From Synergistales bacterium (GTDB lineage: Bacteria; Synergistota; Synergistia; Synergistales; JAFGMB01), in contig OY762654.1 in assembly GCA_963666205.1 (NCBI GenBank), positions 518,611 to 582,610 of the forward strand: a DNA stretch of 64,000 bases, written 5' to 3'. How positions within the stretch are numbered: position 1 is the stretch's first letter; each line of letters opens with the position of its first letter. The notes beneath the pieces are model-generated. The model saw nothing but the letters and a program-made list of their open reading frames with translations. It had not been told where the DNA came from and did no database searches. The position numbers were made by a program, and so were the translations under genes. Positions 1 through 64,000 of the stretch are shown piece by piece.

Positions 1-644
1 ATACCAGCCATGATATTTGGCATAGCCAAGGGTACCCTGACTTCTTTCAGGAGTTGCCACTTGGTCGCTCCATATGCAAGGGCTGCCTCCTGAGTTGCCT
101 TCGGAACCTGTCTTATCCCGAGATTCGTCAATCTTATAACCGGAGGCATGGAATATATAAGAGTCGCAAATACTGCAGGCACTTTACCCAGACCAAAGAA
201 CATCATGGCAGGAATAAGATATACAAAACTGGGCATGGTTTGCATACCATCCAGGATCGGTGTCATTATAGACCTTGCCCTATCAACCTGTGCCATAAGG
301 ATACCCGTTGGTATCCCCATAAAAAGAGAGAGAAATACTGCTGTTATTATTACAGCGAGGGTGTCGATAGCAAGATCCCATAAACCGAACATACCTATGA
401 TCATAGGCATGAGAGCAAGAAATACAGCAGAAGAGATCTTTTTGTTAACTACCCATGCCAGGCCCCCTACAAAAAGAATATACCCCCACCATGGAATGGC
501 TGATAAACCGGATCCTATAGCCATAAGCACGTATGAAATTGATGCGGATATACTGTCAAAACCTCCTGAAAAAGAATGGAGGAGCCAGTTTATAAAATCA
601 TTTACATATCCTGCTACGTGAAATTCAAGAATCTCAGGAAACAT
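1..644 (-). CDS. Glycine betaine/proline betaine ABC transporter permease (ProW/OpuAB-like); 3' end cut by window edge
   Basis: Not in the ORF track because it runs off the window. Manual reverse-complement translation from ATG 644..642 gives MFPEILEFHVAGYVNDFINWLLHSF...MQTMPSFVYLIPAMMFFGLGKVPAVFATLIYSMPPVIRLTNLGIRQVP, a typical betaine permease core. Start overlaps the stop of the upstream ATPase by 11 nt (operon order SBP-ATPase-permease). Confidence 0.85.
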   Translation of the reverse strand, partial: MFPEILEFHVAGYVNDFINWLLHSFSGGFDSISASISYVLMAIGSGLSAIPWWGYILFVGGLAWVVNKKISSAVFLALMPMIIGMFGLWDLAIDTLAVIITAVFLSLFMGIPTGILMAQVDRARSIMTPILDGMQTMPSFVYLIPAMMFFGLGKVPAVFATLIYSMPPVIRLTNLGIRQVPKATQEAALAYGATKWQLLKEVRVPLAMPNIMAG

Positions 645-1548
645 TCCCGATCATTCCTTTCTTTTCAGAGGCAGATTCCTTGCTTGAATTGTCAGTGATC
701 AGAGAAATTTTATTAGGATTGTCACCATCTGCCATCTGAAGCTGTTTTCTCTTATCCTGAACAAAGCGGGCCACATAATCATCTGCAGGATCGGCAAGAA
801 TCTCCTGAGGTGCACCCATCTGAACTATTTTCCCGTTTTTCATTACAGCCATTCGGTCCCCCAGCCTCATCGCCTCATCGAGATCATGGGTAACAAAGAA
901 AATCGTCTTGTGCATGTCTTCCTGCAATCGTATAAGCTCGTCCTGCATCTCCCTCCTGATCAGAGGATCAAGTCCGCTGAAGGGCTCATCCATTAGCAGG
1001 ATAGGGGAATTCATTACGATGGCTCGGGCGATACCGACCCTCTGCCGCATTCCGCCACTGAGAGAATTAGGATAGTAGTTTTCCCATTTGGAGAGACCTA
1101 CCAGTTCCAGCGCAACCTTGGAACGTTCGAGACGCTCCTTCAACAACACTCCCTTAAGTTTCAGACCAAAGGAAACATTTTCAAGAACCGTTCGATGAGG
1201 AAGAAGACCGTAATGCTGAAAAACCATGGCCGTTTTTTCTCTTCGGAACTCTGTAAGCCCCTTTTCGTCAAGAGTTGTTACATCCTCCCCAAAAACATTT
1301 ATACTACCTGAAGTAGGTTCTATAAGCCGGAGGATACACCTGATAAGAGTGGACTTCCCACTCCCGGATAAACCCATTACAACAAATACTTCTCCAGGCT
1401 TCACAGTAAGAGACACGCCTCTTACCGCTACTACGGCTTCTTCTGATTTGTCCAGAGAAGTTACCAGGTCCTGATCTTCGACATCTATATCCTGGTCATT
1501 TTTGGTATAAACCTTCCAGAGGTCTCTTATATCAATCGCATCGACCAA
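634..1548 (-). CDS. Glycine betaine/proline ABC transporter ATP-binding protein (ProV/OpuAA-like, no CBS tail)
   Basis: Walker A GLSGSGKST, signature LSGGMRQRVGIARA, Walker B ILLMDEPFSGLD. TTG start 1 nt after the SBP stop. Confidence 0.9.
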   Translation of the reverse strand: MVDAIDIRDLWKVYTKNDQDIDVEDQDLVTSLDKSEEAVVAVRGVSLTVKPGEVFVVMGLSGSGKSTLIRCILRLIEPTSGSINVFGEDVTTLDEKGLTEFRREKTAMVFQHYGLLPHRTVLENVSFGLKLKGVLLKERLERSKVALELVGLSKWENYYPNSLSGGMRQRVGIARAIVMNSPILLMDEPFSGLDPLIRREMQDELIRLQEDMHKTIFFVTHDLDEAMRLGDRMAVMKNGKIVQMGAPQEILADPADDYVARFVQDKRKQLQMADGDNPNKISLITDNSSKESASEKKGMIGNVS

Positions 1549-1549
1549 A

Positions 1550-2557
1550 TTAGTTCAACTCCTCAAGAGCCTTTTCTATATTCTTTATCCTGACATCATT
1601 GGTAACCCATGATTTCCAGTCCTGTTCATATTTTTTCAGGAACCAGACTGCAGCTTCCTCTGCTTTAACATTGTTGTCTTTCATATAGGCCAATCCTTCA
1701 TTGGTCTGAGCGAGAGTGGTTTCATATCTTCCAAGCATTTCTGCTATTTCAGGGTTGTTTTCGGCAAAATCCGCGTTAAGCAGGATAAGGACTTTAGCCG
1801 CCACATAAGCACAGCCCCTATTCTGCTTGAATACCTCTTCATCATATTCGGGCTCTTCAAGCATGGTCATATCAAGCTTACCCATGATGGGAGTAGGTTC
1901 CCAGTAATAAGCAAGAATCGGTTGACCTTTTTCGTACGAACCCACGATAGCTGCAGCTAGTGCAGATTGTGAACCAGGGTCAAAGGCAATAAAGTTTTGA
2001 TCAAGACCATAGGCTTCCAGTTTTGCCAGGTTGTGACTATGAACTACCCAGCCACTTGGACCATTATAAAGACGCCCCTTGGAAGGATCTTCCGGGTCTT
2101 TGAAAAGCTCCCAGTATTTTCTCAGATCATCCACCGTTTTGAGGTCAGGTGCCATAGGCTCTATGCCCCTGGTCTTGTCTCCCTCGATAACATAGGTAGG
2201 TACATACCAGCCTTGGGGTGCATCGGGGAATACCTTTCCCACAGTAACTACAGCATTGGCAGCTTTGGCCTTGTCAAACCACTCAAATACATTATCCGCC
2301 CATAACTCCATGGTCAGATCTATGTCTCCCCGCTCAATACCCATAAGTCCCGGCATTGATTCCGCAAATGTATATTCAACTTTTTTGTCAAAACCATGTT
2401 CAAGGATAAATCCTGCCACCCTGTTATGAAACTGGACACTATCCCAACTGAAATCAACAAAGACAACCGGTTTCTCTGCAGCTATAGACATTGAACTCCC
2501 CAGAGAAAAGGCTGTAAGCAACAGGGCAATTAATGAAAGAATGCACATTTTTCTCAT
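1550..2557 (-). CDS. Glycine betaine-type ABC substrate-binding protein (OpuAC family)
   Basis: N-terminal signal peptide (MRKMCILSLIALLLTAFSLG). OpuAC-like length and aromatic-rich core. First gene of the SBP-ATPase-permease operon. Confidence 0.85.
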   Translation of the reverse strand: MRKMCILSLIALLLTAFSLGSSMSIAAEKPVVFVDFSWDSVQFHNRVAGFILEHGFDKKVEYTFAESMPGLMGIERGDIDLTMELWADNVFEWFDKAKAANAVVTVGKVFPDAPQGWYVPTYVIEGDKTRGIEPMAPDLKTVDDLRKYWELFKDPEDPSKGRLYNGPSGWVVHSHNLAKLEAYGLDQNFIAFDPGSQSALAAAIVGSYEKGQPILAYYWEPTPIMGKLDMTMLEEPEYDEEVFKQNRGCAYVAAKVLILLNADFAENNPEIAEMLGRYETTLAQTNEGLAYMKDNNVKAEEAAVWFLKKYEQDWKSWVTNDVRIKNIEKALEELN

Positions 2558-2677
2558 GTTTGTATCCTCCTTTTTTTATCTGGAAATAAAATTGGTTCAA
2601 TAGAATAATGTTTCCATTTCTATACAAAGACCCAGAAACAGTAATTATCTGCCAATCAACTATTAAGGAAAGAAGCT

Positions 2678-3025
2678 CTAATGGGTATCCGGAAGCGGAT
2701 CTGATGAACTTTCAAGAATTTTAAGCCTGGTCTCCAGATCGTATACTTTTTCCTGCAGTTCATATATTTGTGCCTGAAGATTATCCAGTGTATTCGGGGG
2801 TAGCTTATTTTTTTGACGAGCTGCAGAAATAGTTTCTCTGGCTACCTGGTTTCGATAGAGCGTGGAACGGGCAATTCCCATTTTTCGGGATACTGTCTGG
2901 AAATCAACATGACTTCCCGTAATTTCCATTTCAGCGATAGCTTTTTGTACTGCTTCTAAGAGTTCCTTTTTCTCTTTTTTTGTTATCTGTTTTTCCGACA
3001 GAATAAATCTCTCCTCTTGCGCCAT
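2678..3025 (-). CDS. Small HTH plus coiled-coil protein of unknown role
   Basis: 115 aa. HTH-like segment FQTVSRKMGIARSTLYRNQ followed by a heptad-like C-terminus (LDNLQAQIYELQEKVYDLETRLKILE). From memory it resembles small TnpC/DUF6262-type proteins. No recombinase is adjacent. Confidence 0.5.
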   Translation of the reverse strand: MAQEERFILSEKQITKKEKKELLEAVQKAIAEMEITGSHVDFQTVSRKMGIARSTLYRNQVARETISAARQKNKLPPNTLDNLQAQIYELQEKVYDLETRLKILESSSDPLPDTH

Positions 3026-3183
3026 TATTGCTACACGTATAGCAGATATAAATTACCATGAAGGTCTAATATTGTCAAATTCCTACCCTGGTAGTGTATG
3101 TTGTGATTTGTCGGATAAATACTGGTCATTGTTCGTGTTTTCGAGTATAAATGTACATAAAGTTAAATTGATGGAGGCTCCCT

Positions 3184-3900
3184 ATGGTTGAACATATAAA
3201 AAAACCCACAAAGATTTATGAAAAGGTTGTTGAAGAAATCAAGGATCTTATTTCGAAAGGCATTCTGGAACAGGGAGATCCCCTACCCCCTGAAAGACAT
3301 CTCATGGATCAGCTAGGCGTAAGCAGAAGCTCATTGAGAGAAGCATTCAGAGTACTTGAGTCTTTAGGGCTGATCGAAAGCCTTCCCGGAAAAGGGCGAT
3401 TTGTGCGAAGATGCAGAGGGGATGGAATATTGAGTGGAAAAGTGCCACTGGCTGACGAAGCTGTTCTGGAGCTTGTGGAAGCACGACGTGTACTGGAACC
3501 GGTAATCGCTTCGGAAGCAGCAAAGCATGCGACCGCTCCCGATCTTACCAGGATGAGGCGTCTTCTTACAACCACCGGGGAAGATGTGGAATCACTGACA
3601 CATCGAGCAGAATGTGACTACGCATTCCATCTTCTCCTGGCAGAGACCACCCACAACTTTATATACGTCAACATAATCAAGATGACATTTAACCTCATAA
3701 TGGCAACCCATGAAAGAATTTATGCACTTCTGGATGACAAGGAAATCTTTCTTAAAGAACACGAGGAATTGTATGATGCCATAATTGCGCGGGACCATGA
3801 ACTTGCTGCTTCCATAACAAGTAAACACATAGACAGAGTTTACAAAACACTTTTGAATGCTCTGGCCGAAGAGAACCTTACCGGCATAATTATGGAATAG
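3184..3900 (+). CDS. GntR-family transcriptional regulator with FCD (FadR-type) C-terminal domain
   Basis: wHTH (ERHLMDQLGVSRSSLREAFRVLESLGLI) plus a helical FCD-like C-terminus. GGAGG RBS 7 nt upstream of the ATG. Confidence 0.85.
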   Translation: MVEHIKKPTKIYEKVVEEIKDLISKGILEQGDPLPPERHLMDQLGVSRSSLREAFRVLESLGLIESLPGKGRFVRRCRGDGILSGKVPLADEAVLELVEARRVLEPVIASEAAKHATAPDLTRMRRLLTTTGEDVESLTHRAECDYAFHLLLAETTHNFIYVNIIKMTFNLIMATHERIYALLDDKEIFLKEHEELYDAIIARDHELAASITSKHIDRVYKTLLNALAEENLTGIIME

Positions 3901-3924
3901 TGATCTCAGACATAAATATCAAAG

Positions 3925-3958
3925 AAAAGTGGGGCTTTTTAAGGTCAGCCCCACTTTT
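3925..3958. terminator. Bidirectional intrinsic terminator between convergent genes
   Basis: aaaagtggggct / agccccactttt 12-bp stem with a 10-nt loop, A-run on one side and T-run on the other. Confidence 0.7.
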
Positions 3959-3966
3959 ATACATGT

Positions 3967-4929
3967 CTAACTTCCCATTAGAGGAAGAAGAACCTCAGGA
4001 ACTTTATCCTTTCCCGTTACTGCTCTGGGACCGACTATTCCCTGTCCCATTTCCCTGAAGATCTTTAACCCACCGTCTTCGCTCATAACAAACTTCGCGA
4101 ATTCCATAGCAAGTTCATGATTTGGAGCCTGTCTCGTAACAGTAAAACCATAAACGATGGGAGCACCTGTAAGAGTATTCTTTGAACCTGGCTCTTTCCC
4201 GGCTACTTCAACTTTTGCTGTTCTATAGAGATCAGCGTATTCCACATCCCTCAGATTGATCTGGGGGGGAAGTTCCACGAAGCTGAAACCATGCTGAACC
4301 GCCACTGACCTATATTCGAAAGCATAGTCCATTGCACCGCTCTCAACCTGAGCAACCAATTCTATGGCCTTGGGACGTGTATAGTGCCCTGGATCGTTCA
4401 TCGCCTTTTCATAAATGCCATCCTGACCGTAATGTTTCTCCGCAAGCTGAAGAACCATTACGGCTCTGTATCCGCATGGATCAAGATCAGGCTCTGAATT
4501 TCCCCAGGTTACATCTTTCCTCAGAATAATATCGAACCAGTTGTCCTGGTTTATTTCCTCAGCATACTTCGACTTGGGCCCATACATCAGAACTATTTCG
4601 TTTGAAGCAAACATTATGTTCCAATCCGAATATTCAGGTCGCAGCATATTTTCTATAACCTGATAATCTGCAGAAAAAAATATGTCACATTTCCCGCCAA
4701 GGTCGATTATCTTCCTTGCCAGTTGGCGACTTCCACCTGCTTCTCTTTTCACATCAACATCAGGGTGCATTTTTTCAAATTGTGATTCAAGTTCTGCCAT
4801 GGGTTTGCTCAGGCTACCGGCATGAAAAAGGATAAGTTCCTTCCCTGCTGCAGCGAAGCCTGCTGATGCAAATGCACTGAGTATTACCGTTACCAGCAAT
4901 AAAACCATTGTCTTGCGGATATTTTTCAA
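3967..4929 (-). CDS. WtpA-like tungstate/molybdate ABC substrate-binding protein
   Basis: Signal peptide. Motifs LFHAGSLS, SADY, DWNIMFASNEIVL and DPCGYR match my recollection of archaeal/bacterial WtpA rather than ModA or TupA. TTG start with GGAGGTG RBS 6 nt upstream. Confidence 0.75.
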   Translation of the reverse strand: MKNIRKTMVLLLVTVILSAFASAGFAAAGKELILFHAGSLSKPMAELESQFEKMHPDVDVKREAGGSRQLARKIIDLGGKCDIFFSADYQVIENMLRPEYSDWNIMFASNEIVLMYGPKSKYAEEINQDNWFDIILRKDVTWGNSEPDLDPCGYRAVMVLQLAEKHYGQDGIYEKAMNDPGHYTRPKAIELVAQVESGAMDYAFEYRSVAVQHGFSFVELPPQINLRDVEYADLYRTAKVEVAGKEPGSKNTLTGAPIVYGFTVTRQAPNHELAMEFAKFVMSEDGGLKIFREMGQGIVGPRAVTGKDKVPEVLLPLMGS

Positions 4930-4956
4930 AACTTACACCTCCACTATGAATATTGG

Positions 4957-5988
4957 TCAAAAAAGATGTACTCCCCGGGCCCTTATACCTAGAAAGACCC
5001 TGTCGCCTCTATTTATATGCATATCCATCATGGCTGAAGCCAAAAGATGTGCGGTCAATATGGTTTCTCCTACTTCTACAATTACTTCAAAGACAAGACC
5101 CCTTGTGTGAACAGATCGTACTGCCCCACTGAAGATATTTTCAGAACCATCCCCTGGATCTGATAAAAAGATCTGAATATCTTCAGGTCTGACACCAATA
5201 AAAGAATATTCATGATTATCTGGTGGATGATCTGTCCTGAATTGAAGTCCTTTCTCATTGACAGGATATCCTTCATTGAAATGACATTGAAAGATATTTT
5301 TCATGCCTACAAAACCGGCTACTGTCCGATCAAGGGGATGATAAAACACATCCTCTACTTTCCCCACCTGGTGGAGGCGTCCATCATTGATAACTGCCAC
5401 TCTTTCACCCAGCGAAAGAACTTCTCCAAAATCATGGGTAACCATAACAATAGTGTTGCCTTCACTGTGAAGGAGTTTCAGATAGTCTTGTATTTCTTCC
5501 CTGAAAACTGGATCCAGGGCACTTAATGGTTCATCCAGAAGAAGCAGGTCGGGATTCACTATAAGAGACCGGGCAAGGGCTACTCTCTGCTGCTCCCCTC
5601 CTGATAATGTTTCAGGAAACCTTTGAAGAAGATTCCTCAGCCTCAGAAGATCTACCAGATGTGAAAAACAGGACTCATCACAGTTATGAGTAAACCTTAA
5701 ACCATAACGAATATTTTCATTAACCGTAAAATGGGGAAAAAGGGCATAATCCTGGTAAACGAGTGCGACTTTTCTTTTTTCAGGTGTAAGCTCAGTCACA
5801 TCCCTACCAGAGATATATATTCTTCCACCATTTATTCGCTGTAGACCGGCAATTGCCTCCAACATTAGTGTTTTGCCAGCACCACTCGGGCCAACTATCA
5901 TTAAAAATTCATTTTTCCTGATGCTCAGGTTCAAAGATTGAATACTGAATCCCCCAAGAAGAATGGAAACATTATCAATCCTTATCAA
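4957..5988 (-). CDS. Tungstate/molybdate-type ABC transporter ATP-binding protein (WtpC/ModC-like)
   Basis: Walker A GPSGAGKT, LSGGEQQRVALARS, LLLLDEPLSALD. C-terminal ~100-aa TOBE-like extension. Overlaps the permease gene by 14 nt. Confidence 0.85.
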   Translation of the reverse strand: MIRIDNVSILLGGFSIQSLNLSIRKNEFLMIVGPSGAGKTLMLEAIAGLQRINGGRIYISGRDVTELTPEKRKVALVYQDYALFPHFTVNENIRYGLRFTHNCDESCFSHLVDLLRLRNLLQRFPETLSGGEQQRVALARSLIVNPDLLLLDEPLSALDPVFREEIQDYLKLLHSEGNTIVMVTHDFGEVLSLGERVAVINDGRLHQVGKVEDVFYHPLDRTVAGFVGMKNIFQCHFNEGYPVNEKGLQFRTDHPPDNHEYSFIGVRPEDIQIFLSDPGDGSENIFSGAVRSVHTRGLVFEVIVEVGETILTAHLLASAMMDMHINRGDRVFLGIRARGVHLF

Positions 5989-6796
5989 GTACGATTCCTC
6001 CCCTCGGAGCCTTCACCCTACCTGAAACCATAAACCTCAGAAACATGAACATGAGCAGGCATATGGTAACAAGTTGCACCGCTATAGGAGTGGAATATTT
6101 CAAACCAAAGGTGGCAAATCTGTCGTATATCAGCGTTGGAGCCACCATCGGATGATATGCAATAATGATAACCGCACCGAATTCACTGACGGCTCGCGCC
6201 CAACTCATTATCATCCCGGAATAGATCCCCTTTTTCGCAAGAGGAAGAGAAACATGAAAAAAGGTATATAACATAGAAGCACCGAGCAGTCTGCTTGCTT
6301 TTTCCAATCGGGGAGAAACAGAAACAAAAGAATCCCTTGCGGAGTCGACATAAAAAGGGATGCTGACAAATATACACGCCATAATGATGCCAAGAGAACT
6401 ATTAACAGGCTCCAGCCCTATGGAAACAAGGAAAGATCCTATGGGAGATTTAGGAGAAATGGTCATCAGAACTGCTATCCCTGCAACTGTATGAGGAACC
6501 ATTATGGGAATATCAATTATTGCTTCAAGAAGAGATTTTCCTTTAAATTCATTTCTTGCCAGAAAATAAGCCAGAGGTGTACCGAAAAGGACTATGAAAC
6601 CTGTCGCAGCTGCTGCAGTCCAGATACTTCTCCACAATACAGAGATCACTTCCGGATCGGCAGCCGTTTCCAGAACAATATGCCAGTCAGCCCGGAGGTA
6701 CATTCCTCCAAGAGGAATTACAACATAGGCTACAAGGAAGGATCCCATCAGAAGGCTGAACCACTTTTCACGAAAATAGGCGTTTGACAGCAACAT
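5975..6796 (-). CDS. Tungstate/molybdate-type ABC transporter permease (WtpB/ModB-like)
   Basis: Polytopic membrane protein with a BPD_transp_1-type EAA loop region (ASRLLGASMLYTFFHVSLPLAKKG). First gene of the permease-ATPase-SBP operon. Confidence 0.85.
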   Translation of the reverse strand: MLLSNAYFREKWFSLLMGSFLVAYVVIPLGGMYLRADWHIVLETAADPEVISVLWRSIWTAAAATGFIVLFGTPLAYFLARNEFKGKSLLEAIIDIPIMVPHTVAGIAVLMTISPKSPIGSFLVSIGLEPVNSSLGIIMACIFVSIPFYVDSARDSFVSVSPRLEKASRLLGASMLYTFFHVSLPLAKKGIYSGMIMSWARAVSEFGAVIIIAYHPMVAPTLIYDRFATFGLKYSTPIAVQLVTICLLMFMFLRFMVSGRVKAPRGGIVLDKD

Positions 6797-6964
6797 GATC
6801 CTCCTTGTCCAAAAGAAATTACCAGCTTGTTCTGTTTCCTACATGGGGGAGGGGGCTACGTGAAGTAGCCCCCCGGCTGTATAACACAAATAGTGCAGGA
6901 GGTAAGCAAACATAGAAAAAGGGCCTCTCCCACGCAAAGGAAGACGACCCTCAAAAAAAACGAT

Positions 6965-7070
6965 CGCATCCTCCTTTTCAAAAGCGGGAGGCTCACCCGT
7001 TTCCAGGTAAACCCTATCGGCTATGGACCATTGATTTTTCAATCTTTAGGCCTTCAAGCTCGGAGGTTTT
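6965..7070 (-). promoter_or_regulatory. Candidate Moco/Tuco (molybdenum/tungsten cofactor) riboswitch aptamer
   Basis: Minus-strand RNA is AAAACCUCCGAGCUUGAAGGCCUAAAGAUUGAAAAAUCAAUGGUCCAUAGCCGAUAGGGUUUACCUGGAAACGGGUGAGCCUCCCGCUUUUGAAAAGGAGG. It contains the blocks I recall as conserved in the Moco RNA motif (CCUCCGAGC, a GAAA-capped hairpin, GCCUCCCGC, AAAGGAG). It sits in the 5' leader of a Mo/W transporter operon. Confidence 0.55.
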
Positions 7071-7085
7071 ATATTTTCTACACGA

Positions 7086-7114
7086 ATAATATCAAAAGCT
7101 TGAGGATAATTCAA
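7086..7114 (-). promoter_or_regulatory. Sigma70-like promoter of the riboswitch-wtp operon
   Basis: Minus strand reads TTGAAT (7114..7109), 17-nt spacer, TATTAT (7091..7086), about 15-20 nt upstream of the aptamer. Confidence 0.5.
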
Positions 7115-7134
7115 TGATAAGCTGTATCATAAAG

Positions 7135-8070
7135 CTAAAGTATATGCAAAAATTTTATCCAGATGGGTATAAAGAATACTGAAACAAGGGTGCTGACTGT
7201 AATCAGCTCACCCGTATACTCGCTATCCATACCCATTCCCTGGGCTATGACATAATTGTTTACAGCAGTCGGCATAGCGGAAACAAGAACGATTGTTTGA
7301 ACTATAAGGGTATTGCAAGGCCATATCAGGAAAACAACCCAGACAATCAGGGGGTGAGCTACCAGTTTAAATAACACATCCTTCCAGGTCCTTTTGAGGG
7401 ATTTCAGGAGGTGCTCAGGCCTTAAAGAAGCACCAAGACAAAGCAGTGCCAGGCCGCTGGCTGTTTTCCCCAGGATATCAAGGCTTTCGTCCAACCATTC
7501 AGGTAAAGGGCTTAATCCGCACAGTGAAACAATTATTCCGGCTACACATGAAAGGATAAGAGGGTTGTGGGATATCTTCTTACAGGTGCTCCAGAAAGAA
7601 GATGTTGAAAAAGAACCTGAGAGAGCCAATTGACCAGCGCTTATGGATATTATCTGAAACCCGACCATGCCAACTGCGAGAAAGGCTGTCAGGACGGCGA
7701 GCCCTTCCTCTCCTGTTGTCATCGATATTACCGGAATACCCATAAAAACGTTGTTTGCCCTTAGCGAAGCAAGGACAGATACTGCCATTCTTTTTTTCCC
7801 TGCAGTTCTGTCAAAAAGCCTGACCATCATCCAGGCCGCAAAAGGAACAATAAGAAAGGAAATATATATAGCCTTAATAAAATTTGGATCAGAAATCACT
7901 CCAAGATCTGTTGCCACTATTATACGAAACACTAGAGCCGGGAGAGCTATCCAATAAAGAAGAGAAGTAATCCTTTCCGCACCTTCATCATCAAGCAGGG
8001 AAATCTTTTTAACTCCGAAACCTACAGCCATTACAAGGAAAAGCGGAAGTATGACAAGTACACTCTGCAT
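7135..8070 (-). CDS. AEC (auxin efflux carrier) family transporter
   Basis: 311-aa polytopic membrane protein with two-lobed AEC-like topology and length. Confidence 0.8.
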   Translation of the reverse strand: MQSVLVILPLFLVMAVGFGVKKISLLDDEGAERITSLLYWIALPALVFRIIVATDLGVISDPNFIKAIYISFLIVPFAAWMMVRLFDRTAGKKRMAVSVLASLRANNVFMGIPVISMTTGEEGLAVLTAFLAVGMVGFQIISISAGQLALSGSFSTSSFWSTCKKISHNPLILSCVAGIIVSLCGLSPLPEWLDESLDILGKTASGLALLCLGASLRPEHLLKSLKRTWKDVLFKLVAHPLIVWVVFLIWPCNTLIVQTIVLVSAMPTAVNNYVIAQGMGMDSEYTGELITVSTLVSVFFIPIWIKFLHIL

Positions 8071-8295
8071 AATATTTTACCTTTCTCTTTCAATCTGGAT
8101 CAAAAGACTTTTCATTGATTAAGACGAATACTTATTGTAACAGCATTATAATATACTTGTATGATTATATTCATCGAAGAAACATGCATCCAAAAGTTAA
8201 CAGGCTGACATAGGCAAAACAGTTGCGGCAGGACTTTTATTCTGTTAGCTTATGTTTGTATAAAAAATAATTGATATGGAAAGGAAGGGATCGTT

Positions 8296-9681
8296 ATGGG
8301 CATACTTCCAGTAAATATATTCAGAGAATACGATATACGCGGGATAGCAGAGAAAGAACTGACAGATGAAGTTGTAGAACTTATCGGGAGCGCTTTCGGA
8401 ACATACCTTGCGGAAAAGGATATACGGAAGATATCTATCGGTGGAGATGTCAGACATTCTACCGAACGGATAAAAAATGCAGCCATAAAAGGATTGACAT
8501 CAGCTGGGATAGACGTAATAGACATCGGGGTAGTAACTACACCTATCCTTTACTGGAGCTTGTTTCATTTTGATCTGAATGGTGCTTTGATGATAACAGG
8601 AAGCCACAATCCCAAAGACATGAACGGATTAAAACTTGCCTGTGGAAAGACAACACTTTATGGAGAAGAAATACAGAGAATCCGCTCGATCATAGAGGAA
8701 AACAGGATCGTCAGAGCTCCCGTAAAGGGTATTACAAGCAAAGCCGATATTTCAGAGGAATATATCCGAATGCTGGTTTCTAAGATCAGTCTTGGCGAAA
8801 AGAAACTTAAAGTTGCTGTTGATTCAGGGAACGGTACCGCTGGAATATTCATAAGATCTTTTCTTGAGGGTATCGGCTGTGAGATCATTCCTTTATTTTG
8901 CGAACCTGATGGGGATTTCCCAAATCATCATCCTGACCCTCTTAAAAGGGAAAACCTTGCCTTTGTTATTGAACAGGTGCGCAAACATAATGCAGATGCA
9001 GGGATAGCCTTTGACGGTGACGCGGACAGGATAGGAGTCGTCGATAACAAAGGAGATGTAGTATGGGGTGATACTCTTATGGCCCTTTACTGGCGAGAGA
9101 TACTTCCTAAAAATCCTGGCGCTGTCGCAATAATCGAAGTCAAATGCTCGCAAGCACTTGAAGACGAGATCCTTCGTCTTGGAGGGAAGCCCTATTACTG
9201 GAAGGCTGGACATTCCCTGATAAAGGCCAAAATGAAGGAGTTGAATGCCCTCTTCTCAGGCGAACTTTCCGGCCACATGTTCTTTGCAGATGAATACTAC
9301 GGTTTTGATGATTCTTTTTATGCAGCAGGCAGACTCCTTCGCATACTCTCAAACAGTGACAAGTCTCTTTCCGAACTTCTTACGAATATGCCGGTTTATC
9401 ACAGCACGGCTGAAATAAGAATTGACTGTCCTGATGAGAGAAAGTTTGATGTTATCGAAAAGATCAAGACAGAGGCCCTTAGAGATCATGATGCAATTAC
9501 AATTGATGGTGTTAGAATAATCTATTCCCGGGGATGGGGTCTTGTAAGAGCATCCAACACACAACCTGTAATAGTAAGCAGGTGCGAAGGGAAAACAAGA
9601 GAAGACCTCGATGGAATAACCCATGACATGAAGAACAGGATGCTGAAAGCAGGCCTTCCTGATTTTGAGTGGACCTATTAA
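8296..9681 (+). CDS. Phosphomannomutase/phosphoglucomutase (alpha-D-phosphohexomutase)
   Basis: Active-site loop TGSHNP, metal loop DGDADR, sugar loop GELSGH. 461 aa. Confidence 0.9.
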   Translation: MGILPVNIFREYDIRGIAEKELTDEVVELIGSAFGTYLAEKDIRKISIGGDVRHSTERIKNAAIKGLTSAGIDVIDIGVVTTPILYWSLFHFDLNGALMITGSHNPKDMNGLKLACGKTTLYGEEIQRIRSIIEENRIVRAPVKGITSKADISEEYIRMLVSKISLGEKKLKVAVDSGNGTAGIFIRSFLEGIGCEIIPLFCEPDGDFPNHHPDPLKRENLAFVIEQVRKHNADAGIAFDGDADRIGVVDNKGDVVWGDTLMALYWREILPKNPGAVAIIEVKCSQALEDEILRLGGKPYYWKAGHSLIKAKMKELNALFSGELSGHMFFADEYYGFDDSFYAAGRLLRILSNSDKSLSELLTNMPVYHSTAEIRIDCPDERKFDVIEKIKTEALRDHDAITIDGVRIIYSRGWGLVRASNTQPVIVSRCEGKTREDLDGITHDMKNRMLKAGLPDFEWTY

Positions 9682-9712
9682 GTGCACCGACTAACAAGAA
9701 GAAATAAAAAAA

Positions 9713-9742
9713 GACCCAGTAGTGCCACTGGGTCTTTTTTTA
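9713..9742. terminator. Bidirectional intrinsic terminator
   Basis: agacccagt / actgggtct 9-bp stem with a 6-nt loop, flanked by A7 and T7 runs. Lies between convergent genes. Confidence 0.8.
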
Positions 9743-10621
9743 TTTCTTCTTCCATAACATTCTACCTTTCTCAAATATGTACTCCAGGCATCCCTCGTCA
9801 TAAAGATATGCTAAATGGGCAGATATTGTTGCAAGATTCAATACATACTGGGTTGGATTAAGTTGTAGTCTATATCTGTTCATGAAAAGAGCAAGAATAT
9901 CTTCCCGCGAAGAAGGAGTTTTACATTTATCTTCAATTTCAGTACTGATAGATATGATATTGGCTCTGTTCTTTTTGACCAGGGGCAAGATATTATCAGT
10001 GACACCAGCATGACAGGGAACATATACCGAAGCTTCCGCAGTTTCCAGAAAAGCAATCGTTTCAAGAGCGGATCTGACATCAAGGGTCACGACAAGATGA
10101 TATTTGTCTATGACATCTTCTGAAAAAAGGCTGTCTGCAATATAAAATACTCCATCCGGTGTTCTGATACCTATCATATCGAGAAAATGCCCAGGCAAGG
10201 GAACAGCTTCAAGTTCTGTTCCGGGAATAGCTCCTGAATTATCGATAATCCGGGTAATCCTTGAGGGCATTGCCTGGAGAAACTTGTTCTTAAGTGTGCT
10301 GAAAGGAAAGGCAGACCACAGAATCAGCGGTTCCATGAATGGATTCTCAGTTATAAAACCTTCGATTCTGGTACCAATGACATGGCATTGTGTTTTCTTT
10401 TGGAGGTATGCATTACCTCCAACATGATCTGCATTGGAATGGGTATTAATTATGGCAGAAAGCTCCAGGCCCTCTTTTTCAAAAAGCCGGAAAAGATGTC
10501 TCCCGGCAGTCTCGTCGCCTCCACTATCGATCAGGACAGATTCTGAGTTACTGACATAAAGGCCAAGATTAACCTTTCCAGGGATATAAAAACTTTTACC
10601 TGCAATATGACATAACTCCAT
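9740..10621 (-). CDS. MBL-fold metallo-hydrolase (variant metal motif)
   Basis: The motif-2 region reads THSNADHVGG (HxNxDH instead of HxHxDH). Start moved to M17 (MELCHIAGK) because it has an AGAGGAAG RBS. Confidence 0.75.
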   Translation of the reverse strand: MELCHIAGKSFYIPGKVNLGLYVSNSESVLIDSGGDETAGRHLFRLFEKEGLELSAIINTHSNADHVGGNAYLQKKTQCHVIGTRIEGFITENPFMEPLILWSAFPFSTLKNKFLQAMPSRITRIIDNSGAIPGTELEAVPLPGHFLDMIGIRTPDGVFYIADSLFSEDVIDKYHLVVTLDVRSALETIAFLETAEASVYVPCHAGVTDNILPLVKKNRANIISISTEIEDKCKTPSSREDILALFMNRYRLQLNPTQYVLNLATISAHLAYLYDEGCLEYIFEKGRMLWKKK

Positions 10622-10714
10622 TGTCGAACACTTCCTCTTTGAATACAGACTTGCTTGTATTATAAACATATTTATTGAAGGATAGATGATGCATACTATT
10701 CAGTATTATCTTTC

Positions 10715-10795
10715 TATTTAGACTTATTTAGACCCATTACTAAAAAACAGCTTCATCGTTTATAATTAGTGCAACGTACCATTGGTACGTACCAA
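10715..10795 (+). promoter_or_regulatory. Promoter/operator region of the small peptide gene
   Basis: Direct repeat TATTTAGAC-t-TATTTAGAC (10715-10733, 10-bp phasing). TATAAT at 10761-10766. Overlapping palindromes CGTACCAtTGGTACG (10775-10789) and the perfect 14-mer TTGGTACGTACCAA (10782-10795). Confidence 0.45.
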
Positions 10796-10835
10796 TTCTT
10801 CCCGGAAACCCATACTGCGAAGGAGGTGTACAAAA

Positions 10836-10958
10836 ATGGAAAACAAATATGATATGTCCACAACCAATATCCTCGGAAACAATCCAAATGATAGTGATGA
10901 TTTTGCTGCTGTAATGAATGATCTCAACGATGATCTCCTTCGGACCAGGCTTGATTAG
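10836..10958 (+). CDS. 40-aa acidic Asn/Asp-rich peptide (unannotated small ORF)
   Basis: GGAGGTG RBS 7 nt upstream of the ATG. Product is MENKYDMSTTNILGNNPNDSDDFAAVMNDLNDDLLRTRLD. It has its own promoter/operator upstream and its own terminator downstream. It is below the ORF-track length cutoff. Confidence 0.5.
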   Translation: MENKYDMSTTNILGNNPNDSDDFAAVMNDLNDDLLRTRLD

Positions 10959-10996
10959 AGCTGAAATCAGTGTTTTAAATATATTAAAGTCTGTTA

Positions 10997-11029
10997 AATG
11001 AGGTTAGTTTTACTAATCTCATTTTTTTT
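10997..11029 (+). terminator. Intrinsic terminator after the small peptide gene
   Basis: aatgaggtta / taatctcatt stem (one G-U pair), 7-nt loop, followed by a T8 run. Confidence 0.7.
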
Positions 11030-11131
11030 GTCTCTGAAATATTTTTATTGCATACAAGAAAGACTTCCATTAAATTGCCTGTAACCTCCAGTTGAGATAT
11101 AATTCCCCCCGTAAACAGGAGGTGACATTTC

Positions 11132-11923
11132 ATGAATAATGCTATTGAGATAATAGACCTTCATAAATCTTTTGGTAATTTGAATGTCCTTAAAGGAATT
11201 TCTCTATCTGTAAAGGAAGGAGAAGTTGTTTCGGTTATTGGACCAAGCGGATCAGGCAAAAGCACTCTTGCCAGATGTATTTGCAGACTTGAAGAAATAA
11301 ACAGTGGGGAGATAAGACTTTATGGAACCAGGTTCGAGAATAAACAACATTCCAATAAAGAGCTTTCCAGTATGGTTGGCATGATATTCCAGCAATTCAA
11401 CCTTTTCCCACACCTTTCTGTTCTGGATAATATAACCCTTTCACCAGTTAAAGTAAGGAATTTTACAAAAGAAAAAGCAGATAAACTGGCTAAGGATCTA
11501 CTGGACCGGGTTGGTCTTTCTGACAAGATCCATGCCAGGCCTAGACAGCTTTCGGGCGGACAGATGCAAAGGGTCGCCATTGCAAGGGCTCTGGCCATGG
11601 AACCCAAAATAATGCTTTTCGATGAACCTACCAGTGCACTGGACCCGGAGCTGGTCGGAGAAGTGCTGGATGTTATTGCCGGGCTCGCTAAAACAGGTAT
11701 GACCATGATGATAATAACCCACGAAATGCTATTCGCTAAAGAAGTGTCTGACAGGGTTCTTTTCATGGATGACGGGAGGATAATCGAAGACGGCACTCCC
11801 TCAGAAGTCCTGACTCATCCAACCCAGGCCAGGACCCAGACTTTCCTTAAAAGAATGCTTGCTCATTTTGGGGAACAGTTAACAAAAGACACTTTCGGGA
11901 AGGATGATCGATATGAATCTTGA
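11132..11923 (+). CDS. Polar amino acid ABC transporter ATP-binding protein (GlnQ/HisP-like)
   Basis: [35 protein letters not shown]. Own promoter TTGCCT-17-TATAAT (11075-11103). GGAGGTG RBS. Confidence 0.9.
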
Positions 11924-12566
11924 TTTTGTGACTCTTATACCCTACCTTCATATGTTCTGGGCTGGAGTCGTAATAACGATCAAGGCATCGATCCTTGCAG
12001 TAATACTGGGTTCGATCCTGGGTGTAATTGTGGGAGCCTTGAGAGTCCTACCTTTCAAAACGCTCCGATCTGTTGCAGCTGCATATATTTATATAATCAG
12101 GGGAACACCCCTTCTTATACAGCTCTTTCTGATATATTTCGGTCTTCCTTCCCTGGGACTTAATCTGCCAGCCTTTGCAGCCGGAATTGTAGGTCTGTCC
12201 ATTAATTCCTCCGGATACGTGGGTGAGATAGTAAGAGGGGGCATAGAAGCTGTTCCAAAGGGACAATGGGAAGCATCACAGGTTCTTGGCCTATCCTACA
12301 TTAAGTCCATGAAACACATCATCCTTCCACAGGCAATAAGAAATATGCTTCCTGCCTTCGGGAATGAGTTCATAACCTTGATCAAGGAATCATCCCTGCT
12401 TTCGACCCTTGCTATCACAGAACTCACAATGGTAGGACAGCAGGTGAGAAGTGTAACATACGCATCCTTCGAAACCTTTATTCTTGTAGGACTTATATAT
12501 CTTTTCCTGACAAGCTGCATAGGACTTGGACTGGGAATAGTAGAAAAACATTGGCAGGTGAGTTGA
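11904..12566 (+). CDS. Polar amino acid ABC transporter permease (HisM/GlnP-like)
   Basis: His/Glu/Gln/Arg/opine-type permease core ([24 protein letters not shown]). Overlaps the ATPase gene by 20 nt. Confidence 0.9.
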
Positions 12567-12589
12567 AAAAGCAGCCTGGCTGCTTTTTC
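12565..12589. terminator. Bidirectional terminator wedged between two convergent stop codons
   Basis: gaaaaagcagcc tg(g) gctgctttttc. Both stop codons (12564-12566 and 12588-12590) lie inside the hairpin flanks. Confidence 0.75.
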
Positions 12590-13517
12590 AACTTTTGATT
12601 CCTGCAATATGGCCCTGTTGATTCCCGTAACGGGTCATTATTATTTCTGCATCAGAAGCATCAAGAAAACCCCATCCTGCCGACACTACTTCCTTTATGG
12701 ATAGTTTTCTTTTTCTCCTGAGCTCTTCCCACAGGTTCATGTTTATATACATCCAGACTCTTAGTTCATTATAATCATTTCCAGAATATTCTATAAGAAG
12801 AATAAAGTAACCCAATGCATTTGATATAACTATGGGATTTGAAAACTTGGCATTCATATTCTTCAGGTTATCTCTTGTAAAACCAAGACTTTCAATATCA
12901 GCCAACTCCTCTTCCCCGGGAAGAGGAGCTAAGGAGAACCACATTCTGGGATAATTAAATGGATCCTGGAAAACATCTGAAGCATATGTATACCAGATTT
13001 TAATCCTTTCCAGCATCTCTGGATTTCGCTCAAATAACGCCTTTCTTATTCCCCAATAAGCTTTTGACAATCCATCATGTACAGAAATACTTGAAAGAAA
13101 TGATTGTTCATCACTCCACTCCTTATGTTCTCCAGGAATTTCAAACCCTCTGCTTATACCCCGAAGTACCAACACGGTAGATATATGGTTTCCTGGAGGA
13201 GGAATCTGTTCAAAAAGGACTGCTTTGAGTTTTGCTACTGTCTCTTCATTCAGGGTAATATCCGGAATATTCTGTTCCTTTAATAAAAGGGGAATATCGT
13301 CGTAAAGAAATACTTCTTTCCATTCTCTGGTTCCCAGCTTTCCCCAGGTCCAACTGTCCATGCTATTTAACGAACTACCGATGAGGACACGGTTAAAGGG
13401 TAAAAAGAGCGCTACTAACACAGAAAGATGAGCTGGCAGTCCAGAAACTTCCATCCCTTCAGGAAGTTTAACAATTTTTCCATCTGACATCAGTTCCAAT
13501 ACTATCATAATGCTCAC
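12588..13517 (-). CDS. Hypothetical protein (309 aa, no recognisable domain)
   Basis: Long clean ORF with coding-like composition and its own terminator. I recognise no family motif. Confidence 0.6.
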   Translation of the reverse strand: MSIMIVLELMSDGKIVKLPEGMEVSGLPAHLSVLVALFLPFNRVLIGSSLNSMDSWTWGKLGTREWKEVFLYDDIPLLLKEQNIPDITLNEETVAKLKAVLFEQIPPPGNHISTVLVLRGISRGFEIPGEHKEWSDEQSFLSSISVHDGLSKAYWGIRKALFERNPEMLERIKIWYTYASDVFQDPFNYPRMWFSLAPLPGEEELADIESLGFTRDNLKNMNAKFSNPIVISNALGYFILLIEYSGNDYNELRVWMYINMNLWEELRRKRKLSIKEVVSAGWGFLDASDAEIIMTRYGNQQGHIAGIKS

Positions 13518-13628
13518 CTCCCTAGTAAGAGCCTATCACGCTGAACAGATAAAGGCAAGATATTTTCTGTGCAAAATGAAGATTTATTTTCATTAATCCA
13601 GAGATGGCAAATGAATATGTATATGAAA

Positions 13629-13663
13629 CAAAAAAGGAGATGGAAATTATTTCTTCCATCTCC
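13629..13663 (-). terminator. Intrinsic terminator of the acyltransferase gene
   Basis: ggagatggaa / ttccatctcc 10-bp stem followed by a T6 run on the minus strand. The 5' arm lies within the last codons of the CDS. Confidence 0.7.
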
Positions 13664-14498
13664 TGTGTAACCATAACCATTGTTCAGGGTGTTTCTTTAT
13701 CATTCTCTCAAGAACATCATTCGCCTCTCTGGTTATAGACTCAAGTCTTCCTGCACGATCCAGTCCTTCTGGATCTGAAAGGGGGGGATAAATCCTTATC
13801 TCATGCTGGAATGGTTTTTTTCGGTAAGAAACGAGCGGAATTATGGGAACCCTGGCAAGATGAGAAAGTGCTGCTGGTCCAACGGGAGCAGAGCAAACCT
13901 CACCCATAAAAGGAACATGGGCTCCTTCCTTTCCGCCATCCTGGTCTGCCAGGATGGCTATGAAGGCTCCTTTTCTGGCCATTTTGGCAGCTCCAAGCAT
14001 AATGTTATATTTTGAGAATGTCTTGAGTCCTATAGTCTTTCTGAAGTCTGCCAGCATCGAAGCAACACTTCTGTCATTAGGTGCCCTTACAACAGCATGG
14101 ATAGGATATCCCCGACTTACAAGCCATCCTGCAAGCAATTCCCAGTTACCTATATGCCCCGTTAGAATGATTGCACCCTTCCCATCCCGGGAAAGAGACT
14201 GTAGTATATCTTCACCCTTAACATCAACAAACCAGCTCTGAACCTGGCCAGGAGCCTTTACGAGACACATATACTCCACAAGGGACCATGCAAGGTGATG
14301 GTAGCATTTATTCAGAATATTCTTTTTCCAGGCCATATCCTTTCCAGGGAATGCCCTGGAAAGGTTTTCAATCCCCACCTCTTTCCTGGGAGAGACAGCG
14401 GATAGCAGTTTCCCCAGAAATGCAGCCGCAAAGGAAGCTCTCCACCCAGGTGAAACAAACTTATGAAAAGCATTTAACAGAATAGATTGCAGAGTCAA
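13647..14498 (-). CDS. Lipid A late acyltransferase (LpxL/HtrB family lysophospholipid acyltransferase)
   Basis: HIGNWE (HX4E) catalytic motif and family-typical length. TTG start with GGAGGAGG RBS 6 nt upstream. Confidence 0.8.
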   Translation of the reverse strand: MTLQSILLNAFHKFVSPGWRASFAAAFLGKLLSAVSPRKEVGIENLSRAFPGKDMAWKKNILNKCYHHLAWSLVEYMCLVKAPGQVQSWFVDVKGEDILQSLSRDGKGAIILTGHIGNWELLAGWLVSRGYPIHAVVRAPNDRSVASMLADFRKTIGLKTFSKYNIMLGAAKMARKGAFIAILADQDGGKEGAHVPFMGEVCSAPVGPAALSHLARVPIIPLVSYRKKPFQHEIRIYPPLSDPEGLDRAGRLESITREANDVLERMIKKHPEQWLWLHRRWKK

Positions 14499-14524
14499 AG
14501 ATTACCTCCTCCGGGCATAAAAGA

Positions 14525-15805
14525 TCATCTGCATTTCACCATGAAGAAACGTTTTTTACCAAGTCGTAAGAAAAGATATCCACCATGAAGAAGGCTCTCT
14601 TTATCAATAGCATGGTCTTCTTCAGTTATTCTTCCGCCATTGAGATATAGACCACCGCCCTTTATGAGACGCCGGGCTTCTCCTTTGCTCTTTGTTGCTC
14701 CAGAAAGGACTAACAGATCTGCTATCACCAATGGAAATGTTGTCTCTATCTCTGAGAACGGGACCTCGTTAATGAGAGTTTTAACCATATTATCCTGTAA
14801 TTCTGCAGGTTCAAAAGCCCCCCCAAACAGTATCTCACTTGCTCTTTTAGCCATTTCTGAAGCATCGATCCCATGCACAATACCTGTTATTTCGGATGCG
14901 AGGATCTTCTGGGCCTCACGTTTTTCGGGTGCTTTTTTATGATGTTCAACTATTTCCGCGATTTCTTCCAGGGAAAGGAATGTAAATAATCTGAGAAGCT
15001 TTTCTACGTCCGCATCCTCTGTGTTGATCCAGAACTGATAGAACTTGTAGGGAGAAGTCTTTTCAGGGTCAAGCCATACCGCTCCCTCTTCCGTCTTTCC
15101 GAACTTGGTTCCGGAAGAACTCAAGAGAAGAGGATTTGTTCCCCCATAAACGTCTCCGCCACTCATTCTTCTTACAAGTTCAATTCCTGAAACGATGTTT
15201 CCCTGTTGGTCATTTCCACCCATCTGAAGGCGACAGCCATATTCTCTGTAAAGGTGATAGAAGTCAAAAGCCTGCAGCAGCGAATAGGAGAATTCAGTAA
15301 AGGAAATACTTTTATCAGGATCGTTAAGTCTGGATCGTACATGTTCTTTGGCTATCATATAATTAATGGTGAAATGCTTACCCACATCCCTGAGAAACTC
15401 CAGGAATGTCATAGCGTTCAACCATGTATAGTTATTAACTATCAGGGCTGAATTTTTTACGGAATCAAAGCTCATAAAATGTGCAAGCTGTTTCTTGACT
15501 CCCTCGATATTGTTCTCTATCTGCTCAAGAGTCAGAAGGACTCTCTCTTTACTCTTAAAGGAAGGGTCCCCTATCATTCCAGTACCACCGCCTGCAATAC
15601 AGATAGGCCGGTGACCAAGCTTCTGAAGCCAGGCAAGCCCCATAATTGGTATTAGATGCCCAACATGAAGGCTGTCGGCTGTAGGGTCAAAACCAACATA
15701 TGCAGTCACCATTTCCCTTTCAAAGAGGGCTCTGAGTTCATCTGGATTGCTGCACCATTCAATATAACCACGCTGTTGAAGAATATCATACGCATTCTGA
15801 ACCAT
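14525..15805 (-). CDS. tyrS: Tyrosine--tRNA ligase
   Basis: HIGH motif HVGHLIP, KMSKS-type KFGKT, C-terminal S4-like domain. Start moved from the track's GTG (15871) to ATG 15805, which has a GGGGAGG RBS 9 nt upstream. This gives 427 aa. Confidence 0.9.
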   Translation of the reverse strand: MVQNAYDILQQRGYIEWCSNPDELRALFEREMVTAYVGFDPTADSLHVGHLIPIMGLAWLQKLGHRPICIAGGGTGMIGDPSFKSKERVLLTLEQIENNIEGVKKQLAHFMSFDSVKNSALIVNNYTWLNAMTFLEFLRDVGKHFTINYMIAKEHVRSRLNDPDKSISFTEFSYSLLQAFDFYHLYREYGCRLQMGGNDQQGNIVSGIELVRRMSGGDVYGGTNPLLLSSSGTKFGKTEEGAVWLDPEKTSPYKFYQFWINTEDADVEKLLRLFTFLSLEEIAEIVEHHKKAPEKREAQKILASEITGIVHGIDASEMAKRASEILFGGAFEPAELQDNMVKTLINEVPFSEIETTFPLVIADLLVLSGATKSKGEARRLIKGGGLYLNGGRITEEDHAIDKESLLHGGYLFLRLGKKRFFMVKCR

Positions 15806-15863
15806 TTTAAACAACCTCCCCAGGTTAACGGTGTCTGGTTTGCAAGAAAAATCTTTTATCTTT

Positions 15864-17348
15864 TCATTCACGACTTACAAGTTCAACATTCTCCCATCTT
15901 ATACGGCCCTTTTCAAGTGATTTCATAACAAAAGAGATCTTACCCATCTTTTCCAACTTGCGGGAAGATTCCATGATAACCCTGGTCCTATCTGCCATGG
16001 GACTCCCCATTTTTTCGGCAAGGGAAGAAGCAGTGATAAGGCTTTCAAAGGCTTTGGAAAGACCTGGTCCATCAAGGAAAAACCATAAAACGGATTGATC
16101 GTCCTTTTCCATAATGGGTAGGGCGACCGAAGGTTTTTCTTTTTTTTCAAGAAGCTCCTTTTCCATAAAACCCATAACAGCAAGATCATTATTCGCAGCA
16201 GCAACCAGAGAAAGAGGAAGAGAAGAAGAACCTCCCATTTCATACCCTTCAATAAGATCAACAGATGGTCTGAATGTTCCCCATCTTCTTGACCAGAAAA
16301 GGTCCACAAAGTCCAGACCGGACTGTCCCCTTCCGATCAACTGAAGGATCAGTCCTGGAAAAGAAAAAAGCAGGAACTTACTTTTCCCTGATATATTAAG
16401 AACAGTAGGGCCAGAAATGATTTCCCTGAATCCGTCAGGAGAGATACCCAGATCTTCCTGCCATTTTTCAAGACCCAGGATATGATAATCATTTTCATCT
16501 ATACTGGGAATGTTAACACCTGCCGCGAAAATATTCGGGGAAGGGAACAGAAGGTATTCCTTCCATTTTCTGGAGTGTATCTTCTGGAGGATCTGTTCCG
16601 GAATTATTTCATCAAGCCCTGATATCTTCCATTCAAGCTCTCCAGATCCTTCAACATCAATCCAGTCAGCCTTCACCACTACTTTCCCCGGCTTGACCTG
16701 TAATCCGTAAAGAGCTCCTATCTGGCTCAGTAACCCTCCATCATTCATCATTGCATGATTTGGATATTTGTCTTTTCTCTCAAACTTTATATTTTCCAGA
16801 TCTCCAGCAAGTATTGCAATCATCTCATCAAGACCTGAAGCGCTATCTGAAATCAGCATCATACCACCATTTTTTTTCATTAAGAGAGGTTCGCTACTTC
16901 CCGGAGAAAATAACTGAAAGAAATCGTCCTCACTCTTTTTCAGGACATATCCTTCAAGGGCTACCCACTCTCTCGGTATCTCTCCACTGGAAAGCACCTG
17001 AAGATCATTGAAATTAAAACGGATAGAACCGGATAACTTGAGATCTTTATCTTCTATCCGGATCAACAGGGCTCCAGAGTCACTTTTGGAAAGGAGGGGG
17101 GAAAGAGAGGTCAATTCATTGCGGTAGGGTATATTCTTACCCATCTTTTTAAAAAGAATTTCACCTGCATCAAGGTTGAAACTCTTACCCTCCCCAATAA
17201 TGAATATATAAGGCTTGTTTCCATCTGGTTGAGGAATGGCAGAATAAATATCCCTGTCTTCCGGAACATGCCCCAGAAAGAACATCACTGCAGCGGCAGA
17301 AAGAATTGCAGTAAAGATAGCTCCCCAGTATAAAATGTTTTTTTTCAC
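15864..17348 (-). CDS. Membrane-anchored hypothetical protein (~494 aa)
   Basis: Preferred start is GTG 17348 (KKNILYWGAIFTAILSAAAVMFFLG signal-anchor) with a GAGGGTGA RBS. The rest is predicted extracytoplasmic with no motif I recognise. Confidence 0.6.
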   Translation of the reverse strand: MKKNILYWGAIFTAILSAAAVMFFLGHVPEDRDIYSAIPQPDGNKPYIFIIGEGKSFNLDAGEILFKKMGKNIPYRNELTSLSPLLSKSDSGALLIRIEDKDLKLSGSIRFNFNDLQVLSSGEIPREWVALEGYVLKKSEDDFFQLFSPGSSEPLLMKKNGGMMLISDSASGLDEMIAILAGDLENIKFERKDKYPNHAMMNDGGLLSQIGALYGLQVKPGKVVVKADWIDVEGSGELEWKISGLDEIIPEQILQKIHSRKWKEYLLFPSPNIFAAGVNIPSIDENDYHILGLEKWQEDLGISPDGFREIISGPTVLNISGKSKFLLFSFPGLILQLIGRGQSGLDFVDLFWSRRWGTFRPSVDLIEGYEMGGSSSLPLSLVAAANNDLAVMGFMEKELLEKKEKPSVALPIMEKDDQSVLWFFLDGPGLSKAFESLITASSLAEKMGSPMADRTRVIMESSRKLEKMGKISFVMKSLEKGRIRWENVELVSRE

Positions 17349-17419
17349 AGGATCACCCTCACTTCCTGAACTTAAAATATTCAGGGCTAAAATCAATAAA
17401 ACCCTTTTTCTGTAAATTA

Positions 17420-17471
17420 CAAAATCGGCACTGTGGATCCGGTTCTAACCTTTACCGGATCCACAGTGCCG
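17420..17471 (-). terminator. Intrinsic terminator with a perfect 17-bp stem
   Basis: cggcactgtggatccgg / ccggatccacagtgccg with a 12-nt loop, followed on the minus strand by AUUUUGUAAUUU. Lies just downstream of the beta-CASP gene. Confidence 0.75.
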
Positions 17472-17501
17472 AAGGATTGCCTACGATTGCATTAAAAAAA
17501 A

Positions 17502-19109
17502 TCAGTCAGCAGAACCATAGCCTGTCCTTGAATTTGCTGTTTCAAGAAGAAGCTTGGTAGAGTTTAGAAGATTCCTGACATCCTCCAGATTATCAATGCT
17601 TTCAGCCCTGCACTTAAGGTTTTCAGCCAATTCAGCAATGTCGGTAAGGAGTACCAGAATTTCCGGAGCCTGAGGCCTCAGACAAACGCTCACGAGTTCT
17701 TCTTTAGTGATCTTCTCCCTGGAAGAAGTCAATTCAAACTCCTGGTTAATGGATGGGGCTACTGCTTTAAACCCCTTCTGGTTCAACGTTTCAGTTAAAG
17801 CCCTTGATGACTTTTCTTCACCATGGGTAACAAAGAAAACAGGATCAGTATTAAAATTGGAAGCCCAGGTCAAAAGATCGTTTTTATCAGCATGGGCTGA
17901 AAAACCGTTTATTGTATGCAACTGAGCCTTAACGTTTACTTCCTCACCCGCAATGCGAACTGTCTTCTCCCCTTCCACGAGTCTCCGTCCCAGGGTTCCA
18001 GCTGCCTGATAACCTACAAAGATAACATGGTTCTTTTCATCCCAGATGCCATGTTTAAGATGATGGACTATTCTACCTCCGGTGCACATCCCGCTGCCAG
18101 CCATTACAACTGCATGCTTGACCTGGTTAACAGCCCTTGACTCGTCCACTCCTGATACATAGTTCATCTGCTTTGGAGCAAAGGGATTATCTCCTTCATG
18201 AATATGATCCTGAACCTCAGAGGAAAAAAGTCCGGGATAGTTTTTATATATATCTGTGGCAGTTACCCCCATGGGAGAATCAAAATAAATAGGTACGTTA
18301 TCACGAAGAAGCCCTTCCTTCTGCATCAACATCAGCTCATACATTAATCTCTGAGCCCTGTCCACTACAAAGGTCGGGATCATTACCTTTGACCTGCTCC
18401 TTAGAGCCTCTCCCATAACTCTGCGGAATTCAGCACGGGTATCGTCATTGTTTTTATGCACTCTATCTCCGTAGGTGGATTCTATTACCACATAGTCAGC
18501 ATCATCAATAACAGCTGGGTTTCTTCCCATAACGGGTTTCTGCGGTCCTAGATCTCCGCTGAACACTAATTTAACCTTTTCCTCTCCGTCATCCAGGAAC
18601 AGCTCCAGAACAGCACTGCCCAGGATATGGCCTGCATCCCGGAAACGAACTTTTATTCCGGGAACAACATCTATAATATCGTCATAGCTTGCGGGAACAA
18701 GGAATTCAATGGCCTTCAGGTAATCCGATTCGGAGTAGAGCGGTTCAACAGGAGGAAGTCCACGCCTTGCATTTTTCCTGCTCTGCCATTCTGCTTCTTC
18801 TTTCATCAGATGTGCAGAATCTTTCCAGAGAACTTCTGTAAGCTGAACAGTAGGTAATGTAGCAAAGATATTTCCGGAAAATCCCTGTTTGAAAAGAAGG
18901 GGTATTCTTCCCGAATGGTCTATGTGAGCATGGGTCAGAATAACTGCGTTCACACTTCCAGGAGTAAACTGAAAAGGTTCTCTGTTCTTGCGGTCATCAC
19001 CTCTACCCTGGTGCAGACCGCAATCTATCAACACCCTGTTTGAACCTACTTCTACCATATAGTTGGAACCAGTAACTTCTCCTGCTGCGCCCAGTACTTT
19101 TAGTTTCAT
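17502..19109 (-). CDS. MBL-fold beta-CASP ribonuclease (CPSF/RNase J-related, COG1236-like)
   Basis: THAHIDHSG metal motif, beta-CASP-sized insertion, C-terminal RNA-metabolising MBL region. 535 aa. Confidence 0.85.
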   Translation of the reverse strand: MKLKVLGAAGEVTGSNYMVEVGSNRVLIDCGLHQGRGDDRKNREPFQFTPGSVNAVILTHAHIDHSGRIPLLFKQGFSGNIFATLPTVQLTEVLWKDSAHLMKEEAEWQSRKNARRGLPPVEPLYSESDYLKAIEFLVPASYDDIIDVVPGIKVRFRDAGHILGSAVLELFLDDGEEKVKLVFSGDLGPQKPVMGRNPAVIDDADYVVIESTYGDRVHKNNDDTRAEFRRVMGEALRSRSKVMIPTFVVDRAQRLMYELMLMQKEGLLRDNVPIYFDSPMGVTATDIYKNYPGLFSSEVQDHIHEGDNPFAPKQMNYVSGVDESRAVNQVKHAVVMAGSGMCTGGRIVHHLKHGIWDEKNHVIFVGYQAAGTLGRRLVEGEKTVRIAGEEVNVKAQLHTINGFSAHADKNDLLTWASNFNTDPVFFVTHGEEKSSRALTETLNQKGFKAVAPSINQEFELTSSREKITKEELVSVCLRPQAPEILVLLTDIAELAENLKCRAESIDNLEDVRNLLNSTKLLLETANSRTGYGSAD

Positions 19110-19173
19110 GATCTTTCCCCAAAAGGGGAAACCCTCCCTTCAGCATATCGAAGATCTGAATCTGTAAACTCGT

Positions 19174-20550
19174 TTATTTATTTTCTATATTAACAAATGG
19201 AAGTCTGCAAGTTAATATGGCACCTTCTCCAGGAGATGATTCTATGACTAGATCTCCATGTAGAAGGCCAAGACGTTCCTTCATGTTCGCCAGTCCTCGG
19301 TGCCCTTCTACTCTAAGTTTCTGGAAATCAGGTGAAGGCTCAAAACCCTTGCCGTTATCCTGGATCTGGAAGACTACATATTCTCCCTCGCGGTAAACCT
19401 TACCTGAAACATTGTCAGCCACTCCATGGCGGAAGGAATTATTGACAGCTTCCTGAAAGACCCTAAAAAAAGACAGTATGTACTCTTCAGGAAGTGCTAT
19501 ATCCTCAGGGACATCAGCGGTAACTCTTATACCCAGGTGTCTTGAAAGTCTTTCAGAAACTTCTGTAAGAGCATTTGCCAAGCCGAGTTCAAGCCATGGA
19601 GGAGAGAGATCATCACAGAGTTCCCTAAGTTCCCTCACTGTAGCATTTGCGGCTTCTTCTGCAAGATGAAGGTGATCCCCACTATTTGTTTTACCTCTTG
19701 CGGAAGTGATCTGGAAAAGCCTTATCTGTTGGATAAAAGCGGTAACAGCCTGAAGGGGACCATCATGAATATCCCTGGCGATCCTGGCCTTTTCTTCCTC
19801 CTGTATCTTTACTATATCATTAACATAGCTGTCTCTGAGCTGATCTCTTTCTATAGCCGCTCTAGAAAGGTCATAAAGAACACTTCTCAGGCTTCTGATC
19901 TCAGATACAGCCCTGGGATCATCTTTCTCTGGTTTATCCTTTCCCCACTTGAGATATCCTATTTCATTAACAAGGGATTTAAGGGGCACTATGACCCATT
20001 TAAAGAGAGGTATCAAGGCTACTAAAGAAGAGATAACCATTATTAAAACAAGGATAAACCACAGATGACTGAATCTAACCATGGGTCCAAGAAGCTGTTC
20101 CCATTCTACCGCAGCTACAACAAAATACTGATTTTCTGATGTTGGAATAACCGCAATAGTATATTTGGCTCCCTTTTCATCCCTTATCTCGACTGCTTTA
20201 CCTATGGGAATGTCCGGAGTCCATATGGAGGCCAGATTCTCTGCACCAGAAGAAGCGTAGATCAACTGACCCTCCGAATTGACTATGGCTACCCAACCTG
20301 GAACAGAAGATGCCAGTGAAGACATCCCCCAACCATGGAGATTCATGGAATAGGGAAACATCCGTCTCCAGACAGGAGATTCCTGGTCAAGTTTGTAAGC
20401 CATATTCTGGGCAAGATCTTCAACATAAGACCTTGCTACCTTCTCCATGGCCCATTCATGTTGGAAAATACCGAAACCAGCTACAACAAGAACAGTCAAC
20501 GTAGGAAGCAGTACCCCCAGAGAAAGGACCAGAAGCAGGCGCCGCTTCAT
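19174..20550 (-). CDS. Sensor histidine kinase, HisKA_3 (NarX/LiaS/DesK) type
   Basis: Two TM segments flank a ~130-aa external domain. H-box RIARDIHDGPLQ. HATPase_c region (QDNGKGF). Confidence 0.85.
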   Translation of the reverse strand: MKRRLLLVLSLGVLLPTLTVLVVAGFGIFQHEWAMEKVARSYVEDLAQNMAYKLDQESPVWRRMFPYSMNLHGWGMSSLASSVPGWVAIVNSEGQLIYASSGAENLASIWTPDIPIGKAVEIRDEKGAKYTIAVIPTSENQYFVVAAVEWEQLLGPMVRFSHLWFILVLIMVISSLVALIPLFKWVIVPLKSLVNEIGYLKWGKDKPEKDDPRAVSEIRSLRSVLYDLSRAAIERDQLRDSYVNDIVKIQEEEKARIARDIHDGPLQAVTAFIQQIRLFQITSARGKTNSGDHLHLAEEAANATVRELRELCDDLSPPWLELGLANALTEVSERLSRHLGIRVTADVPEDIALPEEYILSFFRVFQEAVNNSFRHGVADNVSGKVYREGEYVVFQIQDNGKGFEPSPDFQKLRVEGHRGLANMKERLGLLHGDLVIESSPGEGAILTCRLPFVNIENK

Positions 20551-21182
20551 TCTATAAGTTCCTCAAGGGTAACCACACCATATTTCAGCCCTAAAAGAAG
20601 GGATTCCGTCTTGTTTCTGGCTCCAAGTTTGTCATATATCGAAGCGAGGTGTGTCTGAACTGTCCGTTCACTGATATAGAGTTGACCAGCCACTTCCTTG
20701 CTTGAAAATCCTCGAGCGGCAAGAAGAAGAACTTCCCGCTCCCGAGCTGAAATGGCCTCAGGTAAAAATTCCTTTTCCCCGACAGCCTGAGCAACTTCAG
20801 AATCCAGATACAATCCTCCCTTTGCTACGGTCAATATTGCCCTCGATAGATCTTCAGGCGTCGCTGTTTTCAGAATAAAGCCCCTGGCACCAGCCCTCAG
20901 TGAAGCAAGGACATATTGCTGGGCATCATATGAGGTAAGCATGATAGCTGCGACTGGTAAGGAAGATTCCTTGATCATTCTGGCAACAGTTACTCCATCC
21001 TTTCCAGGCATACGGATATCAAGAAGGGCTACCTGTGGTTCCAGCTTTTTTATGAGGTCCCAGGCCATATCTCCATCCGAAGCTTCTCCAACCAGTTCAA
21101 TAGTGTCCTCTGTTTCAAGATATGCTTTAAGACCAGCCCGGGTTAAAGGATGATCATCAGCAAGCAGAACAGTTACTCCCAT
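20547..21182 (-). CDS. NarL/LuxR-family response regulator
   Basis: REC domain (LLDIRMPGKDG) plus LuxR-type HTH (SSKEVAGQLYISERTVQTHLASIYDKLG). 4-nt overlap with the kinase gene. Confidence 0.9.
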   Translation of the reverse strand: MGVTVLLADDHPLTRAGLKAYLETEDTIELVGEASDGDMAWDLIKKLEPQVALLDIRMPGKDGVTVARMIKESSLPVAAIMLTSYDAQQYVLASLRAGARGFILKTATPEDLSRAILTVAKGGLYLDSEVAQAVGEKEFLPEAISAREREVLLLAARGFSSKEVAGQLYISERTVQTHLASIYDKLGARNKTESLLLGLKYGVVTLEELIE

Positions 21183-21368
21183 TTCAGGACCTCCAGATAT
21201 AAAAAGATCTTAAAATTAATTGTTCCTTAGAGAATACATTAACACCAGAGGAAAGACTGTCTTACAGTAAAAATACCTAAACTCCTCAAAAGCACATTAT
21301 TTGCAGGGGAGGGAAAGTTTCGATATTGTCTCTTTCAAAAAAGTCTTTTGGACATATACAAACCCCTA

Positions 21369-21869
21369 TCATTCACTTCTGACAAGGTGCCCTGTTGAAG
21401 GTTCCTTCATTTCCTCCACTATTTTCTCAACCAGTTCTCCTGTTTTTTCAAGATAAACAAGGCGTTTTATCATTGCATTTTTTATCATTCTTCTACAAAG
21501 AAGACACGGAGCTCCAGACGCTATTGATCCATCTGCATTAAAACCCGCTATGTAAATAGTTGCACCTTTCATCTTTACCGGATCTCCATTAATTATGGCA
21601 TTCTGCTCCGCATGGACTGCAACACAAAGCTCATACCTTTCACCCTTGGGTATATTCAGTTCCTCCCTGATACATTTTCCAGTATCAGTACAATTTACCT
21701 CACCTCTACAGGCACCATTGTAGCCAGTACTAACGATAACCCTGTCATTAACAATAACAGCACCATAGTATCTCCTGAGACAAGTTGCTCTTTGAGACAC
21801 CACCTTAGCTATTCCAATAAAATATTCATCCCATGATGGCCTTAAACGAAAATTCTCCTTCAAATCCAT
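21369..21869 (-). CDS. Deoxycytidylate (dCMP) deaminase
   Basis: Zinc motifs HAEQNAI and PCLLCRRMI. 166 aa. Confidence 0.85.
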   Translation of the reverse strand: MDLKENFRLRPSWDEYFIGIAKVVSQRATCLRRYYGAVIVNDRVIVSTGYNGACRGEVNCTDTGKCIREELNIPKGERYELCVAVHAEQNAIINGDPVKMKGATIYIAGFNADGSIASGAPCLLCRRMIKNAMIKRLVYLEKTGELVEKIVEEMKEPSTGHLVRSE

Positions 21870-22075
21870 CTCCCCACCTTAAAAGAAATATTTTCAGATT
21901 CATCTCCTGATGAAATAAAAGGCAAATCTCCGAGATCAATGAAGATAATCTGAAGAAATCAAATCTTTTCTCTACAATAAAGAATTATAACCAATAATGA
22001 ACATATCTACATTCTCCCGGATACAGTTATACTACAAAGATATATCTATATGGTAATCTATATCTGATTAACCTG

Positions 22076-23407
22076 ATGATGTCAGAAACGAGAGTAAGGA
22101 GGAAAAGAAGATTGTCCGAAATATCATGGAGAACCCTATTCGACAAAGATGACATGGTCGTAACTTCATGGTGCCTTTATGATGTTGGAAATTCTGCTTT
22201 TGCTACAACCATAATGGCCGCAATTCTTCCTGTATATTTCAGGGAAGTTGTAGCAACAGGACTTACTGGAACTCTCCCAACAGCTTATTGGGGGTATGCT
22301 TCAGCCATCGCTCTGCTTTTAAGTGCTGTCCTGGCTCCATTCATAGGAACTGTTGCAGATATAAGACAAAGTAAGAAAAGAATACTTGTAACCTTTACTA
22401 TAATAGGAAGTGTTGCCACTTCTGGATTGGCATTTATGGGACCTGGAGACTGGAAGTGCACCCTCTTCCTGATGATCATAGGCACTATAGGTTTCTCCGG
22501 GTCTATAATCTGTTACGATTCGCTTCTACCACACATAGTAAGCGTTGACAGGATCAATTACACTTCTGCAAAAGGGTATGCCCTTGGTTACCTGGGAGGA
22601 GGAATCCTCCTTGGATTCAATCTTATCCTTATCCGGACACTTTCTGGAACCATGGGTCCCCGTATATCATTTTTTTCTGTTTCTCTATGGTGGCTCATAT
22701 TCACAATTCCTCTCATTATTCACATCAAGGAACCCTCTACTGGCAAACCTCAGGAAAAAGGTACCTCCCTTTATGTTTCAACATTAACACGGTTGAAGGA
22801 AACATTCCTGGAGATAAGGCAATACAACGAACTTTTGAAGTTTCTTTTCGCTTTCTGGGTTTACAACGACGGTATCGGTACCGTGATCAGAATGGCTGCG
22901 ATCTATGGTTCTCAACTCGGCATAAGCATGAATCACCTTGTTGGAGCCTTACTTCTTACGCAATTTGTGGGGGTTCCCTTCTCAATGCTTTTTGGAAAGA
23001 TCGCGCATCGTGCAGGAGCAAAAAACGCCCTGTATATTGCCCTTTCCTGGTACACTCTTATCGCCCTCAGTGCAGTCTTTCTCAAATTCAACTGGCATTT
23101 CTGGTCTCTTGCCATTGCTGTAGGGATGGTACAGGGTGGAGCCCAAGCTATAAGCCGAAGTATGTATGCAAGCATGGTTCCAAAATCAAGAAGCGCTGAA
23201 TTCTTCAGTTTTTATGACATATCAAGTAAATTCGCAGGCATAGCTGGTCCAGCTATTTTCGGAATTATAACCCAGATAACCGGCTCAAGCCGTTTTGCAA
23301 TTGCTGCTCTCTCTACAAGTTTTGTGATTGGAATGATCATCCTTAGAAAGGTTAATCTTGAGAAGGGTATTGAAATGGCCCATATGTACAACAGACAGGT
23401 GAAATGA
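22076..23407 (+). CDS. MFS transporter (UMF1/Atg22-like)
   Basis: 12-TM-like hydropathy with a basic N-terminal tail. 443 aa. Confidence 0.75.
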   Translation: MMSETRVRRKRRLSEISWRTLFDKDDMVVTSWCLYDVGNSAFATTIMAAILPVYFREVVATGLTGTLPTAYWGYASAIALLLSAVLAPFIGTVADIRQSKKRILVTFTIIGSVATSGLAFMGPGDWKCTLFLMIIGTIGFSGSIICYDSLLPHIVSVDRINYTSAKGYALGYLGGGILLGFNLILIRTLSGTMGPRISFFSVSLWWLIFTIPLIIHIKEPSTGKPQEKGTSLYVSTLTRLKETFLEIRQYNELLKFLFAFWVYNDGIGTVIRMAAIYGSQLGISMNHLVGALLLTQFVGVPFSMLFGKIAHRAGAKNALYIALSWYTLIALSAVFLKFNWHFWSLAIAVGMVQGGAQAISRSMYASMVPKSRSAEFFSFYDISSKFAGIAGPAIFGIITQITGSSRFAIAALSTSFVIGMIILRKVNLEKGIEMAHMYNRQVK

Positions 23408-24114
23408 AAAAGATGATAAAAGAACATTTATACAGGACTCCAGCCATATTCATTCTAACCCTGATTTATTTATGTTCCATAAATTCTTTGGCACTTGCAG
23501 GGAAAATAGATAGTTTCCCCGGTAATTACTCCCATTCTCTTACATCAGATCCCTGGATAGCACTGACCTTTGACGATGGGCCACATATGTGGTACACCTC
23601 CCGAATATTGGAAGCCCTGGAAAACGATAGGGCAAAAGCTTCATTCTTCCTGGTGGGGAAATTATGCATCAGGTATCCGGAACTTGTTGAAGAGATTTTC
23701 ACTCACGGACATTCAATTGCTAATCACACATTCAACCACTGGAATATGACAAGGCTGAACGAGGATAGATGTCTTTTCGAATGGCTGGCTTGTAGTGAAG
23801 CGATAGAAAATATCATTGGGGAAAAAACAAGATTCTGCAGACCACCGGGAGGGAAACTCAACGAAGATGTTATAAAAAGTGCCGAAAGAGCAGGACTGAT
23901 GGTAATAACATGGACTATCAACAGCCTGGACTGCTCAGGAAAAAGCTCTGATGAGTTAAAACATATAATTCTCTCCAGGTTGGAACCTGGAGCAATAATC
24001 CTTCTCCATGACGGGTTTGTTACCACACTGGAGGCCCTGCCAGATCTCATAAGGATCATTCGGGAAAAAGGTTATAAGCTGGTGACTCTGGATGAGATGT
24101 TCTATAAACGATGA
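23404..24114 (+). CDS. Polysaccharide deacetylase (NodB homology domain), secreted or anchored
   Basis: TFDDGP and HTFNH motifs with an N-terminal hydrophobic segment. ATGA overlap with the MFS gene. Confidence 0.85.
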   Translation: MKKMIKEHLYRTPAIFILTLIYLCSINSLALAGKIDSFPGNYSHSLTSDPWIALTFDDGPHMWYTSRILEALENDRAKASFFLVGKLCIRYPELVEEIFTHGHSIANHTFNHWNMTRLNEDRCLFEWLACSEAIENIIGEKTRFCRPPGGKLNEDVIKSAERAGLMVITWTINSLDCSGKSSDELKHIILSRLEPGAIILLHDGFVTTLEALPDLIRIIREKGYKLVTLDEMFYKR

Positions 24115-24165
24115 ATAGGCGTGATAAACGTTCAACCCTTAACTATACAGGGACTTTCCGGTCTA

Positions 24166-24981
24166 TCACCAACCCGGGAGAGAGCACCTTTGAAAAAGGT
24201 CCGATTTTTTCATTTCCGATCTGATCCCAAACCTGGTAAGGACAAAATCATACCTGGTCGGATCATAAGGAACGATCTTTTTAAATGCGTCCGTAATCTC
24301 AATAGCTGCCTTGAGATCAGCCTGCTTTCGTTCAGTCATACCAAATGAAATTGCTATGCTGAAAATATGGGTATCTACAGGCATTATCAGTTGTTCCGGT
24401 CTGATCTTTTCCCATCCGCCAGGATCTACTTCGTCCTTTCTTGTCATCCACTTCAGAAATAAAAAATGCCTTTTGCATGCACTTCCAAGAATCGGCCTTG
24501 AAAGAAGGCTGGAGCGATCCAGTCCGCTTTTATTTGCAATGCATGATACCATAGAATTCAAAGAGGATATGATATTTCCGGTTTCATCCATATTAGAAAA
24601 CAGACAGTTTTCAATACTTCCGTATTCTTCAAGAAGTCTCCTGATACCGATGAGAAGATGGCATATTTCATCACCAGTGGTAAAACGATGTTTGAATCCT
24701 CCATACATGGATTTCAGATCTTCCATTTGTGCATTCATAACATAGTTGGAGGGAGAATCGCCCATGGGTTCAAGAATCCTTGAAACACTTTTAAGAATCT
24801 GTTGAACTCTTCCATATGCGAGTGAGGAGGCTATGAAACCTGCTATCTCCCGGTCCAGTAGAGATTCGTAACCATAGAGGAACTCCAGAGGATCAGGATG
24901 AACATATTCCCTCTTGTTATACTCGTCATATATTTTTTCAAATATCAGGAAAAATTCGTCAAAGCAGGACTTGTGATCCAA
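24166..24981 (-). CDS. Conserved hypothetical protein (DUF2400/TIGR02757-like)
   Basis: 271 aa. The family assignment is from memory of the DPLEFLY...LAYGRV pattern only. Confidence 0.5.
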   Translation of the reverse strand: MDHKSCFDEFFLIFEKIYDEYNKREYVHPDPLEFLYGYESLLDREIAGFIASSLAYGRVQQILKSVSRILEPMGDSPSNYVMNAQMEDLKSMYGGFKHRFTTGDEICHLLIGIRRLLEEYGSIENCLFSNMDETGNIISSLNSMVSCIANKSGLDRSSLLSRPILGSACKRHFLFLKWMTRKDEVDPGGWEKIRPEQLIMPVDTHIFSIAISFGMTERKQADLKAAIEITDAFKKIVPYDPTRYDFVLTRFGIRSEMKKSDLFQRCSLPGW

Positions 24982-25027
24982 ATCTCCATACTCCTTTTGG
25001 TCATTTCAAAGTTATTTCAAGATCAGA

Positions 25028-25552
25028 TCAATCATTAAAAATGCTTGTGGGAGCATTCATTGGGGATTTCCCCTTCTTCAGTTCGTGATAGGCTTTATAT
25101 GTAAGTGGTACACCGTCTTTAAGTTTCTCCGCATTGGTAACTCTTCCAATAAAGATCCTGTGGGTGTATGCGGGGACCATAGAGAACACTTCTGCACATA
25201 CAACGGAAAGTGTATGCTGTGTAACAATTGGCAGACAGTCTCCATGGACCTTGAACTCGCATTTTGCGAACTTGTCCACATCTCTGCCGCAACGAAAACC
25301 AAAAGTGCCGATGAAAGGAAGGGGAACGCTTTCATCAAGGATTGATATAGAAAAGGTTCTGCTCTTTTCGAGCAATTCTGTCGTGTAATTATCCTTGTGG
25401 AGCGCGATGGCAATACTGATATCAGGATCGCCGGATACCTGCATGGCAGTATTAATCACCTGGCCATTGAACTTACCTTGATAACCTGTACTTACAATAT
25501 AGACCCCACTGGAGATAAGGTACAGAGCCTGCCTGTCAATGGATACTGTCAT
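25028..25552 (-). CDS. Flavin reductase-like FMN-binding protein
   Basis: Flavin_Reduct-like beta-barrel pattern (ISSGVYIVST...NGQVINTAMQVS). Start moved to ATG 25552, 8 nt after an AAAGGAG RBS. Confidence 0.7.
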   Translation of the reverse strand: MTVSIDRQALYLISSGVYIVSTGYQGKFNGQVINTAMQVSGDPDISIAIALHKDNYTTELLEKSRTFSISILDESVPLPFIGTFGFRCGRDVDKFAKCEFKVHGDCLPIVTQHTLSVVCAEVFSMVPAYTHRIFIGRVTNAEKLKDGVPLTYKAYHELKKGKSPMNAPTSIFND

Positions 25553-25602
25553 GGGATACACTCCTTTCAAAGTAAAAGATCAAATTATTTTCCTATTGGT
25601 CA

Positions 25603-25642
25603 TTATAAAGGAAAGGGGCTTCACTCAACAGAGTGAGCCCCT
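25603..25642 (-). terminator. Intrinsic terminator after ferritin
   Basis: aggggct(t)cactc / gagtgagcccct stem with one bulge, followed on the minus strand by a T-rich tract. Confidence 0.65.
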
Positions 25643-25680
25643 GGTATTTACTCTAAATCAAGGAAAGAATTATCGACTCA

Positions 25681-26190
25681 TTATTCCTCTTCAGAAGGGA
25701 CAGCACCACGACCCCCAAGTTCCTTGTCAAGCATGTAAAGACCATGTTTTGCATCCCCGATCATTTCCATCTTGCTTACGATCTCACTGACATTTGCCTC
25801 TTCTTCAACCTGCTCGGTAACAAACCACTGAAGCATTATCCCCGTAGCATGGTCCTTTTCCTTAATGGCAAGATCAGCAAGGTCATTGATCCTGCCGGTA
25901 ATATACTGTTCATGCTCATAACTTGCCTTAAACACCTCTATGGGTGAACCCCAATCGAAAGCAGGTTCTTCAATTGCCATAAGTCTTACCCTGCCGCCTC
26001 TTTCGATAATGTAATCGTAGAATTTAAGGGCATGGGTCATCTCTTCCTGAGCCTGTAGATTCATCCATGTGGCCATACCTGTAAGGTTAATATCTGAAAA
26101 ATATGCACTCATAGATTTGTACAGATAGGCTGAAAACATTTCCGCATTAATCTGGCTGTTAATCGCTTCTTCGATTTTTTTGTTGATCAT
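25681..26190 (-). CDS. ftn: Ferritin (non-haem, Ftn-type)
   Basis: Ferroxidase-centre residues in EEMTHALKF and YEHEQ contexts. 169 aa. Its ATG directly abuts the dfx stop codon (TAAATG). Confidence 0.9.
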   Translation of the reverse strand: MINKKIEEAINSQINAEMFSAYLYKSMSAYFSDINLTGMATWMNLQAQEEMTHALKFYDYIIERGGRVRLMAIEEPAFDWGSPIEVFKASYEHEQYITGRINDLADLAIKEKDHATGIMLQWFVTEQVEEEANVSEIVSKMEMIGDAKHGLYMLDKELGGRGAVPSEEE

Positions 26191-26556
26191 TTACATCTGC
26201 CCCTTCCATAATCCGTGTACATTACAATACTCTCTTGCCATTTCGGGTTTAAACTCCTCAAATAATGCTTCTGGTTCCATACCGGGTTTAAGAAATTTCC
26301 TGTAAATCCTGTCTCCAGAAATTATTTCAATCCATTCAATAAAATGGTTATCTGCCATTGGATGAGGCACGCTGCCAACCTTGACCTTCTTACCCTCCAC
26401 TACAGGAACGTGTTTCTCAAGAGCGGAATCAGCAGTCTGTTCCTCAAGAAGTTTCATAGGCTGTCCACAACATACCAGATCTCCAGAACCCTTATGCAGC
26501 ACTTCTACAACATTACCGCAAAGCTCACATTTGTACACTTCCAGACGCTCAGTCAT
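26191..26556 (-). CDS. dfx: Desulfoferrodoxin (2Fe superoxide reductase)
   Basis: N-terminal desulforedoxin CxxC...CC ([10 protein letters not shown]...VCCG) plus centre II ligands ([18 protein letters not shown]). 121 aa. Confidence 0.9.
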
Positions 26557-26663
26557 TTATTACCCTCCTTTTCAGCAATTCTTTCAAGTTAAGGCTCTAA
26601 CTATTACATCTGATATTTTACCACTTTGCTGTATCTCCGTGTAGTTTTTATCTTTGCACATAG

Positions 26664-26694
26664 ATTATATAGCCTATGGGGGTATATCTGTCAA
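26664..26694 (-). promoter_or_regulatory. Promoter of the dfx-ftn operon
   Basis: Minus strand reads TTGACA (26694..26689), 19 nt, TATAAT (26669..26664), or alternatively a 17-nt spacer to TATATA. The spacer carries ATATACCCCCATAGGCTATA. Confidence 0.5.
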
Positions 26695-26734
26695 GCTTTA
26701 TATTGTATCCAGAACAAGGGGGGTATTGAAATTC

Positions 26735-26764
26735 AAAAAAAAGGGAGGCTGTAAAGCCTCCCTT
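26735..26764 (-). terminator. Intrinsic terminator of the NCS2 permease gene
   Basis: aagggaggct / agcctccctt 10-bp stem with a 4-nt loop and a T8 run on the minus strand. Confidence 0.75.
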
Positions 26765-26796
26765 GGATCACTTCAATATCTACCTCTTTTTATCTG

Positions 26797-28164
26797 TCAA
26801 GCTTTTACGGTAAAACCTCTTTCTTCCTGTGTACCCGGTATGAGGTTATCAAGAATACATGCAGATATTCCCGCGACAGCCATAGCTGTATTACCGAGAG
26901 CCCAAACTATCTGGCCAAAGATACCCCATGCAAAGAATATGTCTTTATGGTCACCAACCCATGAAGGAAGACCCAGGGCCATGAGAAAAGCAAAACCGAC
27001 TATCATGACATTCCTTTGAGAGTTCATGTCCGCTCTCATAAGGGCCTGGACTCCCAGAGCTCCTATTATTCCAAAAAGAGCAATGTAACATCCACCAATT
27101 ATAGGAGTCGGTATAGTGGCAACAAGCGCTCCAAGTTTACCGATAAAGCTCATAATCAACAGGATAACTGCCCCTGTTCTTACAACATTTCTGGATGCTA
27201 CACCCGTGAGACCTATGAGTCCAATATTTTCAGTATATGAAGTACATGCTACAGCCCCGGTAAGGCCGCCAATAACACATCCTATTCCTTCTGCTCCTAT
27301 ACCACGGTTAATGGTCATCTCAGAAGGGTCTGGAAGATCCGCAGCGTTACAGACGTTAAAATAATCTCCGATAGACTCGATGAAAACTGCAAAGAAACCT
27401 GCCATTATGGCACCGAAAGCGACAAGGCTGAACTTTGGAAAACCCCAGGGTGCAACCCCTGTAAAGCGGAACCAGGGTGCATTCTTAACTGCTGCAAGAT
27501 CTATAAATACGGGGTGATCTACTCCTATGATCCCTGTTACACTGAGAAGAAGGCATATCATATAGACTATTACAATAGAAGAAAGTATCGAAAAGATATT
27601 AAGATACTTATTATCGATCCTCAGGCTGAAAACAAAGATAAGGAAAACAACTGCAAGAGAGGCTGGCCAGAAATTCGCCGCATTCATTCCAACTGCAACA
27701 GGGGCCAAGCTGAAACCGATAGCCATTATGGTAGGACCTATGGTAACAGGACCAATGAACTTCTTAACCTTACCGACTAGTTTTGTATAACCAACCAGAG
27801 ACATAAGGATGCCTCCAAGAATAAGGGCTCCACCAATGTATTGCATACATACGCTTGCTCCCATACTGCCGTAAATCCCGATTATTGTCATTATCGGGGG
27901 AATAAAGCTGAATGAAGATCCTTGTACAATGGGAAGGCCCGAACCAAATTTACTGGTTTGAAGCAATGTCGCCAATCCCATGGCAAAATATACACAACTG
28001 ACAAAAAAACCCACTTCAAGGGCTGACATGCCCATAGCTGGGCCGAATATCAATGGGACAAGAGTGGTAGCACCAAAAAGAGTGAGGACATGTTGCGCAC
28101 CTGCCAGAGCAAGTATTGGCAAGGGGGGAGTATCATCAACTTTGTAGACGAGTTGTTTAGCCAT
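26797..28164 (-). CDS. NCS2-family nucleobase (xanthine/uracil) permease
   Basis: Polytopic protein with an NCS2-like pattern. Start moved to M14 (MAKQLVYKVDD), which has a GGAGGTG RBS 6 nt upstream. Confidence 0.85.
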   Translation of the reverse strand: MAKQLVYKVDDTPPLPILALAGAQHVLTLFGATTLVPLIFGPAMGMSALEVGFFVSCVYFAMGLATLLQTSKFGSGLPIVQGSSFSFIPPIMTIIGIYGSMGASVCMQYIGGALILGGILMSLVGYTKLVGKVKKFIGPVTIGPTIMAIGFSLAPVAVGMNAANFWPASLAVVFLIFVFSLRIDNKYLNIFSILSSIVIVYMICLLLSVTGIIGVDHPVFIDLAAVKNAPWFRFTGVAPWGFPKFSLVAFGAIMAGFFAVFIESIGDYFNVCNAADLPDPSEMTINRGIGAEGIGCVIGGLTGAVACTSYTENIGLIGLTGVASRNVVRTGAVILLIMSFIGKLGALVATIPTPIIGGCYIALFGIIGALGVQALMRADMNSQRNVMIVGFAFLMALGLPSWVGDHKDIFFAWGIFGQIVWALGNTAMAVAGISACILDNLIPGTQEERGFTVKA

Positions 28165-28321
28165 CAAGAGCACCTCCAAGGTCGTTTTCAAATATTCTAC
28201 CATTTCATGTAACCGGTTGCATAAACTAAAGATTAACTTTACATATAATCTTTTCAGGATGTAACTCTAATATTTATGATATATAGAGTTAAGATAGAGT
28301 TATTCAGGGGGAGGTAAAGGC

Positions 28322-29086
28322 ATGAAAATTGATATTTCTCTTAAAGCCAGACATTGTGCAGATCTTATAAAGTCGGCGGGGTCCATTCTTCTTTTAAGCG
28401 GGGCCGGTATGTCTACTAATGCCGGGATACCAGATTTCAGGGGACCTGATGGTATATACAGAAAAGGGATGGATACTGATCCCGAGCTTATTTTTGATAT
28501 ACACTATTTCAGACTCAATCCTCTGTTTTTTTATAATTTTCACAGAGAGTTCATAAAATCATTGGAATCGGTCAAACCAACTTTTGCTCATTTCTTTTTT
28601 GCTTTTCTTGAAGAATCGGGTAAGATCCTCGGAATAGTTACACAGAACATTGATGCTCTCCATCAGAAAGCAGGTTCGAATAAAGTTTTCGAGATCCATG
28701 GCAGCAGCTGGAAAAGCTACTGTACAAACTGTGGCATAGAATACGATTACACAAGCAGCATCAAGAAGATCCAGACTGAAGAGGTCCCTCACTGTGAAAA
28801 ATGTGGAGGGGTAATAAAACCTGATATTGTCTTTTTTGGAGAAAATGTAAAATATTTATATGAATGTCAACAGATGGCCCAAAAAGCGGATCTTATGTTC
28901 GTAGTAGGGTCATCCCTTGCAGTAACTCCCGCTGCTCTACTTCCCGGCATGTGCAGAGGTAAAGTTATTGTCGTTAACAAAGGAGAAATATCCTTCTCCT
29001 ATCTTGATAAAAACAGGATAGACTTGTTTGTGGAAGAAGATATTGACAGCTTTTTCATGGAAGTTGACGGGTACCTTCATAATTGA
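28322..29086 (+). CDS. cobB: NAD-dependent protein deacylase (Sir2 family)
   Basis: GAGMSTNAGIPDFRG, QNIDALH, Zn-ribbon CTNC...CEKCGG. Confidence 0.9.
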   Translation: MKIDISLKARHCADLIKSAGSILLLSGAGMSTNAGIPDFRGPDGIYRKGMDTDPELIFDIHYFRLNPLFFYNFHREFIKSLESVKPTFAHFFFAFLEESGKILGIVTQNIDALHQKAGSNKVFEIHGSSWKSYCTNCGIEYDYTSSIKKIQTEEVPHCEKCGGVIKPDIVFFGENVKYLYECQQMAQKADLMFVVGSSLAVTPAALLPGMCRGKVIVVNKGEISFSYLDKNRIDLFVEEDIDSFFMEVDGYLHN

Positions 29087-29176
29087 CCCCCGCAATATTA
29101 TCCTTTAGAGGAAACATTTTAAAAACTACAGCAGACTTTTATTTTTTCGCAAGAAGTAAAGGCTTCAGCATAGATC

Positions 29177-30688
29177 TCACTTAACTTCCCGGGATTCCCT
29201 TATCCTGGCATAGAAAGAAGGGATCTCGTTTTTTAACGAGGAAGGCCTTGCGAGCCTGAAAACAAGATCTTTGCCAGCCAGTTGAGAGAGTTCGTCCTGT
29301 GTTTCAATATTCAGAGGCTCTGCAATCCCCATGATTATCCTTCCATGTTCATCCTCCGAAAGGGGAAGAACCTGAAAACTTTCAGCAATAGCCTGAGGTA
29401 TGAGGTTCAATAGTTCCGGTTGAGGCATAAAATCTGACAAGAGAACGGTAGGAACCTTCATTTGCCTGCTTAAACCTTCGGTAAGCTCTCTCTCGTTCAA
29501 AAATCGATTTTCCAGTAGGATATCACCTAACCTTTTGTGATTGGATTTCTGAAGATCCAGCACCTCCGCCAACTCTTCCTCGGTTATCAGGCCTGCATTA
29601 AGAAGAACCTGACCTAGCAATGTCTTTTTGTAGCAATAGATCAGATCATGGCTGGAATTGTAAAAATCATTGTAAAGGGATGGAATTTCCCTTCTTAATT
29701 CAGATGGTAGAGCTATCCTGACTTCCAGTTGCATGCCGGTAATGTGGCATAGCTCATCAATGGCCAATACATCCATCGGTTCTGCTACTGCAACGAGAAG
29801 AGAATCATTATCCTGAATCCTCAGAGGAAGGGCCTGAAGTCTCAGCGCAATATTTTCAGGCACCTTCTCCAGTGCGCTTTTTTCAGGAAGAAAATCTTTT
29901 GTGGAATATACAGGAATTCCAAGCTGAGAGCTAAGTCCCTCAGCAAGTTCTTTCTCGGAGAGCCAACCGTTTTTAAGGAGTATCTCTCCAAAACGCATGT
30001 GAGTGTGCTTTTGCTCCTTCAGTACTGACTGGATCTGTTTTTCAGAGATTAGACCTGCATTGAGAAGGATACCGCCAATAAGTGCGTTTTTAGCAGTCGA
30101 GTTTTCATGCATAGGTTTTATCTTAAGAGAATCATAAAAGGAGGATGTGTAGAACCTGATATCTGAACCTGTGACTAAAACCAGTTCTATATCCAGACCA
30201 GTATAAAGATGCAACTCATCTTTTGCGAGAACATCCATAGGTTCAGTGGTAGCGACTTTCAGAACTCTATTCTGTGTCAACTCCAACGGAAGGATCTGAA
30301 GTTTTTCCGCCATGGATTGAGGGACTGCGAGAAGAGCGTCTTCATGAGGTTCATACCCGGAAAACTCAAACAGCGGGATATTAAACTGTTCACTTAAACC
30401 CTGGGCAAGTTCTTTCTCAGATATCCACCCGTTTTTGAGGAGGATCTCTCCAAACCGCATACGGGTAGTTTTCTGTTCATTGAGAGCAGAAAGAAGCTGG
30501 TTTTCATAAATCATACCTGTTTTCAGTAGGATTTCTCCGATAAACTTATGTTTTTTGCAGGGAAAGATGAGCAAGACCCCCCTCAGAAGCTTTGTATAAT
30601 GAGATTTAATAATTAAATATACCACCAGAGGAAGAGTTGTACCAGTAGAATTGGAGTATGGATCCAGCATGCGCAGATGACCAAACAA
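29177..30688 (-). CDS. Standalone protein of three tandem MshEN/T2SSE_N-type domains (putative c-di-GMP receptor)
   Basis: Three ~150-aa repeats. Each begins with a doubled 24-residue motif separated by 5 residues, e.g. FIGEILLKTGMIYENQLLSALNEQ-KTTRM-RFGEILLKNGWISEKELAQGLSEQ. No ATPase domain. The true start is uncertain: the first ~40 codons look non-coding, and a TTG after a GAGGGGGG RBS is possible. Confidence 0.75.
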   Translation of the reverse strand: MFGHLRMLDPYSNSTGTTLPLVVYLIIKSHYTKLLRGVLLIFPCKKHKFIGEILLKTGMIYENQLLSALNEQKTTRMRFGEILLKNGWISEKELAQGLSEQFNIPLFEFSGYEPHEDALLAVPQSMAEKLQILPLELTQNRVLKVATTEPMDVLAKDELHLYTGLDIELVLVTGSDIRFYTSSFYDSLKIKPMHENSTAKNALIGGILLNAGLISEKQIQSVLKEQKHTHMRFGEILLKNGWLSEKELAEGLSSQLGIPVYSTKDFLPEKSALEKVPENIALRLQALPLRIQDNDSLLVAVAEPMDVLAIDELCHITGMQLEVRIALPSELRREIPSLYNDFYNSSHDLIYCYKKTLLGQVLLNAGLITEEELAEVLDLQKSNHKRLGDILLENRFLNERELTEGLSRQMKVPTVLLSDFMPQPELLNLIPQAIAESFQVLPLSEDEHGRIIMGIAEPLNIETQDELSQLAGKDLVFRLARPSSLKNEIPSFYARIRESREVK

Positions 30689-30810
30689 TGAGCAGCATTG
30701 AAACAGTATCTGAGATTCGGTTATTGATCATTATTATCGTGTAATAACGGAGGATATGAGGGTTAATTTTATGTAGTTCAGGAAAGGGAGGTGTCAGGAC
30801 AGCAAAAAAG

Positions 30811-30931
30811 GTTTCTGGCAGCGACCTACTCTCCCACGGATACCCTCCGCAGTACCATCGGCGCTGGAGGGCTTAACTGCCGGGTTCGGCATGGAACCGG
30901 GTGTACCCCCTCCGCTATTACCACCAGAAAC
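30811..30931 (-). rRNA. rrf: 5S ribosomal RNA
   Basis: The reverse complement aligns by eye with bacterial 5S (…CCAUGCCGAACCCGGCAGUUAAGC…GGGAGAGUAGGUCGCUGCCAGAAAC), with terminal helix pairing. Ends accurate to a few nt. Confidence 0.9.
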
Positions 30932-30997
30932 CTTATTTAAATCTATACCCGTACGGGTCAAGACAGAAGAACAAGGTGTTTTACTTAAATCAGTAGA

Positions 30998-33993
<2,996 letters not shown>

Positions 33994-34121
33994 TACATTC
34001 TACTGATTTAAGTAACTTCACCTATTCTGCTGTCAAGGTCCTGTACGGGCAGTTCTTATAGACAGGTAAAAGAAAGAATAACTCACCATCATTTCGTGTT
34101 ACATAAGCCCCTGAGGGCTCT

Positions 34122-35660
<1,539 letters not shown>

Positions 35661-35764
35661 ATCCTGTCTGGCTCGCTCTTCTTTCTCTTCCTGCCTATAA
35701 AACTGTCAAGGTGCATTCTGCTAAATCGTTAGCAGGCGACCCCCTGTTTTCGGGGTGCTTGGTA

Positions 35765-35793
35765 ATCTTACTAGTCTTCTGAATTCCTGTCAA
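35765..35793 (-). promoter_or_regulatory. Candidate rRNA operon promoter
   Basis: Minus strand reads TTGACA (35793..35788), 17 nt, TAAGAT (35770..35765), about 105 nt upstream of mature 16S. Confidence 0.5.
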
Positions 35794-35994
35794 CGCTTTC
35801 TGACAGTAAGCTCTTATTCCTGTTAAAGACTCTCAGGATACTTGTCTGCACAAAAAGGCTATATTCTTTTTAAATATAAGGATATGCCCTTTTCTTTCTT
35901 CCTGAATCTGCTTTTATCTTTGGGGTTTTGCCAAAATATCCTCATAAGAACGTTGAATGTATATTTTATTCTTACAGACTTAATGGCTTCTTGT

Positions 35995-37113
35995 TCAGTC
36001 GCTATCTATGTCCAGTTCCAGAATACCTTCCTCTATAGTTATCTTGCTATTTTCAATTTCAGGCGGCGATTCCGCTGTCACCTCCTGCCCAATATTAAAT
36101 CCCAGGTCATTTGATACCTTCAACATCACTTCATTGGTTATTTCGTCCATAAGGTCGGGATGTGTTTCTATATAAACAGCCACGTTATCCTTACCCTGTC
36201 CAAGGGTTTCACCCTTGTAGGCTAGCCAGGATCCCTTCCGTTTAACCACATTGAGGTCAATAGCCATATCAAGTACTGCAATACCCTTTGGAACTCCCTT
36301 CCCATATAATAAAGAGGTATGAGCGGTCTTGAAGGGGGGAGCCTGTTTGTTCTTAACAACTTTTATCCATAGTTCGTGACCCAGGAATTCATCTCCCTTG
36401 GTAAGACTTTTCCCCCGCTTAACTTCAATTCTCAGAGAGCTATAAAATTTAAGAGCCCTTCCACCTGTAGTCGTTTCCTGAGGGCCGGACGAATAACCTG
36501 TGCTTATCTTTGCCCTTAACTGGTTGATAAAGATGACTACACAGTTACTCTTTGAAATGGCTGAAGTAAGTCTTCTGAGCGCATAGGACATCAGTCTCGC
36601 CTGAAGTCCTACCTGACTATCACCGATCTTCCCATCTATTTCAGCCTGGGGAGTCAGAGCAGCCACTGAATCTACAACAACCAGATCAACGGCACTACTC
36701 CTGACGAGTGTATCGAGAACATAGAGAGCCTGTTCACCACTATCAGGCTGGGCCACATATAGAGACTGTATATCAACTCCTATGGATGAAGCCAGTCTTG
36801 GGTCAAGGGCATGTTCTGCGTCGATAAATGCCGCTACTCCTCCATTCTTCTGGGCTTCCGCTATGGCATGAAGGGCAAGAGTAGTCTTACCGGAACCCTC
36901 TGGTCCGAAGATCTCAACAATTCGCCCCTTGGGAAGTCCTCCGATCCCGAGGGCCACATCAAGGGGCAGGATACCAGTTGGGATAACTTCAACGGAAATG
37001 GTAAGGGGATCTCCCAACCGCATAATGGACCCTTCTCCAAACTTGCTTCGGATGTCTTCTATAGCAACTTCCAGCACATCTTCCCTGGTTTTCGAACTCT
37101 TCTGTTTAGCCAT
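35995..37113 (-). CDS. recA: Recombinase RecA
   Basis: Unmistakable RecA sequence (GPEGSGKTTLALH, FIDAEHALD, VVDSVAAL, FINQLR). Acidic C-terminal tail. Confidence 0.97.
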   Translation of the reverse strand: MAKQKSSKTREDVLEVAIEDIRSKFGEGSIMRLGDPLTISVEVIPTGILPLDVALGIGGLPKGRIVEIFGPEGSGKTTLALHAIAEAQKNGGVAAFIDAEHALDPRLASSIGVDIQSLYVAQPDSGEQALYVLDTLVRSSAVDLVVVDSVAALTPQAEIDGKIGDSQVGLQARLMSYALRRLTSAISKSNCVVIFINQLRAKISTGYSSGPQETTTGGRALKFYSSLRIEVKRGKSLTKGDEFLGHELWIKVVKNKQAPPFKTAHTSLLYGKGVPKGIAVLDMAIDLNVVKRKGSWLAYKGETLGQGKDNVAVYIETHPDLMDEITNEVMLKVSNDLGFNIGQEVTAESPPEIENSKITIEEGILELDIDSD

Positions 37114-37165
37114 TCAATACGCCTCCTCATTTGCGACTAGGAAAATAGGGAACCATTACATTCAC

Positions 37166-37768
37166 TTACTCTGCAAGATTATATGATCTCAATGTAGTGT
37201 AAATAGGACCGTCTGGAGTAAGATCACTTTGAATAAGCTGAACTTCTTTAACTTCCCATTTAAGATTTGTGAATTCCTTCTGTTCAAACTCGTACCACAT
37301 GGAACTTGCCAGATCAACTGCATTTTTTACCCTTGCTATTGTTATATGTGGATGAAAAATGCGTTTGTCAGAAGGCAGACCAGATTTCCTGCATATATCC
37401 TCCATAGAGGAGGCAAGAGAAATCAAATTATCCTGTCCTTCTTGAACACCCAACCATAAAATTCTTGGTCTTCGAAGTGAAGGAAATGCACCAGCCTTAC
37501 CTAGAGTAAGCTGGAAAGATGAAATTGCATTAATCCTGAAAAATTGCTCAATTATGGTTTGCAGTCTTATAAGATCCTTAAGTTCAATTTCTCCACAGAA
37601 TTTTAAAGTAATATGAAGAGCTTCATCTTTCACCCATTTTAATCCGGGGGCTGTATACCCGAGAGATTGTATCCAGTCGGATATCTCCATTCTGATCTTT
37701 TGTCCAGGGTTAACTGCTATAAAACATCTAACCCTTTTATTCAAATACACTTCAGTATTTCCCTCCAT
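37166..37768 (-). CDS. thpR: RNA 2',3'-cyclic phosphodiesterase (2'-5' RNA ligase family)
   Basis: Two HxT motifs (HITLKF, HITIAR). The start is uncertain; a TTG overlapping the cinA stop is possible. Confidence 0.85.
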   Translation of the reverse strand: MEGNTEVYLNKRVRCFIAVNPGQKIRMEISDWIQSLGYTAPGLKWVKDEALHITLKFCGEIELKDLIRLQTIIEQFFRINAISSFQLTLGKAGAFPSLRRPRILWLGVQEGQDNLISLASSMEDICRKSGLPSDKRIFHPHITIARVKNAVDLASSMWYEFEQKEFTNLKWEVKEVQLIQSDLTPDGPIYTTLRSYNLAE

Positions 37769-38961
37769 AAGAGTTCAAGTGCCATGGCTTTAGCTCTTCT
37801 TCTTATCATGTCCCTGTTGCCTGAAAGGATCCTGTGAAATGTAGTTTCACCTCTAGTACTGCTGATGCCGAACCAGACGGTTCCAACCGGTTTATCCGGC
37901 GTTCCTCCATCCGGACCAGCTATACCGGTTATCGAAACTGCGTAATCCGAATCATAAATCCTTCTGCTGCCAGCAGCCATAGAAGCTGCACATTCTGAAC
38001 TGACAGCACCATAACGAGACAGCAAATCCTCAGGAACACCAAGAAGGGAAGTTTTTGAAGAATTGCTATAACATACCGCACTACCGCAAAATACCTCAGA
38101 TATTCCTGCAATTTCCGTTAGTTGGGCTCCGATAAGACCTCCCGTACAGGATTCCGCAAGGGAAAAGACACATTTGCCGGTAAGTGCCGCCTTCATTATC
38201 GCTTCTTCCAGAGAGCTGGTTCCTCTCGGGAGGCAGTCCGATGGGAGCAATGAACGGATGGAATCCTCCGCTTCTCTGATGGATGCAGCAGGACCTCGTA
38301 TAACTATCTCAATGAGATTCGGAGAAGGAAGAACCGATACATCAAGCTCCGGTTGAAGTATCACTTCTGATAGATGTTCTTTAAGAATGCTCTCCGCCCA
38401 TCCTACTACATGAACGGATGTCCAGCACTCTTTCGGCTGAAGCAGAGTGGCTAGTTCCTGTTCTGCCATTGCCTTGTACTCTGCAGGAATACCCGGGAAA
38501 GAAAAGACGTCTGTCCCGGCTCGTGAAAATTTAATCCCCAGCGCAGAACCGGCAGGGTTGTATATGGCCTCTGACAGTTCAGGGATAAGACCCTGCGGTA
38601 TCCGGGACCTTTCAATAATACTTCTCAGTTCTCCCTGGTATCTATTGACGATCCTGCCATATGTTATATCATCGGCTTTTAAATCACATTCCAGATAAGA
38701 TGCAATAGACTGTCTTGTCCTGTCATCATGGGTAGGTCCAAGCCCTCCGGATGTAATGATCAGATCGACGGAACCGACCCACCTTTCAAAGAACTTGTGA
38801 GTCGCTTCTTCCGAGTCCTCCAATATCTCTATGGCCTTTACCTTCCAACCTGCATCATGGAATCTGGCAGCGAGCCATGAACAATTACATTCAAAACGCA
38901 ATCCACTGAGAAGTTCATCTCCAAATGCTACAAAAACCACCGTATTCATAATATCCTCCAT
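37741..38961 (-). CDS. cinA: CinA (competence/damage-inducible protein; NMN amidohydrolase PncC domain)
   Basis: N-terminal MoCF-biosynthesis-like domain (GDELLSG...TSGGLGPTHDD) plus a C-terminal CinA domain. Confidence 0.9.
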   Translation of the reverse strand: MEDIMNTVVFVAFGDELLSGLRFECNCSWLAARFHDAGWKVKAIEILEDSEEATHKFFERWVGSVDLIITSGGLGPTHDDRTRQSIASYLECDLKADDITYGRIVNRYQGELRSIIERSRIPQGLIPELSEAIYNPAGSALGIKFSRAGTDVFSFPGIPAEYKAMAEQELATLLQPKECWTSVHVVGWAESILKEHLSEVILQPELDVSVLPSPNLIEIVIRGPAASIREAEDSIRSLLPSDCLPRGTSSLEEAIMKAALTGKCVFSLAESCTGGLIGAQLTEIAGISEVFCGSAVCYSNSSKTSLLGVPEDLLSRYGAVSSECAASMAAGSRRIYDSDYAVSITGIAGPDGGTPDKPVGTVWFGISSTRGETTFHRILSGNRDMIRRRAKAMALELLWREILKCI

Positions 38962-38970
38962 AAACAGGCC

Positions 38971-39432
38971 TTAAGAGAGGAAAGAAAAACCACCCCTGAG
39001 AAACAACCAGTTGATCAAGATAAGGATAACATTGACCATTATTCCACCTGTAACATCATCCGCCATTATACCCAGACCACCGGGAAGTTTCTCTGCAGAG
39101 CAGACAGGTACGGGCTTCAGGATATCCACTACCCGGAACAGGAAAAGTGCGGGAAGGGCAAAACCCGCCGGTAGGCCATACATGGCTATCCAGGTCCCGG
39201 CTATTTCGTCTATAACTACTTCGCCTGGATCCTTTCTCCCTGTCCGGTTCTGATAATTTTCAGAAGATATAGTGCCAATGACAATAGTGATAAGGATAAC
39301 CCACCATTTAACCGGCAGGAAGATGGCAATAATAAAGGCCAACACAGACCCCAGAGTTCCAGGCATTTTCCCTATCTTTCCTATACCGCCTGCAGTTGCG
39401 ATCAGTTCGTAGAACTTCTCTTTACCGGTCAT
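38971..39432 (-). CDS. pgpA: Phosphatidylglycerophosphatase A
   Basis: PgpA pattern (GIGKIGKMPGTLGS...VIDEIAG...DILKP). Start set at M15, giving an 11-nt overlap with rimO. Confidence 0.85.
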   Translation of the reverse strand: MTGKEKFYELIATAGGIGKIGKMPGTLGSVLAFIIAIFLPVKWWVILITIVIGTISSENYQNRTGRKDPGEVVIDEIAGTWIAMYGLPAGFALPALFLFRVVDILKPVPVCSAEKLPGGLGIMADDVTGGIMVNVILILINWLFLRGGFSFLS

Positions 39433-40717
39433 AGGAAAGTACCTCTGAGAAAAGATCATGTTCAGTAGCTTCATTTACCATTACCTTGACTACTTTTCCT
39501 TTTTCAAGCCCCTTTGCGTACTGTACGCATACAGAACCATCCACTTCAGGTGCATCCCGGTATGATCGTCCCCAGGCGATATTTTCTACAGGGTCAATTT
39601 CTTCGATGAGAATATCAAGTTCTTTACCCTCAAAAGATTTCTGCCTAGCTAAAGAAATTTCTTCCTGCAGTTCCATAAGCCTGGAATATCTGCACTGTTT
39701 TTCTTCCTGCGGTACCTGTCCTGGAAGGGAGGCAGCTACGGTACCTTCTTCAGGATAAAATGGGAATGCGCCTACTCTATCGAGTTCCATCTCTTCAAGA
39801 AAATCAAGAAGCTGTTGGAACTCTTTCTCGGTTTCACCCGGATATCCGACCATTAAAGTTGTCCTTAATGCAAATAAGGGATCCATTTGTCTGGCCATTC
39901 TAAAGATGTTTTTCATTTCCTGTTCAGATCCTATCCTGTTCATTGATTTCAGAATAGTACCATTCACATGTTGAAGCGGAATATCAAGATATGGAAGAAT
40001 CACCTTGCTGTTATATACCATTTCAAGAAGTTCTCTATCCAGCCGCTTCGGATGGAGATAGAGAAGTCTGACCCAGATATCTTCCGGAAGAGACCGGTCA
40101 AACTCGTGGATAAGTTCCTTGAGCATGGGCCTGCCGTAAATATCCATGCCATAGGCAGTTGGATCCTGGCTAATTACACAGATCTCCACTGCTCCGTTCT
40201 CGATCAGAGTTACAGCTTCTGAAATAATCTCTCCGATGGGTTCACTTTTCAGTACTCCCCTGATAGAGGGTATAGTACAATAGGCACATTTTTCATTACA
40301 TCCCTCACTAACCTTAAGATATCTGCTCCAGAAAGAGCCATCAGGCATTAAGATTCTCGATGGAGGGTTATTTTCTATGCTGAGAGAAGACAGGACCTTA
40401 CTCCATTCCTGAGGTCCTGCCCAGAAATCAACCGTTGGAAGTTCCTTTCTGAGTTCATCACCGTATCTTTTCACCAGGCATCCAACTACCCCGATTTTCT
40501 TAAGAATTCCTTTTTCTTTCAGAAGTTCAAGGTCAAGGACAGCATCTACACTTTCTTCAACTGCAGGCTGAATGAATCCACAGGTATTCACTATCGCAAT
40601 TTCTGCATCCTCGACATTTGATACAAGCCGATGCCCCGCTGATGAAAGCAGGCCGGCGAGATACTCACTGTCAACCTGGTTTTTTGCACACCCAAGGTTC
40701 AAGATGTAGAAATCCAT
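39422..40717 (-). CDS. rimO: Ribosomal protein S12 methylthiotransferase RimO
   Basis: UPF0004 N-domain (LGCAKNQVDSE...NTCGFI), radical-SAM CxxxCxxC (CNEKCAYC), C-terminal TRAM. Start set at MDFYILNLGC (TAATG overlap with the upstream stop). Confidence 0.85.
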   Translation of the reverse strand: MDFYILNLGCAKNQVDSEYLAGLLSSAGHRLVSNVEDAEIAIVNTCGFIQPAVEESVDAVLDLELLKEKGILKKIGVVGCLVKRYGDELRKELPTVDFWAGPQEWSKVLSSLSIENNPPSRILMPDGSFWSRYLKVSEGCNEKCAYCTIPSIRGVLKSEPIGEIISEAVTLIENGAVEICVISQDPTAYGMDIYGRPMLKELIHEFDRSLPEDIWVRLLYLHPKRLDRELLEMVYNSKVILPYLDIPLQHVNGTILKSMNRIGSEQEMKNIFRMARQMDPLFALRTTLMVGYPGETEKEFQQLLDFLEEMELDRVGAFPFYPEEGTVAASLPGQVPQEEKQCRYSRLMELQEEISLARQKSFEGKELDILIEEIDPVENIAWGRSYRDAPEVDGSVCVQYAKGLEKGKVVKVMVNEATEHDLFSEVLSYDR

Positions 40718-41697
40718 TAATTGTTTATCCTGCCTTTTGATCCATCTGGAGAGTAGAACCAATGCTCTACGCTACCACCTTTTCCCGGATTACCCAGGTC
40801 TTCTCCGCGAAAAGATATGCTGACACTACCCGGACGACCATAAACAACCTCTGTCCTCTCGGTTATTTCAAATTCTCTGGAAGTATTGCTCTTTATTATT
40901 CCCTGAAAAATGGTATTTTCGAGACCTGAGAGTTTTACCCAGCAATCCCTGGTAGTTGAGATAACAAGAATATTTTCTATTTGAGGCTCGCTCTTTACCA
41001 TTGGGATAGATTGCGAATTATCAATTGGGCCAGCGGAAAGCGTTATACCCGGTTTAGTTTCTCCATTGACATCGGTCATACCTGTCATAGACATACTTTC
41101 GTCACCTGAAACAGTACCACTGCTGGAAAAGGTATCACCGGAACTTTTTAGAAGGCTCTCATCTGAGGAAATAACAATGGATGATTCTTCCTTTTTCACC
41201 TGGTTTGATGGTTCTGATATTTTTTCCTCCACTGTTGCTACTACATCGTCTTCGGAAGAAACAATTTTCTGGATTCCCCGATAAGACTCATCCCTGTTCG
41301 TCCAGGCTGACCAACCGTACCAGCCGAAACCCGCTATTATCATCAGAAGGACAATGATCATCCAGAGCCGGGATGCCTGCCTGAATCCCCTTGCAGGAGG
41401 GGTACAGGTTCCAAGAACAAGATCTGGTGCCCCGACTATCTCTTCTGAAAAGATATATGGCTTAAACTGGGGCCAAAGATCCTCTGCGCCAAGAAAACGA
41501 AGATAGCTTTTAATGAAACCCCTTACATATACACTTCCCGGGAAATTATCTAAAATTCCATTTTCTATATCCTCAAGGAAGTTGGTCCTGATCTTAGTAA
41601 CTGCTGTTACATCGTCAAGGGTAAACCCCTTTTCTTTTCTTATGGTTCTTATCTCATTTCCAAGGTCTGCAAGCGCCTTTGATCTATCTTTCATCAA
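40717..41697 (-). CDS. RodZ-like cytoskeleton-associated protein (HTH_25 + TM + C-terminal beta domain)
   Basis: N-terminal XRE-type HTH (LGNEIRTIRKEKGFTLDDVTAVTKIRTNFLEDIENG), a single TM, a low-complexity linker and a DUF4115-like C-terminus. Confidence 0.7.
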   Translation of the reverse strand: MMKDRSKALADLGNEIRTIRKEKGFTLDDVTAVTKIRTNFLEDIENGILDNFPGSVYVRGFIKSYLRFLGAEDLWPQFKPYIFSEEIVGAPDLVLGTCTPPARGFRQASRLWMIIVLLMIIAGFGWYGWSAWTNRDESYRGIQKIVSSEDDVVATVEEKISEPSNQVKKEESSIVISSDESLLKSSGDTFSSSGTVSGDESMSMTGMTDVNGETKPGITLSAGPIDNSQSIPMVKSEPQIENILVISTTRDCWVKLSGLENTIFQGIIKSNTSREFEITERTEVVYGRPGSVSISFRGEDLGNPGKGGSVEHWFYSPDGSKGRINN

Positions 41698-42388
41698 GAC
41701 CTTCCTCCTTAAGAATCTTGCGCATCTTCAATATTTCTTCAGCAGGCTCTGCTTTCCCCAGAATAGCACTGCCCATTACCAGAACATCGCAGCCGGAACG
41801 AACTACTGCTTGAATATTATCAATACCTATACCTCCATCTATCTCAATAAGAAAATCAAGGTCGGATAGTATTCTCCATCTACAGAGGGAAGTAATCTTT
41901 TCCATAACTTCAGGGATGAAAGTCTGTCCTCCAAAACCAGGATTAACAGACATGACTAGAACCATATCTACCAGGTGCAGGACAGGTCGGATAATTTCTA
42001 CCGGTGTAGCCGGGTTCAGGGTAACTCCGGGCTTACATCCAAGCTCCTTTATCCTGCAAAGAAGGCGATGAAGGTGCCTGGTTGATTCAACATGAACAGT
42101 AAGATAGTCAGCCCCTGCCTCAGCAAAGGGTTCTATAAAGTTTTCAGGAGAGTCCACCATGAGATGAACATCCAGGACCTCAGCCGGATAACGTTTCTTC
42201 AGAGCTGAAACCAGCGCCGGGCCATAAGAGATATTCGGGACAAAATGTCCATCCATAACATCAACATGTATCCAGTCATGAAGACCCCCAAGACTGTTTA
42301 TACTTTCAGAAACTGCAAGAGGATCAGCAGAAAGAAGAGAGGGGGCTATAATGAGCCCTTTGTTCTTCAACGATATTTTTCCTGCCAT
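41684..42388 (-). CDS. rpe: Ribulose-phosphate 3-epimerase
   Basis: HVDVMDGHFVPN, HLMV, SVNPGFGGQ. Confidence 0.92.
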   Translation of the reverse strand: MAGKISLKNKGLIIAPSLLSADPLAVSESINSLGGLHDWIHVDVMDGHFVPNISYGPALVSALKKRYPAEVLDVHLMVDSPENFIEPFAEAGADYLTVHVESTRHLHRLLCRIKELGCKPGVTLNPATPVEIIRPVLHLVDMVLVMSVNPGFGGQTFIPEVMEKITSLCRWRILSDLDFLIEIDGGIGIDNIQAVVRSGCDVLVMGSAILGKAEPAEEILKMRKILKEEGLDER

Positions 42389-43518
42389 ACGAATTCACCA
42401 CCAAGGTATATGGTAACTACTGCTTCCTGTCCATAGGTTTCATTGATAGAAATATATTCTCCGCCCTTAACAGCCTTATCCAGTATAATTCGACTACCTG
42501 TGACATCTATCAGCTCTATTTTCAATTGAAGGGGTTTGGTAAGGGGTGGAACCTGATACCTTATCTTTGCAGTTTTACCAGGAATGCCCGCTTCGGTTTT
42601 TTTGACCTCTTCAGGTAGAGTTTCCCGGGGAGCAACTTCAGCTTCACCGGAGTTTTGCGATTCCATACCGGAAGGCTGCTGGACAGGTCGAGAGATCTGT
42701 TCAGTCTTTACCTTTTCAGAATTAGGTGGTGTCCCTCCCATTCCAGGCATGGATACTTTAACTGTATTCTCCTTGACAGGTGCTTCTGTCTTCGCAGTTT
42801 CAGGTACGCCTTCCTTTGCAACTCTTAGTATAACTCCACTCCCTGGATTAACGAGAGTACCGGCCTTAGGGGACAAACCCATGACCATTCCCTGTGGGGT
42901 ATTCATGGTAAGTATATACTCAACATTGGAAACTATCAGGCCACTTTCCTGAATCAGTTTTTGCGCGACTATTTCCTCTCGCTGAAGTACATCAGGAACT
43001 GAGACCTTACCTCCAGCAACAGCAGGCCCCTTACTTATCATAAGATCTATCTTCTGCCCCTTCTCTACCATAGCAGGAGCGGAGGGACTCTGGGCAAGCA
43101 CTACTCCGAGGGGTTTTGTATCATCATTGATCTTGAGGATATCTCCTATGCTAAATCCCAATCCCTCGAGTTTTTTTACAGCCTGATCCTTTTCAAGACC
43201 TCTGATATCTGGTAGAGATGTCCGGTGACCGCCCTTACTTACTTTAAGTATCACTACCTTATTTCTGCCTATTCTAGTTCCGGGTTCAGGCCACTGCGAC
43301 AGAACAGTTCCAGAGGGAAAAGTTGAATCCACCTGCTCCACTCTTACCTCAAGTCCCATTCGTTCAATCTGGCTAACTGCATCCAGAACAGATGTTCCTC
43401 TCATAGGAGGTACAGCTTCGTCCCCTCCTCCCCAGAAAATAGTATGGATTACAGTCGCTCCTGCTCCTACGATCACGAGAAGGACAAGAATCATGGACCA
43501 TCTGAATATCTTTTTCAT
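42367..43518 (-). CDS. Membrane-anchored PASTA-repeat protein without a kinase domain
   Basis: N-terminal TM (WSMILVLLVIVGAGATVI) starting at residue ~7, three PASTA-like repeats, a Pro/Glu-rich linker and a ~70-aa C-terminal beta-rich domain. Confidence 0.8.
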   Translation of the reverse strand: MKKIFRWSMILVLLVIVGAGATVIHTIFWGGGDEAVPPMRGTSVLDAVSQIERMGLEVRVEQVDSTFPSGTVLSQWPEPGTRIGRNKVVILKVSKGGHRTSLPDIRGLEKDQAVKKLEGLGFSIGDILKINDDTKPLGVVLAQSPSAPAMVEKGQKIDLMISKGPAVAGGKVSVPDVLQREEIVAQKLIQESGLIVSNVEYILTMNTPQGMVMGLSPKAGTLVNPGSGVILRVAKEGVPETAKTEAPVKENTVKVSMPGMGGTPPNSEKVKTEQISRPVQQPSGMESQNSGEAEVAPRETLPEEVKKTEAGIPGKTAKIRYQVPPLTKPLQLKIELIDVTGSRIILDKAVKGGEYISINETYGQEAVVTIYLGGEFVWQEKYR

Positions 43519-43532
43519 AAAAAGACCTCCTA

Positions 43533-44849
43533 TCAGTCTTTAGAAATAGCTGCGATGAAGAAACCGTCAAGCCAGGGAAGATCTGGCCATGTGTAAATAC
43601 CAAGAGGTTCTCCCTGTCTTATATGACGATTTTGTAATGGAATATTAACATAATGGCAATTCTTTCGTTCCTTCAGAACGTTCAGGATTACATCTTCATT
43701 CTCATCTCTAAGTAGACTACAGGTAGAGTAGATCACAATTCCTCCAGGTGCAACCATCGAAAGAGCCTTATGAAGCAACTTTTTCTGGAGTGAAGAGCTG
43801 TTTTGCAGGATTTTACTTGAAAGTCTCCACCTGGATTCGGGATGCCTGTTCCAGGTTCCACTTCCGGAACATGGAGCATCCAGAAGAACAAGACCAGGAG
43901 TTCGATCAGTTTTCAGTGTCAGGGAATCACCAGCTCTTATTGACACATTGCCACCAATCCCAAGCCGTTTCATCTCATTTTCTGCAGCTCTTGCCTTCGA
44001 AGGGGATATCTCCCAACCTTCCAGAGAAACATCTGGAAGCATCTGAGCTATCTGACCAAGTTTTATTCCTCTACCCGTACACATGTCAATTATATGACCA
44101 CCATTCCATAAGCGGCTAACTACTTTGCCTACCATCATAGAAGATTCACTCTGGGGCGTCACGTAACCAGAAGAAAACCCGGGAAGCGCTGGAGGATAAG
44201 CTGAGCCAGACAGTCTGATAGAATCTTCTACCAGAGTGGAAGGCCAGGCCCTATATCCATCATGCCTGAGGTTTCTGATGAGATCGTCAGTTTTATCCCC
44301 TGGAAAGGCTCTTAGAGAAAGGTAGGATCTCATGCGATGAAGCTTCATAAGTTTCAGGAGAGATGGACTATCCATATATTTCTGCCAACGAAGGACGATC
44401 CAGTATGGTATACCGCAGACAAGGGCTCTTTCCTGAATGTTGTCATTCTTTACAAGACTATCAAGGATTTGGGCTCCTTCTTCTGAAACCTTTCTCAGAA
44501 CAGCATTTACTAATTTGGCACCGCCAGTATTTCCTCGGGCTTTCAAAGACTGTACCAGGCCATTTACAAGAACTCTGGATGAAAAATGACGAAGGTCCAA
44601 TATCCCGGCTGTTCCAAGAACAAGTACATCCCGCACATCGGGAGAAAGTTTTTTGATGGGTAACCTGAGGAATCTGAATGCAATATTTTCCCAAAGTTCA
44701 GTTCTTCGCAGACTGGAATATACAAGAAGGGATAAAAGAGTCCTATCCGAAGCAGAAAGGTCCTTACCATGCCTGCGGATTGATTCACTTGCGAACAACC
44801 CTCTCCGGACATCCTTAAGAATAAGGGTTGAAACTTCAATGCCCCTCAT
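43533..44849 (-). CDS. rsmB: 16S rRNA (cytosine-C5)-methyltransferase RsmB/Sun
   Basis: NusB-like N-domain plus SAM methyltransferase motifs DMCTGRGIK, LLDAPCSGSGT, YSTCS. Confidence 0.85.
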   Translation of the reverse strand: MRGIEVSTLILKDVRRGLFASESIRRHGKDLSASDRTLLSLLVYSSLRRTELWENIAFRFLRLPIKKLSPDVRDVLVLGTAGILDLRHFSSRVLVNGLVQSLKARGNTGGAKLVNAVLRKVSEEGAQILDSLVKNDNIQERALVCGIPYWIVLRWQKYMDSPSLLKLMKLHRMRSYLSLRAFPGDKTDDLIRNLRHDGYRAWPSTLVEDSIRLSGSAYPPALPGFSSGYVTPQSESSMMVGKVVSRLWNGGHIIDMCTGRGIKLGQIAQMLPDVSLEGWEISPSKARAAENEMKRLGIGGNVSIRAGDSLTLKTDRTPGLVLLDAPCSGSGTWNRHPESRWRLSSKILQNSSSLQKKLLHKALSMVAPGGIVIYSTCSLLRDENEDVILNVLKERKNCHYVNIPLQNRHIRQGEPLGIYTWPDLPWLDGFFIAAISKD

Positions 44850-45541
44850 CAGTCCAATATCTCCGGGATGATAACCCTGTCTGCAGATCTTGTAGCGACG
44901 AACAACTCTGTGGAACCCAGTATGGTAATGCCACCCACAGATCTGGAACCATTCCTGACTTCAACTCCTGTTATCTCAAGATCTGAAACATCTTTGAGTG
45001 TCGTAACACAAGACTGTACGAACCGGCTTGTAAAGGGCCCGATGAAGTTAGCTATCACAAGTGCCAGCAATACATTTATAAAACCCAGATTACCGCTGAG
45101 AAAAAGAAGAAGTAGAAAGATCACTGAAGATAGCACATTGACCACAACGATAGTTGTCCCACACCTGGGGTGTACTGCAAGAGCAGTTTCACCATTCTGC
45201 ATCCTTTTAAGGGCTGATCTGGAAGCATTTAGAACTATCTGGGGATCAAGGCCCACCTTCAGGGTAAAACCGTCTTCGAAAGCCATCCCCTCGATATTTG
45301 CATTTCCGAAACGCTCCTCTATGATATGTATGGTACCATGTTCCAATGCATGATTCTGTCTTACCTTTCTGTTGAACATAAGCTTCAACAGATGGGTTGG
45401 CCCCAGAATAAGCCATAAAACAGATCTACCGGCAAAACCAAGAGGAATAAGAAGAAGCATTGAAAGCAGAAAAAAAATGAGAAGAATAAGGGCCAACCAT
45501 GGCATAACAAAAAACAGAAGAAGTAAAATTATTAAAGGCAT
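44849..45541 (-). CDS. Membrane protein with NHALEHGT / HPRCGT motifs (DUF1385/YqhQ-like signature?)
   Basis: N-terminal TMs, a soluble ~90-aa segment bearing HALEH and HPRCGT, then C-terminal TMs. The motif pair recalls DUF1385-type putative metal-binding proteins (from memory). Confidence 0.6.
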   Translation of the reverse strand: MPLIILLLLFFVMPWLALILLIFFLLSMLLLIPLGFAGRSVLWLILGPTHLLKLMFNRKVRQNHALEHGTIHIIEERFGNANIEGMAFEDGFTLKVGLDPQIVLNASRSALKRMQNGETALAVHPRCGTTIVVVNVLSSVIFLLLLFLSGNLGFINVLLALVIANFIGPFTSRFVQSCVTTLKDVSDLEITGVEVRNGSRSVGGITILGSTELFVATRSADRVIIPEILD

Positions 45542-45635
45542 CTTTTAGTTAAAATCCTTTCATATAGAAAATGAGGTGGCTCTATATAGCCACCTCATCA
45601 TAATACATCATACGTCACCCGGAAACAGCAAAAAA

Positions 45636-46331
45636 TCAATCCCGACTGCCAAACATGCCCCTGAGAAGGACAAGGCGCAAGAGCTGTGCAAAAGCCATCA
45701 CTGTAGCGGATACATAGGTCAGGGAAGCTGCACGGAGAACTGCTCTGGCTCCTCCGATCTCATCACTGGCTAAAAGACCTGTATCTGCAAGGACCCTCAG
45801 TGCTCTGGAACTCGCATCGAACTCAACAGGCAGAGTTATAAGGTGAAAAACAATAACCCCAAGGAAGAGCAGGATTCCCAGATCCATAAGCGTCTGTCCC
45901 CTGAAGAGGAGACCTATGAAAAACAGGGGAAAAGCCATTGTTGAGCCAATACTTACTACAGGCACAACAGCATTTCTAAGCTTCAGGGGAAGATAGTCTG
46001 ACTTATCCTGGATAGCATGGCCGACTTCATGGGCTGCTACTCCTATGGCTGCAATGCTTGAACTCCCATACACACCCTGAGAAAGGCTCAAGGATTTGTT
46101 TCTCGGATCATAATGATCTGTAAGATTACCCGGGATTTTATTCACCGGGATATGACCTAGATCAAATTTATTTAACAGGATCCTTGCGACTTCTTCAGAA
46201 GTTGTGCCCTGCCTGGAAAAAACCCTGCTGTATCTTGCGTATGCTCCCTTTACCTGAGACTGTGCCCAAAGAGCAAAGAGTAGAGCAGGTATAAGAAGCA
46301 TGAATGTTGGATCAAAAAAGAATGGGAACAT
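45636..46331 (-). CDS. YugP-type membrane zinc metallopeptidase
   Basis: HEVGHAIQ zinc motif flanked by TM segments. 231 aa. Confidence 0.85.
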   Translation of the reverse strand: MFPFFFDPTFMLLIPALLFALWAQSQVKGAYARYSRVFSRQGTTSEEVARILLNKFDLGHIPVNKIPGNLTDHYDPRNKSLSLSQGVYGSSSIAAIGVAAHEVGHAIQDKSDYLPLKLRNAVVPVVSIGSTMAFPLFFIGLLFRGQTLMDLGILLFLGVIVFHLITLPVEFDASSRALRVLADTGLLASDEIGGARAVLRAASLTYVSATVMAFAQLLRLVLLRGMFGSRD

Positions 46332-46484
46332 CTCCCATCACCCCCCATATATATCTGTGTAAAATACAGTCACTCTTTTTTCACCAGGGAATCATCACTT
46401 ACCCCACTAAATGGTACACTCCCTGGACAAATCTGCAATCAGTATTTTACACATTTCACGCAGAATGGTCAACCTTGGTCAGGA

Positions 46485-47624
46485 CTACTTCCTTCCGTAG
46501 AATTCCGCCATTGAGGATACAACCCATTCCTGTTCTTCTGCTGTAAGTTCTGGAAATACCGGGAGCGCGATAGTTTTTGACGCAAGTTCCTCTGATACTG
46601 GAAAATCTCCTGTCCTGTATCCCAGATATTCAAAGCAGTGCTGCTGATGCAGGCTGAGAGGATAGTAGATCCGGGTTGTTATACCTTTTTCCGCAAGAAA
46701 GACCTGAAGTTCGTTTCTTTTTTCAGCAGTACAAACGTACTGATGATATATATGATAATTTCCATCCAGCTCTACAGGAGGCTTGACCAGATCCAGAAGG
46801 CCATACTCACCAAAGAGGGTATTATATCTGTCAGCCACCAATCTCCGCTCCTCTGTCCATTCATCCAGATGTCTCAGTTTTACCCTGAGAACTGCAGCCT
46901 GGATGGCATCCAGGCGACTGTTAAGACCAACTTCTTCATGGAAATATGTTGTCCCTGCACCATGAACTCTCAAGCGGGCAAGTTTCTGAGCCAGATCATC
47001 GTCAGGAGAAACTATCATTCCCCCATCGCCGAAACCTCCCAGGTTTTTCGTCGGGAAAAAGGAAAAACATCCAGCCCTACCCCATGAACCTGCCCTGATA
47101 ATGGTATTTCCTACCTGCCTCCAGGAACCGAAGGCCTGAGCTGCATCTTCTATAATATCAATTCCCTGTGAGGCAAGTTCTTTCATACAATTCTCCAAAG
47201 GAGCCATCTGACCAAAAATATGGACTGGAAGTACAGCCCTGGTTTTATCTGATGTCTTCTCCATCACCTGATCCATATCCATTATATAGGTCTGAGGATC
47301 CACATCGACAAATACGGGGCGTGCTCCTACCCTGGTTATACAGCTGACCGTAGCAAAAAAGCTATAAGGAGTAGTAATAACTTCGTCCCCTTCCTTGATG
47401 TCAAGAGCCATGAGAGCCAGGACAAGGGCATCTGTTCCGGAGGCACAGCCTATAGCATGTTCGACCTCAAGGTAGGAGGCAACTTCGTTCTCAAATGCCT
47501 TGACTTCAGGTCCCATGATAAAATACTGACTTTCAAGCACTGAGTTAACAGCTTCTTTAATTTCATCCTTGATCCTGACGTAATTTCGTTTCAGATCAAG
47601 GGAAGGCAGGTTCCGTTCCTTCAT
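46485..47624 (-). CDS. DegT/DnrJ/EryC1/StrS-family PLP-dependent sugar aminotransferase
   Basis: Family-typical sequence throughout. Start set to ATG 47624, which has an AGGAGG RBS 6 nt upstream. Confidence 0.85.
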   Translation of the reverse strand: MKERNLPSLDLKRNYVRIKDEIKEAVNSVLESQYFIMGPEVKAFENEVASYLEVEHAIGCASGTDALVLALMALDIKEGDEVITTPYSFFATVSCITRVGARPVFVDVDPQTYIMDMDQVMEKTSDKTRAVLPVHIFGQMAPLENCMKELASQGIDIIEDAAQAFGSWRQVGNTIIRAGSWGRAGCFSFFPTKNLGGFGDGGMIVSPDDDLAQKLARLRVHGAGTTYFHEEVGLNSRLDAIQAAVLRVKLRHLDEWTEERRLVADRYNTLFGEYGLLDLVKPPVELDGNYHIYHQYVCTAEKRNELQVFLAEKGITTRIYYPLSLHQQHCFEYLGYRTGDFPVSEELASKTIALPVFPELTAEEQEWVVSSMAEFYGRK

Positions 47625-47718
47625 AATTAACCTCCTAGGCATATTGAAGATTTATGGTTTTAACTTTAAATTCAGGTACCACTATCTATTTTCCCCATAA
47701 ACTGATAGATTTTTGCAT

Positions 47719-47746
47719 AAAAAAAGAGGACAGACAAGCTGTCCCC
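47719..47746 (-). terminator. Intrinsic terminator after the GntR gene
   Basis: ggacag / ctgtcc stem followed on the minus strand by TCTTTTTTT. Confidence 0.6.
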
Positions 47747-47771
47747 GGATAATTAAATTCACCCCATGGAA

Positions 47772-48425
47772 TTACTTCTCTGGAGTTCTCAATCCTTCGA
47801 TGGCATTTTTCAGGTGTCCTCTTACCAGTTCAACACATTTTTCAGCATCGTGCTGTTTTAGCGCAGTCAGTATAGCTCGATGTTCATCTATGCTGGGATG
47901 GGATTCAAGTTCATAGAAAGGATCGTAGAAAACTACATACGCATTTGTACGGGCAAGGATATTTTCGATATACTCAGACAGCACTCTATTTCCGCTAGCA
48001 TCAGCAATAGCCTTGTGAAAAGACTCATTGACTTCCAGATAGGCCTCAAGATCCCTATCCTCAATTGAGCGGACCTCTTCCACCATTGCTTCCTCAAGCC
48101 TTCTGAGATGCCTGTCAGAAATATTTTCAACTGCAAGCCTTACGGCAAGGGTTTCTAATTGTTCCCGGACCATATAAGTATCTTTTATCTCCCGGGTAGT
48201 AGGAGCAGCAAGTCTGGCTCCGCTGTTCGGAATTATAATAACAAGACCTTCACTGGCAAGTCTTCTCAAAGCCTCTCTCACTGGTGTCCTGCTAACTCCC
48301 ATTTGTACAGCAATATTAACTTCAGGCAGTCTTTGTCCCGGCTTTAACTGCTTTGTTATAATCTTGTGTCTTAATTCCTGATATGCGTAATCTGCTGATG
48401 TGGTATAGAGACGAGGTTCTCTCAT
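47772..48425 (-). CDS. GntR-family regulator with FCD domain
   Basis: wHTH (EVNIAVQMGVSRTPVREALRRLASEGLV) plus an FCD-like C-terminus. Start set at MREPRLY, which has a GAGGGAGG RBS. Confidence 0.85.
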   Translation of the reverse strand: MREPRLYTTSADYAYQELRHKIITKQLKPGQRLPEVNIAVQMGVSRTPVREALRRLASEGLVIIIPNSGARLAAPTTREIKDTYMVREQLETLAVRLAVENISDRHLRRLEEAMVEEVRSIEDRDLEAYLEVNESFHKAIADASGNRVLSEYIENILARTNAYVVFYDPFYELESHPSIDEHRAILTALKQHDAEKCVELVRGHLKNAIEGLRTPEK

Positions 48426-48658
48426 ATATTTTTCCTCCCTCACTAGAAAGTTCGAAATTGAAAAGAACATACAGAATTGTATAAGAGTCAATCATGTATA
48501 AACGGATGTAACATTAACATATAACCGTAAAGTACACAAGTCTCTACAATCTTTCCCGAAACTCAAAGGAAGAGAGATCTTCACTGTTTATAAAGCCATG
48601 TGAGTGTATAATGCTTTTGGTTCCTGAACAAACTGAGCTCCTGACAGGAGGTAAGAAA

Positions 48659-48877
48659 ATGCGGTTAACTATTCTTGTCCTTTCTATCGCTTCAATAGTG
48701 TTTTATGGACATGCCCTGGCAGGATTGGGGGGGTATTTTTTAGACAAGGGAAGACCCGACCTAATAATTGTCGGACTTACAGGAGGTACTTCTTCTGCAA
48801 TATTTGCATTGTGGCTATGGAAAAAATATCTTACAGAACTCGAAAAGGAACTTAATGAAAAAAAGAAGACCAGGTGA
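48659..48877 (+). CDS. Small two-TM membrane protein (72 aa)
   Basis: AGGAGG RBS 8 nt upstream of ATG 48659. Two hydrophobic helices followed by a Lys/Glu-rich tail. Confidence 0.5.
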   Translation: MRLTILVLSIASIVFYGHALAGLGGYFLDKGRPDLIIVGLTGGTSSAIFALWLWKKYLTELEKELNEKKKTR

Positions 48878-49122
48878 AATCTTCCCCCCCCATATAACGA
48901 CAGATCACTCTTTAATATCATTCGCATTTCTTATGAACCAGACTGGAATGCTTTCACTCTATTTGGTGAATCATTGAGCAGGGATATCCCCCAAATACGT
49001 AATGATCATTACTTTCTTAAAAAGATCTTTTCAGAAGCCTGGCCGTTATGTCCCAGCAGGAAAAGGAAGATATGCTCATTTACTGGCCGGGAAATTGCCG
49101 AGACTGTTCTGGAGGAAATGCT

Positions 49123-50475
49123 TCAAACAGACCATGCCTTTTTCAGTTCCCTTATGACTGATTCCATTTCTTTGCTCTCAATGGAACTGACTGAAAACCT
49201 TACTGCTTCGATCTTTTTACCTGTCCATGAAAAACGATTGCCCGAGATAACGGCAATTCCCGCATCTGCAGCAAGTTCTTGTGCAGTATCCCCTTCCAGA
49301 CCAGGTGTTTCAAGCCAGAGATAAATTCCACCTTCAGGAACAGTAAAAGAGAAATCGGGAAGGACCTTCCGTATAGCCTGGACAAGGGCTGCCATTCTTG
49401 ATGCTATAGTAAATCTTGCAAGATTAAGGGCTTCCTCAAGACCTCCACCCCTGATAAATTGCATGACCAGATATTGAACAAGGGAAGAAACAGGACCAGA
49501 CCTGCGAGACTGTATCCGGGACCATGACGCCATGATATCCTCGGGAAGAAGAGAATAGCCGAGCCTGAGACCTGGAAACAGAGCCTGGCTGAAGGATCCA
49601 AGATAGATAACCCTTTCCGAACCAGTCATCGCTTTCAGTGCCGGAACAGTAAACTCGCCGTACCGAAGCTCTCCGTAGGCATCATCTTCAAGAATCCATA
49701 AATCCCTTTCCATACTGTTTTCAAGGATAATTCGTCTTATTTCTGTTGGAATGGTCCCTCCAGTGGGATTCTGAAAACTTGGGACCAGGTAAAGAGCATC
49801 AGTATTCTTTAATTTCGAGAGAATTTCGGGCATTAAACTGTAATCTATGGGGATAACGCCAAGGTCCAACCCCTGGTACCTGGCGATATCAACTGCATCA
49901 GGATAGGTCAGTTCTTCCATCCACAATCTGGTTACGCCTGCAGTTTTCAGGGCAGCCATGGAAAGGGCTAAACCCTCTCTGCCACCCGAGGTCACAAAAA
50001 CATCTTCCCATCGGGCAGGGATACCTCTAGATACAGCATGGGTAACGAGTTCTTTTCTTAGTTCCGGAACCCCTTCAAGGTCTGGAAAACCCAGAACTTT
50101 CTCCCCAGTCTCAATGAGAAGTTCCCTGGCCACCTTTGCAAGATTTCTCGAAGGAATCAGATCATCGGATGGTGCTCCTGAAGCCATGTCCCACTTAATA
50201 TCGATAATCTCCTGTTTTCTTTCAGTTTTACATGACTTCCAACATATGTAAGCTCCGCTGCGTCCTTTCTGGGTCAGAAAACCTTCATCTTCAAGACTAT
50301 GATAAGCTTCAATAACAGTCGTACGACTTACCGAAAGCGAGAAAGCCAACTCCCGTGATCCTGGAAGTTTAATGCCTTCCTGAAGGGATCCACTAACGAT
50401 CATTTTTTTTAAATGCCTGGCTATCTGTTCATAAAGAGGTATCTTCGATTCTCGCTCAAGAGGTATCTCTATCAC
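49123..50475 (-). CDS. MocR-family regulator (GntR wHTH fused to a class-I aminotransferase fold)
   Basis: wHTH (LPGSRELAFSLSVSRTTVIEAYHSLEDEGF) plus an AAT-like domain. Start set to GTG 50475, which has an AAAGGAGGAA RBS. Confidence 0.85.
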   Translation of the reverse strand: MIEIPLERESKIPLYEQIARHLKKMIVSGSLQEGIKLPGSRELAFSLSVSRTTVIEAYHSLEDEGFLTQKGRSGAYICWKSCKTERKQEIIDIKWDMASGAPSDDLIPSRNLAKVARELLIETGEKVLGFPDLEGVPELRKELVTHAVSRGIPARWEDVFVTSGGREGLALSMAALKTAGVTRLWMEELTYPDAVDIARYQGLDLGVIPIDYSLMPEILSKLKNTDALYLVPSFQNPTGGTIPTEIRRIILENSMERDLWILEDDAYGELRYGEFTVPALKAMTGSERVIYLGSFSQALFPGLRLGYSLLPEDIMASWSRIQSRRSGPVSSLVQYLVMQFIRGGGLEEALNLARFTIASRMAALVQAIRKVLPDFSFTVPEGGIYLWLETPGLEGDTAQELAADAGIAVISGNRFSWTGKKIEAVRFSVSSIESKEMESVIRELKKAWSV

Positions 50476-50621
50476 AGATTTTCCTCCTTTATAATGAATA
50501 AAGAGGGTCTTCTCTCTCAACCCGGATTTATTATACTTCAGATGACCATCTCTTTCCCTTGTATAACCCTTTCATAGCAATTAGAATTCCTTCATGTATT
50601 TACAGAAAGGGAGGAGATAAT

Positions 50622-51470
50622 ATGCAGGAACAAATTATTGATCATGATGGTGATTACTGCCTCATTTTTGATGTCGATAATGTTCTTATCAACACAGACC
50701 GCTCCTTCCCGTGGGTTATCAGGACTTCTATTCAGTGGTTATGGAAGTTTTACCTTAACAGGGATATTGACTGTATTGCCTTCACGTGGGAACACTTCAG
50801 AACCATCAAGGGCTTTCCCCAATTCAATGACGACTATGATATCGCCTGGTTCCTCATCAACGCAGCTGCAACCAGAAACATAAAGAGTTTACGAGAGAGC
50901 TTTCCTAATATTGATGAAATTGTAAACATACTTACCGACTTTGGAGAAGAAGACGTTCAGTTATGGGTAAAAAATCTTTATGGAGAAACTGTGCCAAGGA
51001 GATTGACCAGAAAATTATGTGCAGAACTATACTATGGAAATGAAGATTTTCAGAAGATCTCAGGCAAAGAACCCACCTTGGTAAGATGCCCTGGCTTCTG
51101 GAAACGGGAACGCCCTTACATCGACACTCACTGGAAAGATTTCCCCGTTCCAGTGGGCATTTATACTGGACGGTACAGGGATGAACTAGACCTGGCCCTG
51201 AATCTCCTGGGATGGAGTGACTTCCCTTCCGAACTTGCAATAACAGGTGATAGCGGGATAACTAAACCGTCACCGGAAGGGCTCAGGATCCTATGCAGAA
51301 GAATGGATAACAAGATCCCTATTTATTTCGGAGATGCTGAAAGTGACAGGAAAAGCATGGAAAACCTTGGTTTCGGAACTTTTATTGCCATTGGGGAAGT
51401 ACTGACAGATTATCCCAGGCGCTACCAGGATCTTAATAGAGCACTGTCTGATCTTGGAATAGTTCGATAA
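50622..51470 (+). CDS. HAD-superfamily hydrolase-like protein
   Basis: Motif I FDVDNVL and motif IV GDAESD. Start at ATG 50622, which has a GGAGGAG RBS. Divergent from the MocR gene. Confidence 0.6.
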   Translation: MQEQIIDHDGDYCLIFDVDNVLINTDRSFPWVIRTSIQWLWKFYLNRDIDCIAFTWEHFRTIKGFPQFNDDYDIAWFLINAAATRNIKSLRESFPNIDEIVNILTDFGEEDVQLWVKNLYGETVPRRLTRKLCAELYYGNEDFQKISGKEPTLVRCPGFWKRERPYIDTHWKDFPVPVGIYTGRYRDELDLALNLLGWSDFPSELAITGDSGITKPSPEGLRILCRRMDNKIPIYFGDAESDRKSMENLGFGTFIAIGEVLTDYPRRYQDLNRALSDLGIVR

Positions 51471-51508
51471 CAAGAGGGGCCTCCTGTACCGACGAGGCCC
51501 CTCTTGTT
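51469..51508. terminator. Bidirectional intrinsic terminator (15-bp stem)
   Basis: aacaagaggggcctc / gaggcccctcttgtt with a 10-nt loop, between convergent genes. Confidence 0.8.
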
Positions 51509-51520
51509 ATTAGTTCAGTT

Positions 51521-53002
51521 TTACCATTCTCTGAGTTTTCTTCTTAATACCTTTCCAAGACTGTTCCTCGGAAAATCATCCACAAACTCGATAACCCGGG
51601 GTGTTTTATAATGAGCAAGTTTATCCTTGCAGAAATTCTGCAGTTCCCTTGTGGTTACGTCATTATCAGCCCGAATGACAAAAGCCTTGACTATCTGACC
51701 GCTGACAGAATGGGCCATTCCTACTGCGGCAGATTCCTTGACTTTGGGGTGAGAGTTCAGAATAGCCTCTACCTCTTGAGGATATACGTTAAAACCACCC
51801 ACTATTATAAGATCACTGGCTCTATCCAGAATGGTCACATAACCTTCGTCGTCAATCTTCACGATATCTCCAGTGTCAAACCACCCATCTTTGAACTTTG
51901 CTGCTGTATTTTCGGGGTCCCTGAAATACCCACTGGTTATAGAGGGGCCTTTAAGCCAGAGAATTCCTTCCATCCCAGGTGCAAGAACTTCACCACCCTC
52001 ACCACGTACTTCATATTCAAAACCGGGAAGCATTGGCCCGACTGTTCCAACCTTTCTTGCCGAAGGGGATTGATTAACTGCCACTACAGGAGAACACTCT
52101 GTCAGACCATACCCTTCACATACGGAAACACCTAGAAGTCTCTGAACCCTTGCATCAAGAGCCACCGGGAACCTGTCTCCGCCACTGACAAGTTTTTTGA
52201 GATGGGGGGGAACTTCAGAACCTCTAGCCGCTGCAGAAACAAGCAAGGCTATCATAGTAGGAACTGCAATTACAAAAGTGACTCCAGAAGCGTTCATAGC
52301 TTCCAGTGCTGTTTCTGGTGGCATAAAAGTAGGTAGAACAAGCTGTTTTATTCCTGAAAGCATCGCCAGGAGTCCACTTGATGAATATCCGAGAGCGTGA
52401 AAATTTGGAAGAGCATTCATAATAATATCAGTTTCAGTATCAAGATCTTTAAAATGACTGACCGCTGCAAAAACATTACTTCTGAGATTTTCATGAGTAA
52501 GAGGCACGGCTTTTGGAAATCCGGTAGTACCTGAAGTATAGAATAGAACTGCGGTGGCGGGATCCTCTCTTTGACATACTCCACCACTGAAAGAAGGAAT
52601 GTTTCCCTCCAGTGAAGTTTTTATTACAGGAATTTTCATCTTTGCAGTATCGAACTGAAAAGTATGTTTCATTGGAATATCAGCAATAACTATTGCAAAG
52701 GGATCACAGTGATCAAAATACTTAATAAGTGAACCAGGTCCAGCTGTCAGATTAAGGGGTACAACAGCCCCACCAAGTCTCCAGCAGGAAACGGAAAGCG
52801 CCAGAAGAGAAGGGCAGTTCGGCAAGAGAGTAGCTATTCTGTACCCTTCTTTGAACCCGGAATCTACAAGTCTCTTCTCCATCTCAATGGTGAGGTCAAA
52901 AAAATCTTTTCTCGACCACCAATGCCCCTTCCACCAGAGCATTTTTTCGTCAGGCGCCTTTAAATACAGAGATTCGACAATCCCATGTAAAGACTTTTCC
53001 AT
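51521..53002 (-). CDS. AMP-dependent acyl-CoA synthetase/ligase
   Basis: AMP-binding motif YTSGTTGFPKAV. C-terminal GKVLRRKLRE. 493 aa. Confidence 0.85.
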   Translation of the reverse strand: MEKSLHGIVESLYLKAPDEKMLWWKGHWWSRKDFFDLTIEMEKRLVDSGFKEGYRIATLLPNCPSLLALSVSCWRLGGAVVPLNLTAGPGSLIKYFDHCDPFAIVIADIPMKHTFQFDTAKMKIPVIKTSLEGNIPSFSGGVCQREDPATAVLFYTSGTTGFPKAVPLTHENLRSNVFAAVSHFKDLDTETDIIMNALPNFHALGYSSSGLLAMLSGIKQLVLPTFMPPETALEAMNASGVTFVIAVPTMIALLVSAAARGSEVPPHLKKLVSGGDRFPVALDARVQRLLGVSVCEGYGLTECSPVVAVNQSPSARKVGTVGPMLPGFEYEVRGEGGEVLAPGMEGILWLKGPSITSGYFRDPENTAAKFKDGWFDTGDIVKIDDEGYVTILDRASDLIIVGGFNVYPQEVEAILNSHPKVKESAAVGMAHSVSGQIVKAFVIRADNDVTTRELQNFCKDKLAHYKTPRVIEFVDDFPRNSLGKVLRRKLREW

Positions 53003-53278
53003 CAGTTAACTTCCCCCTTGTTCATTGAAATCACATTGAAGATAGCTCTTGATATAATGATTATATAACAAATATGTCACCGCATGGTGATATAAAAAAG
53101 TTCGCAAACACAGCAAGGACTTTCTGACTTAAATAAATATTTCAACACCCTTCCCTGTATTTTAAATATTGATCCTTAAAGTATGGTTTTCTGATCAAGG
53201 TTCCAGTAATAGCACCATAATTAGTGTATTATATATACATATAAAAACACTAGATGAGATACAGGAGGTTGACATTTC

Positions 53279-54580
53279 ATGAGTGAGCCTTGGGTATATA
53301 TCAAGGATCTATCTGGATACGTGGGGAAAGAGATCACAATAAAGGGCTGGCTTTACAACAAGAGAAGCTCAGGAAAGATCCATTTCCTCCAACTGCGAGA
53401 TGGAACAGGAACGGTCCAGGGTGTTATGGTTAAAAAGGAAGTTGCGGAAGAAGATTTCCAGACTGCAAAAAACCTCTGGATTGAAGCTTCACTCCAAGTG
53501 TCCGGTATAGTAAGGGCTGATGAACGGGCTCCATCAGGATTTGAAATCACTGTTACAACTTTAACAGTGATTGATAACCCATCCGAGGAATATCCCATAG
53601 GGAAAAAGGAACATGGAATAGATTTTCTGCTGGATCACAGGCATTTATGGCTTAGAAGCACCAGGCAGCATGCTATCCTGACCATCAGGGAAAGGGTGAT
53701 CTGGTCTGCCAGAGAATTTCTCCACACAGAAGGTTATCTTCTTGTGGATAGTCCGATACTGACCGGATCTATAGGAGAAGGGGCTTCAGGACTTTTTGAA
53801 CTTGATTATTTTGAAGATAAGGCCTACCTGGCACAGACTGGTCAACTTTATGCAGAGGCTGCTGCTGCTGCTTTCGGAAAAGTTTATACCTTTGGCCCAA
53901 CTTTCAGGGCTGAAAAATCAAAGACCAGAAGGCATTTGACAGAATTCTGGATGCTTGAACCGGAAGTAGCTTTTTATGATCATGAAGATAACATGAAACT
54001 TCAGGAAGATCTTGTCTGTTATATAGTCAGCCAGGTTCTTCTCCACTGCAGAAAAGAGCTTGAAGTTCTAGAAAGAGATACAGCTATGCTCGAAAGGATA
54101 GTGCCACCTTTCTATCATATATCCTACGATGAAGCTATGGATATGCTCCATAAACTTGGAAGTACCACTCCATATGGAGACGATTTCGGCGGAGAGGATG
54201 AAACTCTCATCACCAATGAATTTGATAAACCCGTATTTGTGGAATGCTATCCCAAAAAGGTCAAGGCCTTCTATATGAAAGAACATCCGGACAATCCAGA
54301 TCTGGTGTTGTGCGATGATCTACTGGCACCTGAAGGATATGGAGAAATAATTGGCGGCTCTCAAAGAGAAGACGATTATGACAAACTTCTTGGGAGAATC
54401 AGAGCCGAAAAACTCCCTGAAGAATCTTACAACTGGTACCTTGATCTCAGGAGATACGGAACATTCGTCCACAGTGGTTTTGGCATTGGAATAGAAAGAA
54501 CTGTGGCATGGATATGCGGCTTGAATCATATCAGGGAAGCCATACCCTGGCCCAGGACAATCTACAGGATTACCCCCTGA
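53279..54580 (+). CDS. asnS: Asparagine--tRNA ligase
   Basis: N-terminal OB fold. Class II motif 2 FRAEKSKTRRHLTEFWMLEPE and motif 3 GFGIGIERT. 433 aa. Confidence 0.88.
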   Translation: MSEPWVYIKDLSGYVGKEITIKGWLYNKRSSGKIHFLQLRDGTGTVQGVMVKKEVAEEDFQTAKNLWIEASLQVSGIVRADERAPSGFEITVTTLTVIDNPSEEYPIGKKEHGIDFLLDHRHLWLRSTRQHAILTIRERVIWSAREFLHTEGYLLVDSPILTGSIGEGASGLFELDYFEDKAYLAQTGQLYAEAAAAAFGKVYTFGPTFRAEKSKTRRHLTEFWMLEPEVAFYDHEDNMKLQEDLVCYIVSQVLLHCRKELEVLERDTAMLERIVPPFYHISYDEAMDMLHKLGSTTPYGDDFGGEDETLITNEFDKPVFVECYPKKVKAFYMKEHPDNPDLVLCDDLLAPEGYGEIIGGSQREDDYDKLLGRIRAEKLPEESYNWYLDLRRYGTFVHSGFGIGIERTVAWICGLNHIREAIPWPRTIYRITP

Positions 54581-54635
54581 TATGGTAAAATGCACCCTAT
54601 ATATTCTGTAATCCAGCAAAGGAGCAGAGCCTCTA

Positions 54636-56366
54636 ATGGACTTTGAGGGATTTGACCCAAAACCTGTGTTCAAAAAACACAAACGGCTTATCGGTGATGG
54701 CGCGGTAGGGGGAAAGGCGAAGGGGCTGGCCTTTTCCTACGAAGTTATAACAGGTTCATCAATGGAAGAACATGTCGAACTTCCAGATATCAATTATGTC
54801 CTCACGACAGAAATTTTTCAGGAGTATCTTGAGGAGAACAACATCGATGTTGTCCTTAAGGAAGCCCAGGAAATGAACAGTGAAGATAGCGAAGATGCCG
54901 CACTTGATTTTTTTAAAAAAATGACAGCAGCCTTTCACAGAGGGAAAAACAGTGAAAGCCTGGACAGGTCGTTGGAGATGGTCCTGAATAACATTTACGA
55001 TGTCCCCCTGGCTGTCAGATCCAGCTCTCTTCTGGAAGACTCCAAAAGACTTGCTTTTGCCGGAAAATACAGTACCTGCTTTTCGGTCAATGTCGGAACG
55101 ATGGAAGAGAGGGTGCACCGACTCTCTAAATGCATTAAAAAAGTCTGGGCATCTCTTTATAACCCTGCAGCACGAGCATACAGGTTGAAACATGGATTTA
55201 CCGACAGTGACGAGGCAATGGGCATAGTGATCCAGCCTGTTATCGGTAAAGCCCATGGAAGTTATTTCTATCCTGAGATAGGGGGGACCGTTTTTTCAAA
55301 GGTCTACCGGCGACCATCTACAAGGATCAGGAAGGAAGATGGAGTTATGCGCTTGTGCTTTGGAATGGGGACCCGTAGTGTAGACAGGCTCAAGGCTCGA
55401 TTATTTTATCTTTCCCATCCCGCACTAAGGCCCCAGGGAAATCTACCTCTGGATATTTCCCAGACCAGCCAGGTGAAATTCGATTTTTTTGACAGGAAGC
55501 AGGGAAAGTTCATGTCAGGGGAGATAAAGGATTATCTACCTTACCTCCTGAAGGAGCATAAGCTTGCATCTTCTTTTATCGAAGTTTATGCTGACAACCT
55601 TCTAAACTGGGCAGGATCAGAAAAAGCCAAAACCGGAAGGCCTATCTTTTCGTTTTCTTCATTTCCACAGCGTCATCCCTTCTTTTTCAAACTCATAAGG
55701 GAACTAGCTGGATTCCTGGAAGAATCGATGGGTATGCCAGTGGATTTCGAGTTCGCCTATGATACATCAACGCAGGAACTATGCATACTTCAGCTCAGGC
55801 CTCTTGCTGCATATGAAGAGATGGCAAAGGTCAGAGTACCGGATATATCTTCTGACAGGATCATACTCAAAGGAAATAAAATGGTCAGTAACGGAATCCT
55901 TGAACATACCACTCATCTGGTTTACGTAGATCACACGCTATATGGTAAAGATTCCAGATATTTTGAAGTGGCAAGGGAAATAGGCAGGATCAATGAAAGA
56001 CTCAAAGGTTCTAAATATATTCTGGTTGGTCCGGGAAGATGGGGAAGCACAAATCCTCTCCTCGGCGTTCCAATAAAATACAATGAAATATGTAATTGTG
56101 GATGCCTGGTAGAAGTTGGGATATCTGAAAGTGATTTTGTGCCTGAGCTTTCATATGGAACTCACTTTTTCCTGGACCTGGATGTCGACGGAATTCTTTA
56201 TCTACCTGTATTTGATGGAGCTGACAAGGATATATTCAACCAGAAATGGCTGGAGAACAATCCTTTTCAAATAGGCAGGCACCCTGCAGTAAGAGTATAT
56301 GAAGGCGACTTTTCTGTTTATCTGGATGGCGATAAAGAAATTGGTGAAGTCCAAAGAACCCAGTAA
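54636..56366 (+). CDS. PEP/pyruvate-binding (PPDK_N, ATP-grasp) domain protein lacking swivel and PEP-utilising domains
   Basis: N-terminal GGKAKGLAF, LAVRSSSLLED and WASLYNPAARAYR are typical of PPDK_N. The C-terminal ~180 aa (GPGRWGS...SYGTHFFLDL) is not a phosphohistidine domain. Confidence 0.7.
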   Translation: MDFEGFDPKPVFKKHKRLIGDGAVGGKAKGLAFSYEVITGSSMEEHVELPDINYVLTTEIFQEYLEENNIDVVLKEAQEMNSEDSEDAALDFFKKMTAAFHRGKNSESLDRSLEMVLNNIYDVPLAVRSSSLLEDSKRLAFAGKYSTCFSVNVGTMEERVHRLSKCIKKVWASLYNPAARAYRLKHGFTDSDEAMGIVIQPVIGKAHGSYFYPEIGGTVFSKVYRRPSTRIRKEDGVMRLCFGMGTRSVDRLKARLFYLSHPALRPQGNLPLDISQTSQVKFDFFDRKQGKFMSGEIKDYLPYLLKEHKLASSFIEVYADNLLNWAGSEKAKTGRPIFSFSSFPQRHPFFFKLIRELAGFLEESMGMPVDFEFAYDTSTQELCILQLRPLAAYEEMAKVRVPDISSDRIILKGNKMVSNGILEHTTHLVYVDHTLYGKDSRYFEVAREIGRINERLKGSKYILVGPGRWGSTNPLLGVPIKYNEICNCGCLVEVGISESDFVPELSYGTHFFLDLDVDGILYLPVFDGADKDIFNQKWLENNPFQIGRHPAVRVYEGDFSVYLDGDKEIGEVQRTQ

Positions 56367-56379
56367 AATAATTCCAGAT

Positions 56380-56415
56380 AAAAAGGGAGGGCAGGATATC
56401 CTGCCCTCCCTTTTT
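56380..56415. terminator. Bidirectional intrinsic terminator
   Basis: aaaaagggagggcagga ta tcctgccctcccttttt, a near-perfect palindrome between convergent genes. Confidence 0.8.
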
Positions 56416-56420
56416 ATCTA

Positions 56421-57668
56421 TCAAGGCCATATACCTTTAAATCTCATAGCTGCTATGATCCTGGAAATAGCACGCACATAAGCTGCCTGTCTCATACGGA
56501 TCTTGTTACCTTCCTTTATTTTCCATATCTCGTGAAAGGCAATAGTCAATTTTTCATCAAGTTTCTGGTGTACATATTCTTCTGTCCAATAATCTCCAGT
56601 TCTTCCCTGAATCCACTCGAAGCAGCTTACCGTAACTCCTCCGGCATTAGCCAGAACATCTGGAATAACTTCTATTCCTTTTTCTGATAAAATTAGATCC
56701 GCTTCTGGAGTCGTAGGACCATTTGCAAGTTCGAGAACTATGGATGCCTTGATATTCGGAGCATTCTTATCTGTTATGACTCCCTCAAGAGCAGCTGGAA
56801 TAAGGATATCAACATCGAGTTCCATAAGTTCTTCATTGCTTATCATTTCAGTCCCCGGGAATCCAGCAACACTTCCAGTCTTACCCTTGTGAGACCGCAA
56901 CTCATAATAATCTATACCGTCGGGATTATAAACCCCGCCATGACTGTCTGATGTAGCAACAATCTTGATACCCAACTCGCTTGCAGCGAGCTTGTGAGCA
57001 AATCCACCCACATTACCAAAACCCTGAACAGCGGCCTTCAGTTCTTTCCCGAGGAGTCCCTTTTCTTTGAGTATTTCCCTTAGAACATACATACCTCCTC
57101 TTGAAGTGGCATCTCCTCTTCCAAGAGAACCACCGGCCTCAACAGGTTTCCCCGTATAGCATGAAGGTTCACTCCTGCCATGGATTTTTTCATATGTATC
57201 AACAAACCATGCCATTACCTGGGGATTGGTATATACATCGGGAGCTGGAATATCAATATCAGTACCCATAAATCTTGAAATCGCAAGGGCATAACCACGA
57301 CTTAACCTTTCCGTTTCACCAGGAGAAAGATCCCTTACATTGACAGAAATACCTCCCTTCCCTCCCCCGTAAGGTAGCTGTGCCGTAGCGCATTTGATGG
57401 TCATCCATGAAGAAAGTGCAATTACTTCTTCCCTCGTCACGTTCGGGTGATATCGAACTCCCCCCTTATAGGGACCCAGAGCATTATTGTGATGGCTTCT
57501 CCATCCTTTGAGGACCTTTACTTCTCCATCATCCAGTCTTAACGGTATGGACACTTCCAATACTTCTTTGGGAAATTTCAGGATCTCGATATATTCCGGC
57601 TCTACACTCAAATACGGTGTGGCTTCGTCCACCTGTTTTAAAAACATTTCATACGGATTCAATATCAT
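56421..57668 (-). CDS. gdh: Glutamate dehydrogenase (paralogue 1)
   Basis: KGGVRYHP, GGGKGG, QGFGNVG Rossmann motif. Start set at MILNPYEM, which has an AAAGGAGGAA RBS. Confidence 0.92.
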   Translation of the reverse strand: MILNPYEMFLKQVDEATPYLSVEPEYIEILKFPKEVLEVSIPLRLDDGEVKVLKGWRSHHNNALGPYKGGVRYHPNVTREEVIALSSWMTIKCATAQLPYGGGKGGISVNVRDLSPGETERLSRGYALAISRFMGTDIDIPAPDVYTNPQVMAWFVDTYEKIHGRSEPSCYTGKPVEAGGSLGRGDATSRGGMYVLREILKEKGLLGKELKAAVQGFGNVGGFAHKLAASELGIKIVATSDSHGGVYNPDGIDYYELRSHKGKTGSVAGFPGTEMISNEELMELDVDILIPAALEGVITDKNAPNIKASIVLELANGPTTPEADLILSEKGIEVIPDVLANAGGVTVSCFEWIQGRTGDYWTEEYVHQKLDEKLTIAFHEIWKIKEGNKIRMRQAAYVRAISRIIAAMRFKGIWP

Positions 57669-57823
57669 GTTCCTCCTTTCAGAAATATGGATTGTCGACA
57701 TTCTCAACTCTATATAGAAGAAATCGCTTCTACTAAGCACTGCGAAAGCGATTTATATGTTCATTATATCTAATTAAAAATAAAGCGCAAGCATTTAACA
57801 TGTTAATGCGATTTTAAGTCTAA

Positions 57824-57852
57824 TAAAAAAAGGGAGCGGAAAAAACCGCTCC
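57824..57852 (-). terminator. Intrinsic terminator between the two gdh genes
   Basis: gggagcgg / ccgctccc stem with a 6-nt loop and a T7 run on the minus strand. Confidence 0.75.
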
Positions 57853-57895
57853 CTGGATCTTGTTTTTGTTTAAATATAGTGCTGTCAATCAGACC

Positions 57896-59176
57896 CTAAA
57901 GGAAAATACCTCTCATACGATGAGCTTCGGCAACCCTTTCGATGGCGACCATAAATGCTGCCTTACGCATGGGAACACCTTTTTCCTTACCGTAGGTCCA
58001 TACACGCTGGAAGTTTTCTTTCATTATGCGGATAAGACGTTCATTATACTCTTCTTCAGTCCAGAAATAACCGCCAAGGTCCTGGGCCCATTCAAAATAG
58101 GAACCGATGACTCCACCGGCATTGGCCAGGAAGTCAGGAACAATGAGAACTCCCCTTGAAGCAAGAATCGCATCTCCGTCAGCAGTGATAGGACCATTTG
58201 CAGCTTCTACTATTAATTTAGCCTTTACCTTGTCTGCATTATCCTTTGTGATAACCCCTTCGAGTGCTGCGGGAATAAAGAGATCTACGTCAAGATAAAG
58301 AACATCATTCAGTTCAAGTTTTTCCATACCATCCTGGACAAATCCCTCAAGAAGATGCTTGGGATGAACGTTCTGGACATGATCCACAGCTTTTTTGATA
58401 TCAAGTCCATCCTTATGGTAGTAGGTTCCGGTAATATCGCTGATGCCGACTACCTTACAACCAGCATCAATAAAGGTAAGAGCAGCATATGTACCGACAT
58501 TTCCGAAGCCTTGGATGGACACAGAAGCGCCTTCGACCTTTTTATCAAGAGCCTTAAAAAGTTCGAGACCGCAGGTTGCAACACCGTAACCAGTAGCTGC
58601 CGTACGTCCCTTTGAACCCCAGAGAGGGATGGGCTTTCCGGTAAAAATGGCTGGCTCAAGCCTGTTACGCATTTTACTGATGGTATCCATGAACCATACC
58701 ATCTCAGGTCCACCTGTATTAACATCGGGAGCAGGGATATCAGTCCAGGCACCTACAAGGGGCTCAACCCTGGCAGCCCAGGTTCTGGATATTTTTTCTT
58801 TTTCCTTCTTTGAAAGCTCCAGGGGCTCACAGCAGACTCCGCCCTTAGCGCCACCGTAAGGAATTCCTGCTAAAGAACATTTCCAGGTCATCATCATTCC
58901 CAAAGCCTCACACTCATCAAGGCAGACATTGGGATGGAAGCGGACGCCACCCTTGGATGGACCGAGGGCAGTAGAATGCTGAACACGGAAACCGTCAAAC
59001 ACCCTTATGGTTCCGTCATCCATCTCTACGGGGATGGACATGGACAATTTACGCTCAGATCGGCTGAGTATTTCAGTAAGTCCCTCTTCAAGACCCATTT
59101 CCTCTGCTGCTGAATAGAAAAAGTCCAGTGAATTAGCGAGGAAACCATTAGATGAAGTTCGTTTAACGACGGTCAT
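57896..59176 (-). CDS. gdh: Glutamate dehydrogenase (paralogue 2)
   Basis: KGGVRFHP, GGAKGG, QGFGNVG. Start set at MTVVKRTSS, which has a GGAGGTG RBS. Confidence 0.92.
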   Translation of the reverse strand: MTVVKRTSSNGFLANSLDFFYSAAEEMGLEEGLTEILSRSERKLSMSIPVEMDDGTIRVFDGFRVQHSTALGPSKGGVRFHPNVCLDECEALGMMMTWKCSLAGIPYGGAKGGVCCEPLELSKKEKEKISRTWAARVEPLVGAWTDIPAPDVNTGGPEMVWFMDTISKMRNRLEPAIFTGKPIPLWGSKGRTAATGYGVATCGLELFKALDKKVEGASVSIQGFGNVGTYAALTFIDAGCKVVGISDITGTYYHKDGLDIKKAVDHVQNVHPKHLLEGFVQDGMEKLELNDVLYLDVDLFIPAALEGVITKDNADKVKAKLIVEAANGPITADGDAILASRGVLIVPDFLANAGGVIGSYFEWAQDLGGYFWTEEEYNERLIRIMKENFQRVWTYGKEKGVPMRKAAFMVAIERVAEAHRMRGIFL

Positions 59177-59449
59177 ACAACAAACACCTCCTGGAGATAT
59201 CAAATGGCTACAAGCCAAATGTTAATACCCTCTAACCAGGGCACGCTTGATAACTATATCACAATTTTTCCGGAACCTTCCAATGACCCGAAAAAATGGT
59301 TCTCAATACCTAAGGTCAGGAATACAAGATGGAATTTTACCAATTATCATTGATGCATTCTGACAAGTTCAAAGCAACAGGAAGTTGTCAGCCCAATAAA
59401 TGGGAAATGGAATGTAAATTGGAACTACGGAGTAAAAGGCAACATTCAT

Positions 59450-59476
59450 AAAAAAGGGAGATGCCAAAGCATCCCC
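59450..59476 (-). terminator. Intrinsic terminator of the candidate selenoprotein gene
   Basis: Minus strand reads GGGGAUGC-UUUG-GCAUCUCCC (one bulge) followed by a U6 run, about 20 nt after the TAA stop. Confidence 0.65.
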
Positions 59477-59494
59477 TTTTACCTTTAATCCAGC

Positions 59495-59833
59495 TTATAT
59501 TCCGCAACTACCAGATCCTTTTCCAAGAAGAGCAGAAACTGCTTCTATCTGGCTGTTCCAAAGGAAACCAGTTACCTGGATATCCACTTCGTTGTCCCTG
59601 AAACACATCCCGGAAGGGACCCAGACCTTTATATCATCAAGAGTAAGCATGACATAACCGGACTCATCCGAAGGCTTTCCGCTCTCAACGAGAGCAGCTT
59701 TTCTTTTTGCTCAACCTGAACCTAACATTGCAGTGACTATATATATGTCTCTGCCCTTTTCTTTAATCCTGTTTTTGGCTTTTTCACCTATTTTCAAAAC
59801 CAGGTCACTCAAATAAAACACCCCCTGTGTCAT
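59495..59833 (-). CDS. Candidate selenoprotein (112 aa with UGA at codon 41), IscA/HesB-like layout
   Basis: Not in the ORF track because the in-frame TGA (59713..59711) splits it. Manual translation gives MTQGVFYLSDLVLKIGEKAKNRIKEKGRDIYIVTAMLGSG-U-AKRKAALVESGKPSDESGYVMLTLDDIKVWVPSGMCFRDNEVDIQVTGFLWNSQIEAVSALLGKGSGSCGI. The frame stays open for 71 codons after the TGA. It has a dedicated promoter and terminator. An alternative start is TTG 59812, after an AGGGGGTG RBS. Confidence 0.55.
59679..59697 (-). promoter_or_regulatory. SECIS-like hairpin 13 nt downstream of the in-frame UGA
   Basis: Minus-strand RNA is GCUGCUCUC-GUU-GAGAGCGG. That gives 6 Watson-Crick pairs plus U-G and C-G extensions, and an apical loop starting with G about 21 nt after the UGA. 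Confidence 0.4.
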
Positions 59834-59851
59834 TTCCTGTTTTGACAATAT

Positions 59852-59897
59852 AATTATACCCCCTGGGGTATAATTTGTAAATCCCTGGGGTCTATAA
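59852..59897 (-). promoter_or_regulatory. Promoter with embedded 24-bp palindromic operator
   Basis: Minus strand reads TTTACA (59881..59876), 17 nt, TATAAT (59858..59853). AATTATACCCC-ct-GGGGTATAATT (59852-59875) covers the spacer and the -10 element. A second CCCTGGGGTcTATAA copy lies at 59883-59897. Confidence 0.55.
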
Positions 59898-59955
59898 CGA
59901 AAACCGGGAGATTCCGGATCCGGATAATTTGTATACTTTAATCACAACAAATCCG

Positions 59956-60897
59956 TTACAAAGGTAAGAGTATACCAAGATCCTTCCATGACCTCCTCTG
60001 TAAAAACAGCAGCATATCTTCAGGAAGTGGTGCCTTGAATTTTCTTGTAGATAAAACAGCCATGTTACCAGCCATACCAGAAAAGGAAAGCTCAAAGGCA
60101 TGAAGAAGAGGCCTTTTTACTCCATGTTTCCACCAGAATCTATTCTCGATCTCATTCCCATATTTCCGGTCTCCCAGAACAGGATAGCCAGCATGAGCAA
60201 GGTGTACTCTTGCCTGGTGGGGACGACCGGTAACTAGCTCCAGTTCAACAAGAGAAAACCTTCCATCGCTGAAAATCCGTCTAAAAAGTGTAATGGCTGG
60301 ACGTCCGGCAGGGTCCACACGAACCATGTTATCACCAGGATCTTTAAGCAGGGGTTCATTTATCCTTCCATTTTCGGAAATCTCTCCACAGACCAGAGCA
60401 AGGTATCCCTTTTTTATCCTGCCCTCTCTAAGGGCATTCTGGAGTTCTCTAAGGGCCGATCCATTCAGAGCAAGGATAACCATTCCCGAAGTATTTCTAT
60501 CCAGTCTGTTAACCAGAGCAGGTCTGAAATCTTTATGGATAAGCGAAGTGTCAGCCCATGAACGGCTCAACACACTGTCTTCTCCTTTTACTGATGGTTG
60601 GGAGAGAAGGTCTGAAGGTTTGTTTACGATCCATAGATACTCATCCCTGTAAATGGATTCGAGTTCTTTCCTTGTACCTTGATCATTCCTTAAGGGAGGT
60701 TCTTCCCATGGTACATATATCTCCTGTCCTTCCATCAACAGGGTTGAGCATTTAGCTTTCCTGCCATCTATCCTTACCAGGCCCTTCCGGATATTTTTCA
60801 TAAAAGCCCCTGAAGGAAGCGCTGGCCATAGACTTCTGATAACCTTGTCCAACCTTCTTCCGTCGTGGTGTTCCGATACTGTAAATTTATAAGACAT
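59956..60897 (-). CDS. RluA/RluD-family 23S rRNA pseudouridine synthase
   Basis: N-terminal S4-like domain. Catalytic NRLDRNTSG. HQARVHL motif. Confidence 0.88.
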   Translation of the reverse strand: MSYKFTVSEHHDGRRLDKVIRSLWPALPSGAFMKNIRKGLVRIDGRKAKCSTLLMEGQEIYVPWEEPPLRNDQGTRKELESIYRDEYLWIVNKPSDLLSQPSVKGEDSVLSRSWADTSLIHKDFRPALVNRLDRNTSGMVILALNGSALRELQNALREGRIKKGYLALVCGEISENGRINEPLLKDPGDNMVRVDPAGRPAITLFRRIFSDGRFSLVELELVTGRPHQARVHLAHAGYPVLGDRKYGNEIENRFWWKHGVKRPLLHAFELSFSGMAGNMAVLSTRKFKAPLPEDMLLFLQRRSWKDLGILLPL

Positions 60898-60914
60898 ATA
60901 AAAACCTCGAAAAT

Positions 60915-61964
60915 CTACTCACAATTTTCACCGCAAGTATCTTTATCTGAAAACTCCTTCCATTTCCAGAAACGGCGCTGTGTAGAATAGTTGAATTCAG
61001 TTATTCCACTCTCAGCCTCAAGTTCCTTAACCGTATCTTCATAGCAGAACAGTTTAAAATCCAGTTCATCCGCAGCTGATACAACAAGAGCCTCCGGAGT
61101 AGCAGGAAGAACCGGAGAACCATATTCTTTACGTCCATGATGACTAAGAAGGATGTGTCCCAGTGCATTGCGGATATCTTCTTCAAGCCCGAATTCTGAT
61201 GCAATGCGCGAGAATTCAGCAAAACCGATGGCAATGTGATCCAGGATAACGCCCGAGATAGTCATTTCCGGGGCTGGCGAAAGAGTATAGGCCCCTATCT
61301 TTCCTATATCATGAAGAAGGGCTCCTGCAATAGTAAGTTCAACATCCAGTGGATAACCGGAAATCTTGTATTTTTCAGCCAGAGTACAAGCAGCGCCTGT
61401 TACACTTACAGTATGTTCCAGCAGTCCATGAACATATGCATGATGGTGTGTAACAGCAGCTGGAGCAGTCTGGAAGGCTTCCCAATAGTCTCCAGTAAAT
61501 ACGAATTCAAGAAACTTTCTCAGTTTGCCGGAGGTTTTTGTAAGAAAACTCCAGAATTCCGATTCAAGTTTTTCAAGAGGCACTGGGGATTTCTGAACAA
61601 AGGAATGAGGCGGATATTTTCGCTGATCAACAAGGTAAATTGCATTAAAGTTATATTGGGTCTGTCCTTTAAACTCTGCAACCTGTCCCTGTACTCCTAC
61701 GGTCTTGCCCTGGAGGTTGTTTATAACTGAAGGATCAAGCTCCCTGTTCAGATCTTGGGAGTCCGTTCTATCAAGCCATTGGGCATTGGCCCACACCTTT
61801 CCTTCAATGATCCCATGTTCATCCATGACAGAAATATCCCAAAAGGTTTTATTATTTCTATCCTTTCTCGGAGCCATTCTTGACAGAACTCCACAAAACT
61901 TGAACTTCGAAGAGACCTGTAATTTTTTTATCTGCCCTGATGTGTAAAAATTGATTTCCGACAC
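60915..61964 (-). CDS. YhaM-like 3'-5' exoribonuclease (OB fold + HD domain)
   Basis: N-terminal OB fold followed by an HD domain (HHAYVHGLLEH...LLHDIGK). 349 aa. Confidence 0.8.
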   Translation of the reverse strand: MSEINFYTSGQIKKLQVSSKFKFCGVLSRMAPRKDRNNKTFWDISVMDEHGIIEGKVWANAQWLDRTDSQDLNRELDPSVINNLQGKTVGVQGQVAEFKGQTQYNFNAIYLVDQRKYPPHSFVQKSPVPLEKLESEFWSFLTKTSGKLRKFLEFVFTGDYWEAFQTAPAAVTHHHAYVHGLLEHTVSVTGAACTLAEKYKISGYPLDVELTIAGALLHDIGKIGAYTLSPAPEMTISGVILDHIAIGFAEFSRIASEFGLEEDIRNALGHILLSHHGRKEYGSPVLPATPEALVVSAADELDFKLFCYEDTVKELEAESGITEFNYSTQRRFWKWKEFSDKDTCGENCE

Positions 61965-62198
61965 ACTACCACCCCGTCCTGACTTAATAAATGCTGTTAT
62001 AGTTTTATATTATCTCATGAAAAGTTCAAGACCTTTATCAATGTTCGATTTTGCCCCGACAGCCAGGCTATACAATTTTACTCGAAACGATAAAGGACTG
62101 AAAATTCCATTTAGTTCAGATATTCCCCGGTGCTAAGTTTTTTATGATATTATTCAAAATAGTACTTTATCAATATCATCTAGGGGGGACAGTGTTTT

Positions 62199-63413
62199 AT
62201 GAAGTTCTCAGACAGAATTAATTCCATGCAGTCATCACCAATTCGCAAGCTCATCCCTTACGCTGACGAAGCAAAGGGAAAGGGCAAAAAAGTGTACCAT
62301 CTCAATATCGGTCAGCCGGATATCCTTACTCCACCAGCCTTTCTCAAGTCCATCAAGGATTTCGCCCAGGAGGTCATAGCCTACTCTACTTCCCACGGTA
62401 GCCTTGAGCTTATCGATTCTATAAGGAAATATTATGAAGGTTACAATATCAATTATGAAAGAGAGAACGTTCTTATCACAAATGGCGGAAGTGAAGCTCT
62501 TCTTTTCTCTTTCATGGCTCTATGTGACCCGGGAGATGAAATTCTTATCCCGGAACCCTTCTATGCAAATTATAATGCCTTTGCATCCTGTGTTAACGTC
62601 AAGATCATACCAATCACAACAAAGGCCGAAGAGGGTTTCCATCTTCCACCAAAGGCAGAAATAGAAAAGCTTCTTACACCAAAGACCAAAGCTATCCTTG
62701 TCTCAAACCCAGGTAATCCTACTGGAGTTATCTACACCACCGATGAAATGGAGATGCTGGCTGATCTTGCTATGGACAATGACATGTTCATCGTTGCAGA
62801 TGAAGTGTACAGAGAGTTTGTATACGATGGGCTTGATTACACAAGCTTCGGAAATATTAAGAGGATCGAAGACAGGGTAATCATCATTGATTCTGTCTCT
62901 AAAAGATTCAGCGCATGTGGTGCAAGAATCGGCTGTATTACTTCCAAAAACATGGATCTAATGGCCCAGGTTATGAAGCTTGCCCAGGGAAGACTCTGTG
63001 TACCGACCCTTGAACAGGTAGGAGCAGCAGCTCTTTATACAACTCCTGTTTCATACCTTGAGGACGTGAATAAAGAATACCAGTCAAGAAGGGACATCCT
63101 CTATGCAGCTCTTAAAGGCATGCCTGGAGTGGTATGTGATGAACCCAAGGGTGCTTTTTATGTCGTTGCCAAACTTCCCGTTGATGATGCCGAAAAGTTC
63201 GTGATCTGGATGCTGAGAGATTTCGATCTAGAGGGAGAAACAGTTATGATGGCTCCTGCTGAAGGGTTTTATGCCACTCCAGGGCTGGGAAAGAATGAAG
63301 CAAGACTTGCCTACGTCCTTAAGAAAGAAGATCTATCAAAGGCTATGGATATTCTTAAAGCTGGTCTTGAGGCATATCCTGGTCGTGTACAAGCCGCAAC
63401 AACTTCCATTTAG
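62199..63413 (+). CDS. Class I PLP-dependent (aspartate-type) aminotransferase
   Basis: NPGNPTG and the PLP-lysine motif SKRFSACGARIG. 404 aa. Confidence 0.9.
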   Translation: MKFSDRINSMQSSPIRKLIPYADEAKGKGKKVYHLNIGQPDILTPPAFLKSIKDFAQEVIAYSTSHGSLELIDSIRKYYEGYNINYERENVLITNGGSEALLFSFMALCDPGDEILIPEPFYANYNAFASCVNVKIIPITTKAEEGFHLPPKAEIEKLLTPKTKAILVSNPGNPTGVIYTTDEMEMLADLAMDNDMFIVADEVYREFVYDGLDYTSFGNIKRIEDRVIIIDSVSKRFSACGARIGCITSKNMDLMAQVMKLAQGRLCVPTLEQVGAAALYTTPVSYLEDVNKEYQSRRDILYAALKGMPGVVCDEPKGAFYVVAKLPVDDAEKFVIWMLRDFDLEGETVMMAPAEGFYATPGLGKNEARLAYVLKKEDLSKAMDILKAGLEAYPGRVQAATTSI

Positions 63414-63439
63414 AATAAAGGTGGGAAACCCCCTTAATC

Positions 63440-63495
63440 GCTAACATGAAAAAGCCCCCTCTCCCCTGTTGGAAAGGGGTCTTTTTCATGTTAGC
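63440..63495 (+). terminator. Long compound hairpin / terminator
   Basis: Perfect 15-bp outer stem gctaacatgaaaaag / ctttttcatgttagc enclosing an inner CCCCT/AGGGG hairpin followed by TCTTTTT. Confidence 0.65.
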
Positions 63496-63554
63496 ATACG
63501 TGGGTAAGCGGTACTTGCTCAGTAAATTTCATTTCTGGAAGGGACGATATTTCC

Positions 63555-64000
63555 ATGCCTTTAAAAGTAAAGGAAGCCATGACAAAGGATGTGGGCAGAT
63601 GTATTGCCCGAATAGACCCTGATGACATGAAACGATATGGTATCAAGGAAGGACAGATCATAGAAATCGAAGGAAAAAGAAGAACACCTGCAAGGGCCCT
63701 TTCCTGTGACTCCTGTGACAGAGGATCAAGAATGATCCAGATAGACGGGATTATCAGAGATAATGCACAGGTAGGAATTGACGACTATGTAACTATTTCA
63801 AAGGCTAGCCATAATTTTGCAGAAAGCATATCCCTTGAACCGGTAACAACCATATCTCTTCTTGAAAAAGAAAAGGATGCAAAATATATCGTATCCCTTC
63901 TTGAAGGAATGCCTGTAAGCAAAGGAGACAGGGTCAGAATAACCCTTTTCGGCACCAGGACCTGTGATTTGAGGATCAGTGGAACGGCTCCTCATGGAAT
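63555..64000 (+). CDS. CDC48/VCP-like AAA+ ATPase, N-terminal domain only (continues past window end)
   Basis: Manual translation gives MPLKVKEAMTKDVGRCIARIDPDDMKRYGIKEGQIIEIEGKRRTPARAL...IQIDGIIRDNAQVGIDDYVTI, the typical CDC48_N double-psi barrel. It is open at the window end. Confidence 0.7.
   Translation, partial: MPLKVKEAMTKDVGRCIARIDPDDMKRYGIKEGQIIEIEGKRRTPARALSCDSCDRGSRMIQIDGIIRDNAQVGIDDYVTISKASHNFAESISLEPVTTISLLEKEKDAKYIVSLLEGMPVSKGDRVRITLFGTRTCDLRISGTAPHG

What the first reader, a model, noticed from the sequence alone, without database searches (positions are those of the whole stretch)
59450..59897. Hidden monocistronic gene with in-frame UGA and a SECIS-like hairpin: candidate IscA/HesB-like selenoprotein
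The ORF track shows nothing between 59218 and 59892, yet the minus strand carries a complete expression unit.
- Promoter: TTTACA-17-TATAAT.
- Reading frame: 113 codons (59833..59495), interrupted only by TGA at codon 41.
- Hairpin: 8 bp with a G-first apical loop, starting 13 nt after the UGA. That geometry is compatible with bacterial SECIS elements.
- Terminator: a U-tract terminator about 20 nt after the TAA stop.

The frame stays open for 71 codons after the TGA, which is unlikely by chance in AT-rich DNA.

The layout parallels A-type Fe-S carriers (IscA/HesB). A beta strand ends in GSG-U where IscA has SGCSG. A central DDIKVWV...VDIQ segment follows, and the C-terminus is GSGSCG. A HesB-like selenoprotein family has been described in prokaryotic selenoproteome surveys, so the fold assignment is plausible but remains inference.
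Basis: partly seen in the sequence, partly recalled or inferred. Interest (0 to 1): 0.7.

Follow-up and report, generated by a model that had tools for sequence, protein, structure and literature searches.

The report
Unannotated HesB-like selenoprotein gene

Summary
Confirmed. The minus strand at 59881-59447 carries a promoter, ribosome-binding site, a 105-codon frame with one in-frame TGA (59713-59711), a hairpin 13 nt downstream, and a terminator. The start is more likely TTG 59812 than ATG 59833.

- **Family:** with U replaced by C, the product scores 48.7-49 bits (cutoff 40) on NCBIfam NF041239, 'CC/Se motif family (seleno)protein'.
- **Conservation:** 22 distinct homologous sequences, the 17 named ones all Synergistota, have TGA in the same G-x-G-TGA column. 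At least six homologues have Cys there.
- **Selection:** dN/dS downstream of the TGA is about 0.11.
- **Hairpin:** Sec forms keep GCNGCNCUC-GUN-GAGAGYGG through fixed synonymous codons. Cys forms lose it.
- **Genetic code:** UGA is otherwise the commonest stop in this window.
- **Host:** an Acetomicrobium species. Two species of this genus (then named Anaerobaculum) are reported to have 8-10 selenoproteins each.
- **Fold:** the AlphaFold model's top PDB matches are SufA, IscA and HesB-like proteins. hhalign places Sec on IscA Cys35.

It is not the classical HesB-like selenoprotein family (TIGR01911). It lacks the family's listed CxxU motif and has a conserved C-terminal Cys instead. A conserved CsoR-type palindrome overlaps the promoter. 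The function, a metal, Fe-S or sulfur carrier, is inferred. The sel genes could not be checked.

The parts
59876..59881 (-). -35 hexamer TTTACA
   Evidence: Promoter scan. The hexamer is conserved in L001, L006 and L020.
59853..59858 (-). -10 hexamer TATAAT, 17-nt spacer
   Evidence: Promoter scan, 11 of 12 matches to the consensus.
59856..59871 (.). Palindrome ATACCCCAGGGGGTAT (TAC-N8-GTA with C and G tracts) over the spacer and the -10 box. It is a candidate operator of a CsoR/RcnR-family repressor.
   Evidence: It is the only exact ATACC-N6-GGTAT match in 64 kb, against 0.03 expected. A similar ATAC-N8/9-GTAT site lies upstream of nearly all Sec-form homologues with upstream sequence, including ones only 34-38% identical. 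It resembles the published CsoR type-2 consensus ATATACCCCTNAGGGGTATAT (PMC3902906). Binding is inferred, not tested.
59819..59825 (-). Ribosome-binding site GGGGGTG
   Evidence: Read from the sequence. The same motif sits 7-8 nt before the start in L001, L009 and L010.
59495..59812 (-). Coding sequence of 105 aa plus TAA: TTG start 59812-59810, Sec codon at residue 34, stop 59497-59495. A CC/Se motif family selenoprotein with a HesB/IscA-like fold.
59711..59713 (-). In-frame TGA, predicted selenocysteine codon (U34). It aligns with Cys35 of IscA.
   Evidence: TGA is in the same column in 22 distinct sequences. Cys is there in P0007, P0011 and P0013-P0016.
59679..59697 (-). SECIS-like hairpin CUGCUCUC-GUU-GAGAGCGG, with apical loop GUU at 59689-59687.
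   Evidence: In the Sec forms 86.9% of cells are paired, against 31-50% in slid registers. Cys and Ala forms keep only 2-6 of 9 pairs.
59504..59506 (-). Codon of Cys103 in the Gly/Ser-rich C-terminal tail. It is the conserved partner cysteine, analogous to the C-terminal CxC of IscA.
   Evidence: The column is nearly invariant in alignment A2. The tail has low confidence in the model, pLDDT below 50 for residues 99-105.
59447..59476 (-). Intrinsic terminator: GGGGATGC-TTTG-GCATCTCC followed by CTTTTTT.
   Evidence: Terminator scan.

Best explanation
This is a functional, monocistronic selenoprotein gene of an Acetomicrobium species (phylum Synergistota).

**Expression (inferred from anatomy).** Transcription starts at a sigma-70-type promoter and ends at an intrinsic terminator. 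Translation starts at TTG 59812. At UGA 59713-59711, SelB with Sec-tRNA(Sec) is recruited by the hairpin 13 nt downstream, which has an 8-bp stem and a GUU loop. Selenocysteine is inserted, giving a 105-aa protein.

**Protein (shown by computation).** It belongs to the catalogued 'CC/Se motif family (seleno)protein' (NF041239 / PF28096). It has the HesB/IscA A-type-carrier fold. Sec34 sits at the position of the first invariant cysteine of IscA (Cys35). A conserved Cys103 sits in a flexible C-terminal tail.

**Function (inferred).** Sec34 and Cys103, probably across a dimer as in IscA, bind or transfer a thiophilic ligand such as an Fe-S cluster, Cu(I) or a sulfur/selenium species.

**Regulation (inferred).** A CsoR/RcnR-family repressor bound to the TAC-N8-GTA palindrome over the -10 box keeps the gene off until its effector appears.
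For: **Gene anatomy**
- Frame, TGA, promoter, terminator and hairpin are confirmed.

**Family membership**
- NF041239 scores 48.7-49 bits against a cutoff of 40. All 10 aligned relatives match it.
- PF28096 CC_Se_fam is precomputed on relatives.

**TGA is Sec, not a stop**
- TGA is in the same G-x-G column in 22 distinct sequences. The 17 genome-derived loci are all named Synergistota.
- Cys is in that column in P0007, P0011 and P0013-P0016. These Cys forms lie in the same HD - RluA - X (- GDH) synteny.
- dN/dS downstream of the TGA is 0.11-0.12.
- UGA is the ordinary stop of 24 of 44 long ORFs in the window.

**Hairpin is a Sec-specific signal**
- In the Sec forms Leu is always CUC, Glu where present is always GAG (19 of 22), and Ser where present is always AGY (21 of 22). 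That codon combination is expected in 1.2% of cases from the window's own codon usage.
- The Val third position, which lies in the loop, varies freely.
- There is one compensatory U-A to C-G change, in L013.
- The hairpin is lost in Cys and Ala forms, which keep 2-6 of 9 pairs and use Leu CUG.

**Host**
- The window is 92% DNA-identical to an A. hydrogeniformans MAG.
- Anaerobaculum hydrogeniformans and A. mobile are listed with 10 and 8 selenoproteins. 13 of 14 Synergistetes use Sec (PMC5029168).

**Fold**
- AlphaFold2 gives pLDDT 82.9.
- The Foldseek top hits are SufA, IscA and HesB-like proteins.
- hhalign against an IscA/SufA alignment gives 91.6% probability and E 8e-7, with Sec aligned to Cys35.

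**Operator**
Against: - No selA, selB, selD or tRNA-Sec is present in the 64-kb window or in any fetched locus. The rest of the genome could not be read.
- No Rfam family matches the hairpin.
- The covariation statistics are not significant, with 66 of 500 shuffles reaching the observed value. The stem is almost invariant and also encodes the conserved peptide AALVESG.
- The window protein does not itself reach Pfam Fe-S_biosyn or TIGR01911.
- TM-scores to IscA and SufA are moderate, 0.44-0.49.
- The protein has two potential ligands (Sec34, Cys103) rather than the three Cys of A-type carriers.
- No CsoR-like gene was found in the window or the loci, so the regulator is hypothetical.
- There is no experimental evidence for the function.
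Confidence: 0.85

Rival explanations
1. Pseudogene: a Cys-type HesB-like gene inactivated by a TGC/TGT-to-TGA nonsense mutation.
For: TGA is one substitution from TGC or TGT. Cys-form orthologues exist at the same syntenic site in other Synergistota. Gene callers split the gene into 45-aa and 51-aa ORFs.
Against: The same TGA is kept in 22 distinct sequences that are 34-92% identical. dN/dS downstream is about 0.11. The promoter, ribosome-binding site, terminator and a Sec-form-specific hairpin are all conserved.
Confidence: 0.02
2. Two independent small genes: a 33-aa peptide ending at UGA, and a 51-aa protein starting at ATG 59650.
For: ATG 59650 exists and gene callers use it.
Against: The 20 codons between the TGA and that ATG (AKRKAALVESGKPSDESGYV) are conserved at protein level. 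In the Cys-form homologues they are continuous with both halves. The internal ATG is not conserved, since L006, L009 and L010 have other residues there. Only the fused polypeptide matches the family profile across its length (profile positions 3-86). The fused sequence also models as a single HesB-like domain.
Confidence: 0.03
3. The UGA is decoded as something other than Sec, by an alternative genetic code (Trp or Gly) or by near-cognate readthrough.
For: Several database entries of relatives (P0003, P0010, P0017-P0019) carry W at this position.
Against: Those W residues are artefacts of gene callers applying another code. The DNA has TGA, and the loci do not translate to the query under table 11. 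In this window 24 of 44 long ORFs end in TGA. The aligned residue in homologues is Cys, never Trp encoded by TGG. A SECIS-type hairpin accompanies the TGA only.
Confidence: 0.04
4. The gene and the Sec decoding are the same, but the function differs. The protein would be a thiol/selenol redox protein that cycles through a Sec34-Cys103 selenylsulfide, rather than a carrier of metal or Fe-S clusters.
For: Most prokaryotic selenoproteins are redox proteins with a Sec/Cys pair (PMC13188914). Only two conserved chalcogen residues are present. The review lists the family with a CxxU redox-type motif.
Against: The fold and the position of Sec match the cluster-ligand Cys of A-type carriers. The Cys-form orthologues carry CxxCxxC tails typical of metal binding, and in Jonquetella they lie two genes from NifS and NifU. 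The operator type points to metal or persulfide sensing.
Confidence: 0.25

Closest known systems
CC/Se motif family (seleno)protein (NCBIfam NF041239 'Moor_selen_rel'; Pfam PF28096 CC_Se_fam). [quoted passage not shown]
   Same: The window protein scores above the curated cutoff, 49 against 40 bits, over profile positions 3-86 of 91. All relatives match too. It is a small protein of about 100 aa with a single Sec or Cys after a G-x-G turn.
   Different: The window protein and its Synergistota clade read L-G-S-G-U-A. There is no Cys at -3 (no CxxU) and no Cys next to Sec. The more distant members P0010 and P0018 read G-S-G-U-C and lack the C-terminal Cys. The Synergistota clade has a conserved Cys in a C-terminal tail that lies outside the profile.
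A-type Fe-S carriers IscA / SufA / ErpA / HesB (Pfam PF01521 Fe-S_biosyn; PDB 1r94, 1s98, 2d2a, 1x0g, 1nwb)
   Same: The fold matches: these are the Foldseek top hits, with probabilities of 0.94-1.00. The profile-profile match is 91.6% with E 8e-7, and Sec aligns on the invariant Cys35. Both have a flexible C-terminal Cys-containing tail. 4 of 10 relatives hit PF01521.
   Different: The window protein itself has no PF01521 hit. It has Sec instead of Cys, and one C-terminal Cys instead of the CxC pair. TM-scores are only 0.44-0.49. Fe-S binding has not been tested.
HesB-like selenoprotein family (NCBIfam TIGR01911 HesB_rel_seleno; motif UxGP; 86 organisms in PMC5029168)
   Same: Both are small HesB-fold proteins with Sec at the first conserved Cys position.
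   Different: The window protein does not hit TIGR01911 even at E up to 10. Only 1 of 10 relatives does, at E 0.006. The residues after Sec are A-K-R, not x-G-P.
CsoR/RcnR-family operators (type-2 consensus ATATACCCCTNAGGGGTATAT; TAC-X9-GTA flanking G-tracts; PMC3902906)
   Same: The site is ATACCCCAGGGGGTAT, with a TAC/GTA dyad, C and G tracts, and overlap with the -10 box.
   Different: The spacer is 8 nt in the window and 9 nt in Thermovirgaceae. No CsoR-family gene was found nearby. Binding is untested.

Membership tests
Bacterial selenoprotein gene (Sec-decoded UGA) | In-frame UGA conserved among orthologues, with coding conservation on both sides | tested here: met
   22 distinct sequences have TGA in the same column. 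dN/dS downstream is 0.11-0.12.
Bacterial selenoprotein gene (Sec-decoded UGA) | Cys-containing homologues with Cys aligned to the UGA (criterion of PMC1088965: at least two) | tested here: met
   P0007, P0011, P0013, P0014, P0015 and P0016 have Cys in that column.
Bacterial selenoprotein gene (Sec-decoded UGA) | SECIS stem-loop immediately downstream of the UGA, with a small apical loop containing G | tested here: met
   The stem is 8-9 bp, the loop is GUN, and the stem starts 13 nt after the UGA. 86.9% of cells are paired in the Sec forms, and the hairpin is lost in the Cys forms. The feature list follows PMC1088965.
Bacterial selenoprotein gene (Sec-decoded UGA) | Match to a curated SECIS covariance model | tested here: inconclusive
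   No Rfam family matched at E up to 10. The covariation shuffle test was not significant, 66 of 500, because the stem is invariant.
Bacterial selenoprotein gene (Sec-decoded UGA) | selA, selB, selC (tRNA-Sec) and selD in the same genome | not testable with these tools
Indirect support: two species of the genus, then named Anaerobaculum, are listed with 8-10 selenoproteins.
Bacterial selenoprotein gene (Sec-decoded UGA) | Selenium in the protein (75Se labelling or mass spectrometry) | not testable with these tools
   Requires experiment.
CC/Se motif family (NF041239 / PF28096) | Score above the curated HMM cutoff | tested here: met
   48.7-49 bits against a cutoff of 40, with E about 5e-13.
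CC/Se motif family (NF041239 / PF28096) | Eponymous Cys partner next to or near the Sec/Cys (listed as CxxU in PMC13188914; U-C in P0010 and P0018) | tested here: not met
   The window protein reads LGSG-U-AKR, with no Cys within 3 residues of Sec. This is a Synergistota clade variant with a C-terminal Cys instead. I did not see the family's own motif definition, only the review table.
A-type carrier IscA/HesB (PF01521) | Pfam HMM match | tested here: not met
   The window protein has no hit at E up to 10. 4 of 10 relatives hit, best E 5.8e-7.
A-type carrier IscA/HesB (PF01521) | HesB/IscA fold | tested here: met
   The top 10 Foldseek PDB hits are all of this fold, with probabilities of 0.94-1.00 for the first seven and TM 0.35-0.49 across the ten. 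hhalign gives 91.6%.
A-type carrier IscA/HesB (PF01521) | Three invariant Cys (C35 ... C99-x-C101) | tested here: not met
   Sec occupies the C35 column, but the tail has only one Cys in the Sec forms. The Cys forms have CxxCxxC.
A-type carrier IscA/HesB (PF01521) | Fe-S cluster binding or transfer | not testable with these tools
   Requires biochemistry.
HesB-like selenoprotein (TIGR01911) | HMM match and UxGP motif | tested here: not met
   The window protein has no hit. 1 of 10 relatives hits at E 0.006. The motif here is U-A-K-R.

The most novel reading that the evidence does not exclude
The Sec forms of this Synergistota clade, unlike the Cys forms that are co-transcribed with rluA, have acquired their own promoter gated by a CsoR/CstR-type repressor. 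The protein would then be a stress-inducible selenocysteine-based chaperone for Cu(I), persulfide or selenium on a HesB scaffold. That would be a previously undescribed link between CsoR-family sensing and a selenoprotein.
Probability: 0.2. Interest if true: 0.55.

Novelty: new member of a known kind. Interest (0 to 1): 0.3.

Why it matters
- Standard ORF calling splits this gene into 45-aa and 51-aa fragments, or mistranslates the Sec as Trp in public protein sets. The case shows how a real selenoprotein gene hides in an apparent intergenic gap, and how it can be recovered from sequence alone.
- For Synergistota biology it adds one selenoprotein per genome, at a deeply conserved locus (HD hydrolase - RluA - X - glutamate dehydrogenase) where Sec and Cys forms replace each other.
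- The fold assignment and the CsoR-type operator give the first testable functional leads for a family listed as of unknown function. The protein has a HesB/IscA fold, with Sec on the cluster-ligand Cys.

Tried and rejected
- **Rfam.** Gathering thresholds on the whole window and E up to 10 on 59400-59950 gave no SECIS family, only chance hits.
- **Word-index protein search.** With the single protein it found only one C-terminal fragment.
- **Input restrictions.** Writing X at the Sec site was accepted.
- **PDB sequence-profile search.** It gave no meaningful hit, only a complex I subunit at E 0.2. Fold comparison was needed.
- **The search for related loci.** The 10-sequence alignment had no conserved stretch. 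A 4-sequence alignment worked, but its peptide patterns favour Sec-form relatives, so '17 of 17 have TGA' is not an unbiased frequency.
- **Covariation test.** It was not significant, 66 of 500. I rely instead on synonymous-codon fixation and the contrast between Sec and Cys forms.
- **CsoR-like gene.** An R-x-GQ motif scan found none in the window or the loci.
- **Other TGA-interrupted genes.** A scan of the window found only spurious read-throughs.
- **tRNA-Sec.** None in the window or in 22 loci.
- **Exact-sequence look-up.** The full-length product is not in the collection. Only the 45-aa N-terminal fragment is, on an NCBI contig of 2.95 Mb.
- **IscR type-2 site.** I considered it for the palindrome from memory and rejected it, because the spacing between the C and G tracts is much shorter here.
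- **Zhang and Gladyshev 2008.** It does not mention the Moorella protein in its main text.
Full report
**1. Observation**

- The frame 59833..59495 has 113 codons. Its only internal stop is TGA at codon 41 (59713-59711), followed by 71 sense codons and TAA.
- The consensus scan finds TTTACA-17-TATAAT at 59881-59853, 11 of 12 matches.
- It also finds an intrinsic terminator, an 8-bp stem at 59476-59457 followed by CTTTTTT.
- The hairpin CUGCUCUC-GUU-GAGAGCGG begins 13 nt after the UGA.

One correction concerns the start codon. A close relative, L001 (about 92% DNA identity), has a 1-nt deletion between ATG 59833 and TTG 59812. The A. hydrogeniformans MAG L020 has ATA in place of the ATG. TTG, preceded by GGGGG at 8 nt, is the only start shared by the window, L001, L006, L010 and L020. 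The product is therefore 105 aa with the UGA at residue 34.

**2. What it is**

With U written as C, the product matches one NCBIfam model, NF041239 'CC/Se motif family (seleno)protein'. It scores 48.7-49 bits against a curated cutoff of 40. It matches no Pfam model in the local copy. Relatives carry precomputed hits to the newer Pfam PF28096 CC_Se_fam.

A full HMMER scan of 1.84 billion representatives, with X at the Sec site, gave 12 hits.
- Several were C-terminal fragments that start just after the Sec column. This is the signature of gene callers stopping at TGA.
- The DNA of those fragments (L006-L010) shows an in-frame TGA in the same G-x-G-TGA column, and the same hairpin.
- Entries with W at that position (P0003, P0010, P0017-P0019) also have TGA in the DNA. 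The W comes from gene calling under another genetic code.

A scan of one genome per GTDB species returned 17 loci. All are Synergistota (Acetomicrobium, Thermovirgaceae, Synergistaceae and others), and all have TGA in that column. That scan used peptide patterns taken from Sec forms, so it is biased towards them.

In total, 22 distinct sequences share the TGA. Homologues with Cys in the column exist: P0007, P0011 and P0013-P0016. They include Jonquetella WP_008519643.1. One clade has Ala there (P0006).

Those forms whose contigs could be read with their neighbours occupy the same syntenic slot, HD-domain protein - RluA - X. Glutamate dehydrogenase follows in the window, L006/L007 and Jonquetella. 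These appear to be orthologous Sec/Cys replacements.

**3. Is the UGA read as Sec?**

- UGA is the ordinary and commonest stop of long ORFs in this window, ending 24 of 44. The genome is therefore not recoded.
- The 69 codons compared after the TGA are under purifying selection. dN/dS is 0.11 against L001 and 0.12 against L020.
- The 20 codons between the TGA and the internal ATG are conserved. In the Cys forms they are continuous with both halves. This excludes two separate genes.
- The hairpin encodes the conserved peptide AALVESG, so its conservation alone proves little. The shuffle test for covariation is not significant, 66 of 500.
- The synonymous sites are informative.
  - In the 22 Sec forms, Leu is always CUC. 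Glu is GAG in all 19 sequences that have Glu at that codon, and Ser is AGY in all 21 that have Ser.
  - From the window's own codon usage (13%, 30% and 29%), this combination is expected in 1.2% of cases.
  - The third base of the Val codon lies in the loop and takes all four values.
- In-register pairing is 86.9%, against 31-50% for slid registers. One pair shows a compensatory U-A to C-G change, in L013.
- The Cys and Ala forms keep the peptide (AALVKS) but use CUG, AAA and UCC. They form only 2-6 of the 9 pairs.
- The geometry fits the published description of bacterial SECIS elements (PMC1088965). The loop is small and starts with G, and it begins 21 nt after the UGA.
- Rfam has no matching model.

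Host. The window is 92% identical over 12.5 kb to an Acetomicrobium hydrogeniformans MAG. Peng et al. 2016 list Anaerobaculum (now Acetomicrobium) hydrogeniformans and A. mobile with 10 and 8 selenoprotein genes. They report that 13 of 14 Synergistetes use Sec (PMC5029168).

The sel genes themselves are not in the window or in any fetched locus. I could not read the rest of the genome. This is the main untested link.

**4. Fold and likely mechanism**

- An AlphaFold2 model built on a 12-row alignment has mean pLDDT 82.9 and pTM 0.71. The C-terminal tail, residues 99-105, is disordered.
- Its ten best PDB matches are all HesB/IscA-fold proteins: SufA 2d2a, IscA 1r94, 1s98 and 1x0g, Aq_1857 1nwb, YneR, HI1723 and DsrR. 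The first seven have probabilities of 0.94-1.00, and TM-scores across the ten are 0.35-0.49.
- I built an IscA/SufA/Aq_1857/HI1723 alignment from sequences checked against PDB entries. hhalign against it gives 91.6% probability and E 8e-7. It places G-S-G-U on S-G-C35 of IscA.
- Pfam Fe-S_biosyn is hit by 4 of 10 relatives, best E 5.8e-7, but not by the window protein.
- A Cys in the C-terminal tail is nearly invariant: GSGSCG, RGGCxx, and CxxCxxC in the Cys forms.

My reading is inferred. Sec34 and Cys103, probably across a dimer as in IscA, ligate or transfer a thiophilic species such as an Fe-S cluster, Cu(I), or sulfur or selenium. A selenylsulfide redox cycle is the main functional rival.

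**5. Regulation (noticed here)**

- The palindrome ATACCCCAGGGGGTAT (59871-59856) spans the promoter spacer and the -10 box. It is the only exact ATACC-N6-GGTAT match in 64 kb, against 0.03 expected.
- A similar ATAC-N8/9-GTAT site with C and G tracts lies in the same position upstream of nearly all Sec-form homologues with upstream sequence. These include homologues only 34-38% identical in otherwise unrelated promoter sequence (L013, L016). In 15 of the fetched loci it occurs exactly once, always upstream of this gene.
- It matches the published CsoR type-2 operator (ATATACCCCTNAGGGGTATAT, TAC-X9-GTA flanking G-tracts; PMC3902906).
- The Cys forms whose upstream DNA was examined lack the palindrome. 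Three of them abut or overlap rluA, while L011 sits 119 nt downstream of it.
- No CsoR-family gene was found nearby. The identity of the repressor is an inference.

**6. Comparison with what is known, and novelty**

- The family is already catalogued. [quoted passage not shown]
- The window gene is a member by the curated score. It belongs to a Synergistota clade that lacks a Cys near the Sec (no CxxU and no UC) and has a C-terminal Cys instead.
- It is not the classical HesB-like selenoprotein family TIGR01911 (motif UxGP). The window protein gives no hit to that model.
- I rate it a new member of a known kind.
- The fold and Cys35 equivalence, and the CsoR-type operator, are modest new functional leads.

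**7. Verdict**

- Real selenoprotein gene, CC/Se family, HesB/IscA fold: confidence about 0.85-0.9.
- Specific function and regulator: inferred, about 0.3-0.4.
- Interest: 0.3.

Noticed in passing
window 59856-59871; also L001 1336, L006 about 3253, L010 about 36, L013 about 266, L016 about 506, L021-L036 about 7923-7942: A conserved TAC-N8/9-GTA palindrome with C and G tracts overlaps the -10 box of the Sec-form genes. It resembles CsoR/RcnR-family operators. It is absent upstream of the Cys-form orthologues examined, three of which abut or overlap rluA.
   Followed up: partly
P0003, P0010, P0017, P0018, P0019 (loci L013-L016): Public protein entries of relatives carry Trp at the Sec position. 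Short contigs were gene-called under a code that reads TGA as Trp, while the DNA has TGA. This artefact can hide selenoproteins in metagenome protein sets.
   Followed up: yes
L001 1557-1775: In the 92%-identical relative the stop TAA has become TAC. The frame then runs 21 codons further, through the terminator hairpin (…GSGSCEMYADLKGKGDAMASPFFSEFFL). This may be a real C-terminal extension or an assembly error in a contig of about 2x coverage.
   Followed up: no
L037/L038 7039-9919 (Jonquetella): In Jonquetella, the glutamate dehydrogenase gene downstream of the Cys-form orthologue is followed by a PALP enzyme, a class V aminotransferase (NifS/IscS-like) and a NifU_N scaffold. This weakly supports an Fe-S-related role. 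The window lacks this arrangement.
   Followed up: no
L017/L018 2565-4088: A clade of homologues (P0006) has Ala instead of Sec or Cys but keeps a Cys-rich tail (CSSCASCGGGCAGC). It is followed by two chromate-transporter-family genes.
   Followed up: no
window 56421-57740 and 57896-59218: Two tandem glutamate dehydrogenase (ELFV) paralogues lie directly downstream of the selenoprotein gene on the same strand. The tandem is also present in L007.
   Followed up: no
window 6955-7077 (-): A Moco (molybdenum/tungsten cofactor) riboswitch, 64 bits, lies upstream of an ABC transporter operon (3967-6796) that looks like a molybdate or tungstate uptake system.
   Followed up: no
window 30813-35660 (-): A complete rRNA operon (16S, 23S, 5S) with no tRNA detected in the 16S-23S spacer or anywhere else in the window.
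   Followed up: no
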